A DNA stretch of 64,000 nt from Sphingobacteriia bacterium (GTDB lineage: Bacteria > Bacteroidota > Bacteroidia > Bacteroidales > UBA7960), in contig JAABRR010000001.1 in NCBI GenBank assembly GCA_011390785.1, forward strand, positions 58,742-122,741, in the 5' to 3' direction. Of the stretch, positions 1 to 64,000 are shown in pieces (within the stretch, counting starts at the first letter, position 1; every line of letters begins with the position of its first letter). Both the position numbers and the translations under genes were made by a program. The notes under the pieces were generated by a model. The model was not told where the DNA came from and made no database searches. It saw only the letters and a program-made list of their open reading frames with translations.

Positions 1-342
1 GAAGATTTAAAAGGGGATGCCAAAACAGGTTGCCGAACGCTACCCATCGTTATGGGATTAAGAAAATCCAAAGCTATTATTATCGCTCTTCAGGTTATCA
101 TAATCATGTTTTTAATTGCTATCCAGTTTTTTGTTTTAAGATATGAATTACACCTTCTTTTTGCCTACATTGTGCTTACAGTGCAGTTACCAATTATTTT
201 TCTGATCAACAAAATCATAATAGCCCATGAAAAACCTGATTATCAATATCTGAGTAATTTTTCAAAATTTACTATGATGGCAGGTGTACTCTCTATGCCT
301 GTTTTATATTTTTACCTGATCAATGGTTTTGTCATCTATTAA
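1..342 (+). CDS. UbiA-family prenyltransferase (DGGGP-synthase-like), 5' truncated by window edge
   Basis: Frame is open from base 1 (EDLKGDAKTGCRTLPIVMG), matching the second Asp-rich UbiA motif, followed by hydrophobic helices; lies upstream of maf. Confidence 0.75.
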   Translation, partial: EDLKGDAKTGCRTLPIVMGLRKSKAIIIALQVIIIMFLIAIQFFVLRYELHLLFAYIVLTVQLPIIFLINKIIIAHEKPDYQYLSNFSKFTMMAGVLSMPVLYFYLINGFVIY

Positions 343-357
343 TTAGCCCAGAAAAAA

Positions 358-960
358 ATGATTCTTTTTAATCAGTTAAAAGATTATGATTTAATACTCG
401 GATCGCAATCTCCCCGCCGAAAGGAATTACTCGAATCAGCAGGTTTTACATTTCGTACTTTCTCAATACCCACATCAGAAGATTTTCCCAATACCCTGAA
501 ACCTTACGATATTGCTCAATACCTGGCCAGACAGAAAGCCATACCCTATTCGGAGCATCTTAGGGAAAATACAATAGTTATTACCGCTGATACCATTGTG
601 GTAAAAGATAACCAAATACTAAATAAGGCAGCTGACACACAACAAGCCAGCGAAATGCTTTCAATCCTAAACAATACCAGCCATAAGGTAATAACAGGGG
701 TTTGCATTACATCGAAAAAGTATCAGACATGCTTTTTTGAAACCACAAAGGTCTTTTTCTCAAAACTAACGCAGGACGAAATCAACTGGTATATTGACAA
801 ATATCACCCGTTTGATAAGGCCGGAGCCTATGGCATACAGGAATGGATCGGTATGACAGGAGTTGAAAAAATAGAAGGTTGCTACTATAATGTAGTGGGT
901 TTACCAGTGCCGCGATTATTTAGAGAAATGAAGAGGTTTGTCCAAAATTTTATTTTATAG
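358..960 (+). CDS. maf: Maf-family nucleoside triphosphate pyrophosphatase
   Basis: ILGSQSPRRKELL, ADTIV, DKAGAYGIQ and NVVGLP motifs. Confidence 0.95.
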   Translation: MILFNQLKDYDLILGSQSPRRKELLESAGFTFRTFSIPTSEDFPNTLKPYDIAQYLARQKAIPYSEHLRENTIVITADTIVVKDNQILNKAADTQQASEMLSILNNTSHKVITGVCITSKKYQTCFFETTKVFFSKLTQDEINWYIDKYHPFDKAGAYGIQEWIGMTGVEKIEGCYYNVVGLPVPRLFREMKRFVQNFIL

Positions 961-1016
961 GCCGGGCAAAGAATATTTCTTTTACTTTTGCCCAACAAAA
1001 AAAGAAAAAACCCGAT

Positions 1017-2162
1017 ATGAATATTGTTGTAAATACTCAGTTGATGCTCTTCGGAAAACTTGATGGCATCGGCTGGTTTACATATGAAACCATTACCAGA
1101 ATTACCAGAGCTCACCCTGAACATCGGTTTTTTCTAATTTTTGACCGCAAACCCAAACCCGAACTTACCTTCCCCGAAAACACAAAAATAATTGTTTTAT
1201 ACCCGCACTCAAGGCATCCGTTTTTGTGGTTTTTAAGGTTTGAGATCCTTATGCCCCTGTTGCTTAAAAAGCTTAAGGCTGATATTTTTGTTTCGCCCGA
1301 TGGATGGATGACTCTATCAACAAAAATTCCTTGTGTGCAGGTTCTACATGACTTGAATTTTGTTCACAACCCTAAAGATATTCCTTTTTGGACCAGAAAT
1401 TACTACAATATTCTATTTCCACGGTATGCCAGAAAAGCGACGATAATTGCCACAGTAAGTGATTTTTCCAGGCAGGATATAATAAAAACCTACAATGTAC
1501 CAGAAAGTAAGATTATTGTTACTCCCAACGGATGCAGCGTTGATTATTCTCCTACAACACCTGAAGAGCAGCAGGAGACAAGGGCAAAATACACAGATGG
1601 CAATCCGTTTTTTATGTATGTTGGCGCACTCATTCCCCGAAAAAATATTGCGCGCATGCTAACCGCCTTTGATCTTTTTAAACAAACCGATCGACAAAAT
1701 ACAAGGCTTGTGGTAGTAGGTAACCGAAAATGGTGGACTTCTAACATAAATGAAGCATGGGAAAATATGAAATACAAAGATGATGTTGTATTTCCCGGAA
1801 GAATGCAAACTCCAGAATTAAGACAACTTTACTCGGCAAGCAAAGCTTTGGTATTTGTGCCCTATTTCGAAGGTTTTGGCATTCCCATTCTGGAAGCCTT
1901 TCATTGTGACACTGCAGTTATAACATCTAACGTTACGTCTATGCCTGAAGTAGCAGGTGATGCTGCACTGCTTACCGACCCCTACAATGTTACAGACATT
2001 GCAAGTGCCATGACGCAAATCAACACAGACAATCAACTAAGAAACGATCTGATTGAACGTGGCCGAAAACGAAGAAAGCTTTTCTCGTGGGATATAACAG
2101 CCAATAAATTATGGGGCTGCATAGAAGAAGCAGTTGAAAAGCATAAAAAAACCGGTAAATAA
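1017..2162 (+). CDS. GT4-family glycosyltransferase
   Basis: PRKN and EGFGIPILEA motifs, SMPEVAGDAA. Confidence 0.92.
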   Translation: MNIVVNTQLMLFGKLDGIGWFTYETITRITRAHPEHRFFLIFDRKPKPELTFPENTKIIVLYPHSRHPFLWFLRFEILMPLLLKKLKADIFVSPDGWMTLSTKIPCVQVLHDLNFVHNPKDIPFWTRNYYNILFPRYARKATIIATVSDFSRQDIIKTYNVPESKIIVTPNGCSVDYSPTTPEEQQETRAKYTDGNPFFMYVGALIPRKNIARMLTAFDLFKQTDRQNTRLVVVGNRKWWTSNINEAWENMKYKDDVVFPGRMQTPELRQLYSASKALVFVPYFEGFGIPILEAFHCDTAVITSNVTSMPEVAGDAALLTDPYNVTDIASAMTQINTDNQLRNDLIERGRKRRKLFSWDITANKLWGCIEEAVEKHKKTGK

Positions 2163-2180
2163 TAAACTTTACCGGTTTTT
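2146..2180. terminator. Bidirectional intrinsic terminator
   Basis: AAAAAACCGGTAAA...TTTACCGGTTTTT inverted repeat between convergent genes. Confidence 0.8.
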
Positions 2181-2199
2181 AGCAATGGGAATGATCAAT

Positions 2200-2880
2200 T
2201 TATCGTCTGCTTCCCATAAAAATCATAATGTAATAAAGCAATGTAGCCAACGAAGCCAATGCCGCAACCACGTAGGTTAGCGAAGCCCATTTAAGAGCAT
2301 CTTTGGCATTGCTGTGTTCTTCTCCAACTGTAAGTCCTGTTTCACGCAACCAGATCAAAGCACGATTAGTGGCATCAAATTCTACAGGCAAAGTAATAAA
2401 ACTGAAAAGAGTTGTGATGGCAAACATAACAATACCCGCCAGCAAAATTCCAGGATAAGCCTGAATAGTAAGAATACCTGCAAGCAATACCCATTGCATG
2501 TAGCGTGAACTTACACTAATAACCGGCACCAGGGCCGAACGCATTTTTAAAAACGCATAGGAACGTTCGTGCTGAACTGCATGACCGCATTCGTGTGCAG
2601 CCACAGCAGCTGCAGAAATGCTTCTGCCACTATAAACATCAGGGCTGAGATTAACCGTTTTATCCAAAGGATTGTAATGATCAGTTAACTTTCCGGGCGT
2701 AGATATAACCCTAACACCACTTACTCCACTGTCGCGAAGCATTTTTTCGGCAACCTCCCTGCCAGACAGACCAGAGCGCAGACCAACTTTTGAATATTTA
2801 TTGAATTTGGATTTTAGAGTGCTGGAAACCAACCAGCTTAACAACATAAAAACACCGAAAATTACATATATGCCTAACAT
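2200..2880 (-). CDS. YugP-family membrane zinc metallopeptidase
   Basis: LTDHYNP, AAHECGHAVQH (HExxH) and TLPVEFDA motifs. Confidence 0.92.
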   Translation of the reverse strand: MLGIYVIFGVFMLLSWLVSSTLKSKFNKYSKVGLRSGLSGREVAEKMLRDSGVSGVRVISTPGKLTDHYNPLDKTVNLSPDVYSGRSISAAAVAAHECGHAVQHERSYAFLKMRSALVPVISVSSRYMQWVLLAGILTIQAYPGILLAGIVMFAITTLFSFITLPVEFDATNRALIWLRETGLTVGEEHSNAKDALKWASLTYVVAALASLATLLYYIMIFMGSRR

Positions 2881-2924
2881 ATCTTTAAAGATTAAAATTT
2901 CAATTTAAAATAACAGCTGCTAAA

Positions 2925-2967
2925 TGTCAAAAAGCAAGCCATTTAGTCAGAAAATGACATTATGTCC
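2925..2967 (-). promoter_or_regulatory. Possible sigma54-type -24/-12 promoter with upstream TGACA-N3-TGTC palindrome
   Basis: Minus strand reads TGGCTTGCTTTTTGA about 45 nt before the yugP-like start; TGACATTATGTCC at 2955-2967. Confidence 0.4.
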
Positions 2968-3117
2968 TGAGTTAAAAATGGTTAACCTTTTTAATTAAAT
3001 GATTAACACATCTTCAAACAACCCTGATCTTACCTTGTTTACAGTGTTGTGATTTTTTCACCAAAAAAAACTTTAGTTTCGCAACCGAAAAATAAATTTA
3101 CAAATCTTCGCTAAGCC

Positions 3118-3696
3118 ATGAATGAAAACATGTTCAACTATCGTCCTGTAATGCAGAAAATCATCAATGCATTCCTGCAGGGGTTGTTACTTATATCACC
3201 AATATCCATAACCATTTTTGTTATTTATAAACTTTTAGAGTTTATTGATGGTTTGCTCCCATTAAAAATACCCGGGTTGGGTTTGCTGATAATTTTTGGT
3301 TCAATTACCTTTATCGGGTTCGTTGGCTCAGTGATTATTAAACGCCCCCTTACCTTTATCTTTCAAAAGGTAATTGAACGAATTCCTCTCATTAAAATTT
3401 TATATACATCCATTGCTGATTTGCTATCGGCATTTGTAGGGCAAAAGAAGAAGTTTACTGAGCCGGTTATGGTTTTAATGAACAAGGAAAGTAACGTTAG
3501 AAAACTGGGTTTCATTACCGAAAAAGATCTGCAAACCATTGGAATAAGCCATGATTTTGTTGCGGTTTACCTGCCTCATTCGTATAACTTTTCGGGCAAT
3601 ATGTTTATAGTCCCGGCAGAAAATGTAATACCTGTTGATGCCAACCCTGCAGAGTTTATGAAATTCATAGTTTCTGGTGGTGTTACCAAAGTTTAA
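3118..3696 (+). CDS. DUF502-family membrane protein
   Basis: RIPLIKILYTSI, VAVYLPHSYNFSG and KFIVSGG pattern. Confidence 0.88.
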   Translation: MNENMFNYRPVMQKIINAFLQGLLLISPISITIFVIYKLLEFIDGLLPLKIPGLGLLIIFGSITFIGFVGSVIIKRPLTFIFQKVIERIPLIKILYTSIADLLSAFVGQKKKFTEPVMVLMNKESNVRKLGFITEKDLQTIGISHDFVAVYLPHSYNFSGNMFIVPAENVIPVDANPAEFMKFIVSGGVTKV

Positions 3697-3743
3697 ACAC
3701 TTTTCAATTTCCGGGATATACTTTGAGATTAATTTTATTTTTA

Positions 3744-3751
3744 TAGCTTTG
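3744..3751 (+). promoter_or_regulatory. Bacteroidota housekeeping -7 promoter element upstream of surE
   Basis: TAGCTTTG matches TAnnTTTG. Similar elements: 12537, 22843, 35414, 56914, 57505 (+) and 10763, 47429, 63509 (-). Confidence 0.6.
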
Positions 3752-3767
3752 CGCAAAATAGAAAACT

Positions 3768-4538
3768 ATGCATAAACCCATAATTTTAATTACCAACGAT
3801 GATGGCATTATGGCACCGGGCATCAGAAACCTTGTTGCTTTTATGCGTGAAATAGGCGATGTAGTGGTAGTAGCCCCTGATAAGGGACAAAGCGGCATGG
3901 GCCATGCTGTTACCATTACCCACCCGCTAAGATTAGAAAAAGTGGATGTAGATGGTGATCATCAGGAATTTAGTTGCAGCGGCACACCTGTTGACTGCGT
4001 AAAGCTAGCTGTAAACAAGGTTTTGCATCGCAAACCTGATGTTTTGGTTTCAGGCATCAATCATGGCAGCAATTCTTCTATCAATGTTATTTACAGTGGT
4101 ACAATGTCGGCAGCCATAGAAGGTGCCATGGAAGGGATACCCAGTATTGGTTTTTCTTTGCTGGATTACAGCCTTGATGCAGATTTTGTTTCAGCCAAAT
4201 CTTATATCCAATCTATTGTTCGCAATGTATTAGCCCACGGATTACCCAAAGGCAACTGCCTCAATGTAAATATCCCCGCTGTAAAAACAAAGCAAATCAA
4301 AGGAGTTAAAGTTTGCCGTCAGGCAGATGCCAACTGGGTGGAAGAATTTGATCATCGCAAGGACCCACGTGGAAAAGACTATTACTGGCTTACCGGGAAA
4401 TTTGAGCTTTTTGAAAATAGCGATGAAACTGATGAATGGGCACTGGCAAATAACTATATTTCGGTGGTACCTGTTCAATTTGATTTTACTGCATACCCAA
4501 TGATTGAAAAACTTAAAAACTGGAATTTCGATGCTTAA
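3768..4538 (+). CDS. surE: 5'/3'-nucleotidase SurE
   Basis: ILITNDDG, SGTPVDCV, SGINHG and YSGT motifs. Confidence 0.97.
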   Translation: MHKPIILITNDDGIMAPGIRNLVAFMREIGDVVVVAPDKGQSGMGHAVTITHPLRLEKVDVDGDHQEFSCSGTPVDCVKLAVNKVLHRKPDVLVSGINHGSNSSINVIYSGTMSAAIEGAMEGIPSIGFSLLDYSLDADFVSAKSYIQSIVRNVLAHGLPKGNCLNVNIPAVKTKQIKGVKVCRQADANWVEEFDHRKDPRGKDYYWLTGKFELFENSDETDEWALANNYISVVPVQFDFTAYPMIEKLKNWNFDA

Positions 4539-4818
4539 AAAAGACAACTGGTTATTGGGTATCATTCTGGGGGGTGTTTCTCCGCTGGTTATTTATTTTG
4601 CATTGGTGGCAGCTATTGAATACTGGGCCAGTATCGATAAAAGGTTGCATCCCGCACTCATAGAAAAATCAACCCTTTTGTTGGTGGGTATTTTCGTAAA
4701 CATGTTTATCTTTCGATACTACATGGTAAATTTACGTTTCGACAAAACCGGCAGAGGTATTCTACTTGCCACTTTTATTTACGCAGGCTATTTTCTATAC
4801 AGATATATTGGTCAATAG
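4531..4818 (+). CDS. Small membrane protein, unknown function
   Basis: ATG at 4531 overlaps the surE end; three hydrophobic segments. Confidence 0.7.
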   Translation: MLKKDNWLLGIILGGVSPLVIYFALVAAIEYWASIDKRLHPALIEKSTLLLVGIFVNMFIFRYYMVNLRFDKTGRGILLATFIYAGYFLYRYIGQ

Positions 4819-4858
4819 TTCCCTTACAAGAACACGTCATTTTTTGTATTTCACTCAA

Positions 4859-4987
4859 GAGCCCACTCCAAAAACTAACAGACCCCCCGATCCCCAAAAG
4901 GGGGAGCTCGCAACTAATTGATATTGTGGGTGATAAAAATCATTTGTATCGATAAATATCAGAAAAAGAACTTTCCGGAGTGGCCTC
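4859..4987. mobile_element. MITE/REP-like element with imperfect terminal inverted repeats
   Basis: GAGCCCACTCCAAAAACT (4859-4876) vs reverse complement of 4970-4987 (GAGGCCACTCCGGAAAGT): 14/18 match; internal CCCCC..GGGGG hairpin; lies between convergent genes. Confidence 0.5.
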
Positions 4988-5005
4988 ACTTAAAAATATG
5001 AATGG

Positions 5006-5584
5006 TTATTTCCTCTTGAATATACCCTCTCTTATACCAATGCCTTTGGGTTGCACCGGAAACCCAAAATAACCATCTTTAACAGCTTTGATTTCTTCAA
5101 TAGTAAAGAATGCATGCGGATTATACTCATTAATGGCCTGTATAACCTGGGGAACTTTTTTCCTTTTTACGATGGTAAGCAATACTTTCACTTTACTTCC
5201 CATAACCCCTTCTGCATCTATTTGGGTAACCCCAAATCCTTGATCCTTAAGATAACTGATGAGCTCAGTAGTCTTATTTTTGGGGATAACCCTAATCATT
5301 ACCGTACCCAACGAAAGTTTTTCTTCAATAAGAATGCCGATATAATTACCCATGGCAAAACCGGCACCATAGGCAATATACGACATGGGATTATTTAAAT
5401 GCTTCATTACCTGGGCAACCGCCAGTAACCATATAATCACTTCAAAAAACCCGAAAAAGGGAGCAACATTTTTCAATCCCTTCGACACAAAAATGACCCT
5501 TAATGTACCTATACTCTGATCAAGAATGCGCGAAAAGAATATTAACAACGGCAAAACAACCCATGACCACCAAAAGGTATCCAT
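5006..5584 (-). CDS. UPF0316 (DUF5698/DUF2179) membrane protein
   Basis: RILDQSIGTLR, GFFEVIIWL, AYGAGFAMGNYIG; C-terminal PII-like domain. Confidence 0.88.
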   Translation of the reverse strand: MDTFWWSWVVLPLLIFFSRILDQSIGTLRVIFVSKGLKNVAPFFGFFEVIIWLLAVAQVMKHLNNPMSYIAYGAGFAMGNYIGILIEEKLSLGTVMIRVIPKNKTTELISYLKDQGFGVTQIDAEGVMGSKVKVLLTIVKRKKVPQVIQAINEYNPHAFFTIEEIKAVKDGYFGFPVQPKGIGIREGIFKRK

Positions 5585-5666
5585 AGCTATATATTTTTAT
5601 GGTTTGTAAAGAGCATCACAATGCCAGAAACCCAGCATCCGGTGCCATGAAACTCTCTTTTCCTTA

Positions 5667-6569
5667 TTAATAATAATTGTACTCGTGCCTCAGAGAATAG
5701 TTTCGCGAAAGTCCTCGTCCGCTTCCATCAATAAACACATCGGACGTAAGTAGTTTTTTTTGCTTATCGTAGGCTCTTTGAACCCTACTTACCAGGTTTC
5801 CGTTACGATCAAACTCTTCCTGACCAATAATATTGCCTGCTTCATCGTAAGTAAATTGAGTGATGTTTTTCCGCGACACATTCTCTTCTAAAACCTGAGT
5901 CAGTTGTCCGTTTTCATTTTCTTCCATCAAAACCTTCTCTATCAACTGATCATCATTGTAGGTTAGAATTTCCTTCTTTGTTCCGGAAGGATGGTAGGCT
6001 GTTGTTTTCCTTATAGTAGAACCTGCCATACCATCAAATTCGGTATAATCTGTTACATTCCCTTTCTCGTCGAAGGTCCAGTGTTTTTCATTAACAATAT
6101 CTCCATCGGCATCGTGCATAAGGTAATGCGATATAAAGCCATTTTCATACTCATAAGTTTCGGAAGATTCTCTTTCACCATCAGGATCAATGGTTTCTTT
6201 AAATCTCAATAAACCCTGATCGTTATACTGATACTGAATGATATCGAAAGACCCATCAGTATAATGCCTGAACTCCCTAGTGATGTTGCCTTTCTCATCA
6301 TACGCAAAAGTTTTGTGCTCTGCAACAAAGCCATCATCTTCCTTCATAATCTCTTCAAAGAGAAACCCCTGGTCGTTATAGAGAAATTCATATTCCTGCA
6401 CGATCTTCTCTTCTGCATCGTAATGAATTTCACTAACTACCTTTTCCTTGCTGTTAAAACGGGTACGCTGGAAAATATACTCCATTTCTTCAAGATGGTC
6501 ATCTACAGCAGATTTGAGCAATACTTCCTTTTTATAAACTACTAATTCTTTTAATACAGGTTTTGACAT
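5667..6569 (-). CDS. YD/RHS-like repeat protein, acidic, no signal peptide
   Basis: Repeated YNDQG, YDEKGN, FDEKGN and YDEAGN beta-hairpin units. Confidence 0.7.
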   Translation of the reverse strand: MSKPVLKELVVYKKEVLLKSAVDDHLEEMEYIFQRTRFNSKEKVVSEIHYDAEEKIVQEYEFLYNDQGFLFEEIMKEDDGFVAEHKTFAYDEKGNITREFRHYTDGSFDIIQYQYNDQGLLRFKETIDPDGERESSETYEYENGFISHYLMHDADGDIVNEKHWTFDEKGNVTDYTEFDGMAGSTIRKTTAYHPSGTKKEILTYNDDQLIEKVLMEENENGQLTQVLEENVSRKNITQFTYDEAGNIIGQEEFDRNGNLVSRVQRAYDKQKKLLTSDVFIDGSGRGLSRNYSLRHEYNYY

Positions 6570-6615
6570 ACTCTTGAAATTGACTTTTTTATTAATTTTT
6601 CAATAGGTAAACGGG

Positions 6616-8769
6616 CTAATCAACAAGTTTCATTTCGTTCAATAAATAACCTGCCCCGGCAAACTTATCAATGATAAAAAGAATATAGCGGACATCAACA
6701 CTTATAGTACGCTGCAATTCGTGTTCAAAAAGAATGTCGCCACTCATGGCTTCCCAGTTGCCATCAAAAGCCAAACCAATAAGGTTTCCTGAGCCATCAA
6801 GTACCGGACTTCCGGAATTACCGCCGGTTATATCATTATTAGACACAAAGTTTAAAGGTAGTAAACCTTTGCTACCATATGGCCCGAAATCCTTATTACG
6901 ATATAAATGTGAAAGTTCATCAGGCACGACAAACTCATGATGATCAGGATTTTCTTTCTCCATAACACCTTCCAGAGTAGTAATATAGTCAAAATAAACA
7001 GCATTGGCAGGTTGGTATCCTTTAACCGTTCCATAGGTAAAACGCATGGTTGAGTTGGCATCAGGATAATACATTCCTTCCGGGTCCATTTCACGTATTC
7101 CCTTTACATATAGCCTTCTGGCAGTAGAAAGCATATCGGAATTTTCTTTCATCTGGCTCATAACATTTTCAGCTTTGGCAAAAACGCTGGTTGCCGTTCT
7201 GAAAGCCCAATCACGCTCCATGGTTCGTTTTTTTGGATTATCCAGAAACTTCAATAACCTATCTTTATCAGCAAAAATGGATTTTTGGTAAACATCTCGG
7301 GCAAATCTGTTAAAATTACCGTTATACTTTTTGTTTATCTTCTCAAAAATATCGGCTTTTAAATTAGCGGGCAGGTTGTTATTGTAAGTTTCCATCATGG
7401 CAGCCCAGAGCTTCTGGTCTACATCAGCATTATAGTTTCTGTACAAACGGTCTACAAAACTTTTCATCCTATCTGCTTCCTGTGCTATATCCTGCTGCGA
7501 AGCTCCGTTTTGTAAAAGCTCATTCAATTTATTAAAACTACGGGCAAACCGAAGTACATCAGGCCCGGAAGCCACCGCTTCGCTATATACCATCGAAAAG
7601 TAGCCAAATGAGTTATATCCTTCATAAACCTTTTCAAATGTTGACATTACATCACCATATTGTTTTTGCCTGTCGGGTGATTTTGATACCCATTGGGCAA
7701 AAGTTTCTTCCTGCACACGTTTCGAATCAGCAACACGATGCTTCTTTAAAGAATTTTCCATACCCATAAAGTTCTTCCAATAGTTGGAAATACCAGACTG
7801 TTTAGATGCATACATAATCCGAAGTTCATCGCTTTCAGCCATGGCTTTTTCAATAATATCGAGCTTTGCCCTTCTTATCTCAATTCTTTTGGGCAATTCA
7901 ACATTCACTTTATAATCGATGCCATGCGAGGTAAGAAATCTGTCAGTAGATCCAGGGAAACCCAGAATCATAGAAAAATCTCCTTCTTTAATACCACTTG
8001 TTGAAACGGGGAGAAAATGTCTGGGCTTCAGGGGAATGTTATCGGCATGATACTCCGCCGGAGAGCCATCAGGTGCAGTATAAATACGGAAAAGAGAAAA
8101 ATCGCCGGTATGACGGGGCCACATCCAGTTATCCGTGTCGCCACCAAATTTCCCGATGGATGATGGGGGTGTACCTACCAGTCTGACATCATTGTAGCTT
8201 TCATAAACAAACAGATAGAAATCGTTGCCCGAAAACATTGGCCTTACATTGGCCGTGTATTGATTCCCGTTTTTAGCAGCATTGGAAATACTATCGCTAA
8301 GCTGACTGATTTTACTGTTTCTTTCGCTTACCGACATCCTTTCGTTTAGCTGGCCGTTTATGTGTTCCGTAACATCGGTAACACTAACCAGGAACCTTAC
8401 AAAAAGGCCTGGATTGGGTAGTTCTTCGCTTTTATTCATTGCCCAGAAGCCTTCTCTCAGATAATCATTTTGGGGAGTGCTGTGATACTGAATACGTCCA
8501 TATCCACAGTGATGGTTGGTTAGCAACAAACCTTCAGAAGAAATAATTTCCGCAGTACACCCTCCGCCAAAGCTAACTATGGCATCTTTTATGCTCGACT
8601 GGTTGAGGCTAAAGATCTCTTCGCGTGTAAGCTCAAGACCCATTTGTTGCATCTCTTCATAGAGAATATCATTGATAAGAAAGGGGAGCCACATCCCTTC
8701 ATCGGCTCTGCCTGGCTTTAGTGACGCTGCCAGAAAAATAAACACGAAAAATAATTTTTTCCTACTCAT
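6616..8769 (-). CDS. S46-family dipeptidyl peptidase (DPP7-like)
   Basis: ADEGMW, TNHHC, DNWMWPRHTGDF, catalytic TGGNSGSPV; FDGNWE has Gly at the DPP7-type specificity position. Confidence 0.95.
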   Translation of the reverse strand: MSRKKLFFVFIFLAASLKPGRADEGMWLPFLINDILYEEMQQMGLELTREEIFSLNQSSIKDAIVSFGGGCTAEIISSEGLLLTNHHCGYGRIQYHSTPQNDYLREGFWAMNKSEELPNPGLFVRFLVSVTDVTEHINGQLNERMSVSERNSKISQLSDSISNAAKNGNQYTANVRPMFSGNDFYLFVYESYNDVRLVGTPPSSIGKFGGDTDNWMWPRHTGDFSLFRIYTAPDGSPAEYHADNIPLKPRHFLPVSTSGIKEGDFSMILGFPGSTDRFLTSHGIDYKVNVELPKRIEIRRAKLDIIEKAMAESDELRIMYASKQSGISNYWKNFMGMENSLKKHRVADSKRVQEETFAQWVSKSPDRQKQYGDVMSTFEKVYEGYNSFGYFSMVYSEAVASGPDVLRFARSFNKLNELLQNGASQQDIAQEADRMKSFVDRLYRNYNADVDQKLWAAMMETYNNNLPANLKADIFEKINKKYNGNFNRFARDVYQKSIFADKDRLLKFLDNPKKRTMERDWAFRTATSVFAKAENVMSQMKENSDMLSTARRLYVKGIREMDPEGMYYPDANSTMRFTYGTVKGYQPANAVYFDYITTLEGVMEKENPDHHEFVVPDELSHLYRNKDFGPYGSKGLLPLNFVSNNDITGGNSGSPVLDGSGNLIGLAFDGNWEAMSGDILFEHELQRTISVDVRYILFIIDKFAGAGYLLNEMKLVD

Positions 8770-8816
8770 TGTAAATTAAAATATCGGATAAGGGTTAATA
8801 ATATTAGTGGGGCTGA

Positions 8817-9908
8817 TTATATAAGATCATCCCCTTTAGAAAGTTTCACATCGTTTACAAATTTTCTTATTTGTTGTTCCTGGTTTTTTTGACAAACCAA
8901 AAGGGAGTTATTGTATTCAGCAACAATGTAATTCTCCAGCCCCTGTAAAACAACAAGTTTTTCATTGGGAACATTAACAATACAATTGGTCGTATCATAG
9001 GTCATTACATTTTTGCCTGTAATAGCGTTCGTGTTCCCATCTTTTTCCATCGATTCAAACAAAGAGCCCCATGTTCCAAGATCGGACCACCCAAAATCAG
9101 AAATAAAAACAAAAACATTATCAGCCTTTTCCATGATGGCATAATCAATAGAGATACTTTTGCAGGCAGGATAAGCATTATCGATATAAGCTTCTTCTTT
9201 AGGGGTATTGTATAAACCCACGGCCCTTTGAAAGACATCAGAAATTTCGGGCTGAAAATTTTCAAATGCACTGATTATAGACTTTGAAGACCAGATAAAA
9301 ATTCCTGAATTCCACAAAAAATCGCCACTTTGCAGGAAAGATTTTGCCAGTTCTTCGTTGGGTTTTTCAGTAAAAGTTTTCACCTTTCGCAGCAATTCAT
9401 TGTTTTCAAAATTCTGCCCGGCAACGTACTGAATATAACCGTATCCGGTATCGGGCCGTGATGGTTTGATACCGAGGGTGTAGAAATTATCACTTTGTGA
9501 TGCTTCTTTAAGCGCATCAGTAATAATTTCCGTAAAAACATTCTCTTTCATAATAATATGATCAGATGGGGCTACTACCATAGCTGCATCCGGATTAAGA
9601 TCATGGATTTTCCAGGCAGCATAGGCAATACAGGGTGCTGTATTCTTACGTGCCGGTTCACAAACAACCTGGTCAGCAGCAATACCATCAAGCTGTTGCA
9701 TTACAAGGTTGCGATAAATTTTATTGGTAACAATATAGATATTCTCTTTTTCGCAAACCTGTAAAAATCTGTCATAGGTTTGTTGAATAAGCGTTTTTCC
9801 TGTTCCTAAAATATCTATAAACTGTTTTGGCCGCTCAACATTGCTGACAGGCCAGAAACGCTCTCCAACGCCACCTGCCATAATTACGGCATAAAAGTTT
9901 TTATTCAT
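8817..9908 (-). CDS. manC: Mannose-1-phosphate guanylyltransferase
   Basis: AGGVGERFWP, PKQF, TGYGYI, FTEKP, WNSGIF and WSDLGTW motifs. Confidence 0.95.
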   Translation of the reverse strand: MNKNFYAVIMAGGVGERFWPVSNVERPKQFIDILGTGKTLIQQTYDRFLQVCEKENIYIVTNKIYRNLVMQQLDGIAADQVVCEPARKNTAPCIAYAAWKIHDLNPDAAMVVAPSDHIIMKENVFTEIITDALKEASQSDNFYTLGIKPSRPDTGYGYIQYVAGQNFENNELLRKVKTFTEKPNEELAKSFLQSGDFLWNSGIFIWSSKSIISAFENFQPEISDVFQRAVGLYNTPKEEAYIDNAYPACKSISIDYAIMEKADNVFVFISDFGWSDLGTWGSLFESMEKDGNTNAITGKNVMTYDTTNCIVNVPNEKLVVLQGLENYIVAEYNNSLLVCQKNQEQQIRKFVNDVKLSKGDDLI

Positions 9909-9910
9909 AA

Positions 9911-10555
9911 CTAAAGTATATATTTAATTGAAAATTGGTTTTCGTTTAAGGGCTTCACAACCGCCATAGGATGAAAAAGATACCTTTTCATATTCACCAG
10001 GCAATAGCATCTGAAACGGGTACGAACTTTTTCTTCCTTTTGGAAAGTTTTTCCATTGGCTGCGATAAAATAGCTGTTAAAAGGTATCTGGTCGATGGTT
10101 ATTTCAATAGTAGGATTTTCATCAAAAGATTTCATTGCTTTCCATAATTTGCTATTGGCAGCAAAGGTTGCTTTAACATTGTAAGAAAACTCAATTACCG
10201 CTTTTTTTAACTCTTCAGGAAGATATTGATTATACAAAGCCTGTTTAAGTAAACTGCCAAATTCTTCCTTCCATTGTTTGCCGTGCGGACTAACTTTTCT
10301 TCCATACTTATTCCAAACCAGCAAATGAGCCAGTTCGTGCAAAAATACCAGGTAAAAAAAATATTTATTGAGATCCCCGTTAATTGAAATACGATGATAA
10401 CGAACTTTTACTCCAGGCCTAAAATCTCCCAATTTTGTAATTCTACCCCGCGTAATTTTCAACTGCACCGAATACTTATCCAACCATCCTGAAACCTGAT
10501 CAACCGTATGTTCAGGAAAATATTTCAACAAAATTTCTTTATGATGCTGTTTCAT
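9911..10555 (-). CDS. SprT-like zinc metalloprotease
   Basis: KLGDFR, LHELAHL and PHGKQWK motifs. Confidence 0.9.
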   Translation of the reverse strand: MKQHHKEILLKYFPEHTVDQVSGWLDKYSVQLKITRGRITKLGDFRPGVKVRYHRISINGDLNKYFFYLVFLHELAHLLVWNKYGRKVSPHGKQWKEEFGSLLKQALYNQYLPEELKKAVIEFSYNVKATFAANSKLWKAMKSFDENPTIEITIDQIPFNSYFIAANGKTFQKEEKVRTRFRCYCLVNMKRYLFHPMAVVKPLNENQFSIKYIL

Positions 10556-10706
10556 TCGGGTATATTAGTGTTGATGGATCGACTGTATCTTCTTTGCTCC
10601 AATGCGGGCAGTCGCAATCGCGCTTTCGTAATATTGAACAGGAAGAAAATAATAACAGTCCTAAAACAAGTATTGCCCAAATGCCGTTTTTATATCTTGA
10701 GATCAT
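10539..10706 (-). CDS. 55-aa lipoprotein with CxC motif (absent from ORF track)
   Basis: Manual translation MISRYKNGIWAILVLGLLLFSSCSILRKRDCDCPHWSKEDTVDPSTLIYPNETAS*; lipobox FSSC; TAGGTTTG promoter at 10763-10770 (-); overlaps the SprT-like start. Confidence 0.8.
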   Translation of the reverse strand: MISRYKNGIWAILVLGLLLFSSCSILRKRDCDCPHWSKEDTVDPSTLIYPNETAS

Positions 10707-11026
10707 GTACCATATTGATTTTAGCCTGATTAATCAATTTATTATGGCCAGTAATTTTGTTGCAAACCTACATATTTTTTTTGAAAACAGCTTCGAAAAT
10801 GGCAGGGAGATTATCCTTAAAATATTGCTCAACACTTTAATCAACAGATAATCCCCAACTCTCATCAATTCGTTAATTATTAACATAATGATTTACTGAA
10901 AATTCAAATATACAGCACACCCGATGCGCTACAAAACAATTTCATTACAAATATGTGTAATTTCGCACGATAAAAGTTGTCTAAGAAAGATATCAACAGG
11001 TATCTGCCATACCAAAACCACTTAAA

Positions 11027-11767
11027 ATGAAGCTTTTTACACTTATTGGTCAATATCTAACACTAATGTTGATGGTGCTTCGCCGTCCACAAAACGCAAA
11101 GATATACCGCCAGAAAATCATTGTTGAAATGGATAATCTGGGGTTGGAAAGTCTTGGTATTGTAGCCATCATTTCAGTTTTTATGGGTGCAGTAGTAACC
11201 ATACAAACAGCCTTTAATACCGACCATCCTTTGCTTCCTATATACGCCGTGGGTTTTGCAACACGCCAATCAATCATACTTGAGTTTTCACCTACTATAG
11301 TAAGCCTGATTCTGGCCGGGAAAGTGGGCTCACGTATTGCTTCAGAAATAGGAACCATGCGTGTTACCGAACAAATTGATGCCTTGGAAGTTATGGGAAT
11401 TAACTCTGCCGGTTATCTTATTTTACCCAAAATAATTGCCAGCATGATTGTAAATCCCATGCTAATAATCATTAGCATCTTTTTGGGTATTTTTGGCGGA
11501 TGGCTCGCATCTTATAGTACCAATGTTTTACCCATTAGCCATTTCACCTACGGTATTTTATTCGAATTTTCACAATATGATGTGGTCTATGCTATCATTA
11601 AAACCATTGTATTTGCATTCTTAATAGCTTCAATTTCGGGCTTTTTTGGTTACAATACCCGTGGCGGGGCTTTGGAAGTGGGCCATTCAAGCACTAAGGC
11701 AGTAGTATTCAGCAGCATTTACATAATAATTTTCAACCTAATCCTAACTCAACTGCTATTGGTATGA
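11027..11767 (+). CDS. mlaE: MlaE-family ABC permease
   Basis: LAGKVGSRIASEIGTMRVTEQIDALEVMG signature. Confidence 0.93.
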   Translation: MKLFTLIGQYLTLMLMVLRRPQNAKIYRQKIIVEMDNLGLESLGIVAIISVFMGAVVTIQTAFNTDHPLLPIYAVGFATRQSIILEFSPTIVSLILAGKVGSRIASEIGTMRVTEQIDALEVMGINSAGYLILPKIIASMIVNPMLIIISIFLGIFGGWLASYSTNVLPISHFTYGILFEFSQYDVVYAIIKTIVFAFLIASISGFFGYNTRGGALEVGHSSTKAVVFSSIYIIIFNLILTQLLLV

Positions 11768-12516
11768 TCGAAATCAGGAATCTTTATAAAGCATTTAATA
11801 ACCTGCCTGTATTAAACAATGTTTCTACCATTTTTCAGAAAGGGAACACCAATTTAATTATTGGACAAAGTGGTTCAGGTAAAACGGTTTTTATGAAGTG
11901 TTTGGTAGGATTGCACGAGCCAGATGAGGGTGGAATATATTACGATAATCTGAATTTTACCAAATTATCATCTCGTGAAAGGTCTCAGGTGCGTAAAAAA
12001 ATTGGGATGCTATTTCAGGGCAGTGCCTTGTTTGATTCTTTAAATGTTGAAGAAAATGTAATTTTCCCCCTGGAGATGTTTAATAAAGATATGACTAAGA
12101 AAGAAAAACTCGAAAGAGCCCATTTTTGCCTTGACCGTGTTAATATACATAATGCCAATCATTTATACCCGGCCGAAATTAGTGGAGGTATGAAAAAGCG
12201 CGTTGCTATTGCCCGAGCTATCGCCAACAAACCAGAATATCTTTTTTGCGATGAACCCAACTCAGGCCTGGATCCGGCCACTGCCATTGTAATTGACAAC
12301 CTTATACGTGAAATTACCAAAGAATTCGAAATTACTACTGTTATCAACACCCACGACATGAACAGTGTAATGGAAATTGGTGATCATGTGGTTTTTCTTT
12401 ACAAAGGCGAATTATGGTGGGAAGGAACTTCTGAGCAAATTCTTACCTCTGGCAACAAAGAGGTTGAAGAATTTGTTTACGCTTCAGAACTGATGCGCAA
12501 ATTGAAAACCAACTAA
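11764..12516 (+). CDS. mlaF: MlaF-family ABC ATPase
   Basis: GQSGSGKT, FQGSALFDS, ISGGMKKRV, DEPNSGLD; ATGA overlap with mlaE. Confidence 0.92.
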   Translation: MIEIRNLYKAFNNLPVLNNVSTIFQKGNTNLIIGQSGSGKTVFMKCLVGLHEPDEGGIYYDNLNFTKLSSRERSQVRKKIGMLFQGSALFDSLNVEENVIFPLEMFNKDMTKKEKLERAHFCLDRVNIHNANHLYPAEISGGMKKRVAIARAIANKPEYLFCDEPNSGLDPATAIVIDNLIREITKEFEITTVINTHDMNSVMEIGDHVVFLYKGELWWEGTSEQILTSGNKEVEEFVYASELMRKLKTN

Positions 12517-12562
12517 AACCCTGTTGCCTTTTTTTGTACTTTTGCACCTTAACTAAGCAGTT

Positions 12563-13813
12563 ATGATTCTTTTTATCAAGCTTTTCAAAGAGAGTGCCCT
12601 GTTTGCCTGGGGTAGTGTTGTATCCAATAAATTACGAACACTGCTTACCTTACTGGGAATAACCATCGGAATTTTTGCTATCATAAGCGTATTTAGTGTT
12701 GTTGATGCTCTGGAAAGGCAGATCAGAACTTCCATTTCTTCCCTGGGAGATAATGTTATTTATATTCAGAAATGGCCCTGGGAGTTTAGCCAGGATTTTG
12801 CCTGGTGGAAATACATGAACCGCCCCAGTCCACGCCCTTCTGAACTTGATGAGATTTTTCGTCGTACCAACATTCTTGAATCAGCAGTATTCACCGCCTC
12901 AACAAACCGAACCGTAGAATATTTCAACAGAAGCATTGAACAGGTTAATATTCTCAGCGTAAGCCAGGATTACGACAAAGTAAGATCTTTTGAAATAGAT
13001 GCAGGTAGATTCATTTCTCTTACGGAGTCGGGATCGGGCAGAAATGTTGCCGTAATAGGAAGTAAAATAGCATCCCAGCTATTCGAAAATGATAACCCCA
13101 TTGGTAATATCATTAAAATATTTGGGAGAAACATTGAAGTAATAGGTGTTTTCGCCCCTGAAGGTGATGATACATTCGGTAACAATCACGATGAAATGAT
13201 TGTGCTGCCTCTAAACTTTGTAAATTCCTTTATTGATGTAAGTAGTGACCGTTATGGTCCGGTAATCCTGGCAAAAGGCAAAGAGAACTTTTCAAACGAT
13301 GAATTAACCGATGAATTGCGCGGGGTTATGCGTTCCATCCGAAAAATAAAACCTGCTGCCGAAGATGATTTTGCGCTTAACCAAACAAGCCTTCTATCAC
13401 GTCAGTTCGACGGCCTTTTTGCTATTTTAAAAATTGCCGGCTGGATAATAGGTGGATTTTCAATACTGGTAGGTGGTTTTGGAATTGCCAATATAATGTT
13501 TGTATCGGTTAAAGAAAGAACTACCATAATAGGGATACAAAAAGCATTGGGAGCCAAGAACTTTTTTATTCTCATCCAGTTTTTATCCGAAGCAGTACTG
13601 CTGAGCCTTATGGGCGGATCCATTGGGTTGCTATTGGTTTTTGGAGGCACTTTTATTGCCAGCCAACTGTTTGATATGGATTTGCTTATCCAAATGAAAA
13701 ATGTTTTATTGGGAGTTAATGTTTCTGTTATTATTGGCCTTGTAGCTGGGTTCATTCCAGCGTGGTCTGCCGCTCATCTAAACCCGGTAGATGCCATTAG
13801 AGCAAATACATAG
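12563..13813 (+). CDS. MacB/FtsX-family ABC permease
   Basis: LRTLLTLLGITIG, VGGFGIANIMFVSVKERT, LNPVDAIR. Confidence 0.92.
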   Translation: MILFIKLFKESALFAWGSVVSNKLRTLLTLLGITIGIFAIISVFSVVDALERQIRTSISSLGDNVIYIQKWPWEFSQDFAWWKYMNRPSPRPSELDEIFRRTNILESAVFTASTNRTVEYFNRSIEQVNILSVSQDYDKVRSFEIDAGRFISLTESGSGRNVAVIGSKIASQLFENDNPIGNIIKIFGRNIEVIGVFAPEGDDTFGNNHDEMIVLPLNFVNSFIDVSSDRYGPVILAKGKENFSNDELTDELRGVMRSIRKIKPAAEDDFALNQTSLLSRQFDGLFAILKIAGWIIGGFSILVGGFGIANIMFVSVKERTTIIGIQKALGAKNFFILIQFLSEAVLLSLMGGSIGLLLVFGGTFIASQLFDMDLLIQMKNVLLGVNVSVIIGLVAGFIPAWSAAHLNPVDAIRANT

Positions 13814-13906
13814 CACCCATAGACTGTGAAAAATTACTTTAAGTGCTCCCTAAAAAAACGTATTAAATATAAATAGATAAAATCTAATTGAATAACTTTA
13901 AGTAAA

Positions 13907-15430
13907 ATGAACAACAAAAAAGTAATACTTGTAATTATGGACGGATGGGGCATGGGTAAAGGAGATCGCTCAGATATTATCTCTAATGCCAACGTCCCTT
14001 TTACCAATAGTTTGAACGAAAAAGCAGCGTTTAATACCCTAAGAACTTCCGGCGAAGACGTAGGTCTGCCCGAAGGGCAAATGGGAAACTCAGAAGTTGG
14101 GCACCTTAACATTGGCGCTGGCAGAGTAGTTTACCAAGATCTGGTTAAAATATCCAAAGCCATTAAAGACAAAACTTTTCATGAAAACGAAGTTTTAACC
14201 GAAGCCTTCGAATACGCAAAAAAAGAAAATAAGAAGATTCACCTTCTGGGCCTGGTTTCAAATGGAGGGGTACATTCTGCTATGGACCATCTTTTCGGTT
14301 TTTGCGATGTTGCCAAAGAACAAAACTTCGATCAACTATACATTCATGCTTTTACCGATGGTCGCGACACTGACCCCAAAAGTGGACTGGGCTTTATCAG
14401 AGAACTGGAAGATCATCTGGAAAAATCGGCTGGAAAAATTGCTACAGTATGTGGTCGCTATTATGCCATGGACCGGGATAAGCGCTGGGAACGGATTAAA
14501 CTGGCCTATGATATGCTTGTAAAAGGAGAAGGGGAAAAATTCTTATCAGCAGCAGATGCCATAAAATCATCATACAACGAAGATGTAACAGACGAATTTA
14601 TAAAACCAAAAGTACTTACTGGTGATGGAGAAAAACCCATTGCCACCATTGATGAAAATGACGTGGTAATTTGCTTTAATTTCCGCACCGACCGTTTGCG
14701 TGAGATAACAACCGTTCTAACCCAGAAAGATATGCCCGATCACAGCATGAAAACCATGCCCCTGCACTATCTTACCATGACCAAATACGATGATTCTTTC
14801 AAAAACGTGAAAATCATCTACGATAAGGACGACCTGAAAAATACCATGGGCGAAATTTTAGAAAACCATGGTAAAACCCAGCTGCGCATTGCCGAAACAG
14901 AAAAATATCCTCACGTTACGTTTTTCTTTAGCGGTGGACGCGAAAGCGAGTTTAAAGGCGAAGAACGTTTGATGGTTTCATCTCCCAAAGTTGCCACCTA
15001 CGATATGCAACCCGAAATGAGTGCCATTGAAGTTAAAGACATGGTTGTGGCCGAAATTAAAAAGCAAAAATTCGACTTTATCTGCCTAAACTTTGCCAAT
15101 GCTGATATGGTAGGTCATACTGGAATTTACGAAGCCATTAAAAAAGCGGTTGAAACCGTTGATGAATGTGTAAAAGAAGTTACCGAAACAGCAGTTGACA
15201 ATGGTTACACTGTACTAATCACAGCCGACCACGGAAACGCTGATTTTGCCTTCAACGAAGATGGTTCGCCCAATACAGCGCACACTACCAACCCCGTGCC
15301 GCTATGGATGATTGATACAGACTATAAATCGCTCAAAGATGGCGGTCGTCTCGCAGACCTGGCTCCTACCATTTTGCATATTATGGATATTGAAGCACCT
15401 GCTGAAATGGATGGGAAGATTCTTGTTTAG
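13907..15430 (+). CDS. gpmI: 2,3-bisphosphoglycerate-independent phosphoglycerate mutase
   Basis: GQMGNSEVGH, DGRDT, AETEKYPHVT, DMVGHTG and ADHGN motifs. Confidence 0.98.
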   Translation: MNNKKVILVIMDGWGMGKGDRSDIISNANVPFTNSLNEKAAFNTLRTSGEDVGLPEGQMGNSEVGHLNIGAGRVVYQDLVKISKAIKDKTFHENEVLTEAFEYAKKENKKIHLLGLVSNGGVHSAMDHLFGFCDVAKEQNFDQLYIHAFTDGRDTDPKSGLGFIRELEDHLEKSAGKIATVCGRYYAMDRDKRWERIKLAYDMLVKGEGEKFLSAADAIKSSYNEDVTDEFIKPKVLTGDGEKPIATIDENDVVICFNFRTDRLREITTVLTQKDMPDHSMKTMPLHYLTMTKYDDSFKNVKIIYDKDDLKNTMGEILENHGKTQLRIAETEKYPHVTFFFSGGRESEFKGEERLMVSSPKVATYDMQPEMSAIEVKDMVVAEIKKQKFDFICLNFANADMVGHTGIYEAIKKAVETVDECVKEVTETAVDNGYTVLITADHGNADFAFNEDGSPNTAHTTNPVPLWMIDTDYKSLKDGGRLADLAPTILHIMDIEAPAEMDGKILV

Positions 15431-15477
15431 ATTATCTAACCAAACGCAGACTAACTAACCATACTCAGACCAAACAT

Positions 15478-15520
15478 TATAAAAAACCTGCTGATCAAAT
15501 TCGTTAGCAGGTTTTTTATA
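15478..15520. terminator. Bidirectional intrinsic terminator
   Basis: TATAAAAAACCTGCTGA...TTAGCAGGTTTTTTATA between convergent genes. Confidence 0.85.
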
Positions 15521-15536
15521 GATTCTAAGTTTATAA

Positions 15537-16043
15537 TTATTCCTTCAACTTTTCCACCAACCGCTTCATAAGTAGTAGCATCGTTTTTGGATTGGTACTG
15601 GTAATCAAATTGTTATCTTCAACCCAGTCCGCGCCGGTATAATTAGCACCGGCGTTAATAAGATCATCCTTTATGGCAAAAAAGCCGGTTACATTTCGGC
15701 CTTTAACTATTCCGGCAGATATCATCAACCAGGGTCCGTGACAAACCGATGCAATGATCTTACCCGCTTCATCATGTTTCTTAACAAACGAAATAATTTC
15801 CTGGTCTCTTCTAAACAAGTCAGGGGCATAACCACCGGGAATAAAAACACAATCGAAAACCTGGTCTTTCACCTCTGCAAAAGTTACATCGGGAGAAAAG
15901 CTCTGACCTCCTTTACCCTGATAAACCTTCTTTTCGGGAGCTGCTGATACAACATCAAAACCCTCTTCTTTCAACCTCATGTAAGGATATTGGAATTCAG
16001 AATCTTCAACCAATTTTTCGAGTAGTACAATTACTTTTTTCAT
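15537..16043 (-). CDS. PfpI/DJ-1 family protein
   Basis: EDSE, IPGGYAPD, SVCHGP nucleophile elbow. Confidence 0.93.
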   Translation of the reverse strand: MKKVIVLLEKLVEDSEFQYPYMRLKEEGFDVVSAAPEKKVYQGKGGQSFSPDVTFAEVKDQVFDCVFIPGGYAPDLFRRDQEIISFVKKHDEAGKIIASVCHGPWLMISAGIVKGRNVTGFFAIKDDLINAGANYTGADWVEDNNLITSTNPKTMLLLMKRLVEKLKE

Positions 16044-16314
16044 AACATGTTTGTTTTACTGATTTTTTATAATACGTTCAAAAAAAAAATTAACTTAACG
16101 TGATGTAGTTATTTATTTCACAATATTAATACCTTCTGGAAATTGTCTTTTCAGTTAATTTATAACATGTTAACAACCAATTGCCGCCGATGTTTGGAAT
16201 TAATCTTTTTTGGAATATTTCCAAAAATCACATTACTTTTATGCCCGGAATCTTCAGGTATTCTGATGACTTTAATTCGTAAGCTAATTGGTATAGAACT
16301 TTAACAAAAGACGT

Positions 16315-17826
16315 ATGCTGAAAATACAAGAAAAATTATCGAACCCCTTTTACACCCTGTTGGCTTTGCCCGCAACAGCAATGGGCTTTGCACTGGCAGT
16401 TCAGATTGCAGCCTTGAGCTGGATTTTACGAACTGAATTTGGCTTTGAGATTTTTGAGATTGGCATTGTATGGGCCACGGGTCCGGTTGCCGGCATCTTT
16501 GGTCAGGTAATAATTGGGGTGGTTAGTGATAATGTTTGGCTATGGAATGGACGGCGACGTCCTTTTATTCTTTTTGGAGGTACATTGGCTGCCTTAATGA
16601 TCTTAAGTCTTCCGAATATCGCGCTGATATCCAGTTTCCTAGGTGTAACCAATATCCTGATTATTGCCGTTTTGGTTTCGCTCACCCTTGATTTATCTAT
16701 TAACGTAAGTTTTAACCCTACACGCTCAATTATTGCTGATGTAACCCCTGAGGGCCGGGCCAGGACAAAAGGTTACACCTGGATGCAAACTGTTTCCGGC
16801 TTTTTTGGTGTGATGGCTTATGTGGTGGGAGCAAAATTTGGAAATTATTTTTTATTGTATAGCGGCGCAGTGCTGGTTTTGGTTTTTTCAATTATTCCTA
16901 CCCTTCTAATCCAGGAACCGCGCTATATTACTGGTAAGGATGAAGGTCCTCTGGGGCGACTGGACCCCTTGCTGGCAGCTACAATTTCCATCCTTATTCC
17001 CGGGTCGGGACATTGGTATGGCAAGAATTTAAAAAAAGGTATCCTTTTGCTACTGGTTACCGGGCTGCTTTATACCGCAGGTGTCTCGCTAATTGGAAAT
17101 ATCTGGCTATCTGTTCCTGCATTTGTAATTGCTGGTGTTATTCACGTTTTTGCCATTGTTGATGCTTTTAACCTGATAGGAAAAGCCAACAGAAAAAATC
17201 CTGAGTTGGCAGCTATACTCGATAACGACAAAACTGAATGGGGTCAATTATTCAGGTTGTACTTTGCCCATGGATTTTCATGGCTGGGCGTTCAATCTAT
17301 GTTTGTATACATTATCTTTTTTCTTGAAGATCAGCTCGTTCCTCTTGGATTCGAAAATACCGATGTAATGATTAGTGTTTCGTTTGCCGTGCTCAACACC
17401 GTGGGATTTCTTTTACCTGCGCTCCTTTTTGAACCCCTGGCAGCAAAAATTGGCAGGGTAAAGATACACACCGTGGCCATTGCTATTATGGCAGTGGCAT
17501 ACTTTGCTATGGGATTTATCGTTAGCACACCTATGACTCTTTATATTTTAATGGGGGTTGCTGGCATTGGATGGGGAGCCGTTGTAAGCCTTCCCTTTGC
17601 TATAATGTCTGAAAATGTTGACCGAAACCGAATGGGATTTTTCATGGGAGTTTTCAACCTTTCAGTAGTAATCCCTCACCTTATTGTGAGTTTCGTGTTC
17701 AGTATTATCATAAGTCAGTTTGCCAGTAAGGATATGCTGTTTATCCTTTGTGGTGTAATGTTAACCATTTCAACAATCCTTTGGTTTTTCGTAAAAGAGA
17801 AACAAGTAGGTGAACTTAATTCATAA
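16315..17826 (+). CDS. MFS sugar transporter (maltose/sucrose-permease-like) with an inserted hydrophobic module
   Basis: SD..W.WNGRRRPFIL, FNPTRSIIAD, MGFFMGVFNLSVVIP; extra helices in the central loop. Confidence 0.85.
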   Translation: MLKIQEKLSNPFYTLLALPATAMGFALAVQIAALSWILRTEFGFEIFEIGIVWATGPVAGIFGQVIIGVVSDNVWLWNGRRRPFILFGGTLAALMILSLPNIALISSFLGVTNILIIAVLVSLTLDLSINVSFNPTRSIIADVTPEGRARTKGYTWMQTVSGFFGVMAYVVGAKFGNYFLLYSGAVLVLVFSIIPTLLIQEPRYITGKDEGPLGRLDPLLAATISILIPGSGHWYGKNLKKGILLLLVTGLLYTAGVSLIGNIWLSVPAFVIAGVIHVFAIVDAFNLIGKANRKNPELAAILDNDKTEWGQLFRLYFAHGFSWLGVQSMFVYIIFFLEDQLVPLGFENTDVMISVSFAVLNTVGFLLPALLFEPLAAKIGRVKIHTVAIAIMAVAYFAMGFIVSTPMTLYILMGVAGIGWGAVVSLPFAIMSENVDRNRMGFFMGVFNLSVVIPHLIVSFVFSIIISQFASKDMLFILCGVMLTISTILWFFVKEKQVGELNS

Positions 17827-17887
17827 AGGCCTAAAGAATCACTTTAATAAATCAGAATTTTTTAATCTAATAAGACCATTATCATAA

Positions 17888-19288
17888 ATGAAAAAACTCA
17901 GCATTATTCTTGTTGCCATATTTTTTATGGCTTGCTCATCCAATGAAAACAAAACAACACAGGTAACATTAAAAGTATCAAATTCCTTTGATCAGGAAGC
18001 GGAAATTGTTATCCTGAAAGACTTTATCAATTACGAACAGGAAAACTTTTTGGCACAACCCAATGAAGATGGCCTTTTCACTTTCGAGATTTCTATATCA
18101 CATCCGCAGACGGCTTACCTAACTGTTGGACAAAATCGTATCTCACTTTTTTTAAATAAAGGAGGAGATTTGCACATAAACGCAGATGCAGAAGACTTTT
18201 ACAACTCGCTGAAATTTTCAGGAAAGTATGCAGCGGAAAATAATCTCCTGGTTTACTCTTATACTACAGAAATACTTGAAAATTACAGCCAATCTGTAAC
18301 ATTTAATAAATATCGGACTACCCAGGCCGATGAATTTATCAGTTATGCAGATCAGATGTTGAATGATGCACGTGAACTCCTTAGTGCAAAAGACCTTAGC
18401 AGGGACTTTAAAAACCATTATACTACTGATATTACCTACACCTACTACACAATGTTGCTTAATTTTTCTGATTATCATGAGTATTTTAATGGTGTGAAAC
18501 CACAAGTTCCGGATGATTATTACAGTTTTCTGGACAAGGCTCTCGACTATTCGGAAAAAGACTTTTACGTGGGATCTTTTAGCAGTTTTCTAGATAATTA
18601 TCTTCAATATTACATCAGAAATAACCAGGAAGAAATTCCTGCTGAACTCGATTATTTTGAACAAGCGCATTGGGCAGCGAACCAACTCTATAGCGGTAGA
18701 GCAAAATATTTTACTTTGGCAAATGCCATAAACACATCCTTAAGTTATGGAAACTTCGAAAAATCCAAACAGTTTTTCGATGAATACAAAGAAGAGAATC
18801 CATATCCTGAGTATACTGCCCTTTTGCAAAAATCTTATGAAGATGCCCAAAGAGTAGCGCCAGGCAATGTAGCACCTTCTTTTTCCCTAACCGACATTGA
18901 TGGGAACCCCGTTTCACTGGAAGATTTTAAAGGTAAAGTGGTTTATCTCGACTTCTGGGCAAGCTGGTGCGGCCCCTGCATGCGCGAAGTGCCCCATGCC
19001 AAAGAGTTAAAAGAACGCTTTGAAGGACAAAATGACCTCGTATTTCTCTACATTTCTGTAGATGAAGACCTGGATGCATGGAAAAACACTGTTGCCCAGC
19101 ATGAAATAAAAGGTGTTCATCTTAATATACAGGGAATGGGCAACGAAACAGCAGAATTATACAATGTTAAAGGCGTTCCTACATTTTATATTATTGACAG
19201 AGAAGGCATTATCTATGACAACAATCCTGGAAGACCATCATCTGGAGATCTTATTGACCAACAACTAAGGGATGCCCTGGGAGTGTAA
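17888..19288 (+). CDS. TlpA-family thiol-disulfide oxidoreductase lipoprotein
   Basis: Lipobox FMAC; C-terminal DFWASWCGPC thioredoxin fold. Confidence 0.92.
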   Translation: MKKLSIILVAIFFMACSSNENKTTQVTLKVSNSFDQEAEIVILKDFINYEQENFLAQPNEDGLFTFEISISHPQTAYLTVGQNRISLFLNKGGDLHINADAEDFYNSLKFSGKYAAENNLLVYSYTTEILENYSQSVTFNKYRTTQADEFISYADQMLNDARELLSAKDLSRDFKNHYTTDITYTYYTMLLNFSDYHEYFNGVKPQVPDDYYSFLDKALDYSEKDFYVGSFSSFLDNYLQYYIRNNQEEIPAELDYFEQAHWAANQLYSGRAKYFTLANAINTSLSYGNFEKSKQFFDEYKEENPYPEYTALLQKSYEDAQRVAPGNVAPSFSLTDIDGNPVSLEDFKGKVVYLDFWASWCGPCMREVPHAKELKERFEGQNDLVFLYISVDEDLDAWKNTVAQHEIKGVHLNIQGMGNETAELYNVKGVPTFYIIDREGIIYDNNPGRPSSGDLIDQQLRDALGV

Positions 19289-19378
19289 CAACTTCCTTTT
19301 TATTAAAAAGGATTTACCTGGAGTAACCGCTCAGCGATTAAAAATGGCTGTAAGGAAACTTATTTCTTTCCATTAATT

Positions 19379-19408
19379 TGTAATTCAGATTTTTTCTCAA
19401 CGACAAAT
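19379..19408 (+). promoter_or_regulatory. ECF-type promoter, probably autoregulatory
   Basis: TGTAAT-N16-CGACAAAT immediately upstream of the ECF sigma gene. Confidence 0.6.
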
Positions 19409-19425
19409 CAACAACTACAAGCCTG

Positions 19426-19911
19426 GTGCAAGAAAACGATTTTTTACGTACTATCGAGTTACATCGCGGCATCATTTTCAAGGTGTGTAAAATGTATTGC
19501 CCGGTTAACGATGACTGTGATGATCTCTACCAGGACATTGTAGCCCAGCTATGGAAAGCATGGAGCGGATTTCGGGGTGATGCAAAAATTAGCACATGGA
19601 TATATCGTATTGCTTTAAATACAGCAATTTCTGGCTTCAGGAAACAAAAACGTAACCCACTGAATAATTCGCTTGATACGAATGACATCAATATTTCTCA
19701 AGACGATGGAAGGACAAAAAAGGAAGACCTTGAGATGTTACACATGGCTATTGGCATGCTTTCGGATGTTGAAAAAGCCATGATCATGCTATACCTTGAA
19801 GATGTTTCCTATGAAGAAATTTCATCAATAATGGGTATAACACAAAATAACGTAAGGGTTAAAATGCTTCGTATCAGAGAAAAACTGAAAAACATTATGA
19901 CCAAAACATAA
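19426..19911 (+). CDS. ECF RNA polymerase sigma factor
   Basis: DLYQDIVAQLWK, STWIYRIALNTA, region-4 SYEEIS..MGIT..NVRVK. Confidence 0.95.
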   Translation: MQENDFLRTIELHRGIIFKVCKMYCPVNDDCDDLYQDIVAQLWKAWSGFRGDAKISTWIYRIALNTAISGFRKQKRNPLNNSLDTNDINISQDDGRTKKEDLEMLHMAIGMLSDVEKAMIMLYLEDVSYEEISSIMGITQNNVRVKMLRIREKLKNIMTKT

Positions 19912-19921
19912 TAATTAATGA

Positions 19922-20569
19922 ATGGATGAGTTAAAGAAATTCAAACAAATCTGGGATAGTTCGCTGGATGAACAATCTGAGAATATCGATCAGGAAAAAA
20001 TACTTACGATTATGCATAAAAAATCGTCAGGCCCTATCGATAAGCTTAAGAAAAGCCTGTATCTCGAAATTGGTACCATAGTGCTGGTTATTCCGCTTTT
20101 GGTAGCAATATTGTTTAAACTTCCAGAACCATATTTCAGAATAAATACCCTTATTCTTATCCTTGTTTTTACAGGGGTGTTGGTTTACTATTACATAAAC
20201 CTTCGTCAAATAACAAAATTATGGGATAAAAGTCAGGATAACATCAGGCAATCTCTCGAAAGCACCCTGATATTATTACGCTTTTTCAGAAAAACCTATT
20301 TCATCCTAAACATTGTCTTATTTCCGCTGGGAATCTATTTTGGTTATATTATAGGATTTGGAATAGGTTCTGGTGGAGAAAAAATAACTTCACTGTTATT
20401 ACTTAACCATCAGCCAATCTGGGTCAATATATTTTTATGGCTGTCTATCTTTGTAATTTTATTCGTGTTTTTTTGGTTTTTCCTTCGCTTTTATGTAAAA
20501 AAACTCTATGATGTACACATTCAAAAGCTGGAATTGTTGCACAATGAACTTACTGAAAACGATTTATAA
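19922..20569 (+). CDS. Four-TM membrane protein, probable anti-sigma factor
   Basis: MDELK..W N-terminus, four hydrophobic helices, directly follows the ECF gene. Confidence 0.7.
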   Translation: MDELKKFKQIWDSSLDEQSENIDQEKILTIMHKKSSGPIDKLKKSLYLEIGTIVLVIPLLVAILFKLPEPYFRINTLILILVFTGVLVYYYINLRQITKLWDKSQDNIRQSLESTLILLRFFRKTYFILNIVLFPLGIYFGYIIGFGIGSGGEKITSLLLLNHQPIWVNIFLWLSIFVILFVFFWFFLRFYVKKLYDVHIQKLELLHNELTENDL

Positions 20570-20590
20570 GAAATCGAAAACCACTCATGA

Positions 20591-22069
20591 ATGCTATTTA
20601 AACTTATAGATCATACCTGGAAAATGTTCAGACGGTCGGAGTATTTCGGCCGGAGCATGTTTGCTATAGTGCTGATAATCTTTATAACATTTTTCATTAT
20701 CTCACAGCTTGTTTTGGTGGGGCGAATGCTTCCCGGATTATTGCAGGAAAACTTCCCACAAAAATCACCCGCCGAATGGGTTTATGGATTTCTGCTAATC
20801 ATCATGCTTGCCGATCTTGGATTTAGAATTGGCTTTCAGAAACTACCTTCTAAACAAATTGCACCCTATTTGCACTTACCTGTTAAACACTCTCTTCTAA
20901 GTATTTATCAGATTATTCGGTCATGGATTCACCCTTTTAACATTTACCTGTTATTTTTTTTCTGGCCTTTTATTAAGTTAACCATTAATCCGGCCCATAG
21001 CAGCCAGGTAGCCGGACTTGTAGGTATAGCCATGCTTATGGCAATTAACCAGGGATTGGTTATGGCATTAAAAAATCTTCGATTCAACAAGAAAAGTATT
21101 CCTTTTTATGCAACAGCGGTTATTTTATGCGCTGTTTTGCTAATTTTCTTCTTCCCTATAAACTGGGCTGCCTTAGGACTATCGCTTTTTCTGGCAATGG
21201 TAAATATCAAACCCACAGCATTTATTAGCCTAACACTCCTGATCATTCTGAGCCACGTGTGGGCCTACTTTCAAATTAAGTACAAGCTTCATTACACGCT
21301 TGATCAGGATGGTAATTCATTAGCCGATAACGGTTTATCAGGCTGGGAAAGAATACTTGCATCAATCCCTGTTTTTGGTCCATACTGGGTGTTGGAATGG
21401 CAATTGGTTACCCGAAACAAAAGAAGCAAAATCAACTTTTGGATAATGATTCCAATTGCACTGGCTTTAGCATTTTTTGTTGGTATCAGACCACCAACCG
21501 AGCCCGAAACCTTTATTGTTATTATTTTCATGATTGCAGGAGGATACGGCAACCTGCATTTTCAATATGCCCTGTCGTGGGAAAGTCATTTCTTCGATTT
21601 TTTAGCGACAAGAAATATTGATATGAAAAAATTTATTCAGGCCAAATTCAATTTCTATCTGGCCTACTCGTTTCTACAGCTTTTAATAGTATTACCCATT
21701 TTATTTTGGTTTAATGTTGATTTGGCCATACTCTTTACCGGATTGTTTTTTTACTCCACTGGTTTTGGATATTTCTTTTATTTAAGAATAGGCATATTAA
21801 ATCCTTCGCGTATTGATGCCAACGGCAGCGCCTCTTTTAACATGGAAGGAATAACCGGTGCAAGGTTTTTACAGATCTTTGTTATGCTAATGTCTATTTT
21901 CCCCTTTATGATTATTGGTTTAATAGTGCCATACCCACATTTAACTTCTATCCTTTTTGCCATTACGGGCGTTTTATTCATTATTACGCAAAACCTTTGG
22001 ACACGCTATCTGGCAGCAAAACTTGAGTCGAGAAAATACACCAATCTGAACCTTTACAGAGAAAAATAA
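20591..22069 (+). CDS. Multi-pass ABC permease-like protein (DUF5687-like)
   Basis: About 12 TM segments, PYLHLPV, EWQLVTRNKR, SWES.FFD; precedes an ABC ATPase. Confidence 0.75.
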   Translation: MLFKLIDHTWKMFRRSEYFGRSMFAIVLIIFITFFIISQLVLVGRMLPGLLQENFPQKSPAEWVYGFLLIIMLADLGFRIGFQKLPSKQIAPYLHLPVKHSLLSIYQIIRSWIHPFNIYLLFFFWPFIKLTINPAHSSQVAGLVGIAMLMAINQGLVMALKNLRFNKKSIPFYATAVILCAVLLIFFFPINWAALGLSLFLAMVNIKPTAFISLTLLIILSHVWAYFQIKYKLHYTLDQDGNSLADNGLSGWERILASIPVFGPYWVLEWQLVTRNKRSKINFWIMIPIALALAFFVGIRPPTEPETFIVIIFMIAGGYGNLHFQYALSWESHFFDFLATRNIDMKKFIQAKFNFYLAYSFLQLLIVLPILFWFNVDLAILFTGLFFYSTGFGYFFYLRIGILNPSRIDANGSASFNMEGITGARFLQIFVMLMSIFPFMIIGLIVPYPHLTSILFAITGVLFIITQNLWTRYLAAKLESRKYTNLNLYREK

Positions 22070-22076
22070 AAATTCT

Positions 22077-22787
22077 ATGCAACTAAGTATTCACCAATTA
22101 ATAAAAAAATACAACAGTTCCATTGTTCTGGATATACCTTTTCTGGAAGTAAAATCTGGAGAACTGATTGGTATTGTGGGAAATAATGGGGCCGGAAAAA
22201 CAACTTTATTAAGGCTTATTACCGATCTTATTGAACCCGGAAGTGGGGAAATAAAAATTAACAACCAACCCATAACTCAATCAAAAGAGTGGAAAAAACA
22301 AACCGGGAGTTTTCTCGACGAAGGATTTTTGATTGGGTTTTTAACCCCGGAAGAATTTTTCAACTTTAACGGATTTACCTATGGCATAAGCCCGGATGCT
22401 ATAGAGCAAAGGCTTCCGGAATATACTAATTTTATGAATGGGGAAGTAATCAAGACACAAAAGTACCTTCGGCAACTATCAACCGGCAACAAGCAAAAAG
22501 CAGGTATTATTGCCGCAATGATTGTTAATCCATCTTTGCTTTTACTTGATGAGCCGTTTAATTTCCTTGACCCAACATCACAAATCATCATCAAAAATCT
22601 TTTAAAAAAGAAGAACAAAGAAACGGGTGCTACCATGCTCATTTCCAGCCATAACATTAACCATATAGCCGATATTTGTTCTCGCATTATTTTGCTTGAA
22701 AAGGGAAGGATAATAAAAGATGTGCCCACCACTGACAAACAAAAAGTAGAAGAAATTCAGAATTATTTCACAACACATGCTGAATAA
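22077..22787 (+). CDS. ABC transporter ATP-binding protein
   Basis: GNNGAGKTT, LSTGNKQK, LDEPF, SSH. Confidence 0.95.
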   Translation: MQLSIHQLIKKYNSSIVLDIPFLEVKSGELIGIVGNNGAGKTTLLRLITDLIEPGSGEIKINNQPITQSKEWKKQTGSFLDEGFLIGFLTPEEFFNFNGFTYGISPDAIEQRLPEYTNFMNGEVIKTQKYLRQLSTGNKQKAGIIAAMIVNPSLLLLDEPFNFLDPTSQIIIKNLLKKKNKETGATMLISSHNINHIADICSRIILLEKGRIIKDVPTTDKQKVEEIQNYFTTHAE

Positions 22788-22936
22788 AACATGCTTTATA
22801 CAAATTATTCAGAGCATGTGTCAAAAATTATATTGGTAAACGTATCTTTGCTTTTTATTACCTGTGCAAAATAAACCGGCAATTTATCCGTAATATTTTC
22901 AACAGAAATCAATACTCTAAGAATTTAATTTCAACA

Positions 22937-25012
22937 ATGCCAAAATATAAAACCCTATTTCTACTGCCTTTTTTTTTCTTACCACTACTGCTGGCAGGCC
23001 AGGAAGTAACTTTTCCTATAAACATACATAACGAGCAAAACATAGAAACCTGTTCCGGCTTTTTTACCGATAGTGGTGGAGATACATTGACCCCATACAG
23101 TAATAATGAAAATTATTCGGTTACATTTACGGCTCCTCAGGATGAAACAGAGCCGGTTTACATAAGTCTCGATTTTGTTTTTCTTGATTTGGGCGAAGAC
23201 GATTCAATAAGAGTATATGATGGGATAGATGCCGACGCTCCACTTGTTTATACTTTAACAGCAAACAATCAGAGTGCTAATAATAAAGTTTGGTCCACTG
23301 GCGCATCATTGCATGTTCAGTTTATTTCATCAGAAGCAGATACAGCACTTGGTTGGGCGGCACGTATTGCCTGCTTTGAATTGTGCGAAGCTTTTTATGC
23401 CGATATAAATACTGGTACCGGTTCGTTTGATTTTTGCCCGGATGTGCCATCAGTAAGTTTTACTGCAGATGCCGCATATTATGGCGGAACCCCGGATGGA
23501 ACACTTGAAAATGTTACCTATCAATGGAATTTTAATAACGAAATACTGACAGGGCCTGTAGTTAACCAGGATTATGACGGACCAGGTGCATATCCCTTTA
23601 GAATAACAGTAGCCGATCTTACTAATAATTGCACCCTGGACAGTATAATTACCGTTAGATTTGCTACAACCCCCAACTTTAACAATACGATCTCCACTTC
23701 TGATACCGTTTGCGCCGGAGAGCCCTTTAGTCTTGTAGGGAATATACAAAGCACTACCTGGACAGGTTTTCCAACAAGGGTAGATACAGTAAGTTATATC
23801 ACATATGAAGAAGACTTTTCATCTACCCTAAATTTTGATGTTTTTCCGGATGACTTTTTTATAAGCCAGGAAGATGACTTTGACAGAGTATGCATTAATA
23901 TAGAACATGAAGATAACGGTCACTTGTCTTTTGAGTTAGAGTGTCCTTCGGGGAATACTGTTTTGCTGAAAGATTTCAGTCCAGGGGGTGCCAATCTGGG
24001 CGAACCCGTTATTTTTGGCTCGGAGGATATTCCGGGGCTTGGATATGAATATTGTTTTTCAGTAAACCCACAATACGGACAAATGTCTCAGACATCATTC
24101 CAGTTTCATAGCTTTACCGATCAGGCTGGCGATTTTTACAACAATCAACCCTATATGCCCGAAGGTACCTATATGCCCAACGAATCTTTCAACAACCTTA
24201 CCGGCTGTCCGTTAAATGGAGATTGGATTATTAAAGCAACTGATCAGATTATCGGAACTTCGGGCCATGTGCTAGGATGGAGCTTATACTTTAAAGATGA
24301 TTTTTATCCAGATTCGTTGATTTTTACCCCCGAAATTCTGGAAGAGAAATGGGTAGATGAAAATGGTAACGAAATCGGAAGCAACCCCGCCAACGCAAAT
24401 TTAAATACAGAAGGGGAATATAAATTTACTTTCAGCGCTTTAGATGACTTTGGTTGCACCTGGGATACAACACTTACCATTACAGTACTTCCACTTCCCA
24501 AAGGAGAAATAACATCTGAGTTTGAAATTCCTGTTTGTGAAGGAGACTCAACCTTATTAATGGTTGTACCAGAACTTATTGGAGATGAGACACATTGGCT
24601 TTACCAATGGATGCTTGAAGGTGCTGAATTAGAAAACAGAGTATCCGATACACTTATGGCCAAAGAAATGGCTACTTATATGGTTAGGGTTACCGATACC
24701 ATTACTGGTTGTTTCGATTTCTTTGAGCTGGCCGTTTCTGATCAGAACTGCGACCTGGACATTCCCAATGTTTTTACACCCAATGGCGATGGAATGAACG
24801 AACAATTTGAAATTACCAACCTGGAATACTACCCACAAAGTTCTATTGTCATTTATAACCGGTCGGGTAAAAAAGTTTTCGAACATAACGACTATTATCT
24901 CAATTGGTGGGATGGTGGAAATCAGCCAGATGGCACATACTACTATGTCATTACCTATAAACGTATGGATAAGCGTAAGCAGGCACATGGCATTATTACA
25001 ATAATCCGCTAA
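22937..25012 (+). CDS. T9SS type B CTD surface protein with CUB-like, PKD and P-domain-like modules
   Basis: Signal peptide; CSGFFTDSGG..YSNNE (CUB-like); PKD-like YQWNF/PGAYPF; C-terminal IPNVFTPNGDGMNE...DGTYYY. Confidence 0.88.
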   Translation: MPKYKTLFLLPFFFLPLLLAGQEVTFPINIHNEQNIETCSGFFTDSGGDTLTPYSNNENYSVTFTAPQDETEPVYISLDFVFLDLGEDDSIRVYDGIDADAPLVYTLTANNQSANNKVWSTGASLHVQFISSEADTALGWAARIACFELCEAFYADINTGTGSFDFCPDVPSVSFTADAAYYGGTPDGTLENVTYQWNFNNEILTGPVVNQDYDGPGAYPFRITVADLTNNCTLDSIITVRFATTPNFNNTISTSDTVCAGEPFSLVGNIQSTTWTGFPTRVDTVSYITYEEDFSSTLNFDVFPDDFFISQEDDFDRVCINIEHEDNGHLSFELECPSGNTVLLKDFSPGGANLGEPVIFGSEDIPGLGYEYCFSVNPQYGQMSQTSFQFHSFTDQAGDFYNNQPYMPEGTYMPNESFNNLTGCPLNGDWIIKATDQIIGTSGHVLGWSLYFKDDFYPDSLIFTPEILEEKWVDENGNEIGSNPANANLNTEGEYKFTFSALDDFGCTWDTTLTITVLPLPKGEITSEFEIPVCEGDSTLLMVVPELIGDETHWLYQWMLEGAELENRVSDTLMAKEMATYMVRVTDTITGCFDFFELAVSDQNCDLDIPNVFTPNGDGMNEQFEITNLEYYPQSSIVIYNRSGKKVFEHNDYYLNWWDGGNQPDGTYYYVITYKRMDKRKQAHGIITIIR

Positions 25013-25063
25013 CAAAAGGCTCGTTTGCTCTGCATAGAGCAGTATAACCAATTAATCAAAAAA

Positions 25064-25096
25064 ATAAGTCCTGTTGCTTTGTCGATAGGACTTTAT
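25064..25096 (+). terminator. Probable terminator hairpin
   Basis: ATAAGTCCTGT...ATAGGACTTTAT inverted repeat after the T9SS gene. Confidence 0.5.
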
Positions 25097-25152
25097 GGTT
25101 TATTTTTGGTGCCTTGTAATTCTAAATAATTGAAATTCAATAAAACCTAACT

Positions 25153-26841
25153 ATGAGCGAAAAGAACAATACAGTTAAAAAAGGTACTCTGCAAAAAATT
25201 CTGGACAAAATTGAAGTTGTTGGAAACAAACTCCCACAACCGGTAACCCTATTTGCAATTTTAATGGGTGTAGTTCTATTATTATCCTGGATTTTTGGTG
25301 GATTGAGTGTTATAAAGCCCGGAACAGGTGGAGCAACAGGCATTGCAGAAGATTATATTGTAGTGGAAAACCTGCTCACAAAAGAAGGGATACAACGTAT
25401 TTTCACAAGTATGGTAAGTGTTTTTGCCAGTTTCCCTCCCTTAGGACTGGTGCTGGTGGTTATGCTGGGTATTGGGGTAGCAGAACATACCGGATTGATT
25501 GTTGTTGCCCTAAAAGTTTTTGTTTCCAAAGTTCCTAAATTTCTCATTACCTTCTCTATAGTTGTAGCAGGTATGGTAAGCTCTGTTGCTGCCGATGCAG
25601 GTTATGTAGTGCTCATACCGATGGGTGCTGCCTTGTTTATGGGAATGGGCCGACATCCGCTGGCAGGTATTGCCGCGGCCTTTGCCGGAGTATCAGGTGG
25701 ATTTGGGGCAAACTTTCTTCCCACCGGCCTGGATCCTATGATTGCTGCATTTACTGAATCCGCATCACAGATTCTGGATCCGGCATATACGGTTAATCCG
25801 CTTTCCAGCTATTATATCATGGCGGCATCTGTTCCTCTGGTAGGTATTGCCGGCACCTGGGTAACAGAAAAAATTCTGGTACCCCGCCTTGGCCCATATA
25901 ATCCAGACGGCGGTATCGTTCTCGAAGAAACCAATAATAACGTTACACGACAGGAAAAAAGGGCTCTTTTATGGTCAATGATATCTGTTTTGATTGTTCT
26001 GGCTCTTGTTGCCATTGCTATAATTCCTTCCAACGGTTTATTACGTGGCGATATTGATCCGGAAACAGGAGTAGCCAGTATGCAACCCTTTTACAACTCT
26101 TTGGTGCCCATTATGTTTGTCATATTTTTCGTGGCAGGGCTCGTTTACGGTGTTAAAGCCAAAACAATAAAGAATGATAAAGACGTTGCTGACATGACGG
26201 CGAAGTCAATGTCAACAATGGGCATGTATATTGTAATTGCTTTTGTCGCGGCACAGTTTGTCGCTTATTTTAACTGGTCTAACCTGGGTAGTTTACTTGC
26301 AGTTAAAGGTTCTGACGGGTTGAATGCCATCGGATTTACAGGCATCCCCCTGCTGATAGGCTTTATCATTATTGCTTCTCTGGTAAATCTTGTAATGGGA
26401 AGTGCATCAGCTAAATGGGCCTTGCTGGCACCTATTTTTGTACCCATGCTAATGCTTATGGGGTACTCGCCCGAAGTAACGCAAGCTGCCTATCGTATTG
26501 GCGACTCCTACTCAAATATCCTAACACCACTCCTACCCTATTTCCCACTGGTAATTGTTTTTGCTCAGAAATATGATAAAACTGCCGGTATTGGAACCCT
26601 TATATCGATGATGCTGCCATACTCAATAGCTTTTATGATTGCCCGTATCCCGGTTTTTGTTCTTTGGGTGTGGTTAGGAATTCCTCTGGGTGTTGAAGGT
26701 CCGATATATTATGAACCTTCTGATAGTAATGCACAAATAATTGAAACAAATGTAATAAATAATACTCAACCCATTAGCAATAATACCCTATTGATTGAAA
26801 GCTTCAATATTGAATCTGATCCTGAATTGTTGGCTGATTAG
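25153..26841 (+). CDS. abgT: AbgT-family transporter
   Basis: IEVVGNKLPQP, GRHPLAGIAAAFAGVSGGFGAN, SASAKW, YRIGDS. Confidence 0.93.
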   Translation: MSEKNNTVKKGTLQKILDKIEVVGNKLPQPVTLFAILMGVVLLLSWIFGGLSVIKPGTGGATGIAEDYIVVENLLTKEGIQRIFTSMVSVFASFPPLGLVLVVMLGIGVAEHTGLIVVALKVFVSKVPKFLITFSIVVAGMVSSVAADAGYVVLIPMGAALFMGMGRHPLAGIAAAFAGVSGGFGANFLPTGLDPMIAAFTESASQILDPAYTVNPLSSYYIMAASVPLVGIAGTWVTEKILVPRLGPYNPDGGIVLEETNNNVTRQEKRALLWSMISVLIVLALVAIAIIPSNGLLRGDIDPETGVASMQPFYNSLVPIMFVIFFVAGLVYGVKAKTIKNDKDVADMTAKSMSTMGMYIVIAFVAAQFVAYFNWSNLGSLLAVKGSDGLNAIGFTGIPLLIGFIIIASLVNLVMGSASAKWALLAPIFVPMLMLMGYSPEVTQAAYRIGDSYSNILTPLLPYFPLVIVFAQKYDKTAGIGTLISMMLPYSIAFMIARIPVFVLWVWLGIPLGVEGPIYYEPSDSNAQIIETNVINNTQPISNNTLLIESFNIESDPELLAD

Positions 26842-26912
26842 GTTTTATATCCCCGAACATTAAAAGTGTTCAGGTGTTAAAACTTTTTCTAACAAATGCA
26901 TATTATAACTTT

Positions 26913-29129
26913 ATGGATACAGCATCGGTAAAAAAGATATACAAAAATATTTCTGAAAATCTTCATAACAGAAGAGTCTTCGACGCTATTGAAAATTTAA
27001 GGAAATTAATTTCTTTTTCCGGTCGTGATTATTATTATTCGCAACTGGAACAGCATGCCGTAACATATGAGAATATTTTAAAGCATTCTTTTGGAGATAT
27101 TAAAGATCCTCAGCGAACAACAGTATATCTATATTTAAAGAAAAACCTTCTCGAAATGGCAGATGAATTACTGGAAAAGATTTTTACCGATAATTCATCC
27201 GGCCATATTTATTATCTGAAAAAGCAACAGGAGAAAACAGGCAGAGGTGATAAAGAAGAAACTCTTTCCTACATTGAAAGTCTAACCCTCGACAAAGAAT
27301 TATCTGCCATGCTTGAAGGTATTGGAGTTAAAGAAGATTCTCTTAATCCTTTATCAGAAGATACCCTGGTTAAAATATTCAATACCATCTGGTTGTCTGA
27401 CAAGTACACCGAATCAGAAATTGAACTTCTCAACGCTGTTTGCGATTCAGAAAATCTTGCCTGGCACGATAAAAGCTTGGTAGTTAGCGCTTTGACCCTT
27501 AGCTTGCTTAGATTTTTCGATATTAATAAATTTCTTCTGTTATTCAGATTTATACAAACGAGACATCAATATGCCTGGCAAAGAGCTCTTATAGGTTTAT
27601 TTATTTGCTTCCTGAAATATAATGATCGGTTTTATCTTTACCCTGTATTGGAAGAAAAAACCAAAGAACTTGCCCGGGATGAAGATATTCAGAAAAACCT
27701 GGAGGCCATATTAATTCAGTTTACCAAAACCAGGGAGACCGAAAGTGTAAGCAAAAAGTGGAAAGAAGAAATTTTGCCTGCAATGCTTAAACTCAGACCC
27801 AAAATCGAAGAAAAACTCGACCTTGAAAACATCTTTAAAGATGAATTTGGAGAAGAAAAAAATCCGGATTGGGAAACTATGTTTGAAGATGCTCCTGACT
27901 TGCTAGACAAATTGCAGCAGTTTACCGAAATGCAGATGGAAGGGATGGATGTGTTTATGAGTGCCTTCTCGCAACTGAAAAATTTTCCGTTTTTCTACAA
28001 AATAAGCAATTGGTTTATTCCCTTTTATGCAGCTAACCCAACAATTAAACCATTTCTTAAGAGTTCGGATGAAAGTGTTGATATGAGTCCGCTGGTAGAA
28101 AAACTTGAAAAAACCTACTTCATGTGCAACAGCGACAAATACTCGTTCTGCATCAACCTGGGCCTTATTCCCGAGCAGCAAAAAACTATGATGCTCAATA
28201 TGGCCAATGCCGAAATGGATAGTGTTTCTGAAATTGAAAAATCTGAAGAACTAATCAACGAATTCGCCACAACCAAAAGCATATACACACAATATTTTCA
28301 GGATCTTTACAGATTTTTCCGCCTGCACCCATGGAAAAAAGAATTCGAAGATGTGTTTTTGTGGGAACCTGATATTTTTCAAAATGAGTTTATCCGAAAC
28401 ATTATTACAGAGAGTAAGACCATTCGCAACATTGCCGAGTTTTATTTCGACAAACAATTTTATCCTTATTCATTGAATATATTCCTTTCATTACTGAAAC
28501 AGAATAATCAGAATATTGAATTATTTGAAAAAATTGCTTTCTGTTATGAAAAAACCGGCGATTTCGATAACGCACTGATCTATTATAAAAAAGCAGAGAT
28601 AATAGATACACAAAGACTCTGGATCATCAAAAAGATTGCCTTTTGCTCGAAGTTTCTCAACAAGTGGGAAGATGCTCTGTCATATTACAAACTTGCAGAA
28701 AAATTAAACCCCGATGACATGAAAACTCAGGCCAATATTGGCCAATGTCTTATTCATCTGGGAGAATATGAAGAAGCCCTTCAATATTATTTCAAAGTTG
28801 AAGTACTCGCTCCCGAAAACCATAAAATCAGAAGGCCACTGGCGTGGTGTTCCTTTGTACTAGGTAAATTAGACACGGCACAAGACTATTTTAACCGACT
28901 ATTGGTTAACAACCCCAATAATCAGTTTGATCTTCTTAACCTTGGGCATGCTTTGTGGGGATTGAAAAAAGAAGATAAAGCGCTTGAAGCTTATAAAAAG
29001 AGTCTGGTCAATTTTAAAAACTTTCCTGATTTTGAAGCAGCCTTCCTGGAAGATAAAAACCATTTAATGGCCAATGGCATTGATGAGTTTGATATCGATA
29101 TTATGATAGAATACCTGAAAAAGGAATAA
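26913..29129 (+). CDS. TPR-repeat protein
   Basis: MCNSDKYSFC motif and C-terminal TPR repeats; ATG 26913 preferred over GTG 26874. Confidence 0.85.
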   Translation: MDTASVKKIYKNISENLHNRRVFDAIENLRKLISFSGRDYYYSQLEQHAVTYENILKHSFGDIKDPQRTTVYLYLKKNLLEMADELLEKIFTDNSSGHIYYLKKQQEKTGRGDKEETLSYIESLTLDKELSAMLEGIGVKEDSLNPLSEDTLVKIFNTIWLSDKYTESEIELLNAVCDSENLAWHDKSLVVSALTLSLLRFFDINKFLLLFRFIQTRHQYAWQRALIGLFICFLKYNDRFYLYPVLEEKTKELARDEDIQKNLEAILIQFTKTRETESVSKKWKEEILPAMLKLRPKIEEKLDLENIFKDEFGEEKNPDWETMFEDAPDLLDKLQQFTEMQMEGMDVFMSAFSQLKNFPFFYKISNWFIPFYAANPTIKPFLKSSDESVDMSPLVEKLEKTYFMCNSDKYSFCINLGLIPEQQKTMMLNMANAEMDSVSEIEKSEELINEFATTKSIYTQYFQDLYRFFRLHPWKKEFEDVFLWEPDIFQNEFIRNIITESKTIRNIAEFYFDKQFYPYSLNIFLSLLKQNNQNIELFEKIAFCYEKTGDFDNALIYYKKAEIIDTQRLWIIKKIAFCSKFLNKWEDALSYYKLAEKLNPDDMKTQANIGQCLIHLGEYEEALQYYFKVEVLAPENHKIRRPLAWCSFVLGKLDTAQDYFNRLLVNNPNNQFDLLNLGHALWGLKKEDKALEAYKKSLVNFKNFPDFEAAFLEDKNHLMANGIDEFDIDIMIEYLKKE

Positions 29130-29207
29130 ATTTCAAAGGTTTATTCTTCTGAATTACAATTACTTGTAAATTTTCTTCAATAATTATCATTTTTTTTTGT
29201 AACGAAA

Positions 29208-29237
29208 CGCAGCGTTTTATATATCGGCTACGTCTAA
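29208..29237 (+). promoter_or_regulatory. ECF-type promoter candidate
   Basis: CGCAGC-N17-CGTCTAA with no convincing ORF directly downstream. Confidence 0.45.
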
Positions 29238-29242
29238 TAGAT

Positions 29243-29364
29243 ATAACGCTCTTTTCCAAAACCGGGGTAACAGCCTTTCTGCCTTAAATATCAGACTTTT
29301 TAATTGAACCAAGACTCCCCCCAACAATCATAGCTTGTCCATTGGAAGGTACTCCGGTTTTTTT
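29243..29364 (+). ncRNA. Candidate structured small RNA (~120 nt; 5' end estimated)
   Basis: AAAACCGGGGTA (29258-29269) pairs with TACTCCGGTTTT (29350-29361); CCTTTC pairs with GGAAGG; ends in T7; ECF-like promoter upstream. Confidence 0.45.
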
Positions 29365-29842
29365 ATGACAATTACAAATCCCAATATATATCTATCGCTC
29401 TTTGTAATATTGGTATCAAAACTTAACAGGAAAAACCTTGCTTTAAATAAAACATCCAAAAAAGAATTTTTTACTTTCTCCGTAGTTTTTCCAATCTATT
29501 ATTCGTTTTGATTTCAGGGTTTATGAAAACAGCCGTACTGCTTTTGCGTTTTATTACCAAAACAAAAAGTTCTCATCAACAATAACCATTTTCAGCTAAC
29601 CTGCACGGCTAAAACCCTGAATCAAACCGGATAATGTGAGAGTTTTTCCTGTACGATTTTTTTATTGGCAGGCTTTGATTTGGTCACCCCTGCACAGCCA
29701 AATTTAGCCTGTCTTTTTTTTCTTCATTATTTTCATGCTGTTTGCCTGATTCTACAGGCATAATATGTAATTCAAAAACAGCAGAGTTTAATAATAGTTT
29801 TAGTTTATTTATTGCAGTTTATATATTTCGAATACCGCAACA

Positions 29843-30625
29843 TTGAGAAAAATACTTTTCATAACATTTCTTGCACTAAATGCAGTTATATTCTCTTCAT
29901 GTAATTCTGATGAAGAGCCGGAAGATTCTTTCCAATATATTAACCTCGAATTTTTTGAACAATTTACTTTAGAAGGTTCAGAGATTATATTCAACCTTCA
30001 AACTATTGAAACATTTCCCTGTAGTAATTTTTCCCTTAAAACTACTGTTACATCATCTGGCAATCATACTGATATCAATATAACTAATATTGATGTTCCT
30101 GATATATGTGTTACTTCATTGGGACCAGCAACGCAACAACTTCACCTTGGAGATTTTAACAATGTTTCATCCCAATTTTCAGTATGGGTTAATGAAAAGC
30201 GACATGATTTTGCATTCGAAACCACCGAAAAAACTATAAAAGTAAAACCCGGCAATCGCTTTGAAGGAAATCTTTTCTTCACCTTTGATTCACTACTCCG
30301 AATTCCGGATAACACCGTTTGGGGATATGTAGTTAGCAGTTCAGAAAGCAGTAAAAATGAAATCTGGAACCAAATTCTGGATGCTTTCTACGAAACAGGT
30401 GCAGAAGAAATGACACTTAACGATGGCAATTATTACTTCTTCTCGGTACAAAACCAGGAAATATATTTCGAAACTGTAAAAGATCAACCCATAACTTTTT
30501 ATTTTCGGTTTGAAAACCCCATTGATGAACTTATAAGTATCTACGAGAGAGTTATTCAAAATTATGAGCAAAGTGGGCTACAGATCAGAATCTTTAATAC
30601 TAAAGGAGAAAGATACGTAATATAA
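29843..30625 (+). CDS. Lipoprotein, unknown function, probably surface exposed
   Basis: TTG start, lipobox FSSC followed by acidic NSDEEPED (export-signal-like). Confidence 0.8.
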   Translation: MRKILFITFLALNAVIFSSCNSDEEPEDSFQYINLEFFEQFTLEGSEIIFNLQTIETFPCSNFSLKTTVTSSGNHTDINITNIDVPDICVTSLGPATQQLHLGDFNNVSSQFSVWVNEKRHDFAFETTEKTIKVKPGNRFEGNLFFTFDSLLRIPDNTVWGYVVSSSESSKNEIWNQILDAFYETGAEEMTLNDGNYYFFSVQNQEIYFETVKDQPITFYFRFENPIDELISIYERVIQNYEQSGLQIRIFNTKGERYVI

Positions 30626-30762
30626 AGTATTTTCAATCATTTAATTAGGATATTTTCCGCGTTCTTTGAAATAATAGGCTACAGGCAAAATAAGGGCATG
30701 TTTTGTGCAGATAAAATCTATGATTTTATTTAATTTTGTTTTAAGCACAAACAAAAACCATC

Positions 30763-31314
30763 TTGGACAAATTACAAGAAATCGTTGATGGCTGCCTGGA
30801 GAATAAACGGCAAAGTCAAAGTGAACTCTACAAATTGTTTGCAGCAAAAATGTATGGGGTATGCCTTAGGTATGCAGGTAACAATTTTGATGCTCAGGAT
30901 ATTCTTCAGGATGGCTTTGTGAAAGTTTTTGAAAATCTGTCTAATTTTAAGTGGAATGGTTCTTTGGAAGGCTGGATGAAAAGAATATTTATCAACCAGG
31001 CTCTCGACAGGTTCCGGTCTAAAATCACTCACTTATCTGTTGACGAGATGGAAGAAAACCTGGAATTAACAGACAAAGAAGCATCAGCACTTGATTCTTT
31101 ATCAGAAAAAGAAATTCTAAATTTAATCCAGGAGCTGCCAGATCAGTATCGACTGGTTTTTAACCTTTATGTTATGGAAGGAATACAACACCAGGATATT
31201 GCCAAAGAATTAAATATAGGTGTATCTACCTCCCGGTCTAACCTTGCCCGAGCCAAAAATATTTTAAAAGAAAAAATTGAAATCCAAACCAATTGGATTG
31301 AAAAAGCGATTTAG
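30763..31314 (+). CDS. ECF RNA polymerase sigma factor
   Basis: MYGVCLRY, DILQDGFVKVF, GSLEGWMKRI, VFNLYVMEG..HQDIA, TSRSNLARAK. Confidence 0.95.
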   Translation: MDKLQEIVDGCLENKRQSQSELYKLFAAKMYGVCLRYAGNNFDAQDILQDGFVKVFENLSNFKWNGSLEGWMKRIFINQALDRFRSKITHLSVDEMEENLELTDKEASALDSLSEKEILNLIQELPDQYRLVFNLYVMEGIQHQDIAKELNIGVSTSRSNLARAKNILKEKIEIQTNWIEKAI

Positions 31315-31321
31315 AGAAGAA

Positions 31322-32719
31322 ATGAATAAATTTGATAATGAAATAAAACGAAAACTCAAAGATTTGGAGGTTGAACCACCTCAGGAAATCTGGAGTGCCA
31401 TTGAAAACCGGCTTGACAATAAACAAAAGGCCCCCGTTTTCTTTTGGAGAAAATTTGCTGCCGCAGCTGCTTTACTTATTTTATTGGTTTCTGCATCAGT
31501 ATTTTATTTTTCACGGCTTTTCACTTCACCACAAGTGGCCGATTCTGCCATTCCATCTGCAGATAGTGATCAAACTTCAACAAAACAAACACTATCGCCC
31601 CAAAATAAAGAGGCTACAAAGATTATTGCATCAGTTGGTGATGATATGATAGCAAGCCATAATCAGTTACTATCAGACAGGGAAAATGCTACTGCAAAAA
31701 ATTCAGCATCAACGACAAATGAAAAGGTTTTGCCAACTCATGAAAATGGATTTGTTGAAACTCCGTCTTTTCATATCTTAGAAAAGTTACCATCATTAAC
31801 ATCTTATATTAATACTTACAAACTCCCTAACAATCGTATTGTACTTGCCTTCAACAGCCCTGTTTCAAATACTCCAAACAGGTTAAAAACAATAATAACA
31901 GACCAAAATAACGATCTGGCCTTCTCAATGGCTTCATCAGCCCTGAGTATTTCAGGATATTTTGCGCCCCAACAATCATATCGATTTCAATATGGAAGCG
32001 GGTCATCGGGGTTTTCTGAATCACTGGAAAGTGAAATCATGAGTTTTGCCACAGGATTAAATATAAATTACAAACTAAATAACCGATGGGAATTACAATC
32101 AGGATTGGGTTATAATATCATAGGCCAAAGAGTAAATGATATTGCTTCATTTAGTCATCCATCCATGATGCCATTATATTCTAACGACGGCAACACAATT
32201 AATTCACACCCCCAACGAATGAGTACATCCATGGGCGGTATTGTTTTTACTGACCAGAGTCTTTATTTTGCTGATGTTAGCTCCACAAGGATTATCACCC
32301 TAAAAGGCAGTTATGATGAAAGTATCGTTAATTTGCTCAATAAAAATGGTACCGGTTTAATTCAACAATTTGAATATTTAGAACTTCCTTTATCAGCAAG
32401 GTATAAGCTTTTTGAATATGGTGTTACCGTTTATGCCAAAGCAGGAGTTATTGCCAATTATCTGCTTTCAGGCAAGGTGTACCTAATGGATAATATGCCA
32501 TCAGATAATCCTATCGGGCACAGTGTAGGCATAAGTAAATTCAACTTTACAGGAATGAGCGGTTTAGCATTTTCTTACCCTCTCACCAATAGGATGCAAC
32601 TGAATCTTGAGCCTACAGCCACTATGTTTTTTAGGCCAATGGGTCAAGTCAGAAATTTAACCAATAAAACCTATCCTTACTCATGGTCTGTTTATATGGG
32701 AGTATCATATAAACTTTAA
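31322..32719 (+). CDS. Anti-sigma-like protein with C-terminal outer-membrane beta-barrel
   Basis: N-terminal EVEPPQEIWSAIE helix, one TM segment, low-complexity linker, beta strands ending YMGVSYKL. Confidence 0.78.
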   Translation: MNKFDNEIKRKLKDLEVEPPQEIWSAIENRLDNKQKAPVFFWRKFAAAAALLILLVSASVFYFSRLFTSPQVADSAIPSADSDQTSTKQTLSPQNKEATKIIASVGDDMIASHNQLLSDRENATAKNSASTTNEKVLPTHENGFVETPSFHILEKLPSLTSYINTYKLPNNRIVLAFNSPVSNTPNRLKTIITDQNNDLAFSMASSALSISGYFAPQQSYRFQYGSGSSGFSESLESEIMSFATGLNINYKLNNRWELQSGLGYNIIGQRVNDIASFSHPSMMPLYSNDGNTINSHPQRMSTSMGGIVFTDQSLYFADVSSTRIITLKGSYDESIVNLLNKNGTGLIQQFEYLELPLSARYKLFEYGVTVYAKAGVIANYLLSGKVYLMDNMPSDNPIGHSVGISKFNFTGMSGLAFSYPLTNRMQLNLEPTATMFFRPMGQVRNLTNKTYPYSWSVYMGVSYKL

Positions 32720-32944
32720 TTTCCAATTCTCGCCAATTACCTTTTTTTCCTGAAAGTATTTAAAAACAATAAATGATTGCATCCATTTTCTGGCTGTATT
32801 TCTTTACTTTTGTATTGCAGGAATTTCACTAATCAAATCCCTTTTTAAATTTACCACATCCTTAAGAAGTAAACTTACAGGATTATCCAAGAATTATAAC
32901 TTACTTATGAATTAAGAAAACCTACCTAACAAACTTTATCGAAA

Positions 32945-33940
32945 ATGGAGAAAAGGAAAATAGGAACATCAGAACTGGAATTATCAGCTATTACTTTTGG
33001 AGCATGGGCAGCAGGTGGCTGGATGTGGGGTGGAAGCAACACCCAGGATGCCATAAAAGCCATTATTGCGTCTTATGATATGGGAGTAACATCCATTGAC
33101 ACAGCTCCTGTTTATGGCCAGGGTGCCAGTGAAGAAATTGTTGGAGCAGCCATAAAAGAGTTACCCCGCGATAAAGTGCAGATATTAACCAAATATGGCT
33201 TAAGATGGGATCTGGCCAAAGGTGAGTTTTACTTTTACAGCGCCAATAACGATGGGAAACCTATCGATATTTATAAATATGCCGGGAAGGAGAGTGTAAT
33301 TGCTGAATGCGAAAACAGTCTGAAAAGACTTAAAACAGATTATATCGATCTTTACCAGATCCACTGGCCAGATAGCACAACAGCTATTTCTGAAACCATG
33401 GAAGCAGTTTCTATTCTTATTGATCAGGGTAAGGTGCGTTACGCCGGAGTTTGCAACTACAATGCAGAACAAATGGAGGAAGCTTCCAGGCATATTAGTC
33501 TGTTGTCAAACCAAGTGAAATACAACATGATTGTAAGAGACATTGAAAAAGAACTGATACCCTATCTTATCGATAATAAGCAATCTGTAATAGCCTACAG
33601 CCCTATGGAACGTGGTCTGTTAACCGGAAAATTGAAACCGGGCCATGAGTTTTCTCCGGGAGATCATCGGGCTGGTGTTCCATGGTTTAAAAATGAAAAT
33701 ATAAAACGAGTTAATACCTTCCTGGGGAAAATTCTACCCCTTGCATTAGAGAAGGAAGCATCATTGGGTCAGTTAGTTTTGCGCTGGACCATTGCCCAAC
33801 CCGGCATTACTATTGCTTTGGCAGGAGCACGCAATGATCAACAAGCAATACAAAACGCAAAAGCCATTGAAATTCAACTAAATAAAGATGATATTGAGTT
33901 TATCAATGGCGAATTAACAAAACTGAAGCTGGAAAAATAG
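32945..33940 (+). CDS. Aldo/keto reductase
   Basis: IDTAPVYG, TKYG, DYIDLYQIHWP and AYSP motifs. Confidence 0.95.
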   Translation: MEKRKIGTSELELSAITFGAWAAGGWMWGGSNTQDAIKAIIASYDMGVTSIDTAPVYGQGASEEIVGAAIKELPRDKVQILTKYGLRWDLAKGEFYFYSANNDGKPIDIYKYAGKESVIAECENSLKRLKTDYIDLYQIHWPDSTTAISETMEAVSILIDQGKVRYAGVCNYNAEQMEEASRHISLLSNQVKYNMIVRDIEKELIPYLIDNKQSVIAYSPMERGLLTGKLKPGHEFSPGDHRAGVPWFKNENIKRVNTFLGKILPLALEKEASLGQLVLRWTIAQPGITIALAGARNDQQAIQNAKAIEIQLNKDDIEFINGELTKLKLEK

Positions 33941-33977
33941 TCAGGTTTGTTAAATGGGTTTAAAATGTAGTAAAATA

Positions 33978-35240
33978 CTACTGATTACACTTTTCACCAG
34001 CAATAAAGCCGGTTGACCATGCTATCTGCAAATTGAACCCCCCGGTATTTGCGTCAAGATCGATAACTTCACCAGCAAAAAAAAGATTCTTCATCAGTTT
34101 CGATTCCATTGTTTTAGAATGTATTTCATTTACCGGAATGCCTCCCGAAGTAATAATCGCTTCTCTAAAACCCGGATGCCCTGTTACCTGAAACCGAAAA
34201 TCTTTCATTAGCAACAGGATTCGTCTCCGTTCTTTGGCATCAACCTGATTGCAAAGCTTTTTGCCATCCAATTGAAGTATTTCAAGAAATATCGGGATAA
34301 GACTTGATGGCAACCAGTTTCGAAAAATGTTCTCCAACTGTTTTTTCCCATGCTCGTTTAAATCACGAATGAGACGTGCATCAAGTTTTTTTTCATCGAG
34401 TGCTGGTTTAAGGTCAATACATATTTCAACCTTATTGCCATTATTCATTTGCTCTGTAACAAACCTGCTGAGCGTAAGCACAACAGGCCCGGTGAGTCCG
34501 TAATGAGCAAACATAAGTTCTCCGAACTCTTCACGGGCCTTTTTGCCATTAACCCAGGCAATAGCATTAATATTCTTAAGCGCCAACCCTTGCAGTTTAG
34601 ATGCAACATTACCTTCCACAACCAGGGGTACCAAAGCGGGCAATGGCTCAATGACCGTATGACCAACCTGACGTGCCAAGCAATAGCCATCACCTGTGGA
34701 TCCCGTTGCAGGATAAGATTTACCCCCTGTGCAAATGATAACACTTTTAGCGAAAAATTCCTGCTTTCCGTTTTCCGTCATGGCAAGTACCCCTTTTAAG
34801 TGATCGTTTTCAACAAGCAACTTTTGCACCTGCGTATTCACCATAATATCAATGTTCTTTTTTCCCATCCAATCCAGCAAAGCTTTCAGAACATGGCGTG
34901 CATCGTTGCTCACAGGAAACACTCTGCTACCACGTTCGGTGGTAGTTTCAACACCATGATTATGCAATATTTCTATAATATCATCTTTAAAAAATTGATG
35001 AAAAGCATGCTTTAAAAACCGCGGATTGGGGAAAATATTTTTATAATACTCTGCAACAGGCCCGTCATAAGTTACATTACAACGCCCCTTGCCTGTGATC
35101 AATAGCTTACGGCCAACCCTACCCATTTTCTCCAAAAGCAAAACCTTTGCTCCCAAATGAGCAGCTCTGCCAGCTGCAATAATTCCAGCTGCTCCCGCTC
35201 CAATTACTATTGTATCCCAGGTGTTTTTGTCTGAAGTCAT
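33978..35240 (-). CDS. HI0933/YhiN-family flavoprotein
   Basis: GAGAAG, GRKLLITGKGRCN, TGSTGDG, TGGFNLQIAWSTG. Confidence 0.95.
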   Translation of the reverse strand: MTSDKNTWDTIVIGAGAAGIIAAGRAAHLGAKVLLLEKMGRVGRKLLITGKGRCNVTYDGPVAEYYKNIFPNPRFLKHAFHQFFKDDIIEILHNHGVETTTERGSRVFPVSNDARHVLKALLDWMGKKNIDIMVNTQVQKLLVENDHLKGVLAMTENGKQEFFAKSVIICTGGKSYPATGSTGDGYCLARQVGHTVIEPLPALVPLVVEGNVASKLQGLALKNINAIAWVNGKKAREEFGELMFAHYGLTGPVVLTLSRFVTEQMNNGNKVEICIDLKPALDEKKLDARLIRDLNEHGKKQLENIFRNWLPSSLIPIFLEILQLDGKKLCNQVDAKERRRILLLMKDFRFQVTGHPGFREAIITSGGIPVNEIHSKTMESKLMKNLFFAGEVIDLDANTGGFNLQIAWSTGFIAGEKCNQ

Positions 35241-35432
35241 TTTTGAGTTTTGAAGTTCCCTTAAAAGGGTTATTTCGGTTTAACATTAGAAAATGCGAAT
35301 TTACATTAATTGTTGTAACACATAGTTTTTATTTCAGATTACATTGGGATGAGAAGATCAATATCGAACCCAAAAATCCTGACGGCCGTGTTGCAACCCA
35401 ATGAAAATTTGTGTAGGTTTGCGGCGATAATA

Positions 35433-37586
35433 ATGTACACATCTATGGAAAAATATGTAAGGCAGTTACAACAGGAAACTGCATTGGAGAGCTGGCAGAT
35501 TGAGAATACGATTGAATTGCTAAAGCAGGGATCAACCATCCCTTTTATTTCTCGCTACCGTAAAGAGATGACCGGCTCGCTGGATGAAGTTCAGATAGCG
35601 ACAATTCGCGACCGGCTCCAGCAAATGGAAGAGCTCGATAAAAGACGCGAAGTTATTCTCAGCAGCATAACAGAACAAGAAAAGCTCACTCCGGAGCTGG
35701 AGAGTGAAATTCTGGCTGCCGGCACCATGGCCATTCTGGAAGATCTTTACCTGCCCTACAAGCCTAAGAGGAAAACCAGGGCTACCATGGCTATTGCCAA
35801 AGGGCTGGAGCCTTTGGCAAAAATAATTTTTTCTCAAAACATCAATAAAATTGAAGAGAAGGCACTTCCCTTTGTCAACATCGAAAAAGAAGTCCCCGAT
35901 ATAGAAACAGCTTTTGCAGGTGCCCGTGATATAATTGCCGAATGGATCAATGAAGATGCCCGTGCCCGCCAGAAAATCAGGAAGCTCAACGAACGAAAAA
36001 GTCAATTGGTTTGTAAAGTAGCCAAGGGAAAAGAATCTGACGGGCATAAATATGAAAGTTGGTTCGACTGGACAGAACCTTTGGCCAAAGCCCCATCTCA
36101 CAGAATTTTGGCAATGTTTCGGGGAGAAAACGAAGGGTTCCTGAAAGTTAGCATTCACCCCGATGAGCAAGAAGCATTAGAAATACTTGAATCGATGTTT
36201 GTTAAAGGGCGAAATGAATCAGCCCAACAGGTGGAGATGGCAATAAAGGATAGCTATAAAAGGCTTTTGGCACCATCCATTGAAACCGAAATGCGCCAGA
36301 TTTATAAACAAAAGGCCGATAAGGAAGCCATACGTGTTTTTGCAGAAAATCTTCGTCAATTACTCCTGGCACCACCACTCGGCCAAAAAAATATACTTGC
36401 CATTGACCCGGGCATGCGGACCGGATGTAAGTTGGTTTGCCTTGATAAACAAGGGAAATTGCTGCATAACGAGACCATTTATCCGCATGCCCCTTTATAC
36501 CAAAGAAAAGAATCGGCTTCCAAAATAGTAAACCTTGTAAATGCTTATAATATTGAAGCCATTGCAATTGGTAACGGTACCGGCGGAAGAGAAACAGAAG
36601 AAATGGTAAGAAAAATAAGATTCTCGCGCGATATTTTTGCTGTAATGGTAAATGAAAGTGGTGCATCTGTTTATTCAGCATCCTCAGTAGCACGTGAAGA
36701 ATTTCCTGATTATGATGTTACCGTGAGAGGAGCTGTTAGTATAGGACGTCGCTTGGCCGACCCTCTTGCTGAGCTGGTAAAAATTGACCCAAAGTCTATA
36801 GGTGTTGGTCAGTACCAGCATGATGTTGACCAGAAACTTCTGAAAAACAGCCTAGATGACGTAGTAGTAAGCAGTGTAAATGCCGTAGGTGTTGAAGTAA
36901 ACACCGCGAGTAAAGAATTGCTTACCTATGTTTCAGGACTGGGCCCGGTACTTGCCAAAAATATTGTGGAATACAGAAGTGAGAATGGACCTTTTGGTTC
37001 ACGTTCATCACTAAAAAAAGTTCCCAGATTTGGTGCCAAAGCTTTTGAGCAGGCAGCAGGATTTCTACGGGTAAATCAGAGCAAAAACCTGCTCGACAAG
37101 AGTGCTGTACACCCTGAAAGTTATCATATTGTTGCGGCAATGGCTACAGACCTGGGCGTAACAGTAGATGATCTTATGAAGAAAGATTTATTACGTAAAC
37201 AAATAGATATTCAGAAATACAAAACAGAAACTGTTGGATTACCCACCTTGCAAGATATTTTGGCTGAACTGGCCAAGCCTGGACGCGACCCTCGAAAAGA
37301 GATAGAGTTCTTTGAATTTGACCCTGATGTGAACAGCATAGAAGATTTAAAACCAGGAATGAAACTACCGGGTATCGTAACAAATATTACAGCTTTTGGC
37401 GCTTTTGTTGATGTGGGTGTTCACCAGGATGGGCTTGTTCATATAAGCCAGATGGCTAACCGTTACATCAGTAATCCGGCCGATGTTGTTACCCTTAATC
37501 AGAAAGTAATGGTTACCATAAAAGAAGTGGATATAGCCCGTAAAAGAATCAATATGAGCATGAAGGAAGATGCTACTAAAAATTAA
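35433..37586 (+). CDS. tex: Tex-family S1-domain RNA-binding protein
   Basis: TIPFISRYRKE, IDPGMRTGCK, ESGASVYSAS, SIGVGQYQHD, S1 domain; a -7 promoter at 35414 favours a start at 35433 or 35445. Confidence 0.95.
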   Translation: MYTSMEKYVRQLQQETALESWQIENTIELLKQGSTIPFISRYRKEMTGSLDEVQIATIRDRLQQMEELDKRREVILSSITEQEKLTPELESEILAAGTMAILEDLYLPYKPKRKTRATMAIAKGLEPLAKIIFSQNINKIEEKALPFVNIEKEVPDIETAFAGARDIIAEWINEDARARQKIRKLNERKSQLVCKVAKGKESDGHKYESWFDWTEPLAKAPSHRILAMFRGENEGFLKVSIHPDEQEALEILESMFVKGRNESAQQVEMAIKDSYKRLLAPSIETEMRQIYKQKADKEAIRVFAENLRQLLLAPPLGQKNILAIDPGMRTGCKLVCLDKQGKLLHNETIYPHAPLYQRKESASKIVNLVNAYNIEAIAIGNGTGGRETEEMVRKIRFSRDIFAVMVNESGASVYSASSVAREEFPDYDVTVRGAVSIGRRLADPLAELVKIDPKSIGVGQYQHDVDQKLLKNSLDDVVVSSVNAVGVEVNTASKELLTYVSGLGPVLAKNIVEYRSENGPFGSRSSLKKVPRFGAKAFEQAAGFLRVNQSKNLLDKSAVHPESYHIVAAMATDLGVTVDDLMKKDLLRKQIDIQKYKTETVGLPTLQDILAELAKPGRDPRKEIEFFEFDPDVNSIEDLKPGMKLPGIVTNITAFGAFVDVGVHQDGLVHISQMANRYISNPADVVTLNQKVMVTIKEVDIARKRINMSMKEDATKN

Positions 37587-37608
37587 AATTTTGAAAAAGA
37601 CTAATTCA

Positions 37609-40461
37609 TCAGATTGGTGCTTTTTCCGTATTTAGGGTAAAACAAAATGTAGCACCCGGTAGGCTTCCATCTGATTCTACCCAAATTTTTCCATTATGGG
37701 TTTCAACAATTCTTTTTACCAGCGAAAGGCCAAGTCCTGTGCCAGGACTGTTTGAATCGAGCTTATTGAATAAGCCAAATATCTTGTCATGATACTTTGG
37801 TAAAATACCGATACCATTATCCTGTACACAAAATACATCTGTTTCATCATCCTTTCGGGAATATACTTTAATTAAAGGGTTTTGGTGATCAACAGAAAAT
37901 TTTACCGCATTCTCCAGCAGATTTTGATATAACTCCCTGATGCGGGCTTTACCGGCAGTTACAACTGGCATATCAGGCTGAATATATACTTCGCACTTTT
38001 TGTCTTTTAAAAGTCCAAAAATGAGTTCATGAGCATCTGAAGCAGGTTGAGTCATAGAAAAAGACTCATTCTGTTCCATTACTTTTCCAACCCTTGAAAG
38101 TTTCAGCAAATCTTCGAGTAACTGCTGCATCTTATCAGTAGCATTACCTATACGCATTATATCTTCAGCAATCTGCTCCTGATTATGCTCTTCTATATCT
38201 TCTTTTAACAACCCCAAAAAGCCTTTTATTGTAACCAGTGGACTTCTCAGGTCATGTGAAACAGTGTAGGAAAAACGCTCCAATTCTGAATTGATCCGTC
38301 CTAATTCCTCAAGTTGCTTCTTAATAACTTTTTCAGCCTGTACCCTTTCAGTAATATCAAAATAGATTCCAACAATACCCATGGGGTTATTCTTCCTGTC
38401 GAGAAAAACAGATTTATGGAATACCGCGTCCATCTGTCTTCCATCCGCAAAAATAATTTGAGATTCATAGCTTTGCATACCTCCTGTGTGTAATAATTCT
38501 TTATCCTTATCATCAAAAACCTGAGCCTGTTCCAAAGCAAAGAAATCAAAAACAGTATTACCAACAATTTCTTCTCGTGATAGATTAAGATATTCACAAA
38601 AAGCCCTGTTACAGCCTGTGAATCGACCGTCCACATCTTTGTAAAACAGGGGAAAGGGTATATTATCCAGAATCAGACTTAAGAAGTAAGATTGGAATTC
38701 AACCTGCTGCCTGGCTTCCTTTTCACGTGTAATATCAATTATAAAACCTTCTATGTAGAGAAGTTCGCCAAAAGAGTTGGTAATTCCATGACCTTGTTCC
38801 CAAACCCATTTTTCTTGTTTTTTCCGGTCCATAATCCTGTATTGAATATCAAACCGATTTCTTTTGGAAAGAGAAGTCTTAACTGCAGTTCTAACTATTT
38901 CGCGATCATCAGGATGAATAATTTCTTCGTAGCTTATTACATTATTATGCATAAGTTCGGGAGGTTGATAACCAGTTAAGTTTTCAACACCAAAACTTAC
39001 AAAGGTCATTGTCCAGTAGCGATCATTGCGGCACCGGTAAACCATACCGGGTAAATTGCTTACCAATGTAGTATTTATTCTTTCTGATTCCTGCAAAGCC
39101 ATTTGCATTCTGTAATTTTCATCTATATCATTAAATGAAAAATAATATCGGGTTTGTCCGTTTTCAGTAAAACGCACAGCATTAAAGCTGGCTCTGAATT
39201 CAATACCCTTCCTGCGCAACATATTCACTTCGGCATAAAGAGGTATCCCATCCCTGAGTTTATTGATATAATTAAAAGCAGCGGGATCTATGTCTGTATT
39301 CAGGAATTCGGGTAGCGAAACCATCCCTAAATCATTAACCGAAAAATCAAGAATTTTAAGGGCTGCAGGATTTGCATCAAGGATTAACAGATCATCGTTA
39401 CAGATAACAGCACCCTGGGGGCTATGTTTAAAAATGGTTTTAAATCTTCTGTCACCTTCTTTGGCAATTTTGAATGCTTTGATCTGATCAGTAATATCGC
39501 GGATTATTACCAATCTCAGATTAGTGCTATTGTTAATGGGCAGCGAATGTGCAGTAACTTCAACATCAAAGGTAGTACCATCTTTTTTTTGATGAATCCA
39601 GCCACTACTGCGATGAAAATCAGGTAATTTCTCTGCCATGTGCTCCATAAAAAGGGGAATTTCTGACGCAGGACGCAAATCAATGATGCTTAGCGAAAGA
39701 AATTCCTTTTCCGTATAACCATAGAGAAAAAGAGCAGCTTTATTGGCTTCCATAATCCGCAAATCCTCGGTGTCATAAACCAGCATGGGATTGGGATTAT
39801 TGGCAAACAAATATCCATATCTTTTCGAGCTTTCCTTATATTTCTCCCGGAGTAGTTTTTTATCCTGAATATCATCATAAAAACCCAGGAAGCCTTCAAA
39901 TACTTCATCACCGTCATAATATGGCATACAGGTATTTATTACCCAATTATATTGGGAATTATGTACCTTTAACCTATATTCAAGTTTAAATAAATCTCGC
40001 GAAATAAAACCTTGCGAAAATTTCTCAATACAATAAGACCTGTCATCAGGATGCACTGCATCTAACCATACAAAAGGTTTTTCGGAAGAAACAGAAAACC
40101 CGGTAAATTCAAGCCATTTATCATTAAAAAAGACGCAGTTCCCCAATTTATCCGATTTCCATAGTGGCTGGTAATGCTGGGCCAAAAAGTTTTCCTGCAT
40201 CATCTCCTGATTACGCAAATCCTTCTCTTTACGCTGCAGGTCGTACAACGTCCTTTTAAGTAGAAAATAAAAAATTAATCCACTACCAAATACATAAAAC
40301 CACCCTTTAAAGGTCTGTACATTTGTTATTACTTCCGGGTCCTGAAACATAGCCATTACAAGACGATCAGAAAACAAAATCCATAAACTACCAATCATCA
40401 GGTATAACAGAATAATTAGTATTGTAGGTTTATGAATTCTTTTGGATAACTTATCTGACAT
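37609..40461 (-). CDS. Multi-PAS sensor histidine kinase
   Basis: Two N-terminal TMs, about five PAS/PAC units, SHDLRSPL (HisKA), NAVKF, DNGIG, GTGLGL. Confidence 0.95.
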   Translation of the reverse strand: MSDKLSKRIHKPTILIILLYLMIGSLWILFSDRLVMAMFQDPEVITNVQTFKGWFYVFGSGLIFYFLLKRTLYDLQRKEKDLRNQEMMQENFLAQHYQPLWKSDKLGNCVFFNDKWLEFTGFSVSSEKPFVWLDAVHPDDRSYCIEKFSQGFISRDLFKLEYRLKVHNSQYNWVINTCMPYYDGDEVFEGFLGFYDDIQDKKLLREKYKESSKRYGYLFANNPNPMLVYDTEDLRIMEANKAALFLYGYTEKEFLSLSIIDLRPASEIPLFMEHMAEKLPDFHRSSGWIHQKKDGTTFDVEVTAHSLPINNSTNLRLVIIRDITDQIKAFKIAKEGDRRFKTIFKHSPQGAVICNDDLLILDANPAALKILDFSVNDLGMVSLPEFLNTDIDPAAFNYINKLRDGIPLYAEVNMLRRKGIEFRASFNAVRFTENGQTRYYFSFNDIDENYRMQMALQESERINTTLVSNLPGMVYRCRNDRYWTMTFVSFGVENLTGYQPPELMHNNVISYEEIIHPDDREIVRTAVKTSLSKRNRFDIQYRIMDRKKQEKWVWEQGHGITNSFGELLYIEGFIIDITREKEARQQVEFQSYFLSLILDNIPFPLFYKDVDGRFTGCNRAFCEYLNLSREEIVGNTVFDFFALEQAQVFDDKDKELLHTGGMQSYESQIIFADGRQMDAVFHKSVFLDRKNNPMGIVGIYFDITERVQAEKVIKKQLEELGRINSELERFSYTVSHDLRSPLVTIKGFLGLLKEDIEEHNQEQIAEDIMRIGNATDKMQQLLEDLLKLSRVGKVMEQNESFSMTQPASDAHELIFGLLKDKKCEVYIQPDMPVVTAGKARIRELYQNLLENAVKFSVDHQNPLIKVYSRKDDETDVFCVQDNGIGILPKYHDKIFGLFNKLDSNSPGTGLGLSLVKRIVETHNGKIWVESDGSLPGATFCFTLNTEKAPI

Positions 40462-40719
40462 TTTCTTCCTCCTGATGGTTAAGTGTAGGCAAACAACTTC
40501 CGGATGTATTAGTCAATCTTTAACAGGATAGAATTCAACAATGATATGCTCTAAAAATTAGGATTCCTTAAGCAATTATGTGTGAAAATTTATGTAGGTT
40601 TGCTGCAATTACCCATGTAAACATAACAATTTTTTCCTTATAATTACAGTTCTTGAAAAGAAAAGTTAAGCTTTTTCATTCTAAAACTCCAACGTTAAAT
40701 TTTAATATTTTTATAATTT

Positions 40720-42090
40720 ATGAATGATTTAAAGAAATACATTGACCAAAATCAGGATCGATTCGTTAAAGAATTATTTGATCTTATCAGAATTCCATCG
40801 GTTAGCGCCAAAGATGAACACAAACCCGACATGCTAAAAGCAGCAAACTGGCTGAAAGAAAAGCTTCTTAAAGAAGGCGTAGATAAAGCAGAAGTAATTG
40901 AAACAGAAGGCCATCCGGTGGTTTACGGAGAAAAAATGCTGAATGAAGCCTATCCCACCGTTCTGGTTTACGGGCATTATGATGTGCAACCTGCTGAACC
41001 TCTGGATTTATGGAACAGCCCGCCCTTTGAACCGGAAATTCGTGATGGCAGAATCTATGCCCGCGGTGCCAACGACGACAAAGGACAAATGTTTATGCAT
41101 ATTAAGGCCTTTGAATATTTGCTCGCTACCAATCAACTGACCTGCAATGTTAAGTTTATGATTGAAGGGGAAGAAGAAATTGGATCTCCCAGCCTTGGAA
41201 AATTCTGCGAAGACAACAAAGAAATGCTCAAAGCTGATGTTATCCTGGTATCAGACACATCAATGATTGCCCCGGATACACCTTCTATTACTACAGGCTT
41301 GCGCGGACTTGCCTACATGGAAGTGGAAGTAACCGGCCCAAGTCATGATCTGCACTCTGGCCTGTATGGCGGTGCCGTTGATAACCCCGTAAACGTTCTC
41401 TGCGAAATGATTGCCCAATTGCGCGATGAAAACAACCACATTACGATTCCTGGGTTTTATGACGATGTGCTGGAGCTCAGCCAGGAAGAAAGAGCAGAAA
41501 TGGCCAGGGCACCCTTCGATCTTAACGAATTCAAAAAGGGAATTAAAATCAAAAAAGAAGGCGGAGAAAAAGGCTACTCATCATCAGAAAGAACCGGCAT
41601 CAGGCCCAGCCTTGACGTAAACGGAATCTGGGGTGGATACACCGATAAGGGTGCCAAAACCATACTACCATCAAAAGCCTATGCCAAAATAAGTATGCGA
41701 CTGGTACCTCACCAGGAATCAAAAAAGATTGAAAAACTCTTTAAGGAGTATTTTGAATCTATTGCTCCCGAAACTGTTTCGGTTAAGGTAGAATTTTTGC
41801 ACGGTGGCGAAGGCTACGTTGCCCCTACCGACACCATCGCCTACCAGGCTGCCAGCAAAGCTTTTGAAGCAACATACGGCATTAAGCCCATACCGGTAAG
41901 AAGTGGTGGTTCGATACCTATCATTTCTCTTTTCGAAAAGATTCTGGGCATCAAATCCATCCTTATGGGATTTGGACTCGATTCAGATGCCATACACTCC
42001 CCCAACGAAAACTACTCTCTTGAGCAATTCAGAAAGGGAATCGAAACGATACCGCATTTCTATAAATATTTTGCGGAAATGAGTAAATAA
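40720..42090 (+). CDS. M20-family dipeptidase
   Basis: YGHYDVQP, ARGANDDKGQ, EGEEE, DLHSG, HSPNE. Confidence 0.95.
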   Translation: MNDLKKYIDQNQDRFVKELFDLIRIPSVSAKDEHKPDMLKAANWLKEKLLKEGVDKAEVIETEGHPVVYGEKMLNEAYPTVLVYGHYDVQPAEPLDLWNSPPFEPEIRDGRIYARGANDDKGQMFMHIKAFEYLLATNQLTCNVKFMIEGEEEIGSPSLGKFCEDNKEMLKADVILVSDTSMIAPDTPSITTGLRGLAYMEVEVTGPSHDLHSGLYGGAVDNPVNVLCEMIAQLRDENNHITIPGFYDDVLELSQEERAEMARAPFDLNEFKKGIKIKKEGGEKGYSSSERTGIRPSLDVNGIWGGYTDKGAKTILPSKAYAKISMRLVPHQESKKIEKLFKEYFESIAPETVSVKVEFLHGGEGYVAPTDTIAYQAASKAFEATYGIKPIPVRSGGSIPIISLFEKILGIKSILMGFGLDSDAIHSPNENYSLEQFRKGIETIPHFYKYFAEMSK

Positions 42091-42111
42091 ATAATATTAG
42101 ATCTTAAAATG

Positions 42112-42143
42112 AAAGCAGGCTATAAAAAATGGCCTGCTTTTTT
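42112..42143 (+). terminator. Intrinsic terminator
   Basis: AAAGCAGGC...GCCTGCTTTTTT after the dipeptidase stop. Confidence 0.85.
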
Positions 42144-42213
42144 ATTTGATATTTCCTAAGGCAGTTTCAAATTCCTTATGAAGCCTTTACCGATGCATCG
42201 AGGTTCGAAAGTA

Positions 42214-42396
42214 TTATTCTTCCCATCCAAACCAATCATCCATTTCGCGGCGGTCTCTCTTGGTGGGGCGGCCTTTTCTTTTGGCCAGTGGGTTCTCTCT
42301 GATCAGTTCCAGCTTGTGGTATTCTTCTGCCGGGGTTAGGTCTTGCATATAATCGGGCACGAGTTTGGCCCCTACCCTTTTTTCGAGCAATTGGAT
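42214..42396 (-). pseudogene. hslR: Displaced 3' half of hslR (direct repeat copy A)
   Basis: 183 bp, 173/183 identical to 45631-45813; encodes IQLLEKRVG...EMDDWFGWEE* with no 5' half. Confidence 0.92.
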
Positions 42397-42736
42397 CGCC
42401 TTTACGTCAAAGACAATTGAGATTCAAGCTTATTTTCTCTATTAGTTTTTGTTTTAAGCATAAACAATTTTAAAAAGCAAAACACTTATTCCCCACTTGT
42501 AAACCAAAATAATTGATAAATTATCATCTTAAATTTTTGGCAATTAAATGTTTTTTGATGATTTTTACCATCTATTAAACCATATTGCGATCCATTTATA
42601 AAATCTTCAAGCCAAATCAGGAAAATATAACAAAAGAAAACAAAAGGGAATTCATCAAACAGGCAATTACTCCAACAACTTCTTATCAGGTAATTCTCGT
42701 TCGTAATAGTTCCCGGAAAAATAAAACAACAAAACT

Positions 42737-43204
42737 ATGAGAAAATCATCCTTGGTTACTGCGTTCTTAATCATAGGTATATGTGTCTATGGCCAAACTG
42801 ACAATAATTCCAACAATACCCTGAAGCAAGATCAGGAAAACAGCCCGATTCTTAAAAAAACCGGCAATATTAAGTACATCGACATCAGCATCCAGCAACC
42901 CGGTGTGGAAGAATGTTTGGTTATGAGTGTTCCCCAACAGAAGATTAATGCCGATTGGATAGATATCTACCCCAATCCTACACCAGGGCATTTTACCCTT
43001 GAATTGAATCTTCACAAAACTGGTTCAAACCTAACCATTCAAATATATGACCTGGCAGGAAAACTGGTATCTAAAAGCATAGAAGTATCTGATGGCAAAC
43101 ACTTCCGCAAAGATATGGATGTAAGTCACCTGCACAAAGGGGTTTATTTTCTCCATGTTACAAGCAAGGAAGGAAGAGGCGTTAAACAAATCATAATCAA
43201 CTAA
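42737..43204 (+). CDS. Minimal T9SS type A CTD protein
   Basis: Signal peptide (VYG|Q), ~45-aa passenger ending QQPGVEEC, then IYPNP...IYDLAGK...GVYFL...KQIIIN. Confidence 0.9.
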   Translation: MRKSSLVTAFLIIGICVYGQTDNNSNNTLKQDQENSPILKKTGNIKYIDISIQQPGVEECLVMSVPQQKINADWIDIYPNPTPGHFTLELNLHKTGSNLTIQIYDLAGKLVSKSIEVSDGKHFRKDMDVSHLHKGVYFLHVTSKEGRGVKQIIIN

Positions 43205-43221
43205 AAGAAGGGGGATACACA

Positions 43222-45597
43222 ATGAAAAACACATTCAAGATAATTACAATCATTGTAGTATTGCTGGCGTTGGTTCAGAGTGCTTTTACGCAAAAAGAAT
43301 TTCATTTTGAACCTTTTACTACAGTAAATATAAACGACTCGGTGGTGATTCGCCTGAATGATTACCAGGGAGATATCCAGTGGCAAAAATCTTCTGATCT
43401 TGAGACCTGGGAAAACATTGCACAAGCCACAGTGGATACTTTGCTATTTGTTGCTAACACAAGTACCTACTTTCGGGCAGAGGTAATTGTGAGAGAATGT
43501 GATCCGTTTTATTCAGATACTACCAAAGTGGGAGTCTTTGACCTTACTACTTCAGCTGTAACAGAAATTACAACGATTTCTGCATTATCTGGTGGTACTG
43601 TGATTTCAGATGGAGGCGCACCAATAACCGCTCGTGGGGTTGTATGGAGTACATCCCCCTATCCCACAATCGACAATAACGATGGCTATACTGTTGATGG
43701 TCAAGATTTAGGCGAGTTTATCAGCAACATTACTGACCTTGCACCCGAAACATCTTATTATGTTCGGTCTTATGCTACCAACATTGCAGGCACAGGTTAT
43801 GGTGAGTCTAAACTATTTACTACATTAAATGATATCCCTGAATCATACACTCTTACCTTACAGGTAGCCCCCGAGGGCACCGGCCTGGTTTCTGGTTCAG
43901 GAGAATTCGCAGAAGGTGCCGCAGTTACCATAACTGCTACATCTAACCAAAACTACCAATTTGTAAACTGGACCGGCGATACCGAACACATTGCTGATGC
44001 AAACGCTGCAATCACTACCCTAACCATGCCAGCACAAAATATAACGCTTGCAGCTAATTTTGAAGAAGAAAATGAAGGATGTGATGACACTGAAATAGTA
44101 GAAGCTCTCAATCCCGCCACCGGCAAAATCTGGATGGACCGCAACCTGGGTGCCTGCCGTGCCGCTACCAGCAGCACCGATTCAGAAGCTTTTGGCCACC
44201 TATATCAATGGGGAAGGGCTGCCGACGGGCACCAAAGAAGGACTTCAGACACAACATCAACCTTAAGCAACTCTAACACCCCCGGACATAATAAATTTAT
44301 TGTTACTGGCCTCATTCCACCTAATGATTGGCGCACTCCCCAAAACCATAATCTTTGGCAGGGAGTATTAGGTATAAATAATCCATGCCCGTCAGGGTAT
44401 CGTTTACCCACAGATGCAGAGTTAAATGCCGAGCGCCAAAGCTGGAGCAGCAATGACGCTGCCGGAGCCTTCAATTCCCCCATTAAATTACCTATGGCAG
44501 GTCTCCGAAGCCTCAATAATGGTAAAATTTCAAGTGCAGGCTCTCTAGGCATCTATTGGTCCAGTACTGTTTCGGGTTCTGACTCGGGGCGCCTGGATTT
44601 CAACAGTAACACTGCTGGAGTAAGTAGCCGCCCCCGGGCTAGTGGACTTTCTGTCCGTTGCCTTAAGGCTGAAAATCAACAACCTGATACTTATACTCTT
44701 TCGCTGGAAATTACACCTGAAGGTAGTGGCCAGGTTTCAGGCGAAGGAGATTACGCAGAAGGTTTAACTGTTTTCATTTCGGCTATACCTAATCTAAACT
44801 ACCGATTTGTAAACTGGACTGGTGATACCGGTCACATTGCTGATGCAAACGCTTCAAGCACTAACTTAACTATGCCGGCAGAAAACATTAACCTTACAGC
44901 CAATTTTGAAGAAGACGAAAATGGTAATCCAAACATTATATACGGTGAAGGCGTAACAGATATTGACGGCAATTTCTATCCCAGCGTTATTATAGGAAAC
45001 CAGGAGTGGATGGCCAGGAATCTGAATGTTACACACGACGCCAATGGCAATGCTATATCACGCTATTGTTATGACAATAATGAAACATATTGCGACCTTT
45101 ATGGTGGGCTTTATACCTGGCAATCTGTTATGAATGGCGAAGGAAGCAGTAACACCATTCCAAGCAATGTACAGGGTATTTGCCCTACAGGTTGGCATCT
45201 ACCCAGCAATTCAGAATGGAATGTGTTAGTTAATAATGTAGTTGAACAGGGATATCCCAATGCATCAGATAATCCCAATGGTGCTGGCTCCGCATTAAAA
45301 TCCTGCCGACAGGTACTCTCTCCTTTGGGCGGGGATTGTGCCACATCAGAGCACCCTTATTGGATCTGGGCAAATAACTTTGGTACAGATGAATTTGGAT
45401 TTTCAGCCCTTCCAGGGGGCTATCGGTATCCCAATGGAGCGTATTACTCTCTTGGCTATGAAGGCAATTGGTGGTCATCTTCCATTGATTTCTCAAATTG
45501 GGTCTGGTTCCGAAAAATATACAACATTTACGGAAATGTTGATCAAAGCAGTTACACTGATGATTATGGGTTTTCCGTCCGATGTGTCAGGGATTAG
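43222..45597 (+). CDS. FISUMP (Fibrobacter succinogenes major paralogous) domain surface protein with Ig/FN3-like and InlB-B-like repeats
   Basis: Signal peptide; GDIQWQKS..W domain; ARGVVWST/YYVRSYATN FN3-like; WMDRNLG..LYQWGR..SVRCLK; IGNQEWMARNL..YGGLYTW..ICPTGWHLPS..GFSVRCVRD. Confidence 0.9.
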   Translation: MKNTFKIITIIVVLLALVQSAFTQKEFHFEPFTTVNINDSVVIRLNDYQGDIQWQKSSDLETWENIAQATVDTLLFVANTSTYFRAEVIVRECDPFYSDTTKVGVFDLTTSAVTEITTISALSGGTVISDGGAPITARGVVWSTSPYPTIDNNDGYTVDGQDLGEFISNITDLAPETSYYVRSYATNIAGTGYGESKLFTTLNDIPESYTLTLQVAPEGTGLVSGSGEFAEGAAVTITATSNQNYQFVNWTGDTEHIADANAAITTLTMPAQNITLAANFEEENEGCDDTEIVEALNPATGKIWMDRNLGACRAATSSTDSEAFGHLYQWGRAADGHQRRTSDTTSTLSNSNTPGHNKFIVTGLIPPNDWRTPQNHNLWQGVLGINNPCPSGYRLPTDAELNAERQSWSSNDAAGAFNSPIKLPMAGLRSLNNGKISSAGSLGIYWSSTVSGSDSGRLDFNSNTAGVSSRPRASGLSVRCLKAENQQPDTYTLSLEITPEGSGQVSGEGDYAEGLTVFISAIPNLNYRFVNWTGDTGHIADANASSTNLTMPAENINLTANFEEDENGNPNIIYGEGVTDIDGNFYPSVIIGNQEWMARNLNVTHDANGNAISRYCYDNNETYCDLYGGLYTWQSVMNGEGSSNTIPSNVQGICPTGWHLPSNSEWNVLVNNVVEQGYPNASDNPNGAGSALKSCRQVLSPLGGDCATSEHPYWIWANNFGTDEFGFSALPGGYRYPNGAYYSLGYEGNWWSSSIDFSNWVWFRKIYNIYGNVDQSSYTDDYGFSVRCVRD
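43846..44922 (+). repeat. Two intragenic ~76-aa repeats (43846-44073 and 44692-44922)
   Basis: YTL.L...PEG.G.VSG.G..AEG..V.I.A..N.NY.FVNWTGDT.HIADANA..T.LTMPA.NI.L.ANFEE shared by both copies. Confidence 0.9.
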
Positions 45598-45630
45598 TAG
45601 ATTTGATTTGCTCTGAAAATTAATAACAAG

Positions 45631-46005
45631 TCAATCCTCCCACCCAAACCACTCGTCCATTTCGCGGCGGTCTCTTTTGGTGGGGCGCCCTTTTCTTTTG
45701 GCCAGGGGGTTCTCTCTGATCAGTTCCAGCTTGTGGTATTCTTCTGCCGGGGTGAGGTCTTGCATATAATCGGGCACGAGTTTGGCCCCTACCCTTTTTT
45801 CGAGCAATTGGATAACCTTAACCGTTTTGGTAATGGGCCCGAGATGGATTGAGATCACCTGGTCTGTTTTCAGCTCTCGTGAAGGTTTAACGGTATCATC
45901 ATTGATCTTGACCTTCCCGGCCCGGCAGGCATCTGTAGCCTGGCTGCGGGTTTTAAACAACCGAACAGCCCAAAGCCACTTGTCTATTCTTACTGATTTT
46001 TCCAT
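45631..46005 (-). CDS. hslR: Ribosome-associated heat shock protein Hsp15 (S4 domain)
   Basis: RIDKWLWAVRLFKTRS and GRPTKRDRR motifs. Confidence 0.95.
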   Translation of the reverse strand: MEKSVRIDKWLWAVRLFKTRSQATDACRAGKVKINDDTVKPSRELKTDQVISIHLGPITKTVKVIQLLEKRVGAKLVPDYMQDLTPAEEYHKLELIRENPLAKRKGRPTKRDRREMDEWFGWED

Positions 46006-46094
46006 AGTCTAAAATGGAATTTAAATACTCCTCCTGCAAGATTTGCTCTTTATCAATCCTGTTATGCTTCCTGGCAACCCTTTAACCGGAAACC

Positions 46095-47399
46095 TTACTT
46101 CTGCCTGAAGAAAACACGGATAGGGACCCCGGTAAAATTCCAGTTTTTACGGATCTGGTTTTCCAAAAATCGCATATACGATTCACGAACATATTGCGGA
46201 AGGTTACAGAAAAAGGCAAAAGTAGGATAATGGGTTGGCAATTGCGTTATGTACTTAATTTTTACATACTTATCTTTTACCGACGGGGGTGGATTGTTTT
46301 CGATAATAGGCAACAGTATCTCGTTTAGTTTACTGGTAGCAATTTTCTGCGTCCGGTTTTGATAAACTTCTACAGCCGTTTCCAGGGCTTTTAAGATCCG
46401 TTGCTTTTTGGTTACCGAAGTAAAAATAATAGGCACATCGGTAAAAGGGGCGATCTTCTGAAGTATCTTTTCACGAAATGCTTCTACTGTTTTGTGGTCT
46501 TTCTCAATAACGTCCCATTTGTTTACCAAAATAACCACCCCTTTGTTGTTCCGGGTAGCCAGGCTGAAGATATTCACATCCTGCCCTTCAAGGCCTTCAT
46601 TGGCATCAACAAGCACCAGGCAAACATCTGCACTTTCAATGGCCCTGATGGAGCGCATTACAGAATAAAACTCAATATTTTCGTGTACCTTCCCTTTTTT
46701 TCTGAGGCCGGCCGTATCCACCAGGAAAAAATCGAATCCAAAACTTTTATAGCGGGTATAAATGGTATCTCGGGTGGTGCCTGCAATAGGGGTAACAATA
46801 TTTCGTTCCTGCCCTATCAGTGCATTTATCAATGAAGATTTACCCACATTGGGCCTCCCAATGATGGCAAATTTGGGAATATCTTCCACATCTTCCATCG
46901 GGATTTTTTCGAGAGCAGCCACCACTTCATCCAGCAGATCGCCGGTACCACTGCCATTGATAGAAGAAACGCCAAATACATCACCCAGGCCCAGAGCATA
47001 GAAATCAGATATGCCGGCAAGCCGGGCATTGTTATCGGCCTTGTTGGCCACAATAAAAACCTTCTTTCCTGATCGGCGCAGCATTTCGGCCACATCTTCA
47101 TCAAGAGGGGTAACACCTTCCATAATATCTACAAGGAACAGTATTATTGAGGCTTCTTCTACAGCAAGCTGCACCTGTTTGCGGATCTCTTCTTCAAAGG
47201 TATCGTCAGAGCCATAAACATAGCCACCTGTATCAATAACCGAAAACTCCAGGCCGTTCCAGTCACTCTTTCCATAATGTCTGTCGCGCGTAACTCCCGC
47301 CGAAGGATCTACTATAGCCATACGTGTTTGGGTGAGGCGATTAAAGAAAGTTGATTTACCTACATTAGGCCTTCCAACCAAAGCTACTATGTTTGACAT
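46095..47399 (-). CDS. der: Ribosome biogenesis GTPase Der
   Basis: Two GRPNVGKS G-domains, DTGG/DTAG, NKAD/NKWD, KH-like C-terminus. Confidence 0.98.
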
Positions 47400-47622
47400 A
47401 TCGTTGATTTTCAAATTAAAAAAGTGTGCAAAGATACGAAATTAAACCCGTAAAGTAAATGCGTGTTTTTATGGAAAAAATGAGCATTTTCTTATTCAAA
47501 ACTTATAATTTTTGTATTTTTACCCCCTGCATTAAATCCTTAGTAAAAGGGATCGATCATATAGAAGTATTTTATCCTGAAATAAGGAAATTCATTTATT
47601 AATTTTAACGTTTGGAAAAAAG

Positions 47623-48813
47623 ATGAACACTCAAAAATTCAAAGGAGCCATTGGTATACTTACCGGTGGTGGAGATGTACCCGGGCTAAACCCTGCGATC
47701 AGGGCTATTACAATCAGGGCTTTGCGCGAAGGTTACCGTGTAATTGGAATAAGAAGAGGTTGGGGCGGTATGATTGACATTATCCGCGACAAGAAACATG
47801 ACAACAGTGCAAACTTTATTGATCTTACAGAAGACCTGGTAAACAGGGCAGGCCGAACCGGTGGTACTTTTCTTCACACATCACGCACCCGGGCAAGCCA
47901 CGTGCCCGCAAAGCATGTGCCTGATCATCTCAAAGACCAATACAATAAGGATATGAATGACCTTACCCCTGAAGTACTCAAAAATATTGACTTCATGGGC
48001 CTCGATTATCTCATTCCTATTGGTGGAGATGATACCTTGAGTTATGCTGTACGTCTTTACAAGGAAGGAGTTAAGGTTGTTGCCATACCCAAAACAATGG
48101 ATAATGATGTGCCAGGCACTGACTATTGCATTGGTTTCAGTACCTGCGTTACCCGTACTATTCATATGACCAACCTACTAAGAACTTCGGCCGGCTCTCA
48201 TGAGAGAGTGCTGGTAATGGAAGTTTTTGGCCGGTATGCTGGTTATACTGCCTTACTGCCAACCATGGCCGGCGCATCTAACCGATGTGTTATCCCTGAG
48301 TACAAATTCAAAATTGAACATCTCACAGAACTTCTTTTGGCTGACCGCCGTAATAACCCCAGCAACTATTCTGTTGTACTGGTTTCTGAAGGAGCTGCCT
48401 TTGAAGGAGTAGATATGATGTTTACCAACATGGAAACCGATATGTTTGGACATGCCAAACTGGGTGGAATTGGTGATGCCGTTTCTGCGAAAATAAAGGA
48501 ACTCTCACCTTCATTTAATAACGGACAGCGTGTAGATACAATAAATCAGCATTTGGGCTACCTGGTTCGCTCAGGAGACCCCGATGCTATCGACTCTATC
48601 GTTCCTATGGCTTACGGAAACCTTGCTCTTGATCTTGTTTTAAAAGGGATACATGGCCGTTTGGTAATTCTGAAAAATGGTAGGTACGATAATATCCCTG
48701 TTGATATTGTTACCAGCACCAAAAAATTTATAAATGTAGAGAAACATTATAATACCGACAGGTTACGCCCGGTTTATGAAAGCTTTATTGACAAGCCTTT
48801 GTTCCTGATCTAG
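47623..48813 (+). CDS. Phosphofructokinase, probably PPi-dependent
   Basis: TGGGDVPGLN, GGDD and PKTMDND; the Asp in GGDD with Lys in PKT is the usual PPi-type signature. Confidence 0.88.
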   Translation: MNTQKFKGAIGILTGGGDVPGLNPAIRAITIRALREGYRVIGIRRGWGGMIDIIRDKKHDNSANFIDLTEDLVNRAGRTGGTFLHTSRTRASHVPAKHVPDHLKDQYNKDMNDLTPEVLKNIDFMGLDYLIPIGGDDTLSYAVRLYKEGVKVVAIPKTMDNDVPGTDYCIGFSTCVTRTIHMTNLLRTSAGSHERVLVMEVFGRYAGYTALLPTMAGASNRCVIPEYKFKIEHLTELLLADRRNNPSNYSVVLVSEGAAFEGVDMMFTNMETDMFGHAKLGGIGDAVSAKIKELSPSFNNGQRVDTINQHLGYLVRSGDPDAIDSIVPMAYGNLALDLVLKGIHGRLVILKNGRYDNIPVDIVTSTKKFINVEKHYNTDRLRPVYESFIDKPLFLI

Positions 48814-48815
48814 AA

Positions 48816-49574
48816 CTATTTCAGCAATTCCGGCAATAATTCATCCCTCACCCATTTGAACTCCGGTTCAAAGGTGAGGGCTTTTTTGTAGGTATTAATG
48901 GCCATTTGTTTGTTATCAGTATATTGATAACTTTTAGCCAACCCAACCAGACTATTTAAATATAACCACTTTTGATTGGCGGGCATATTTTTTTCAAACA
49001 GATCAACCGCTTTCTGATAGTATTCCAGAGCTTCCTGCTTGCTACCCCCAAAAGTTGACGGTGTGTAAAACCTTGTATTGCCCATTTCCATCCAGGCTAC
49101 AGGGTTGTTCTTGTCCGCTTCTACCGCTTCATTGATGGCACTATAACTTCGTGGCCCCAGGGTTACAGCAGAGATAGGGCGCAAAGAAATCCGAAAACCA
49201 TAAAAAGCTCCTTTAAGCGACCATGCATTGGATAGATGAGATGGATATTGAAACAATTGCTCAAGCTCTTCATCTGCTTTATTGAGATGCTGGCGGGCTT
49301 TTGACTTATCCACTTCCATATTAAAAGCAACAAATCCGTAGCGGGCTAGCAGTAAATCGTATAACAGTGAAGAACTTTTATTGCTGTTAAAATTCCGTTC
49401 CATTTCGGTAATAGTAGCTTCCCACAAGGGAATATTTCCGCTTACAAAACTCTGGTAGATCTGAATTTGCAACCTGGACTGTCGGTCTGTAACCTGAGAA
49501 TTTAAGGTAAAAACCCATCCCATCAAAAAGATAAATACTGATATTTTCAGTGCTTTTTTCAACATCATATTCAT
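48816..49574 (-). CDS. Exported TPR-like protein, last gene of the carotenoid-modification operon
   Basis: Signal peptide (LNS|Q), helical TPR-like repeats; 5 nt from the glycosyltransferase stop. Confidence 0.75.
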   Translation of the reverse strand: MNMMLKKALKISVFIFLMGWVFTLNSQVTDRQSRLQIQIYQSFVSGNIPLWEATITEMERNFNSNKSSSLLYDLLLARYGFVAFNMEVDKSKARQHLNKADEELEQLFQYPSHLSNAWSLKGAFYGFRISLRPISAVTLGPRSYSAINEAVEADKNNPVAWMEMGNTRFYTPSTFGGSKQEALEYYQKAVDLFEKNMPANQKWLYLNSLVGLAKSYQYTDNKQMAINTYKKALTFEPEFKWVRDELLPELLK

Positions 49575-49579
49575 ACTAT

Positions 49580-50671
49580 TTAGTCAATAATTCTTCCTTT
49601 CCATGTGGTTGCCTTTCTATATTGCATAATTGCCGAGTTGACAAGGATAAACAGAAATGAAAACTGCTGCAAGGGGGCAAGCAGCAAATTAAACAAAACA
49701 TTTTGCCGGCTGCTGACAGAAACGAATATTCTGATAAAAACAACCATTATGCCATAAAGAAAAAAGTAGGGTAACGGCAAATAAACAAAAACCGGAATAA
49801 ATCCAAAGGTTGTAATAATACCAAATAATAAGCCTGCAATTTTGCTTCCACCAAAAAAATAAAACACATTTCTTGAGAACCCTTTTACAGCATCGTCCCA
49901 GGAATTATACATGTGACACTGTATCTGTTGGTTACCCAGTAAGGTTTGTACTTTTAAGCCCTTTTTCTTCATTAACCTTGAAATGGCAATATCTTCTACA
50001 TTTTGATTCTTCAATGTTTTATGAAAAAGCTCACGATGGTAAACATCGGCCCTGAACATCATGAATTGACCATTAGCAGCGGCAAAAGCAGCCATCCCTG
50101 AAAGTCTGACGAGGGCAAGTGGCAGTAGACTGACCAAAATCCAGTTCATTACCGGCACTGTAAGCCATTCTGCCAATGAATTCATTTTTTGGGTTGGGAA
50201 AATTGAAAACAAATCGATGCGATTTTTCTGCATATTGGCAACAGCATTTTTTATTAATCCCTTTTGGATGATAACATCAGCATCAAGATACAATAGATAC
50301 TCACCATTGGCATGAAGAGCAAGATTATGACAACCATGATTTTTTCCTATCCAGCCCTGAGGCAATTTTTTACCATCAAGCAAGTGTACACGCGAATCTT
50401 TTTTCATAAACTGCTGCACAATAGCTGATGTGCGGTCGGTTGATAAATCATCATAAACCCAAATATCGAAATGTGGATAATCATGCTCAGCAAGCTGAGA
50501 AAGCAAGTTGCCAATATTATCTTCTTCGTTGCGGGCGGGGATCAATACTGAAACCTTAGGTTCTGAAGTTACTTTAGATTGCCTAAGCCACTGTCTTCCT
50601 AAAAAATTAGTTAAAACAACCCACAAACGGATAGCCGTAAAAAAAATAACAAAAAGCGCCAGATAAATCAT
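49580..50671 (-). CDS. GT2 carotenoid glycosyltransferase (CruC/CrtQ-like)
   Basis: IPARNEE, DDLSTD, GWIGKN, YLDAD, AANGQ, VEDI; carotenoid gene context. Confidence 0.85.
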   Translation of the reverse strand: MIYLALFVIFFTAIRLWVVLTNFLGRQWLRQSKVTSEPKVSVLIPARNEEDNIGNLLSQLAEHDYPHFDIWVYDDLSTDRTSAIVQQFMKKDSRVHLLDGKKLPQGWIGKNHGCHNLALHANGEYLLYLDADVIIQKGLIKNAVANMQKNRIDLFSIFPTQKMNSLAEWLTVPVMNWILVSLLPLALVRLSGMAAFAAANGQFMMFRADVYHRELFHKTLKNQNVEDIAISRLMKKKGLKVQTLLGNQQIQCHMYNSWDDAVKGFSRNVFYFFGGSKIAGLLFGIITTFGFIPVFVYLPLPYFFLYGIMVVFIRIFVSVSSRQNVLFNLLLAPLQQFSFLFILVNSAIMQYRKATTWKGRIID

Positions 50672-51288
50672 TTCAATTTCAATTGCTTTTCAATACAGCT
50701 TTGAAAAAATTCATTAAAAGAGTCCTCAAGATTTTCAGCTGTAAAACCAGCGATTTTTTCGGGGCTATAGATATATTGAAAAAGGGTTGGCTTTGAATGG
50801 GAAAAATAATCAAGAAGATGAACTACCATAACTACTTGTACTGGTTTATTAACCATGGTAAGGATTCGTGCCCACCCATTCTGGAAAACCTGCTTGCCAG
50901 AATACTGTGATTGAAACTCGCCCTGTGGGTATAGCAAAAGCAAATTGCCGGGATCATGTAAAACACCAGCCCCATAGGCAAGACTATCAATGATCGTTCT
51001 GCTGGATTTTTTGATAGAAAAAGCACCCAACCATCTTAGAAACATATTCTTTCTTAATTGTTCTTCCAGCATCATCACGTACAAATTCCTTTTCAATTTC
51101 CTTTTGTTCAACCTGAAAACCCAAAAGCCATCCCACCAACTCATATGATTGGAAATTACCAATATCGGAAGTCCTTTATCCTTAAAAGCCCCAATAGTTT
51201 TAATCTCTTTAAAATTAATTTTAAAGGCAATATCAAGATATAAACCGAAAATAAACTCAAAAAGTGAGCTGCGATTCGCCTTTATCAT
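50668..51288 (-). CDS. PlsC-fold acyltransferase (CruD-like)
   Basis: NHMSWWD (HxxxxD), LGAFS, YPQG; overlaps the GT start. Confidence 0.82.
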   Translation of the reverse strand: MIKANRSSLFEFIFGLYLDIAFKINFKEIKTIGAFKDKGLPILVISNHMSWWDGFWVFRLNKRKLKRNLYVMMLEEQLRKNMFLRWLGAFSIKKSSRTIIDSLAYGAGVLHDPGNLLLLYPQGEFQSQYSGKQVFQNGWARILTMVNKPVQVVMVVHLLDYFSHSKPTLFQYIYSPEKIAGFTAENLEDSFNEFFQSCIEKQLKLK

Positions 51289-51339
51289 AAGTTAAAGAAT
51301 TATTTTTAGTGATTTAATGTTGATTAAATATATAAATTC

Positions 51340-51990
51340 TCAGGCAATTAAAATATTCAGGACAAGGAAAAACCCAAACTGTATAAAGAATAACCAGGGT
51401 GCCACACCATTGCGAAATCTTAGCTTGGCAAAATGCAAAATGCTAAACATTACCAGACTAATAACAAACCAGGCAATATAATTTTGTAAGGGAATTACCC
51501 CCCCCGGCCAGTCCCACATATCCAGTTGCATTGCCACTGGCTCCATAACCACATCGTAGGCAACCATAAGTCCGGCACCAAAAAAAACCTGCAAAACCGG
51601 ATGGACGGGCATTTTTCGAAGCATGGCATAAATAGCATAAATCAGCATTAACCAGTTCAACCCTATCATAGGGGGTGTTCCAAATATTTTAAACCCCAAA
51701 GCACGGCCATAGTTATACTCTCCAAACACAACACCTGTAGCAACACCAGCCAGTTCAACGGCAAAACCCAAAACGGCAATCAAAAAAAAGAATCCCATGT
51801 GTCGGGGTTTCCAGCTACGATGCACCCAAAACATCAAACCCATGCTAAGCAAAAGGGTAAAAGGCATTAGCGAAATAAATAACGATTGAGTTACGTCTAA
51901 TGACAAACCAATAATACCTACCCCAAAAAAGATAATGAGAAAAAGATTGATTTTTTTCTCTCTGCTAAGTTTTAAAAATTTATTCCACAT
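51340..51990 (-). CDS. Carotenoid 1,2-hydratase-like membrane protein (CruF/DUF422)
   Basis: E.AGVATG..FGEY.Y, P..IGLNW, D..MEPVA..L..W.W, PLQNYIAWF. Confidence 0.85.
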   Translation of the reverse strand: MWNKFLKLSREKKINLFLIIFFGVGIIGLSLDVTQSLFISLMPFTLLLSMGLMFWVHRSWKPRHMGFFFLIAVLGFAVELAGVATGVVFGEYNYGRALGFKIFGTPPMIGLNWLMLIYAIYAMLRKMPVHPVLQVFFGAGLMVAYDVVMEPVAMQLDMWDWPGGVIPLQNYIAWFVISLVMFSILHFAKLRFRNGVAPWLFFIQFGFFLVLNILIA

Positions 51991-52234
51991 CTTAAATAAT
52001 ATACATTACTTTTTAATATCACAAACACTAAAATAAGGCAAATAAAAAGTCAAAAATCGAAAATATAAACAAACAAAGCATAAAATGGTTCTCATTCGCA
52101 ACAAATATGAACTCTGAAAGTCCTTACCTTTGATATACATAAAATTATCACCATAAAAATAAATATTATTTGTTCAACCTTTTAACACATCTGCTTGTTT
52201 AAGTGGTTAGGAATCAAAAAAAAACACAAAAACA

Positions 52235-53722
52235 ATGGGTGATCATGTATTAATTGCCGGATCCGGGCTTGGTGGCCTGACTGCAGCCCTTCGCCTTGCT
52301 AAAAGAGGTTACAAGGTTGAGATGGTTGAAAAATCAAACAAACCCGGTGGGCGTCTCAACCAAATCAAAAAAGACGGTTTTACTTTTGATATGGGCCCAA
52401 CATTCTTCAGCATGACTTACGAGTTTGATGAGTTTATCAAGGATACCGGCATTGACAAGCCCTTCCATTTCAGAGAGATGGATATTCTTTATGCGGTTGA
52501 CTTCAGAGGGTCTGACAGAAAATTCTTCATTTACAAAGATCTGGACAAACTAGCCCAACAGTTTGAAGATATTGAACCCAATTTCAAAGAAAAAATGGAC
52601 CGGTTTCTTAAATCATCCGGAAAATTTTTCAATGATGTAGAGTATAAAGTTTTAAAACGGAATTACAATAATATATGGGATTACCTGCTGGCTCTGGCAA
52701 CTGTTCCACCTAAATATCTTCCCCGGCTATGGCAGACCGTTTGGGACGAAATGGAGAAATACTTTGAATCGCGCGAAGCCAAAGAAATATTTTCCTTGGT
52801 AGCCTTCTTTCTGGGCGCTACACCCTTTGATACACCTGCCATTTACAGTATTTTATCTTATACCGAACTGGTGCACGATGGATATCATAATGTAGAAGGG
52901 GGAATGTACAAGATTGTAGAAGGATTAATGAAAGAAATCGAAAAAAAGAATATTACCGTTCATTACAATACGGAGATTGTTGATTACCAGGAGAAAAATG
53001 GCAAGATCGAAGCTTTGATTGATCAAAACGGAAAACGATGGAATGCCGACATTTATCTGATAAACAGTGATGCAGCATACTTTAGGGGAAAGGTTTTCAA
53101 AAGAGTCGAATTTAGTGAGGAGAAACTCGATAAAATGCAGTGGACCCTGGCCCCATTAACCCTATACTTAGGAATCGATAAAAAAATTGATGATGTTCCC
53201 CTGCACAACTATTTCCTGGGAAACAACTTTGAAGAATATTCAAAAAATGTTTTCAAGAACTCTATAACCTTCGAAAAACCCTACTACTATGTAAATGTGG
53301 TTTCGCGCAGCGACCCGGGTAGTGCACCCGAAGGAATGGACAGTATTTTTGTACTTTGCCCGGTACCCGATTTACGATTCAAGCCAGACTGGTCAGATCG
53401 TGATGAAATTGTGAACACTATTCTTACCGACCTTTCAGAAAGAATGCATATTGACCTTCATAAACATGTAGTTTCACAAACGGTGCTTACACCGAAAGAC
53501 TGGGCCAAAGCTTTTAATCTTTATAAAGGAAGTGGCCTGGGTTTGGGGCACAGCCTGAAACAAACCGCAGGACTGAGACCCAAAAATTTTGACGAAAAAT
53601 ATAAAAACGTCTATTATACAGGCGCTTCCACCATCCCCGGCACGGGTTTACCCATGGCGGTTATCAGCTCAAAACTGGTTGTAGAACGTATAACAAAAAA
53701 TCATGGACTTTTACACAACTAA
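52235..53722 (+). CDS. crtI: Phytoene desaturase-family protein
   Basis: GSGLGG FAD motif, GFTFDMGPT, GASTIPGTGLPM; overlaps the crtB start. Confidence 0.85.
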   Translation: MGDHVLIAGSGLGGLTAALRLAKRGYKVEMVEKSNKPGGRLNQIKKDGFTFDMGPTFFSMTYEFDEFIKDTGIDKPFHFREMDILYAVDFRGSDRKFFIYKDLDKLAQQFEDIEPNFKEKMDRFLKSSGKFFNDVEYKVLKRNYNNIWDYLLALATVPPKYLPRLWQTVWDEMEKYFESREAKEIFSLVAFFLGATPFDTPAIYSILSYTELVHDGYHNVEGGMYKIVEGLMKEIEKKNITVHYNTEIVDYQEKNGKIEALIDQNGKRWNADIYLINSDAAYFRGKVFKRVEFSEEKLDKMQWTLAPLTLYLGIDKKIDDVPLHNYFLGNNFEEYSKNVFKNSITFEKPYYYVNVVSRSDPGSAPEGMDSIFVLCPVPDLRFKPDWSDRDEIVNTILTDLSERMHIDLHKHVVSQTVLTPKDWAKAFNLYKGSGLGLGHSLKQTAGLRPKNFDEKYKNVYYTGASTIPGTGLPMAVISSKLVVERITKNHGLLHN

Positions 53723-54536
53723 TGCACTAAAAATCAGCAAAACCACCACGCTCAACTACTCTACATCTTTTAGTATGGGTGTTTGGATGCTTGATAAAAA
53801 ATACAGACCTGCCATTTACGCCATTTATGGTTTTGTAAGATTTGCAGATGAAATTGTAGATACCTTTCACAACCAGGATCAGCAGGCCCTGCTCAAAGAG
53901 TACGAAGCTCAAACCTACAAGGCCATTGATGAGGGATTTAGTACCGACCCTATTCTTCACAGCTTTCAATGGGCTGTAAATAAGTACAAAATAGAAAGAG
54001 AGCACATTGAAGCCTTTCTTTACTCCATGGCCCTTGATCTCTACAAAGACCGATACAACCGGGAAGAATACCATAGATACATTTACGGATCGGCTGAGGT
54101 GGTCGGGTTGATGTGTTTGCGGGTGTTTTATGAAGATGACGATGAAAGCTATGAAAAGCTGAAGCATCCGGCCCGAAAACTGGGCGAAGCATTCCAAAAG
54201 GTGAACTTTTTGCGCGATATGCTTTCCGACTACCACGAGCGTGGACGGGTATATTTTCCCGAAGTTGATTTTGACCACTTCGATTTACAGATGAAAAAAG
54301 ATATTGAAGAAGAAATAAAAAGAGATTTCGATGAAGCTTATTTGGGTATAAAAGATTTGCGTAAAGATATCCGCCTTGGGGTTTACCTGGCCTACAATTA
54401 CTATCTTAAATTGCTGGAGAAAATTGAAAAAGCCCAGCCGGATGATCTGCTGGAAAAACGTTTCAGGATTCCCAACTCCAGAAAACTCATGTTGCTGGCA
54501 AGATGTTATACAGAGAATTCATTGAATACTGTATAG
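53703..54536 (+). CDS. crtB: Phytoene synthase
   Basis: YSTSF, IYGFVRFADEIVD, YIYGSAEVVGLM, AFQKVNFLRD. Confidence 0.95.
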   Translation: MDFYTTNALKISKTTTLNYSTSFSMGVWMLDKKYRPAIYAIYGFVRFADEIVDTFHNQDQQALLKEYEAQTYKAIDEGFSTDPILHSFQWAVNKYKIEREHIEAFLYSMALDLYKDRYNREEYHRYIYGSAEVVGLMCLRVFYEDDDESYEKLKHPARKLGEAFQKVNFLRDMLSDYHERGRVYFPEVDFDHFDLQMKKDIEEEIKRDFDEAYLGIKDLRKDIRLGVYLAYNYYLKLLEKIEKAQPDDLLEKRFRIPNSRKLMLLARCYTENSLNTV

Positions 54537-54538
54537 AT

Positions 54539-54604
54539 AGTGCTTGCAAGAAAACGCCAATTGCTGCAGTATGTTTGCCTCCATAAGGGCAAAACAGTAA
54601 TTTA
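54539..54604 (+). repeat. Dispersed intergenic repeat, copy 1
   Basis: AGTGCTTGCAAGAAAACGCCAAT is identical to 58390-58412; CAAAACAGT(A/C)ATTTA is also shared. Confidence 0.8.
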
Positions 54605-54652
54605 GCCATTGAATCTATTTCTCATATTTAATACTATAGAATTACGCCAAGG

Positions 54653-56128
54653 ATGCAGAAAAACGAACAACCCAAAAATGTAGCTGTAATTGGTGCCGGA
54701 GCCGGCGGATTGGGAGCAGCCATAAGGTTGGCAGCCAAAGGACATAAGGTAACTGTCTTTGAACAGGCCGACATACCAGGGGGGAAAATCTCTGAGATAT
54801 ATGCTGATGGATTTCGGTTTGATACCGGCCCTTCCCTATTTACACTTCCCAATCTGGTTGATGAATTGTTTGAGCTGGCCGGTGAAAATCCGCGCGATCA
54901 TTTCAACTACAAGAAGCTACCCGCATCTTGTAAGTATTTTTGGGATGATAACACCGTTGTCAATGCATGGCAGGATACGGAGCGTTTTGCCCTGGAAATT
55001 GAAGACAATACCGGTGTTGAAGCCCGTCATATTCTTTCCTTTCTGGAAAAAAGTAAAAGACTGTATAATATTACTGCAGAAATCTTCATGTTCAACTCTC
55101 TGCATAAACTGAAAAACTATTTTTCCGCACGTTTCAGAAAATCAATGCTTTATATTAACGAACTTGATGCGTTTACTTCTATGCATCAGCGTAATAATAA
55201 GTGGTTTTCGCATCCCAAAGTAGTACAGCTTTTCGATCGGTATGCAACCTACAACGGTTCCAATCCCTACCAAACCCCTGCCACCTTAAATATTATTGCC
55301 CATCTGGAACATAATATCGGTGCATTTTTCCCTGAAAAGGGCATGTATAGTATCGCTTCATCATTGACTGCTCTTGCCGAACGACTGGGTGTTACTTTTC
55401 AATTTAATACATCTGTGCAGGAAGTGATTATTGAAAACAAAACGGCCAAAGCCATTAAGGTGAAAAATGAAATCATTCCTTTCGATCTGGTTATAAGCAA
55501 TGTAGATATCTGGAATCTCTACAAAAAGATGATGCCCAACGAAAAACTTCCCAAAACCATTGAAAAAAGCGAACGGTCATCTTCAGCCCTGATTTTTTAC
55601 TGGGGTATCGACAACCAATTTCCTCAGCTGGAAGTGCATAACATTTTTTTTGCCAACGATTACAAACAGGAATTTGATCATCTATTCACCAAAAAAACCA
55701 TCAGCCCCGATCCTACAGTTTATCTGTTTATCAGTTCTAAGACTGTGGATGGTGATGCCCCGGAAGGTAAGGAAAACTGGTACGTAATGATCAATGTGCC
55801 TGAGAATACAGGTCAAAACTGGGACGAACAAATTATCGAAGCTCGCAAAAGCATTGTTGCACGCATTAATAAGGTTTTGAAAACCGATATTGAAAAGCAT
55901 ATTGTAACCGAACACCGCGCAGATCCGCGGACCATTGAAGAAAACACAGGTTCTTTTGGAGGCTCCTTGTACGGAAGCAGTTCCAACAATCCGTTTGCTG
56001 CTTTTATGCGCCATCCCAATTTTAAAAGGAAATACAAAAATATGTATTTTACCGGCGGCAGCGTGCATCCGGGCGGCGGGATACCTCTTTGTCTTGCTTC
56101 ATCAAAAATTATCAGTTACGAAATATAA
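54653..56128 (+). CDS. crtD: 1-hydroxycarotenoid 3,4-desaturase
   Basis: GFRFDTGPSLFTLP, RYATYNGSNPY, RSSSALIFYWG, GGSVHPGGGIPLCL. Confidence 0.88.
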   Translation: MQKNEQPKNVAVIGAGAGGLGAAIRLAAKGHKVTVFEQADIPGGKISEIYADGFRFDTGPSLFTLPNLVDELFELAGENPRDHFNYKKLPASCKYFWDDNTVVNAWQDTERFALEIEDNTGVEARHILSFLEKSKRLYNITAEIFMFNSLHKLKNYFSARFRKSMLYINELDAFTSMHQRNNKWFSHPKVVQLFDRYATYNGSNPYQTPATLNIIAHLEHNIGAFFPEKGMYSIASSLTALAERLGVTFQFNTSVQEVIIENKTAKAIKVKNEIIPFDLVISNVDIWNLYKKMMPNEKLPKTIEKSERSSSALIFYWGIDNQFPQLEVHNIFFANDYKQEFDHLFTKKTISPDPTVYLFISSKTVDGDAPEGKENWYVMINVPENTGQNWDEQIIEARKSIVARINKVLKTDIEKHIVTEHRADPRTIEENTGSFGGSLYGSSSNNPFAAFMRHPNFKRKYKNMYFTGGSVHPGGGIPLCLASSKIISYEI

Positions 56129-56155
56129 CTCCCAAATTTGATCATCAAAAGCTTT

Positions 56156-56911
56156 ATGTATTTCCGATTATCAGTATCTATTGTAATCTTACTTGCTTCA
56201 ATAGCAGCAAAGGCACAATTGGTTAATGTAGAAAAAAGCCGTAAAGAAGCAAAACGCGGTCTGCAAGGCAGTTTAGATTTGAACTTTTCTCTGGCTAAAA
56301 ATACGAAACAGATCTTTGAAGGCGGTACTTCCGCTCATCTGCAATACACCCGCAACAGGCACATGCTATTGGCATTAAACAGCATAAGTCTTCTGCGTGC
56401 AGAAGGCAGCAACCTTATCAACGATGGGTTTCAGCATATCCGCTATAATTACCAATTGGGAAATGGTTTCGCTACTTTCGAAACATTTACCCAACACCAG
56501 TACAACTCAATCAGGCTGCTACAAAGAAGATTTTTACTGGGTATTGGTCCACGCCTCAGGCTTTATGAAAACGAAAATTTTGGATTGTATCTGGCTCCAC
56601 TTGTAATGTATGAGCAGGAAAAACTCAATGATGAAAACAAAACCCAAACAGACAAAATAAAAGGGGACCTGTATATTTCCACAACATATAGTTTCGATAA
56701 ACAAATCAGCTTCAGTCACACCACATATTATCAGCCAGATTTACATAAAATAAATGAATTCCGATTGGCCAGCGACACAGGACTTGAAGTAAAATTCAAT
56801 TCAAGATTTTCTTTCATAGTAACATACAGCCTGGCTTACGACACACATCCACCCGATGATATTCCCAACCTGTTTTACACATTAAAAAACGGGATTAAAT
56901 TCAATTTTTAG
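56156..56911 (+). CDS. DUF481-like outer-membrane beta-barrel protein
   Basis: Signal peptide (AKA|Q), QLVNVE, H.RYNY, terminal GIKFNF. Confidence 0.75.
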   Translation: MYFRLSVSIVILLASIAAKAQLVNVEKSRKEAKRGLQGSLDLNFSLAKNTKQIFEGGTSAHLQYTRNRHMLLALNSISLLRAEGSNLINDGFQHIRYNYQLGNGFATFETFTQHQYNSIRLLQRRFLLGIGPRLRLYENENFGLYLAPLVMYEQEKLNDENKTQTDKIKGDLYISTTYSFDKQISFSHTTYYQPDLHKINEFRLASDTGLEVKFNSRFSFIVTYSLAYDTHPPDDIPNLFYTLKNGIKFNF

Positions 56912-56953
56912 GGTAATTTTGTAGATATACTCCTGCCAGTAAACAAGCTAAAA

Positions 56954-57436
56954 ATGCCACATGTAAGTATTAAAAGAGTACTCAAATCAATTGCCAACAT
57001 TTATACGGTAACTTTCATTAGCTTTGCTACCTACATAGTTACCAGCGCTATCTTTGTGAGCAAATTAGGAACCCTTATTGAACCCGATCAACAAGATATC
57101 TATATCATTACCACCGTACTTATCTTTATATTAATCGGTCATGCACCCCTTAGTTACCTGTGGCCTGAAAAACTTATCAAAAATATTGACCCGGAACTTA
57201 CCCTTTCGGGGAAATTGGTAGCCTACCGAACGGCAATGTTTATTAGGTATATGGCCATGAATTCTGCTGGATTACTTATTTCCATTACATTTATGGCAAC
57301 AGGCAATACCAATCAGATGTATTTACAGGTTATTGTATTGCTTTTCTTCCTTATTTACAAGCCATCACCCTTTAAAATAGCAGCAGATTTAGAACTAAAC
57401 GAAGGTGATAAACAAAAAATCATTGCACTATGGTAA
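56954..57436 (+). CDS. Hypothetical membrane protein
   Basis: Four hydrophobic segments; own -7 element at 56914. Confidence 0.7.
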   Translation: MPHVSIKRVLKSIANIYTVTFISFATYIVTSAIFVSKLGTLIEPDQQDIYIITTVLIFILIGHAPLSYLWPEKLIKNIDPELTLSGKLVAYRTAMFIRYMAMNSAGLLISITFMATGNTNQMYLQVIVLLFFLIYKPSPFKIAADLELNEGDKQKIIALW

Positions 57437-57609
57437 AATGCAGCTTCAAACAATAACCAAAATTGATACGTTATTACATTGGATTGCCTTTAAAAAAGGA
57501 TAAGTAATTTTGCATTTTCTGCCTGTTTTCCCCATCAGTGTTTCCGTTAAATATGCAGTAATAGTTTTAGAAAAAAGCAACCAATGAATTAACCCATAAA
57601 AAACACCAA

Positions 57610-58035
57610 ATGAATATTAATCAGATTGAAGAAGAAATAGTATCAGAATTTTCCCTTTTCGATGATTGGATGGACAAATACAATTATCTTATCGACCTTG
57701 GAAAATCAGTAGAGAAAATTGATGAAAAGAACAAAAAAAAGGAATTCCTGATAAGCGGTTGCCAATCACAGGTATGGGTATATCCTGAATTTAAAGACGG
57801 GAAAATCTATTTTAAAGCCGATAGTGATGCACTTATTACCAAAGGAATTGTTGGATTGCTCATCAGAGTTTTATCTGGCCATCCTCCCAAAGATATTCTT
57901 GATGCTGATCTGGCTTTTATTGATGAGATCGGATTGAAAGAACATTTGTCGCAAACACGCAGCAATGGACTGGTAAACATGATAAAGCAAATGAAGTTGT
58001 ATGCACTTGCATTTAAAACACAACAGGAAAATTAA
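57610..58035 (+). CDS. sufE: Fe-S cluster sulfur acceptor SufE
   Basis: GCQSQVW, DSDALITKG, LSQTRSNGL. Confidence 0.95.
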   Translation: MNINQIEEEIVSEFSLFDDWMDKYNYLIDLGKSVEKIDEKNKKKEFLISGCQSQVWVYPEFKDGKIYFKADSDALITKGIVGLLIRVLSGHPPKDILDADLAFIDEIGLKEHLSQTRSNGLVNMIKQMKLYALAFKTQQEN

Positions 58036-58063
58036 TTCATTAACCCCTTAAGCATACCCGAAT

Positions 58064-58387
58064 ATGGACACTTCCAACGACTATATGGATATGGAAATGC
58101 GTATTATCGACGCATTAAAAACTGTTTACGACCCCGAAATTCCTGTCAACATTTACGACCTGGGGCTTATATATGAAATCAGGGTAAATGATGACAAGTC
58201 AGTATATCTGAAAATGACCCTTACAAACCCTAATTGCCCCGTTGCAGATATACTCCCCAACGATGTGAAGGAGGCTGTTAAATATGTAGAAGGAGTTGAA
58301 AAAGTTGATCTGGAAATGACTTTCGAACCTGAATGGAATAAAGATATGATGAATGAAGCGGCTATGCTGGAGCTGGGGCTTCTCTAA
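58064..58387 (+). CDS. sufT: DUF59/SufT Fe-S assembly protein
   Basis: VYDPEIPVNIYDLGLIY, MTLT.PNCP, FEPEW. Confidence 0.92.
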   Translation: MDTSNDYMDMEMRIIDALKTVYDPEIPVNIYDLGLIYEIRVNDDKSVYLKMTLTNPNCPVADILPNDVKEAVKYVEGVEKVDLEMTFEPEWNKDMMNEAAMLELGLL

Positions 58388-58389
58388 AG

Positions 58390-58447
58390 AGTGCTTGCAA
58401 GAAAACGCCAATGGCTAAGTTATACTCGCCTTCAAAACAGTCATTTA
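58390..58447 (+). repeat. Dispersed intergenic repeat, copy 2
   Basis: Matches 54539-54604; starts 2 nt after the sufT stop. Confidence 0.8.
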
Positions 58448-58467
58448 CGAAAAAATTAAATAATATT

Positions 58468-58501
58468 AAAAGCCGGATCCTACAAAGCGTTCGGGTTTTT
58501 T
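58468..58501 (+). terminator. Probable terminator
   Basis: AAAAGCCGGA...TTCGGGTTTTTT imperfect hairpin with T tract. Confidence 0.55.
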
Positions 58502-58523
58502 ATGGTTTTTTTTCACTGTTTAG

Positions 58524-58552
58524 TGTAATAAATAATAATGTAGATAGTCTAA
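58524..58552 (+). promoter_or_regulatory. ECF-type promoter candidate for the ABC exporter operon
   Basis: TGTAAT-N16-AGTCTAA; same -35 and spacing as 19379-19408. Confidence 0.55.
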
Positions 58553-58589
58553 CTCGGGGAATTAATCAATGAACTAAACTCATTAATTT

Positions 58590-59366
58590 ATGATAGAAGT
58601 AGTAAATCTGGTAAAAGAATTTCCTCTGGGTAAAAAACAGAGAGAAGAATTGGGTGTGAAAGATAAAAACCTGAAAGTGTTGCACGAAGTCAGTTTTAGC
58701 TGTCAGCCCGGGAGAGTGTTCAGTTTGCTGGGCCCCAATGGTGCAGGAAAAACCACCACACTCCGAATTATTGCCACCATACTGAAACCCACCTCCGGAA
58801 CCGTTAAGGTTGCCAATATAGACCTTATAGAGAACCCTTCTGAAGCCCGGGCCAAAATGGGATTTCTGACAGGTACTACGGGATTGTATGAGCGGCTTAC
58901 ACCCAATGAAATGATCAAATACTTTGGCCAGCTCAATGGCATAGATGCCAGGATTGTGGAAGAGAGAAAGAACCGCTTGTATGACCTGCTGGGCATGCAC
59001 GATTTTGCCCATAAACGAATCGGAAAACTATCTACCGGTATGCGGCAAAAGGTAAGCATTACCCGCACCATGATCCACGACCCTGAAGTGGTGGTTTTTG
59101 ATGAGCCAACATCAGGGCTGGATGTTATTACCGCTAAAAACATCATAGAACTTATCCGCGATTGTAAAGACCAGGGAAAAACTGTGATTTTTTCTTCACA
59201 TATTATGAGTGAAGTAGATCTGCTGTGCGACGATCTGGCCATTATCCATAACGGTCGCATCCTTTTTAACGATACCATGGAAAACTTCCGTAAACAAATG
59301 ACAACCGATAACCTTACCGAAGAATTTATCCATATCGTTTCAGAAAGCGAAGCAGCCATTGCATAA
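58590..59366 (+). CDS. natA: NatA-like ABC ATPase
   Basis: GPNGAGKTT, GLYERLT..E, LSTGMRQKV, DEPTSGLDV. Confidence 0.8.
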   Translation: MIEVVNLVKEFPLGKKQREELGVKDKNLKVLHEVSFSCQPGRVFSLLGPNGAGKTTTLRIIATILKPTSGTVKVANIDLIENPSEARAKMGFLTGTTGLYERLTPNEMIKYFGQLNGIDARIVEERKNRLYDLLGMHDFAHKRIGKLSTGMRQKVSITRTMIHDPEVVVFDEPTSGLDVITAKNIIELIRDCKDQGKTVIFSSHIMSEVDLLCDDLAIIHNGRILFNDTMENFRKQMTTDNLTEEFIHIVSESEAAIA

Positions 59367-59488
59367 AGCACAATCTCGTTTAAGACCAAGACACATCGCG
59401 GAACGCGAAACGCTAAATGCAAACCGCTAAATTTCGTCTAAAGCCCGGACAAGGCGCCAAATCCTAAACCCTAAAAAACCCTAAAACT

Positions 59489-60676
59489 ATGTTCAAAAAT
59501 ATATTTACCATCATCAGGAAAGAGATTCTCGATACCTTACGAGACAAACGCACCATCGTTACCATGGTATTAGTGCCTGTGCTTGTTTTCCCACTCATTT
59601 TTATTGCCAGTAGCAGCGTGCAAAAGTCTGTTATGGAAAAAGAACAAGCCAAAACCATCAAAATAGGTATCGTAAACGAAGACACAGATAAAGCCCTGGA
59701 AGATTTTTTGCGTCAGCAGGAAAACGTGGAAATCATTATTCTGGATAATGAAAACCAGCTGGAGGAACTGGTAAAAAACGATAGCATTATTTACGGCCTT
59801 CATATCCCAGCCGGCTTTGCCCAATCCATTGAATCGATGGAACAAATGGCATTAAACCTCTATTTCTCAGGCACCCGCATTACCGGCAAAGATAGGATAG
59901 ATCGGTTCATCGAAACCTGGGAAGATCAGGTTGTTGCACAACGACTACAAGATCAGCAACTTAGCCAGACTTTTATTAAGCCTTTTGTTACAAAATCTTT
60001 CAATGTAGCTTCCGACCAGGAAATGATCGGAAAACTTGCCGGCGGTTTTCTTCCCTATCTATTCATTATCTTTTGCTTTACAGGTGCCATGTATCCGGCT
60101 ATCGATCTTTTTACCGGGGAAAAAGAGCGCAGAACGCTCGAAACACTGCTCACAGCCCCCGTTTCCCGTATCGAGATTCTTATAGGAAAAATGACCGTAA
60201 TTGCCCTTACCGGACTCATATCGGCCATGCTGGCTTTACTCGGATTGTTTGTAGGGTTGCAAATATCTGCCGGTTTACCCGATTTCATTATGACTGTGGT
60301 AATGGGAATACTCTCATTGAGTTTTATCGTTTATTTGCTCATTATGTTGATTCCATTGAGTATTTTCTTTGCCGGAATGCTGATTCCGCTGGCCATTTAT
60401 GCCAAAAACTTTAAGGAAGCACAAAGTATTGTTACACCCCTTACTTTTATTGTGATCATCCCGGCTGCCCTCGGCTTGATACCAGGCATAGAATACAATG
60501 CCGCCACAGCACTGATACCGATTTTGAACATCACCCTGGCAACCAAAGAAATCATCGCCGGCACCGTTTTTATTCCGCATTATCTAATCACTGTTGTTTC
60601 TCTGATAGCGCTGGCAGCCGTATCTGTGTTGTTTTGTGCCAACTGGTTTGGAAAAGAGAGCAATGTATTAAGATAG
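59489..60676 (+). CDS. natB: NatB-like ABC-2 permease
   Basis: KEILDTLRDKRT, MYPAIDLFTGEKERRTLETLL, AKNFKEAQ. Confidence 0.8.
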   Translation: MFKNIFTIIRKEILDTLRDKRTIVTMVLVPVLVFPLIFIASSSVQKSVMEKEQAKTIKIGIVNEDTDKALEDFLRQQENVEIIILDNENQLEELVKNDSIIYGLHIPAGFAQSIESMEQMALNLYFSGTRITGKDRIDRFIETWEDQVVAQRLQDQQLSQTFIKPFVTKSFNVASDQEMIGKLAGGFLPYLFIIFCFTGAMYPAIDLFTGEKERRTLETLLTAPVSRIEILIGKMTVIALTGLISAMLALLGLFVGLQISAGLPDFIMTVVMGILSLSFIVYLLIMLIPLSIFFAGMLIPLAIYAKNFKEAQSIVTPLTFIVIIPAALGLIPGIEYNAATALIPILNITLATKEIIAGTVFIPHYLITVVSLIALAAVSVLFCANWFGKESNVLR

Positions 60677-60733
60677 AAAGAGTTTGAAAGTCTGGTGTCC
60701 GAAGCCGGAAGCTAAATGAAGAATTAAGAACGA

Positions 60734-60757
60734 AGTGTTTGCCTTTTGGCAAACACT
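60734..60757. repeat. Perfect 10-bp stem palindrome
   Basis: AGTGTTTGCC-TTTT-GGCAAACACT inside an intra-operon spacer. Confidence 0.7.
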
Positions 60758-60807
60758 AAAAATCAAACGTAGAAACCTTCAACATTTCAACCTTTCAACT
60801 CCACAAA

Positions 60808-61749
60808 ATGATTCTCAATGTCTCTCAATTAACCAAAAATTTCCGAAATGTGCGGGCAGTAAAAAATCTCTCCTTTGATGTGATGGAAGGAGAAATATTT
60901 GCTTTCCTTGGACCCAACGGTGCCGGGAAGACTACCACTTTACGAATCTTACTTGACATTATCAAACCCGATTCGGGAACAGTAGACTGGCACCTGAAAG
61001 GGAGCAAATCGGGACTTGCCGATCCCACGATGATGGGATATCTGCCAGAAGAACGCGGACTATATCCCGATTTGCCAGTTTTGCGCACCCTGATTTATCT
61101 GGCAAGCATCAGGGGCATGAATCCCAGGCAGGCACACACAGAGGCCATGCTGTGGCTCGAAAAGTTGGGACTAGACAAGCGGGCCAACGAAAAATTACAG
61201 GCTTTGTCTAAAGGTAATCAACAAAAAGTGCAATTTGTGGCGTCGGTTTTGCACAAACCCCGGTTTGCTATTCTTGATGAACCTTTTTCTGGCTTTGATC
61301 CGGTAAATCAGGAGTTGTTTATAGGGTTCATCAAAGAGTTGCAACAAACTGGCACAACAGTATTGCTTAGTGCTCATCAAATGCAGCTGGTTGAAAAGAT
61401 TGCTTCGCGTGTAATGCTTATAAACAAAGGTGAAGAATTATTTCTGGGCTCATTGGCCCAGCTGTATGAAAGATATTCTGACAGGAAAACCTTCGAGGTA
61501 TCTTTCACTTCAGACATACCCATAACTCAATTAACTGAGCTGAAAGGAGCTATTGCTGCCGACAAGCTGGCCAATGAAAAATACCACATCACTTTCCAAT
61601 CCGATATGCCAGTGTATGCGATCCTGTCATTACTGGCATCTCTCAAAACCATCAGTGAAGTAAAAAGCATGACCCCATCACTGCATGATATCTACGTATC
61701 GCTGGTAGGAAATAAGTCTTCCATTGAATCTGACAACGTTAACGCCTAA
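60808..61749 (+). CDS. ABC-2 ATPase (YhaQ-like)
   Basis: GYLPEERGLY, LSKGNQQKVQ, DEPFSGFDPVN. Confidence 0.92.
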   Translation: MILNVSQLTKNFRNVRAVKNLSFDVMEGEIFAFLGPNGAGKTTTLRILLDIIKPDSGTVDWHLKGSKSGLADPTMMGYLPEERGLYPDLPVLRTLIYLASIRGMNPRQAHTEAMLWLEKLGLDKRANEKLQALSKGNQQKVQFVASVLHKPRFAILDEPFSGFDPVNQELFIGFIKELQQTGTTVLLSAHQMQLVEKIASRVMLINKGEELFLGSLAQLYERYSDRKTFEVSFTSDIPITQLTELKGAIAADKLANEKYHITFQSDMPVYAILSLLASLKTISEVKSMTPSLHDIYVSLVGNKSSIESDNVNA

Positions 61750-61761
61750 TACCCAACCGTC

Positions 61762-62946
61762 ATGAACTATTTTCGTCAACTTCTTACCGTAACCCTTTGG
61801 GAATACAAGCGTTTCTACAAAATAAAAAATGAGTTGCTGGGCATAGCTGTGCTTTTAGGTATGGGTGTAATAGGCTATTATGGCGGCTCGCTGGCAGTTG
61901 GGGCGATCGCAGAAAAAGGGGATATTACCATAGCCATGGACCAACCTGAAAAGCTGGAGGAAATTCTTGCTGATGGATATGTCGTAACCAAAGTGCCAGT
62001 TACCGACATTGATGCTGAAATAGAGAAAATCAACACCCGGCAGGAAGGGACTCTTCTGTGGAAAGAAGATGAAACCTTTGTACTACATGCATGGAAAGAG
62101 CCCGCACGCATGAATAAGCTTCGTGAGTACCTGGGTAAGTATCACCAGCACTTAACCATGGAAAGAAAAGATTTGTCGCAGTCTGACATGGATGAGCTTA
62201 TGGGTGACGCTCCACTTAAAACACGCTATGAATACGTGCATCGCCAGGAAAAAACAAGGTTGGTTGCTTTTTTCTTTGCAGGGATAATGGTGATGACCGT
62301 TTTTATTAGTTTTGCCTATCAGTTTACCGCCATTACCGGCGAGAAACAACTACGCATTACAGAACAAATCGTATCTGCCATTAAGCCACAAGTGTGGATG
62401 GATGGAAAAATACTGGGAATTACCCTCACCAGTCTTTCATCCATGATATCCTATTTCCTTTTGAGTATTATCGGTGGAATCGTACTTTTTATATTTACTG
62501 ATCGCCCGGTTTCATCGATCGGCGATTATCTTTACCCCGGGGCCATGGTCCTTTATTTTCTTTTCACCTTTGCAGGAATATTGCTGTGGAATTCGATGCT
62601 TGCCGCGGTGGCATCTATTATTACCGATCCCAACAATTCTGGTAAAGGGGGCCTTATGATGCTCCCATCTTTGTTTGTGTTGGGCTCCCTGTTGGTATTG
62701 CTGAACCCAGATAACGGAACATCAGTATTTCTTTCGTGGTTTCCGCTTACTTCGGCCACGGCTATGCCCATGCGTTGGCTCTCTACCCCAGTGGCGTGGT
62801 GGGAGGTAGCCGGATCATTTGCATTGCTGGCTATTACCCTCTATTTTACTAGAAAACTGGCAGCAAAAATCTTTAGGGTTTCCATTCTGATTAGTGGAAA
62901 AGAACCGGGTTGGGGTGAAGTGATAAAACTGGTAAGGAACTCATGA
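61762..62946 (+). CDS. ABC-2 permease (YhaP-like)
   Basis: ITGEKQLRITEQIVSA, GKILG, LSWFPLTS..AMP.R. Confidence 0.88.
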   Translation: MNYFRQLLTVTLWEYKRFYKIKNELLGIAVLLGMGVIGYYGGSLAVGAIAEKGDITIAMDQPEKLEEILADGYVVTKVPVTDIDAEIEKINTRQEGTLLWKEDETFVLHAWKEPARMNKLREYLGKYHQHLTMERKDLSQSDMDELMGDAPLKTRYEYVHRQEKTRLVAFFFAGIMVMTVFISFAYQFTAITGEKQLRITEQIVSAIKPQVWMDGKILGITLTSLSSMISYFLLSIIGGIVLFIFTDRPVSSIGDYLYPGAMVLYFLFTFAGILLWNSMLAAVASIITDPNNSGKGGLMMLPSLFVLGSLLVLLNPDNGTSVFLSWFPLTSATAMPMRWLSTPVAWWEVAGSFALLAITLYFTRKLAAKIFRVSILISGKEPGWGEVIKLVRNS

Positions 62947-62992
62947 GTTTACTTCTCAACAGCCCTTACATAAGAAAATAAATCCCGATTTC

Positions 62993-63484
62993 TTAAACCC
63001 ATTTCAGATCTTCCTTTCGACGGGGAGCTTCAATCTGCTGGAAAACAAACATTTCAAAATCATATAAAAAAGGCTCTTTGGTTTTTGCGAGCAGATCATC
63101 CAGAGAATAAGCCGCAGAAAGTTGTGGTATGGCCCTTAGTTTCGATATTATTGGGCTAGAATCGAAGCGGTTGTCGTCAAGTTTTACCAACAACAAATAA
63201 TCTAAACCTGGTGGGGAAAGAAAGATGGAGCTACCCATACCTGATCGATTACTAACAAGGTAATATTCGCGACGACAAGAATCATCGTAGTAAAAAAAAA
63301 CAGAGAAAAAACTGTGCTCAGTATTTTTGGCGGGCAAATACTCAAAGTCAGATGTTCGCCTTAAGTTAAAGAGCAACTGCCGGTTGAGAAGCCAGCTAAG
63401 ACGGTAGTCCCTTTCGCTACAAAACAAGCCTACGATTCGAAAATCGGTTTCAAACTGAAGTTTTAAGATTGTTTTTTTTGCCAT
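62993..63484 (-). CDS. IPExxxVDY-family protein
   Basis: DYRLSWLLN..L, YYLVSNR, PPGLDYLL. Confidence 0.75.
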   Translation of the reverse strand: MAKKTILKLQFETDFRIVGLFCSERDYRLSWLLNRQLLFNLRRTSDFEYLPAKNTEHSFFSVFFYYDDSCRREYYLVSNRSGMGSSIFLSPPGLDYLLLVKLDDNRFDSSPIISKLRAIPQLSAAYSLDDLLAKTKEPFLYDFEMFVFQQIEAPRRKEDLKWV

Positions 63485-63593
63485 GAAAAGTACACCCGTT
63501 TAATCCTGCAAATTTAAGGAATGAAATGCACTCGGTCATTATAAATATTATTGTCTGGAATAAAAAAACAGGTTATCACTGAAACCCACGTTT

Positions 63594-63821
63594 ATTTGCC
63601 ATAAACGTCAACCTTATGACACGATTGGCGAATTAGCAGCCACCCTGCGAAAATACGAAACCTGAGAAAAATCCGTGCTCAAATTTGCCGCCATAGAACT
63701 TGTGTATGGGAGTGTCGGGTTTTCTGCCTTCCAACTAAAAAGCGGGATGAGTTCAAATATGCTTTTGGCTTCGAAAAACCCACAAAAAGCACCATTCACT
63801 GAGCAAGGGTTATCGCTAAAT
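63594..63821 (-). repeat. Degenerate attC-like inverted-repeat element
   Basis: Minus strand begins ATTTAGCGATAAC and ends GTTTATGGCAAAT (imperfectly complementary); internal GGGTTTT/AAAACCC arms. Confidence 0.3.
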
Positions 63822-64000
63822 GGCGAGATAAACTCCGCTAAACTGTTTTGAAGTCGTGCTACTCTTTACCTGGGACAGCTATCAATGAACGTAATAGATG
63901 GTGGTAAAAACAATAAATGTAATCCAGCTTATTGCACTTAAAATGAATATTTGAACCATCAAAACCCTGAAATAGAGAAAAATCAATAACCACAGTGAAT

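Follow-up and report, generated by a model that had tools for sequence, protein, structure and literature searches.

Cargo proteins of the T9SS 'invariably possess' a CTD, as the available part of one account puts it (PMC8545088). According to the accessible text of PMC10994853, the type A CTD binds loops of PorV within the SprA pore, and in P. gingivalis PorU removes the CTD and attaches A-LPS (PMC8545088, same part). The canonical type A cargos, such as P. gingivalis RgpB and F. johnsoniae RemA/RemZ, combine a Sec signal peptide with a C-terminal type A beta-sandwich CTD. The small protein encoded by gene 1 of the locus described here has the same two elements but, unlike these cargos, the CTD protein has no passenger of its own, and the function lies with a second polypeptide that lacks a CTD, encoded by gene 2. 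In the arrangement proposed below the cargo would be tethered by its N-terminus, whereas a canonical type A cargo is tethered by its C-terminus. No description of T9SS export of a protein without its own CTD, nor of such a split carrier/cargo system, was found in the literature searches.

Two other kinds of system show partial likeness. Type B cargos with a PorP/SprF-like partner, exemplified by SprB-SprF in the available text of PMC9143113, also rely on an adjacent dedicated partner gene for export or anchorage. However, SprB keeps its own type B CTD and its partner is an outer-membrane barrel, whereas the partner is here a soluble carrier of ~150 aa with a type A CTD. Neither a type B CTD nor a PorP-SprF module was found at the locus: the best match of gene 1 is TIGR04183, type A, and the neighbours of the pair are housekeeping genes (an M20 peptidase, an S4-domain protein and an EngA-type GTPase). 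In Tat 'hitchhiker' export and peroxisomal piggyback import, as outlined in the accessible part of PMC9251779, a folded complex likewise crosses a membrane on the signal of one subunit. The machinery and the membrane are different, and here both subunits have Sec signals and would share only the outer-membrane signal. The resemblance is one of mode of working and not of family membership.

The DNA examined, referred to as the window, is a stretch of 64,000 nucleotides, and the coordinates of the pair are given on its numbering. The features of the locus are the following.

42218 to 42405, minus strand: left copy of a 188-nt direct repeat, 94% identical to 45635-45822; a duplicated 3' fragment of the S4-domain gene, at the left edge of the insert
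42737 to 43204, plus strand: gene 1, the putative carrier (155 aa), an ORF with a signal peptide, a disordered passenger containing the docking peptide, and a type A CTD (Pfam, NCBIfam, AF2 model)
42737 to 42796, plus strand: signal peptide of gene 1, residues 1-20 (sequence reading; AF2 helix 4-18), probably cleaved between VYG and Q
42863 to 42919, plus strand: predicted docking peptide, residues 43-61, GNIKYIDISIQQPGVEECL (complex-model interface; invariant alignment columns)
42956 to 43201, plus strand: type A T9SS CTD of gene 1, residues 74-155, a seven-strand beta-sandwich (Pfam 77-154; AF2 strands E75-154)
43205 to 43221, plus strand: spacer of 17 nt between gene 1 and gene 2, in which no terminator-like site was found
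43222 to 45597, plus strand: gene 2, the putative cargo (791 aa), an ORF with a signal peptide, an N-terminal Ig-like docking domain, a middle beta domain and two InlB-B-repeat + FISUMP units, without CTD (Pfam, NCBIfam)
43309 to 43539, plus strand: predicted Ig-like docking domain of gene 2, residues ~30-106 (invariant G50, W54, R85 and C93; AF2 pLDDT 89.7; complex-model interface)
43837 to 44676, plus strand: first InlB B-repeat (~206-283) and first FISUMP domain (~290-485), with approximate boundaries (internal direct repeat; Pfam)
44701 to 45591, plus strand: second InlB B-repeat (494-565) and second FISUMP domain (589-790), with the free C-terminus ...SVRCVRD (best Pfam stretches; TIGR02145 at 582-791)
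45635 to 45822, minus strand: second (right) copy of the 188-nt direct repeat, which lies within the intact S4-domain gene (45631 to 46005, minus strand)

The two ORFs agree exactly with the layout given by an earlier sequence-only reading of this DNA, in which products of 155 and 791 aa were encoded 17 nt apart. A frameshift fusion of the two genes was considered and rejected, since they are in different reading frames, a CTD must be C-terminal, and the relatives also have two separate ORFs, in one case in reversed order. The Bacteroidetes -7 promoter motif is TAnnTTTG; it has zero plus-strand matches in 42406-42736 and is not enriched across the window (89 found, 85 expected), nor are sigma-70-like sites (11 found against 9.4 expected from shuffles).

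The CTD of gene 1 was recognised both as Por_Secre_tail by Pfam (PF18962, residues 77-154, E 7.7e-18, 65 bits against a cut-off of 27) and as a type A sorting domain by NCBIfam (TIGR04183, 51.9 bits against a cut-off of 23). The hydrophobic N-terminus, MRKSSLVTAFLIIGICVYGQ, reads as a Sec signal peptide, and C60, within ...KYIDISIQQPGVEEC..., is the sole cysteine of the mature protein, C16 being inside the signal peptide. The earlier reading had named these parts correctly, and only its passenger length of ~45 aa had to be corrected, to ~55 aa (residues 21-74). With a CTD at its extreme C-terminus, a Sec signal and a host that encodes SprA (2673 bits), PorV (505 bits) and PorU (1241 bits), each above the curated cut-off, gene 1 has the three features expected from its sequence of a type A T9SS substrate. 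When gene 1 was modelled alone with AF2, the CTD was confident (residues 75-154; block-mean pLDDT 89-97 from residue 71), while residues 19-74, including the docking peptide, had no secondary structure and a block-mean pLDDT of 44-66, falling below 50 at residues 22-37. The region is thus predicted to be disordered on its own, which argues against an independently folded passenger.

Gene 2 belongs to the FISUMP family (TIGR02145, 157.6 bits against 41.65; PF09603, 134.9 bits against 33.9). Pfam finds two units in it, each consisting of a Flg_new_2 (InlB B-repeat) and a Fib_succ_major/FISUMP domain, the latter scoring 133.5 and 134.9 bits, and the duplication is also visible as an internal direct repeat (43837-44069 against 44683-44915, 75%). 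The protein ends with the second FISUMP domain (...GFSVRCVRD), and no T9SS sorting domain of type A, B or C was found in it at E<=0.1 in Pfam or NCBIfam. A lipoprotein route was also considered and rejected because the signal peptide has no lipobox cysteine; the first cysteine of gene 2 is C93, the only one of the N-terminal domain, within VRECDPFYSD. The signal peptide, the missing CTD and lipobox, the SVRCVRD end and the position of C93 are thus all as the earlier reading described them. The N-terminal Ig-like domain itself matches no Pfam or NCBIfam family. Modelled alone, it folds with six strands, and a Foldseek search with it returned only generic Ig domains (best E 1.1e-3).

If gene 1 serves gene 2, homologues of the two should occur together, and their adjacency across Bacteroidota was the check suggested by the sequence-only reading. 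Among 47 genes starting with the cargo Ig-like domain, from many families of Bacteroidia, 44 have an associated small CTD gene, which is complete and just upstream in 38 cases, cut by a contig or locus end in three, downstream in one, and at the head of a tandem array in two. The remaining three cargo-domain genes have no partner, and each carries its own C-terminal CTD. The main set behind these figures comprised 52 rows with an N-terminal cargo domain, reduced to 41 unique genes at <=90% identity. In 33 of the 41 a complete same-strand CTD ORF lies -41 to 61 nt upstream, the negative gaps resulting from the mechanical choice of start codons. The CTD ORF is cut by a contig or locus end in three (one of which was completed through overlapping contig ends), the carrier lies 147 nt downstream of the cargo in one, two are later members of carrier-headed tandem cargo arrays, one carrier preceding three cargo genes, and two have no partner and their own CTD. 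Six extra loci added five pairs and one partner-less protein with its own CTD. Por_Secre_tail was found in none of the 13 complete partnered cargos scanned, and the cargos of the relatives have ordinary signal peptides without lipobox. Their C-termini vary between FISUMP, Lcl_C, ALK/LTK glycine-rich, fn3 and no recognised family, a variability that the earlier reading had anticipated.

Searches starting from the carrier gave a similar picture. A profile of the docking peptide had 13 matches in 10 of 61 genomes; ten of them adjoin a cargo gene, another connects to a contig with a cargo and the last two extend beyond the end of their contigs, so that none of the 13 is a docking peptide shown to lack a cargo gene. 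Against 1.84 billion representative proteins the profile gave 28 matches at E<=1e-3. Of these, 26 are proteins of 99-169 aa in which the motif starts at residues 20-56, and Por_Secre_tail directly follows the motif in eight of ten proteins tested. The passenger used as a plain homologue query retrieved three proteins only, the word index being too coarse for a 30-aa motif. As a genomic background, 10 of 2,831 ORFs of >=200 aa (0.35%) have a CTD ORF of <=400 aa within -60 to 200 nt upstream, and five of those ten are themselves carrier/cargo pairs of this split type. The pairing of genes of the gene 1 and gene 2 type is far beyond chance. These linkage counts include many loci from related genomes, which are not independent, and rest on a home-made CTD profile and mechanically picked start codons. 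Six CTD-less proteins of ~500 aa contain the same Ig domain at residues ~100-190 with no CTD gene adjacent, which indicates that an adjacent carrier is not universal for the domain. A control based on the genes upstream of proteins with an internal copy of the domain was weak, as only about seven rows had enough upstream sequence, one of them with a CTD ORF, and the genomic background given above took its place. Gene neighbourhood is in any case a functional link and not proof of co-transport.

In the docking peptide, Q54, V57 and C60 are invariant and Y47 and I52 nearly so, according to the alignments of the docking-peptide profile and of the carriers, and in the cargo docking domain G50, W54, R85 and C93 are invariant in 33 of 33 sequences. 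The two cysteines that the earlier reading expected to be co-conserved are therefore both fixed, C60 in 21 of 21 short carriers and C93 in all of these cargo domains. Carriers of the long type (~200 aa) have no cysteine at the position of C60.

A model of the carrier-cargo complex gave ipSAE values of 0.69, 0.67 and 0.68, the best of three controls reaching 0.00. Of 80 solved complexes 58 attained the mark set for ipSAE, as did 2 of 110 mismatched pairs; these counts are rough since our own alignments were used. At least 88% of the contacts were common to the runs, with a partner pLDDT of at least 77. The model pairs carrier residues 46-52 with cargo strand 40-45 and brings I48, I50 and I52 into contact with the F strand and the 96-101 segment of the cargo. 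The predicted interface comprises carrier residues 43-54, 57 and 59-61 and cargo residues 39-50, 84-86, 90-93 and 96-99, and thus includes the invariant Q54, V57 and C60 of the one and G50, R85 and C93 of the other. These are the segments that the sequence-only reading had named, and the score (0.68 against 0.00) agrees with its proposal. As Foldseek matches only generic Ig domains, the result is unlikely to reflect memory of a similar complex.

The same reading had also proposed strand complementation. The strand contact is reproduced by the model, but the rescue of an incomplete fold appears unlikely, as the cargo domain is modelled confidently alone (pLDDT 89.7), though a model is no measure of stability. 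The contact would therefore be an edge-strand augmentation burying I48, I50 and I52, and the donated strand is predicted not to be structurally obligatory. In donor-strand systems, that is, chaperone-usher pili and the type V FimA/Mfa fimbriae of Bacteroidota (for example PMC4789730), a foreign beta-strand likewise joins an Ig-like sheet and buries alternating hydrophobic residues. A strand of this kind from a second polypeptide is present here in the model only. Unlike the pili, the locus has no polymer, chaperone or usher, the acceptor is predicted to fold without the strand, and the donor is the carrier of a secretion tag.

From the sequences and the model, a C60-C93 disulfide is plausible in this subfamily. 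Elsewhere such a bond is weakly supported; 10-11 of the 33 cargo domains, including that of a paralogous pair in the same genome (module B), have on the first strand a second cysteine able to form an internal bond with the equivalent of C93. The mature products of gene 2 and gene 1 have 11 and one cysteines, an even total, and the whole-protein parity is mixed among the relatives.

The explanation that we consider probable, on the basis of the sequences and the model, is a split T9SS tag, in which the small carrier exports and anchors the CTD-less cargo through the docked peptide. Both proteins would reach the periplasm through Sec, the carrier consisting of just a flexible peptide and a type A CTD. 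Its residues 43-61 would add an extra parallel edge strand to the N-terminal Ig-like domain of the cargo, pairing with residues 40-45 and burying I48, I50 and I52 against the F strand and the CDPFYSD loop, and the C60-C93 disulfide probably locks the contact in this subfamily. The carrier CTD would then engage PorV/SprA, and the attached cargo would be drawn out behind it, N-terminal domain first. If PorU processes the CTD as in Porphyromonas gingivalis, a glycolipid-linked leash of ~50 aa would remain on the surface and tether the cargo N-terminally; the FISUMP lectin-like domains and the free C-terminus would then face outward. The idea of a CTD supplied in trans, put forward by the sequence-only reading, is thus supported in silico by the pairing, the CTD being present either in the partner or in the protein itself, the invariant residues and the model, while binding in the cell, the disulfide, export by co-transport, CTD cleavage and anchoring are steps that we infer.

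Alternatively, the carrier might be a surface anchor only, secreted alone by the T9SS and fixed, on which a cargo that leaves the cell otherwise (by vesicles or lysis) docks later. The predicted binding and the adjacency fit this equally well, and CTD-less proteins found outside the cells of T9SS-bearing Bacteroidetes have been ascribed to vesicles in the available text of PMC6247017. However, each of the three proteins that start with the domain and lack a partner has a CTD in cis, and this either/or pattern suggests that a CTD is needed for the export of the cargo itself. The cargos, with ordinary signal peptides and no lipobox, also have no other dedicated route that is evident, and we regard an anchor of this kind as unlikely. 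The two genes might also be independent, co-transcribed operon partners, a T9SS surface peptide and a FISUMP protein located in the periplasm or elsewhere, that do not bind each other, the model being a false positive. Adjacency alone suits any operon and structure models can join chains without real binding, but the controls at 0.00, the coincidence of the invariant residues of both proteins with the predicted interface, the either/or CTD pattern and the joint change of motif classes in carrier and cargo (module A against module B) all speak against it, as does a carrier without a folded passenger that could act alone; this possibility appears quite improbable.

Still less probable is a periplasmic escort or regulator, binding the N-terminal domain of the cargo to hold, time or remove it, for instance to dispose of a surplus, and not to display it. 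It draws on the same binding evidence; however, FISUMP, Lcl_C, PKD and fn3 domains are typical of surface binding proteins, and one carrier heading three cargo genes is easier to reconcile with a common export tag than with a stoichiometric inhibitor. That gene 1 is the decayed head and tail of a larger CTD protein beside an unrelated gene, as its unusual shortness and the location in a recent insertion edged by a duplicated gene fragment might suggest, can be rejected with near certainty, since dozens of loci from many families show the same short architecture and invariant motif, each time next to this cargo domain.

A split tag of the kind we favour would suggest that some Bacteroidota export and anchor surface proteins with the secretion signal on a separate partner. 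If true, it would break the rule that every T9SS cargo carries its own CTD, and secretomes predicted from CTDs would be too small. It would also offer a testable explanation for CTD-less proteins found outside the cells of T9SS bacteria, such as MYP_327, 'abundant in the extracellular fraction despite lacking a CTD' (PMC6247017, available part), or the non-CTD peptidases of F. columnare (PMC9936825, available part), and would show a display route for domains such as FISUMP and Lcl_C, whose C-terminus must stay free. As the pair is small and sharply defined, the idea is directly testable, and the ~20-aa docking peptide with its ~80-aa acceptor domain could become a two-part surface-display tool. 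More tentatively, and with somewhat less than even confidence, the pairs may represent a general modular 'dock-and-carry' branch of the T9SS, with tiny CTD carriers, short mutually orthogonal docking peptides, N-terminal tethering and several cargos per carrier. Such a branch would explain some of the CTD-less exoproteins of Bacteroidota and provide a natural plug-in peptide tag for surface display.

The pair appears, from its sequence context, to move as a unit and to be a recent insertion at this site. It lies in a 3.2-kb insert between the 188-nt duplications, which is missing from the site in 20 of 20 genomes of the same genus, and the left repeat copy matches residues 58-124 of the S4 protein at 91% (tblastn). 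One sediment contig spans 42367-45736, and no joint skipping the module between the repeats was found in contigs of four sediment runs over 41000-47000. The genome contains further pairs. Pairs of the Ig-domain type lie on contigs C75 and C115 and a fragment of a putative docking gene on C5, the pair on C115 being module B, a paralogue that differs in motif class and in cargo. A second, unrelated type of pair, with a 'GG.ASGSGGSVSYS.GQ' carrier and a 'SYQAV(I/V)RD' cargo, occurs three times in the genome.

The module occupies the following window positions:

42218-42405 and 45635-45822: 188-nt direct repeat flanking the module, 94% identity
42737..43204, + strand: gene 1, the carrier ORF, 155 aa
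43222..45597, + strand: gene 2, the cargo ORF, 791 aa
43837-44069 and 44683-44915: internal direct repeat of gene 2, 233 nt, 75% identity

The ORF calls reproduced the layout of the sequence-only reading, with a spacing of 17 nt and a change of frame between the genes. The type A CTD assigned to gene 1 was confirmed by TIGR04183 (51.9 bits, cut-off 23) and by Por_Secre_tail over residues 77-154 (65 bits, cut-off 27; Pfam), and C60 is indeed the single Cys of its mature part. When gene 1 was modelled alone from a 21-row alignment, residues 75-154 formed a seven-strand CTD (block-mean pLDDT 89-97 from residue 71) and residues 19-74 were without secondary structure (block-mean pLDDT 44-66, with residues 22-37 below 50). 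Because this segment is unstructured in the model, gene 1 is predicted to consist of a secretion tag preceded by a flexible peptide, with no folded passenger.

Gene 2, likewise as first read, matches none of the T9SS sorting-domain types in Pfam or NCBIfam and has no lipobox, its first Cys being residue 93, the only one of its first domain, and it ends in ...SVRCVRD. Two units of InlB-B-repeat plus FISUMP were identified (Pfam, NCBIfam), and the internal 233-nt repeat is evidence that they originated in a tandem duplication. In the model, residues ~30-106 fold into an Ig-like domain of six strands (pLDDT 89.7), and the domain models well as a single chain, which counts against a structural need for the carrier strand. 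This docking domain has no family in Pfam or NCBIfam, and Foldseek against the PDB returned generic immunoglobulin domains only (best E 1.1e-3, TM at most 0.72). The precomputed Pfam annotation lists PF26707 for gene 2 and two relatives; as relatives with the common N-domain lack it, this family probably covers the middle region (residues ~107-205) and not the docking domain. Ig-like domains of the gene 2 type were found in 231 of the 401 sampled genomes of the class (a tally including the unpublished G154 and G239); in the majority of these genomes they form an internal repeat within giant adhesins.

Linkage of the two genes was examined from the cargo side in a census of genes with the Ig-like domain immediately behind the signal peptide. 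The 61 related genomes, public MAG contigs and the 401 genomes of the class were searched; the MAG contigs come from uncultured Bacteroidales or Bacteroidetes of sediments, one being binned as Cloacimonadota. Every ORF of the loci was scanned with two profiles, one for the CTD (alignment A2) and one for the domain (A3). The 52 rows obtained were reduced to 41 unique genes (at most 90% identity across the first 110 residues), many of whose loci are kin and hence not independent.

Arrangement of the 41 unique cargo genes
33/41: complete CTD ORF on the same strand, 120-380 aa, its end lying -41 to +61 nt upstream of the cargo start
3/41: CTD ORF cut by the contig or locus end (L006, L008, L047)
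1/41: inverted order (L012; L107, G046:C118:1-2594), a 338-aa FISUMP cargo with a 133-aa carrier 147 nt downstream
2/41: second or third cargo in a carrier-headed array
2/41: partner-less, each with a Por_Secre_tail at its C-terminus (L018, 41.3 bits; L029, 43.7 bits; cut-off 27)

The carrier ORF of L006 was completed from a second contig, whose end overlaps it with identical sequence. At L111 (G356:C44:19000-27000), three cargos of 798, 819 and 807 aa stand in tandem behind a single long-type carrier; each has the docking domain at its N-terminus and is FISUMP-like at its end. This arrangement suggests that a single carrier serves several cargos. Another twenty regions found in the class search yielded five pairs (gaps of -4 to 40 nt) and one partner-less protein, from another family, that bears a CTD itself (41.6 bits). 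Overall, 44 of 47 cargo-domain genes have a linked carrier gene, and none of their complete ORFs contains a CTD; the remaining three have no carrier and bear the CTD in cis, so that the adjacency expected from the sequence-only reading was borne out. Por_Secre_tail was absent from all 13 complete partnered cargos scanned with Pfam. As a background, 10 of the 2,831 ORFs of at least 200 aa in the genome of the window (0.35%) have a CTD ORF of at most 400 aa just upstream, and five of these ten are themselves pairs of the carrier-cargo sort. Counting against the pattern, six CTD-less proteins of ~500 aa with the domain at residues ~100-190 had no CTD neighbour; the family at L117, L119-L121, L123 and L124 consists of CTD-less proteins of ~490-520 aa starting with '...QSVGINTNTP..SS.LE..', with the Ig-like domain at ~100-190 and no adjacent CTD gene. 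L034 (PWNZ01000152.1), labelled Candidatus Cloacimonadota, carries a pair with 76% identity to the cargo domain of the window and is probably a mis-binned Bacteroidota contig.

Starting from the carrier side, a docking-peptide profile of 33 columns (A7) gave 13 matches in 10 of the 61 related genomes. Ten adjoin a cargo gene, one lies at a contig end overlapping the start of a cargo contig and two run off contig ends (G000:C5, G007:C449); no solitary docking peptide was established among them. Against 1.84 billion representative proteins, A7 had 28 matches at E<=1e-3, 26 of them in proteins of 99-169 aa with the motif starting at residues 20-56. Por_Secre_tail stood immediately behind the motif in eight of the ten scanned; of the other two, one (99 aa) matched nothing in Pfam and may be a fragment, and one, repetitive and 356 aa long, gave matches that were weak and unrelated and is likely spurious.

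Both cysteines are conserved as foreseen. C60 is invariant in the 21 short-type carriers, in which P55 is nearly so, and in the close family (A7) Q54 and V57 are also invariant and Y47 and I52 nearly invariant. On the other side, C93 is invariant in all 33 partnered cargo domains, as are G50, W54 and R85. The carriers of distant families follow a common plan, a signal peptide and then a strand of alternating hydrophobic residues, with a Q-x-P end in most; in the long-type carriers (~200 aa) a PKD-like domain separates this strand from the CTD. The cargo C-termini vary, again as anticipated, and comprise FISUMP, Lcl_C, ALK/LTK glycine-rich plus PKD, fn3, or no known family.

A complex was modelled from the cargo domain (A5) and the mature part of gene 1 (residues 21-155, A6). 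Its ipSAE values were 0.69, 0.67 and 0.68, versus 0.00 for the best of three controls; 58 of 80 solved complexes attain this mark, as do 2 of 110 mismatched pairs, both counts being rough here as our own alignments were used. The runs had at least 88% of contacts in common, with partner pLDDT of at least 77. The confident interface comprises carrier residues 43-54, 57 and 59-61 and gene 2 residues 31, 33, 35-36, 39-50, 78, 84-86, 88, 90-93, 96-99, 101 and 103, and thus includes both C60 and C93. In the model, the lowest-error pairs place carrier residues 46-50 in register with cargo residues 40-45 as a parallel strand, and I48, I50 and I52 pack on the cargo F strand and the CDPFYSD segment. 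This predicted interface matches the positions of the invariant residues in both families, and the model supports binding of the carrier peptide to the cargo domain. The proposed C60-C93 disulfide fits the subfamily of the window, with one Cys per side, but three observations speak against a general disulfide: a second Cys lies on the first strand in 10-11 of the 33 cargo domains, long-type carriers lack a Cys at the C60 position, and Cys parity is mixed.

The best reading of the pair is carriage in trans. In the periplasm, the carrier peptide would dock onto the first domain of the cargo, and PorV would take up the carrier CTD inside SprA, as it does with ordinary T9SS substrates (PMC10994853). 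The cargo would then trail the carrier like beads on a string, its N-terminal domain leading. If PorU acts as in P. gingivalis (PMC8545088), a short glycolipid-linked leash would tether the cargo N-terminus, which would suit FISUMP and Lcl_C domains, these being chain-terminal in cargo proteins. A disulfide, we infer, would strengthen the joint against the pull of export. The T9SS machinery is already known, the split signal is not; the literature searches gave no account of a T9SS signal that resides on a separate protein, though supplementary secretome tables could hold relevant CTD-less proteins.

The genome of the window encodes PorU, PorV and SprA, all well above curated cut-offs, and ~133 CTD ORFs. 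The module lies among housekeeping genes (M20 peptidase, S4-domain protein, EngA-type GTPase, PFK). The flanking 188-nt repeat is a duplicate of the 3' end of the S4-domain gene, its left copy being dead, and the 3.2 kb between the copies contain both genes but no integrase or transposase. The EngA-S4 pair is kept in 20 of 20 same-genus genomes, none of which has the module at this site, and the M20 gene directly adjoins the S4 gene in two of them. Since the site lacks the module in these genomes, gene 1 and gene 2 must have arrived together, and the module is a recent 3.2-kb insertion.

Two further docking-peptide loci were found in the same genome:

L001 (C115:1-6000), - strand: carrier 2536-2940 and cargo 2-2524, a paralogous pair, motif ILVLQLPDPC
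L002 (contig C5), ~200 to 1, - strand: third docking-peptide gene, cut by the contig end

The C115 carrier has 134 aa; 11 nt downstream of it begins a cargo of at least 841 aa that runs off the contig and has a two-Cys acceptor domain and a body unrelated to gene 2. The C5 fragment (…NIKYIDISIQQSGVDEC…) shows 48% identity to gene 1 residues 10-68, and the assembled sequence stops short of its CTD and any cargo. An unrelated type of small-CTD plus CTD-less pair is present in three copies, on contigs C67, C29 and C140 (the last at L003:2168-3602). Its carrier is a CTD protein of 159-162 aa with the motif 'GG.ASGSGGSVSYS.GQ...GVQQPYEISVV', and its CTD-less cargo, which starts with '...SYQAV(I/V)RD', lies 13-134 nt behind; the C140 cargo, the one scanned, matched no Pfam family. 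This second type may represent a further docking system built on the same principle.
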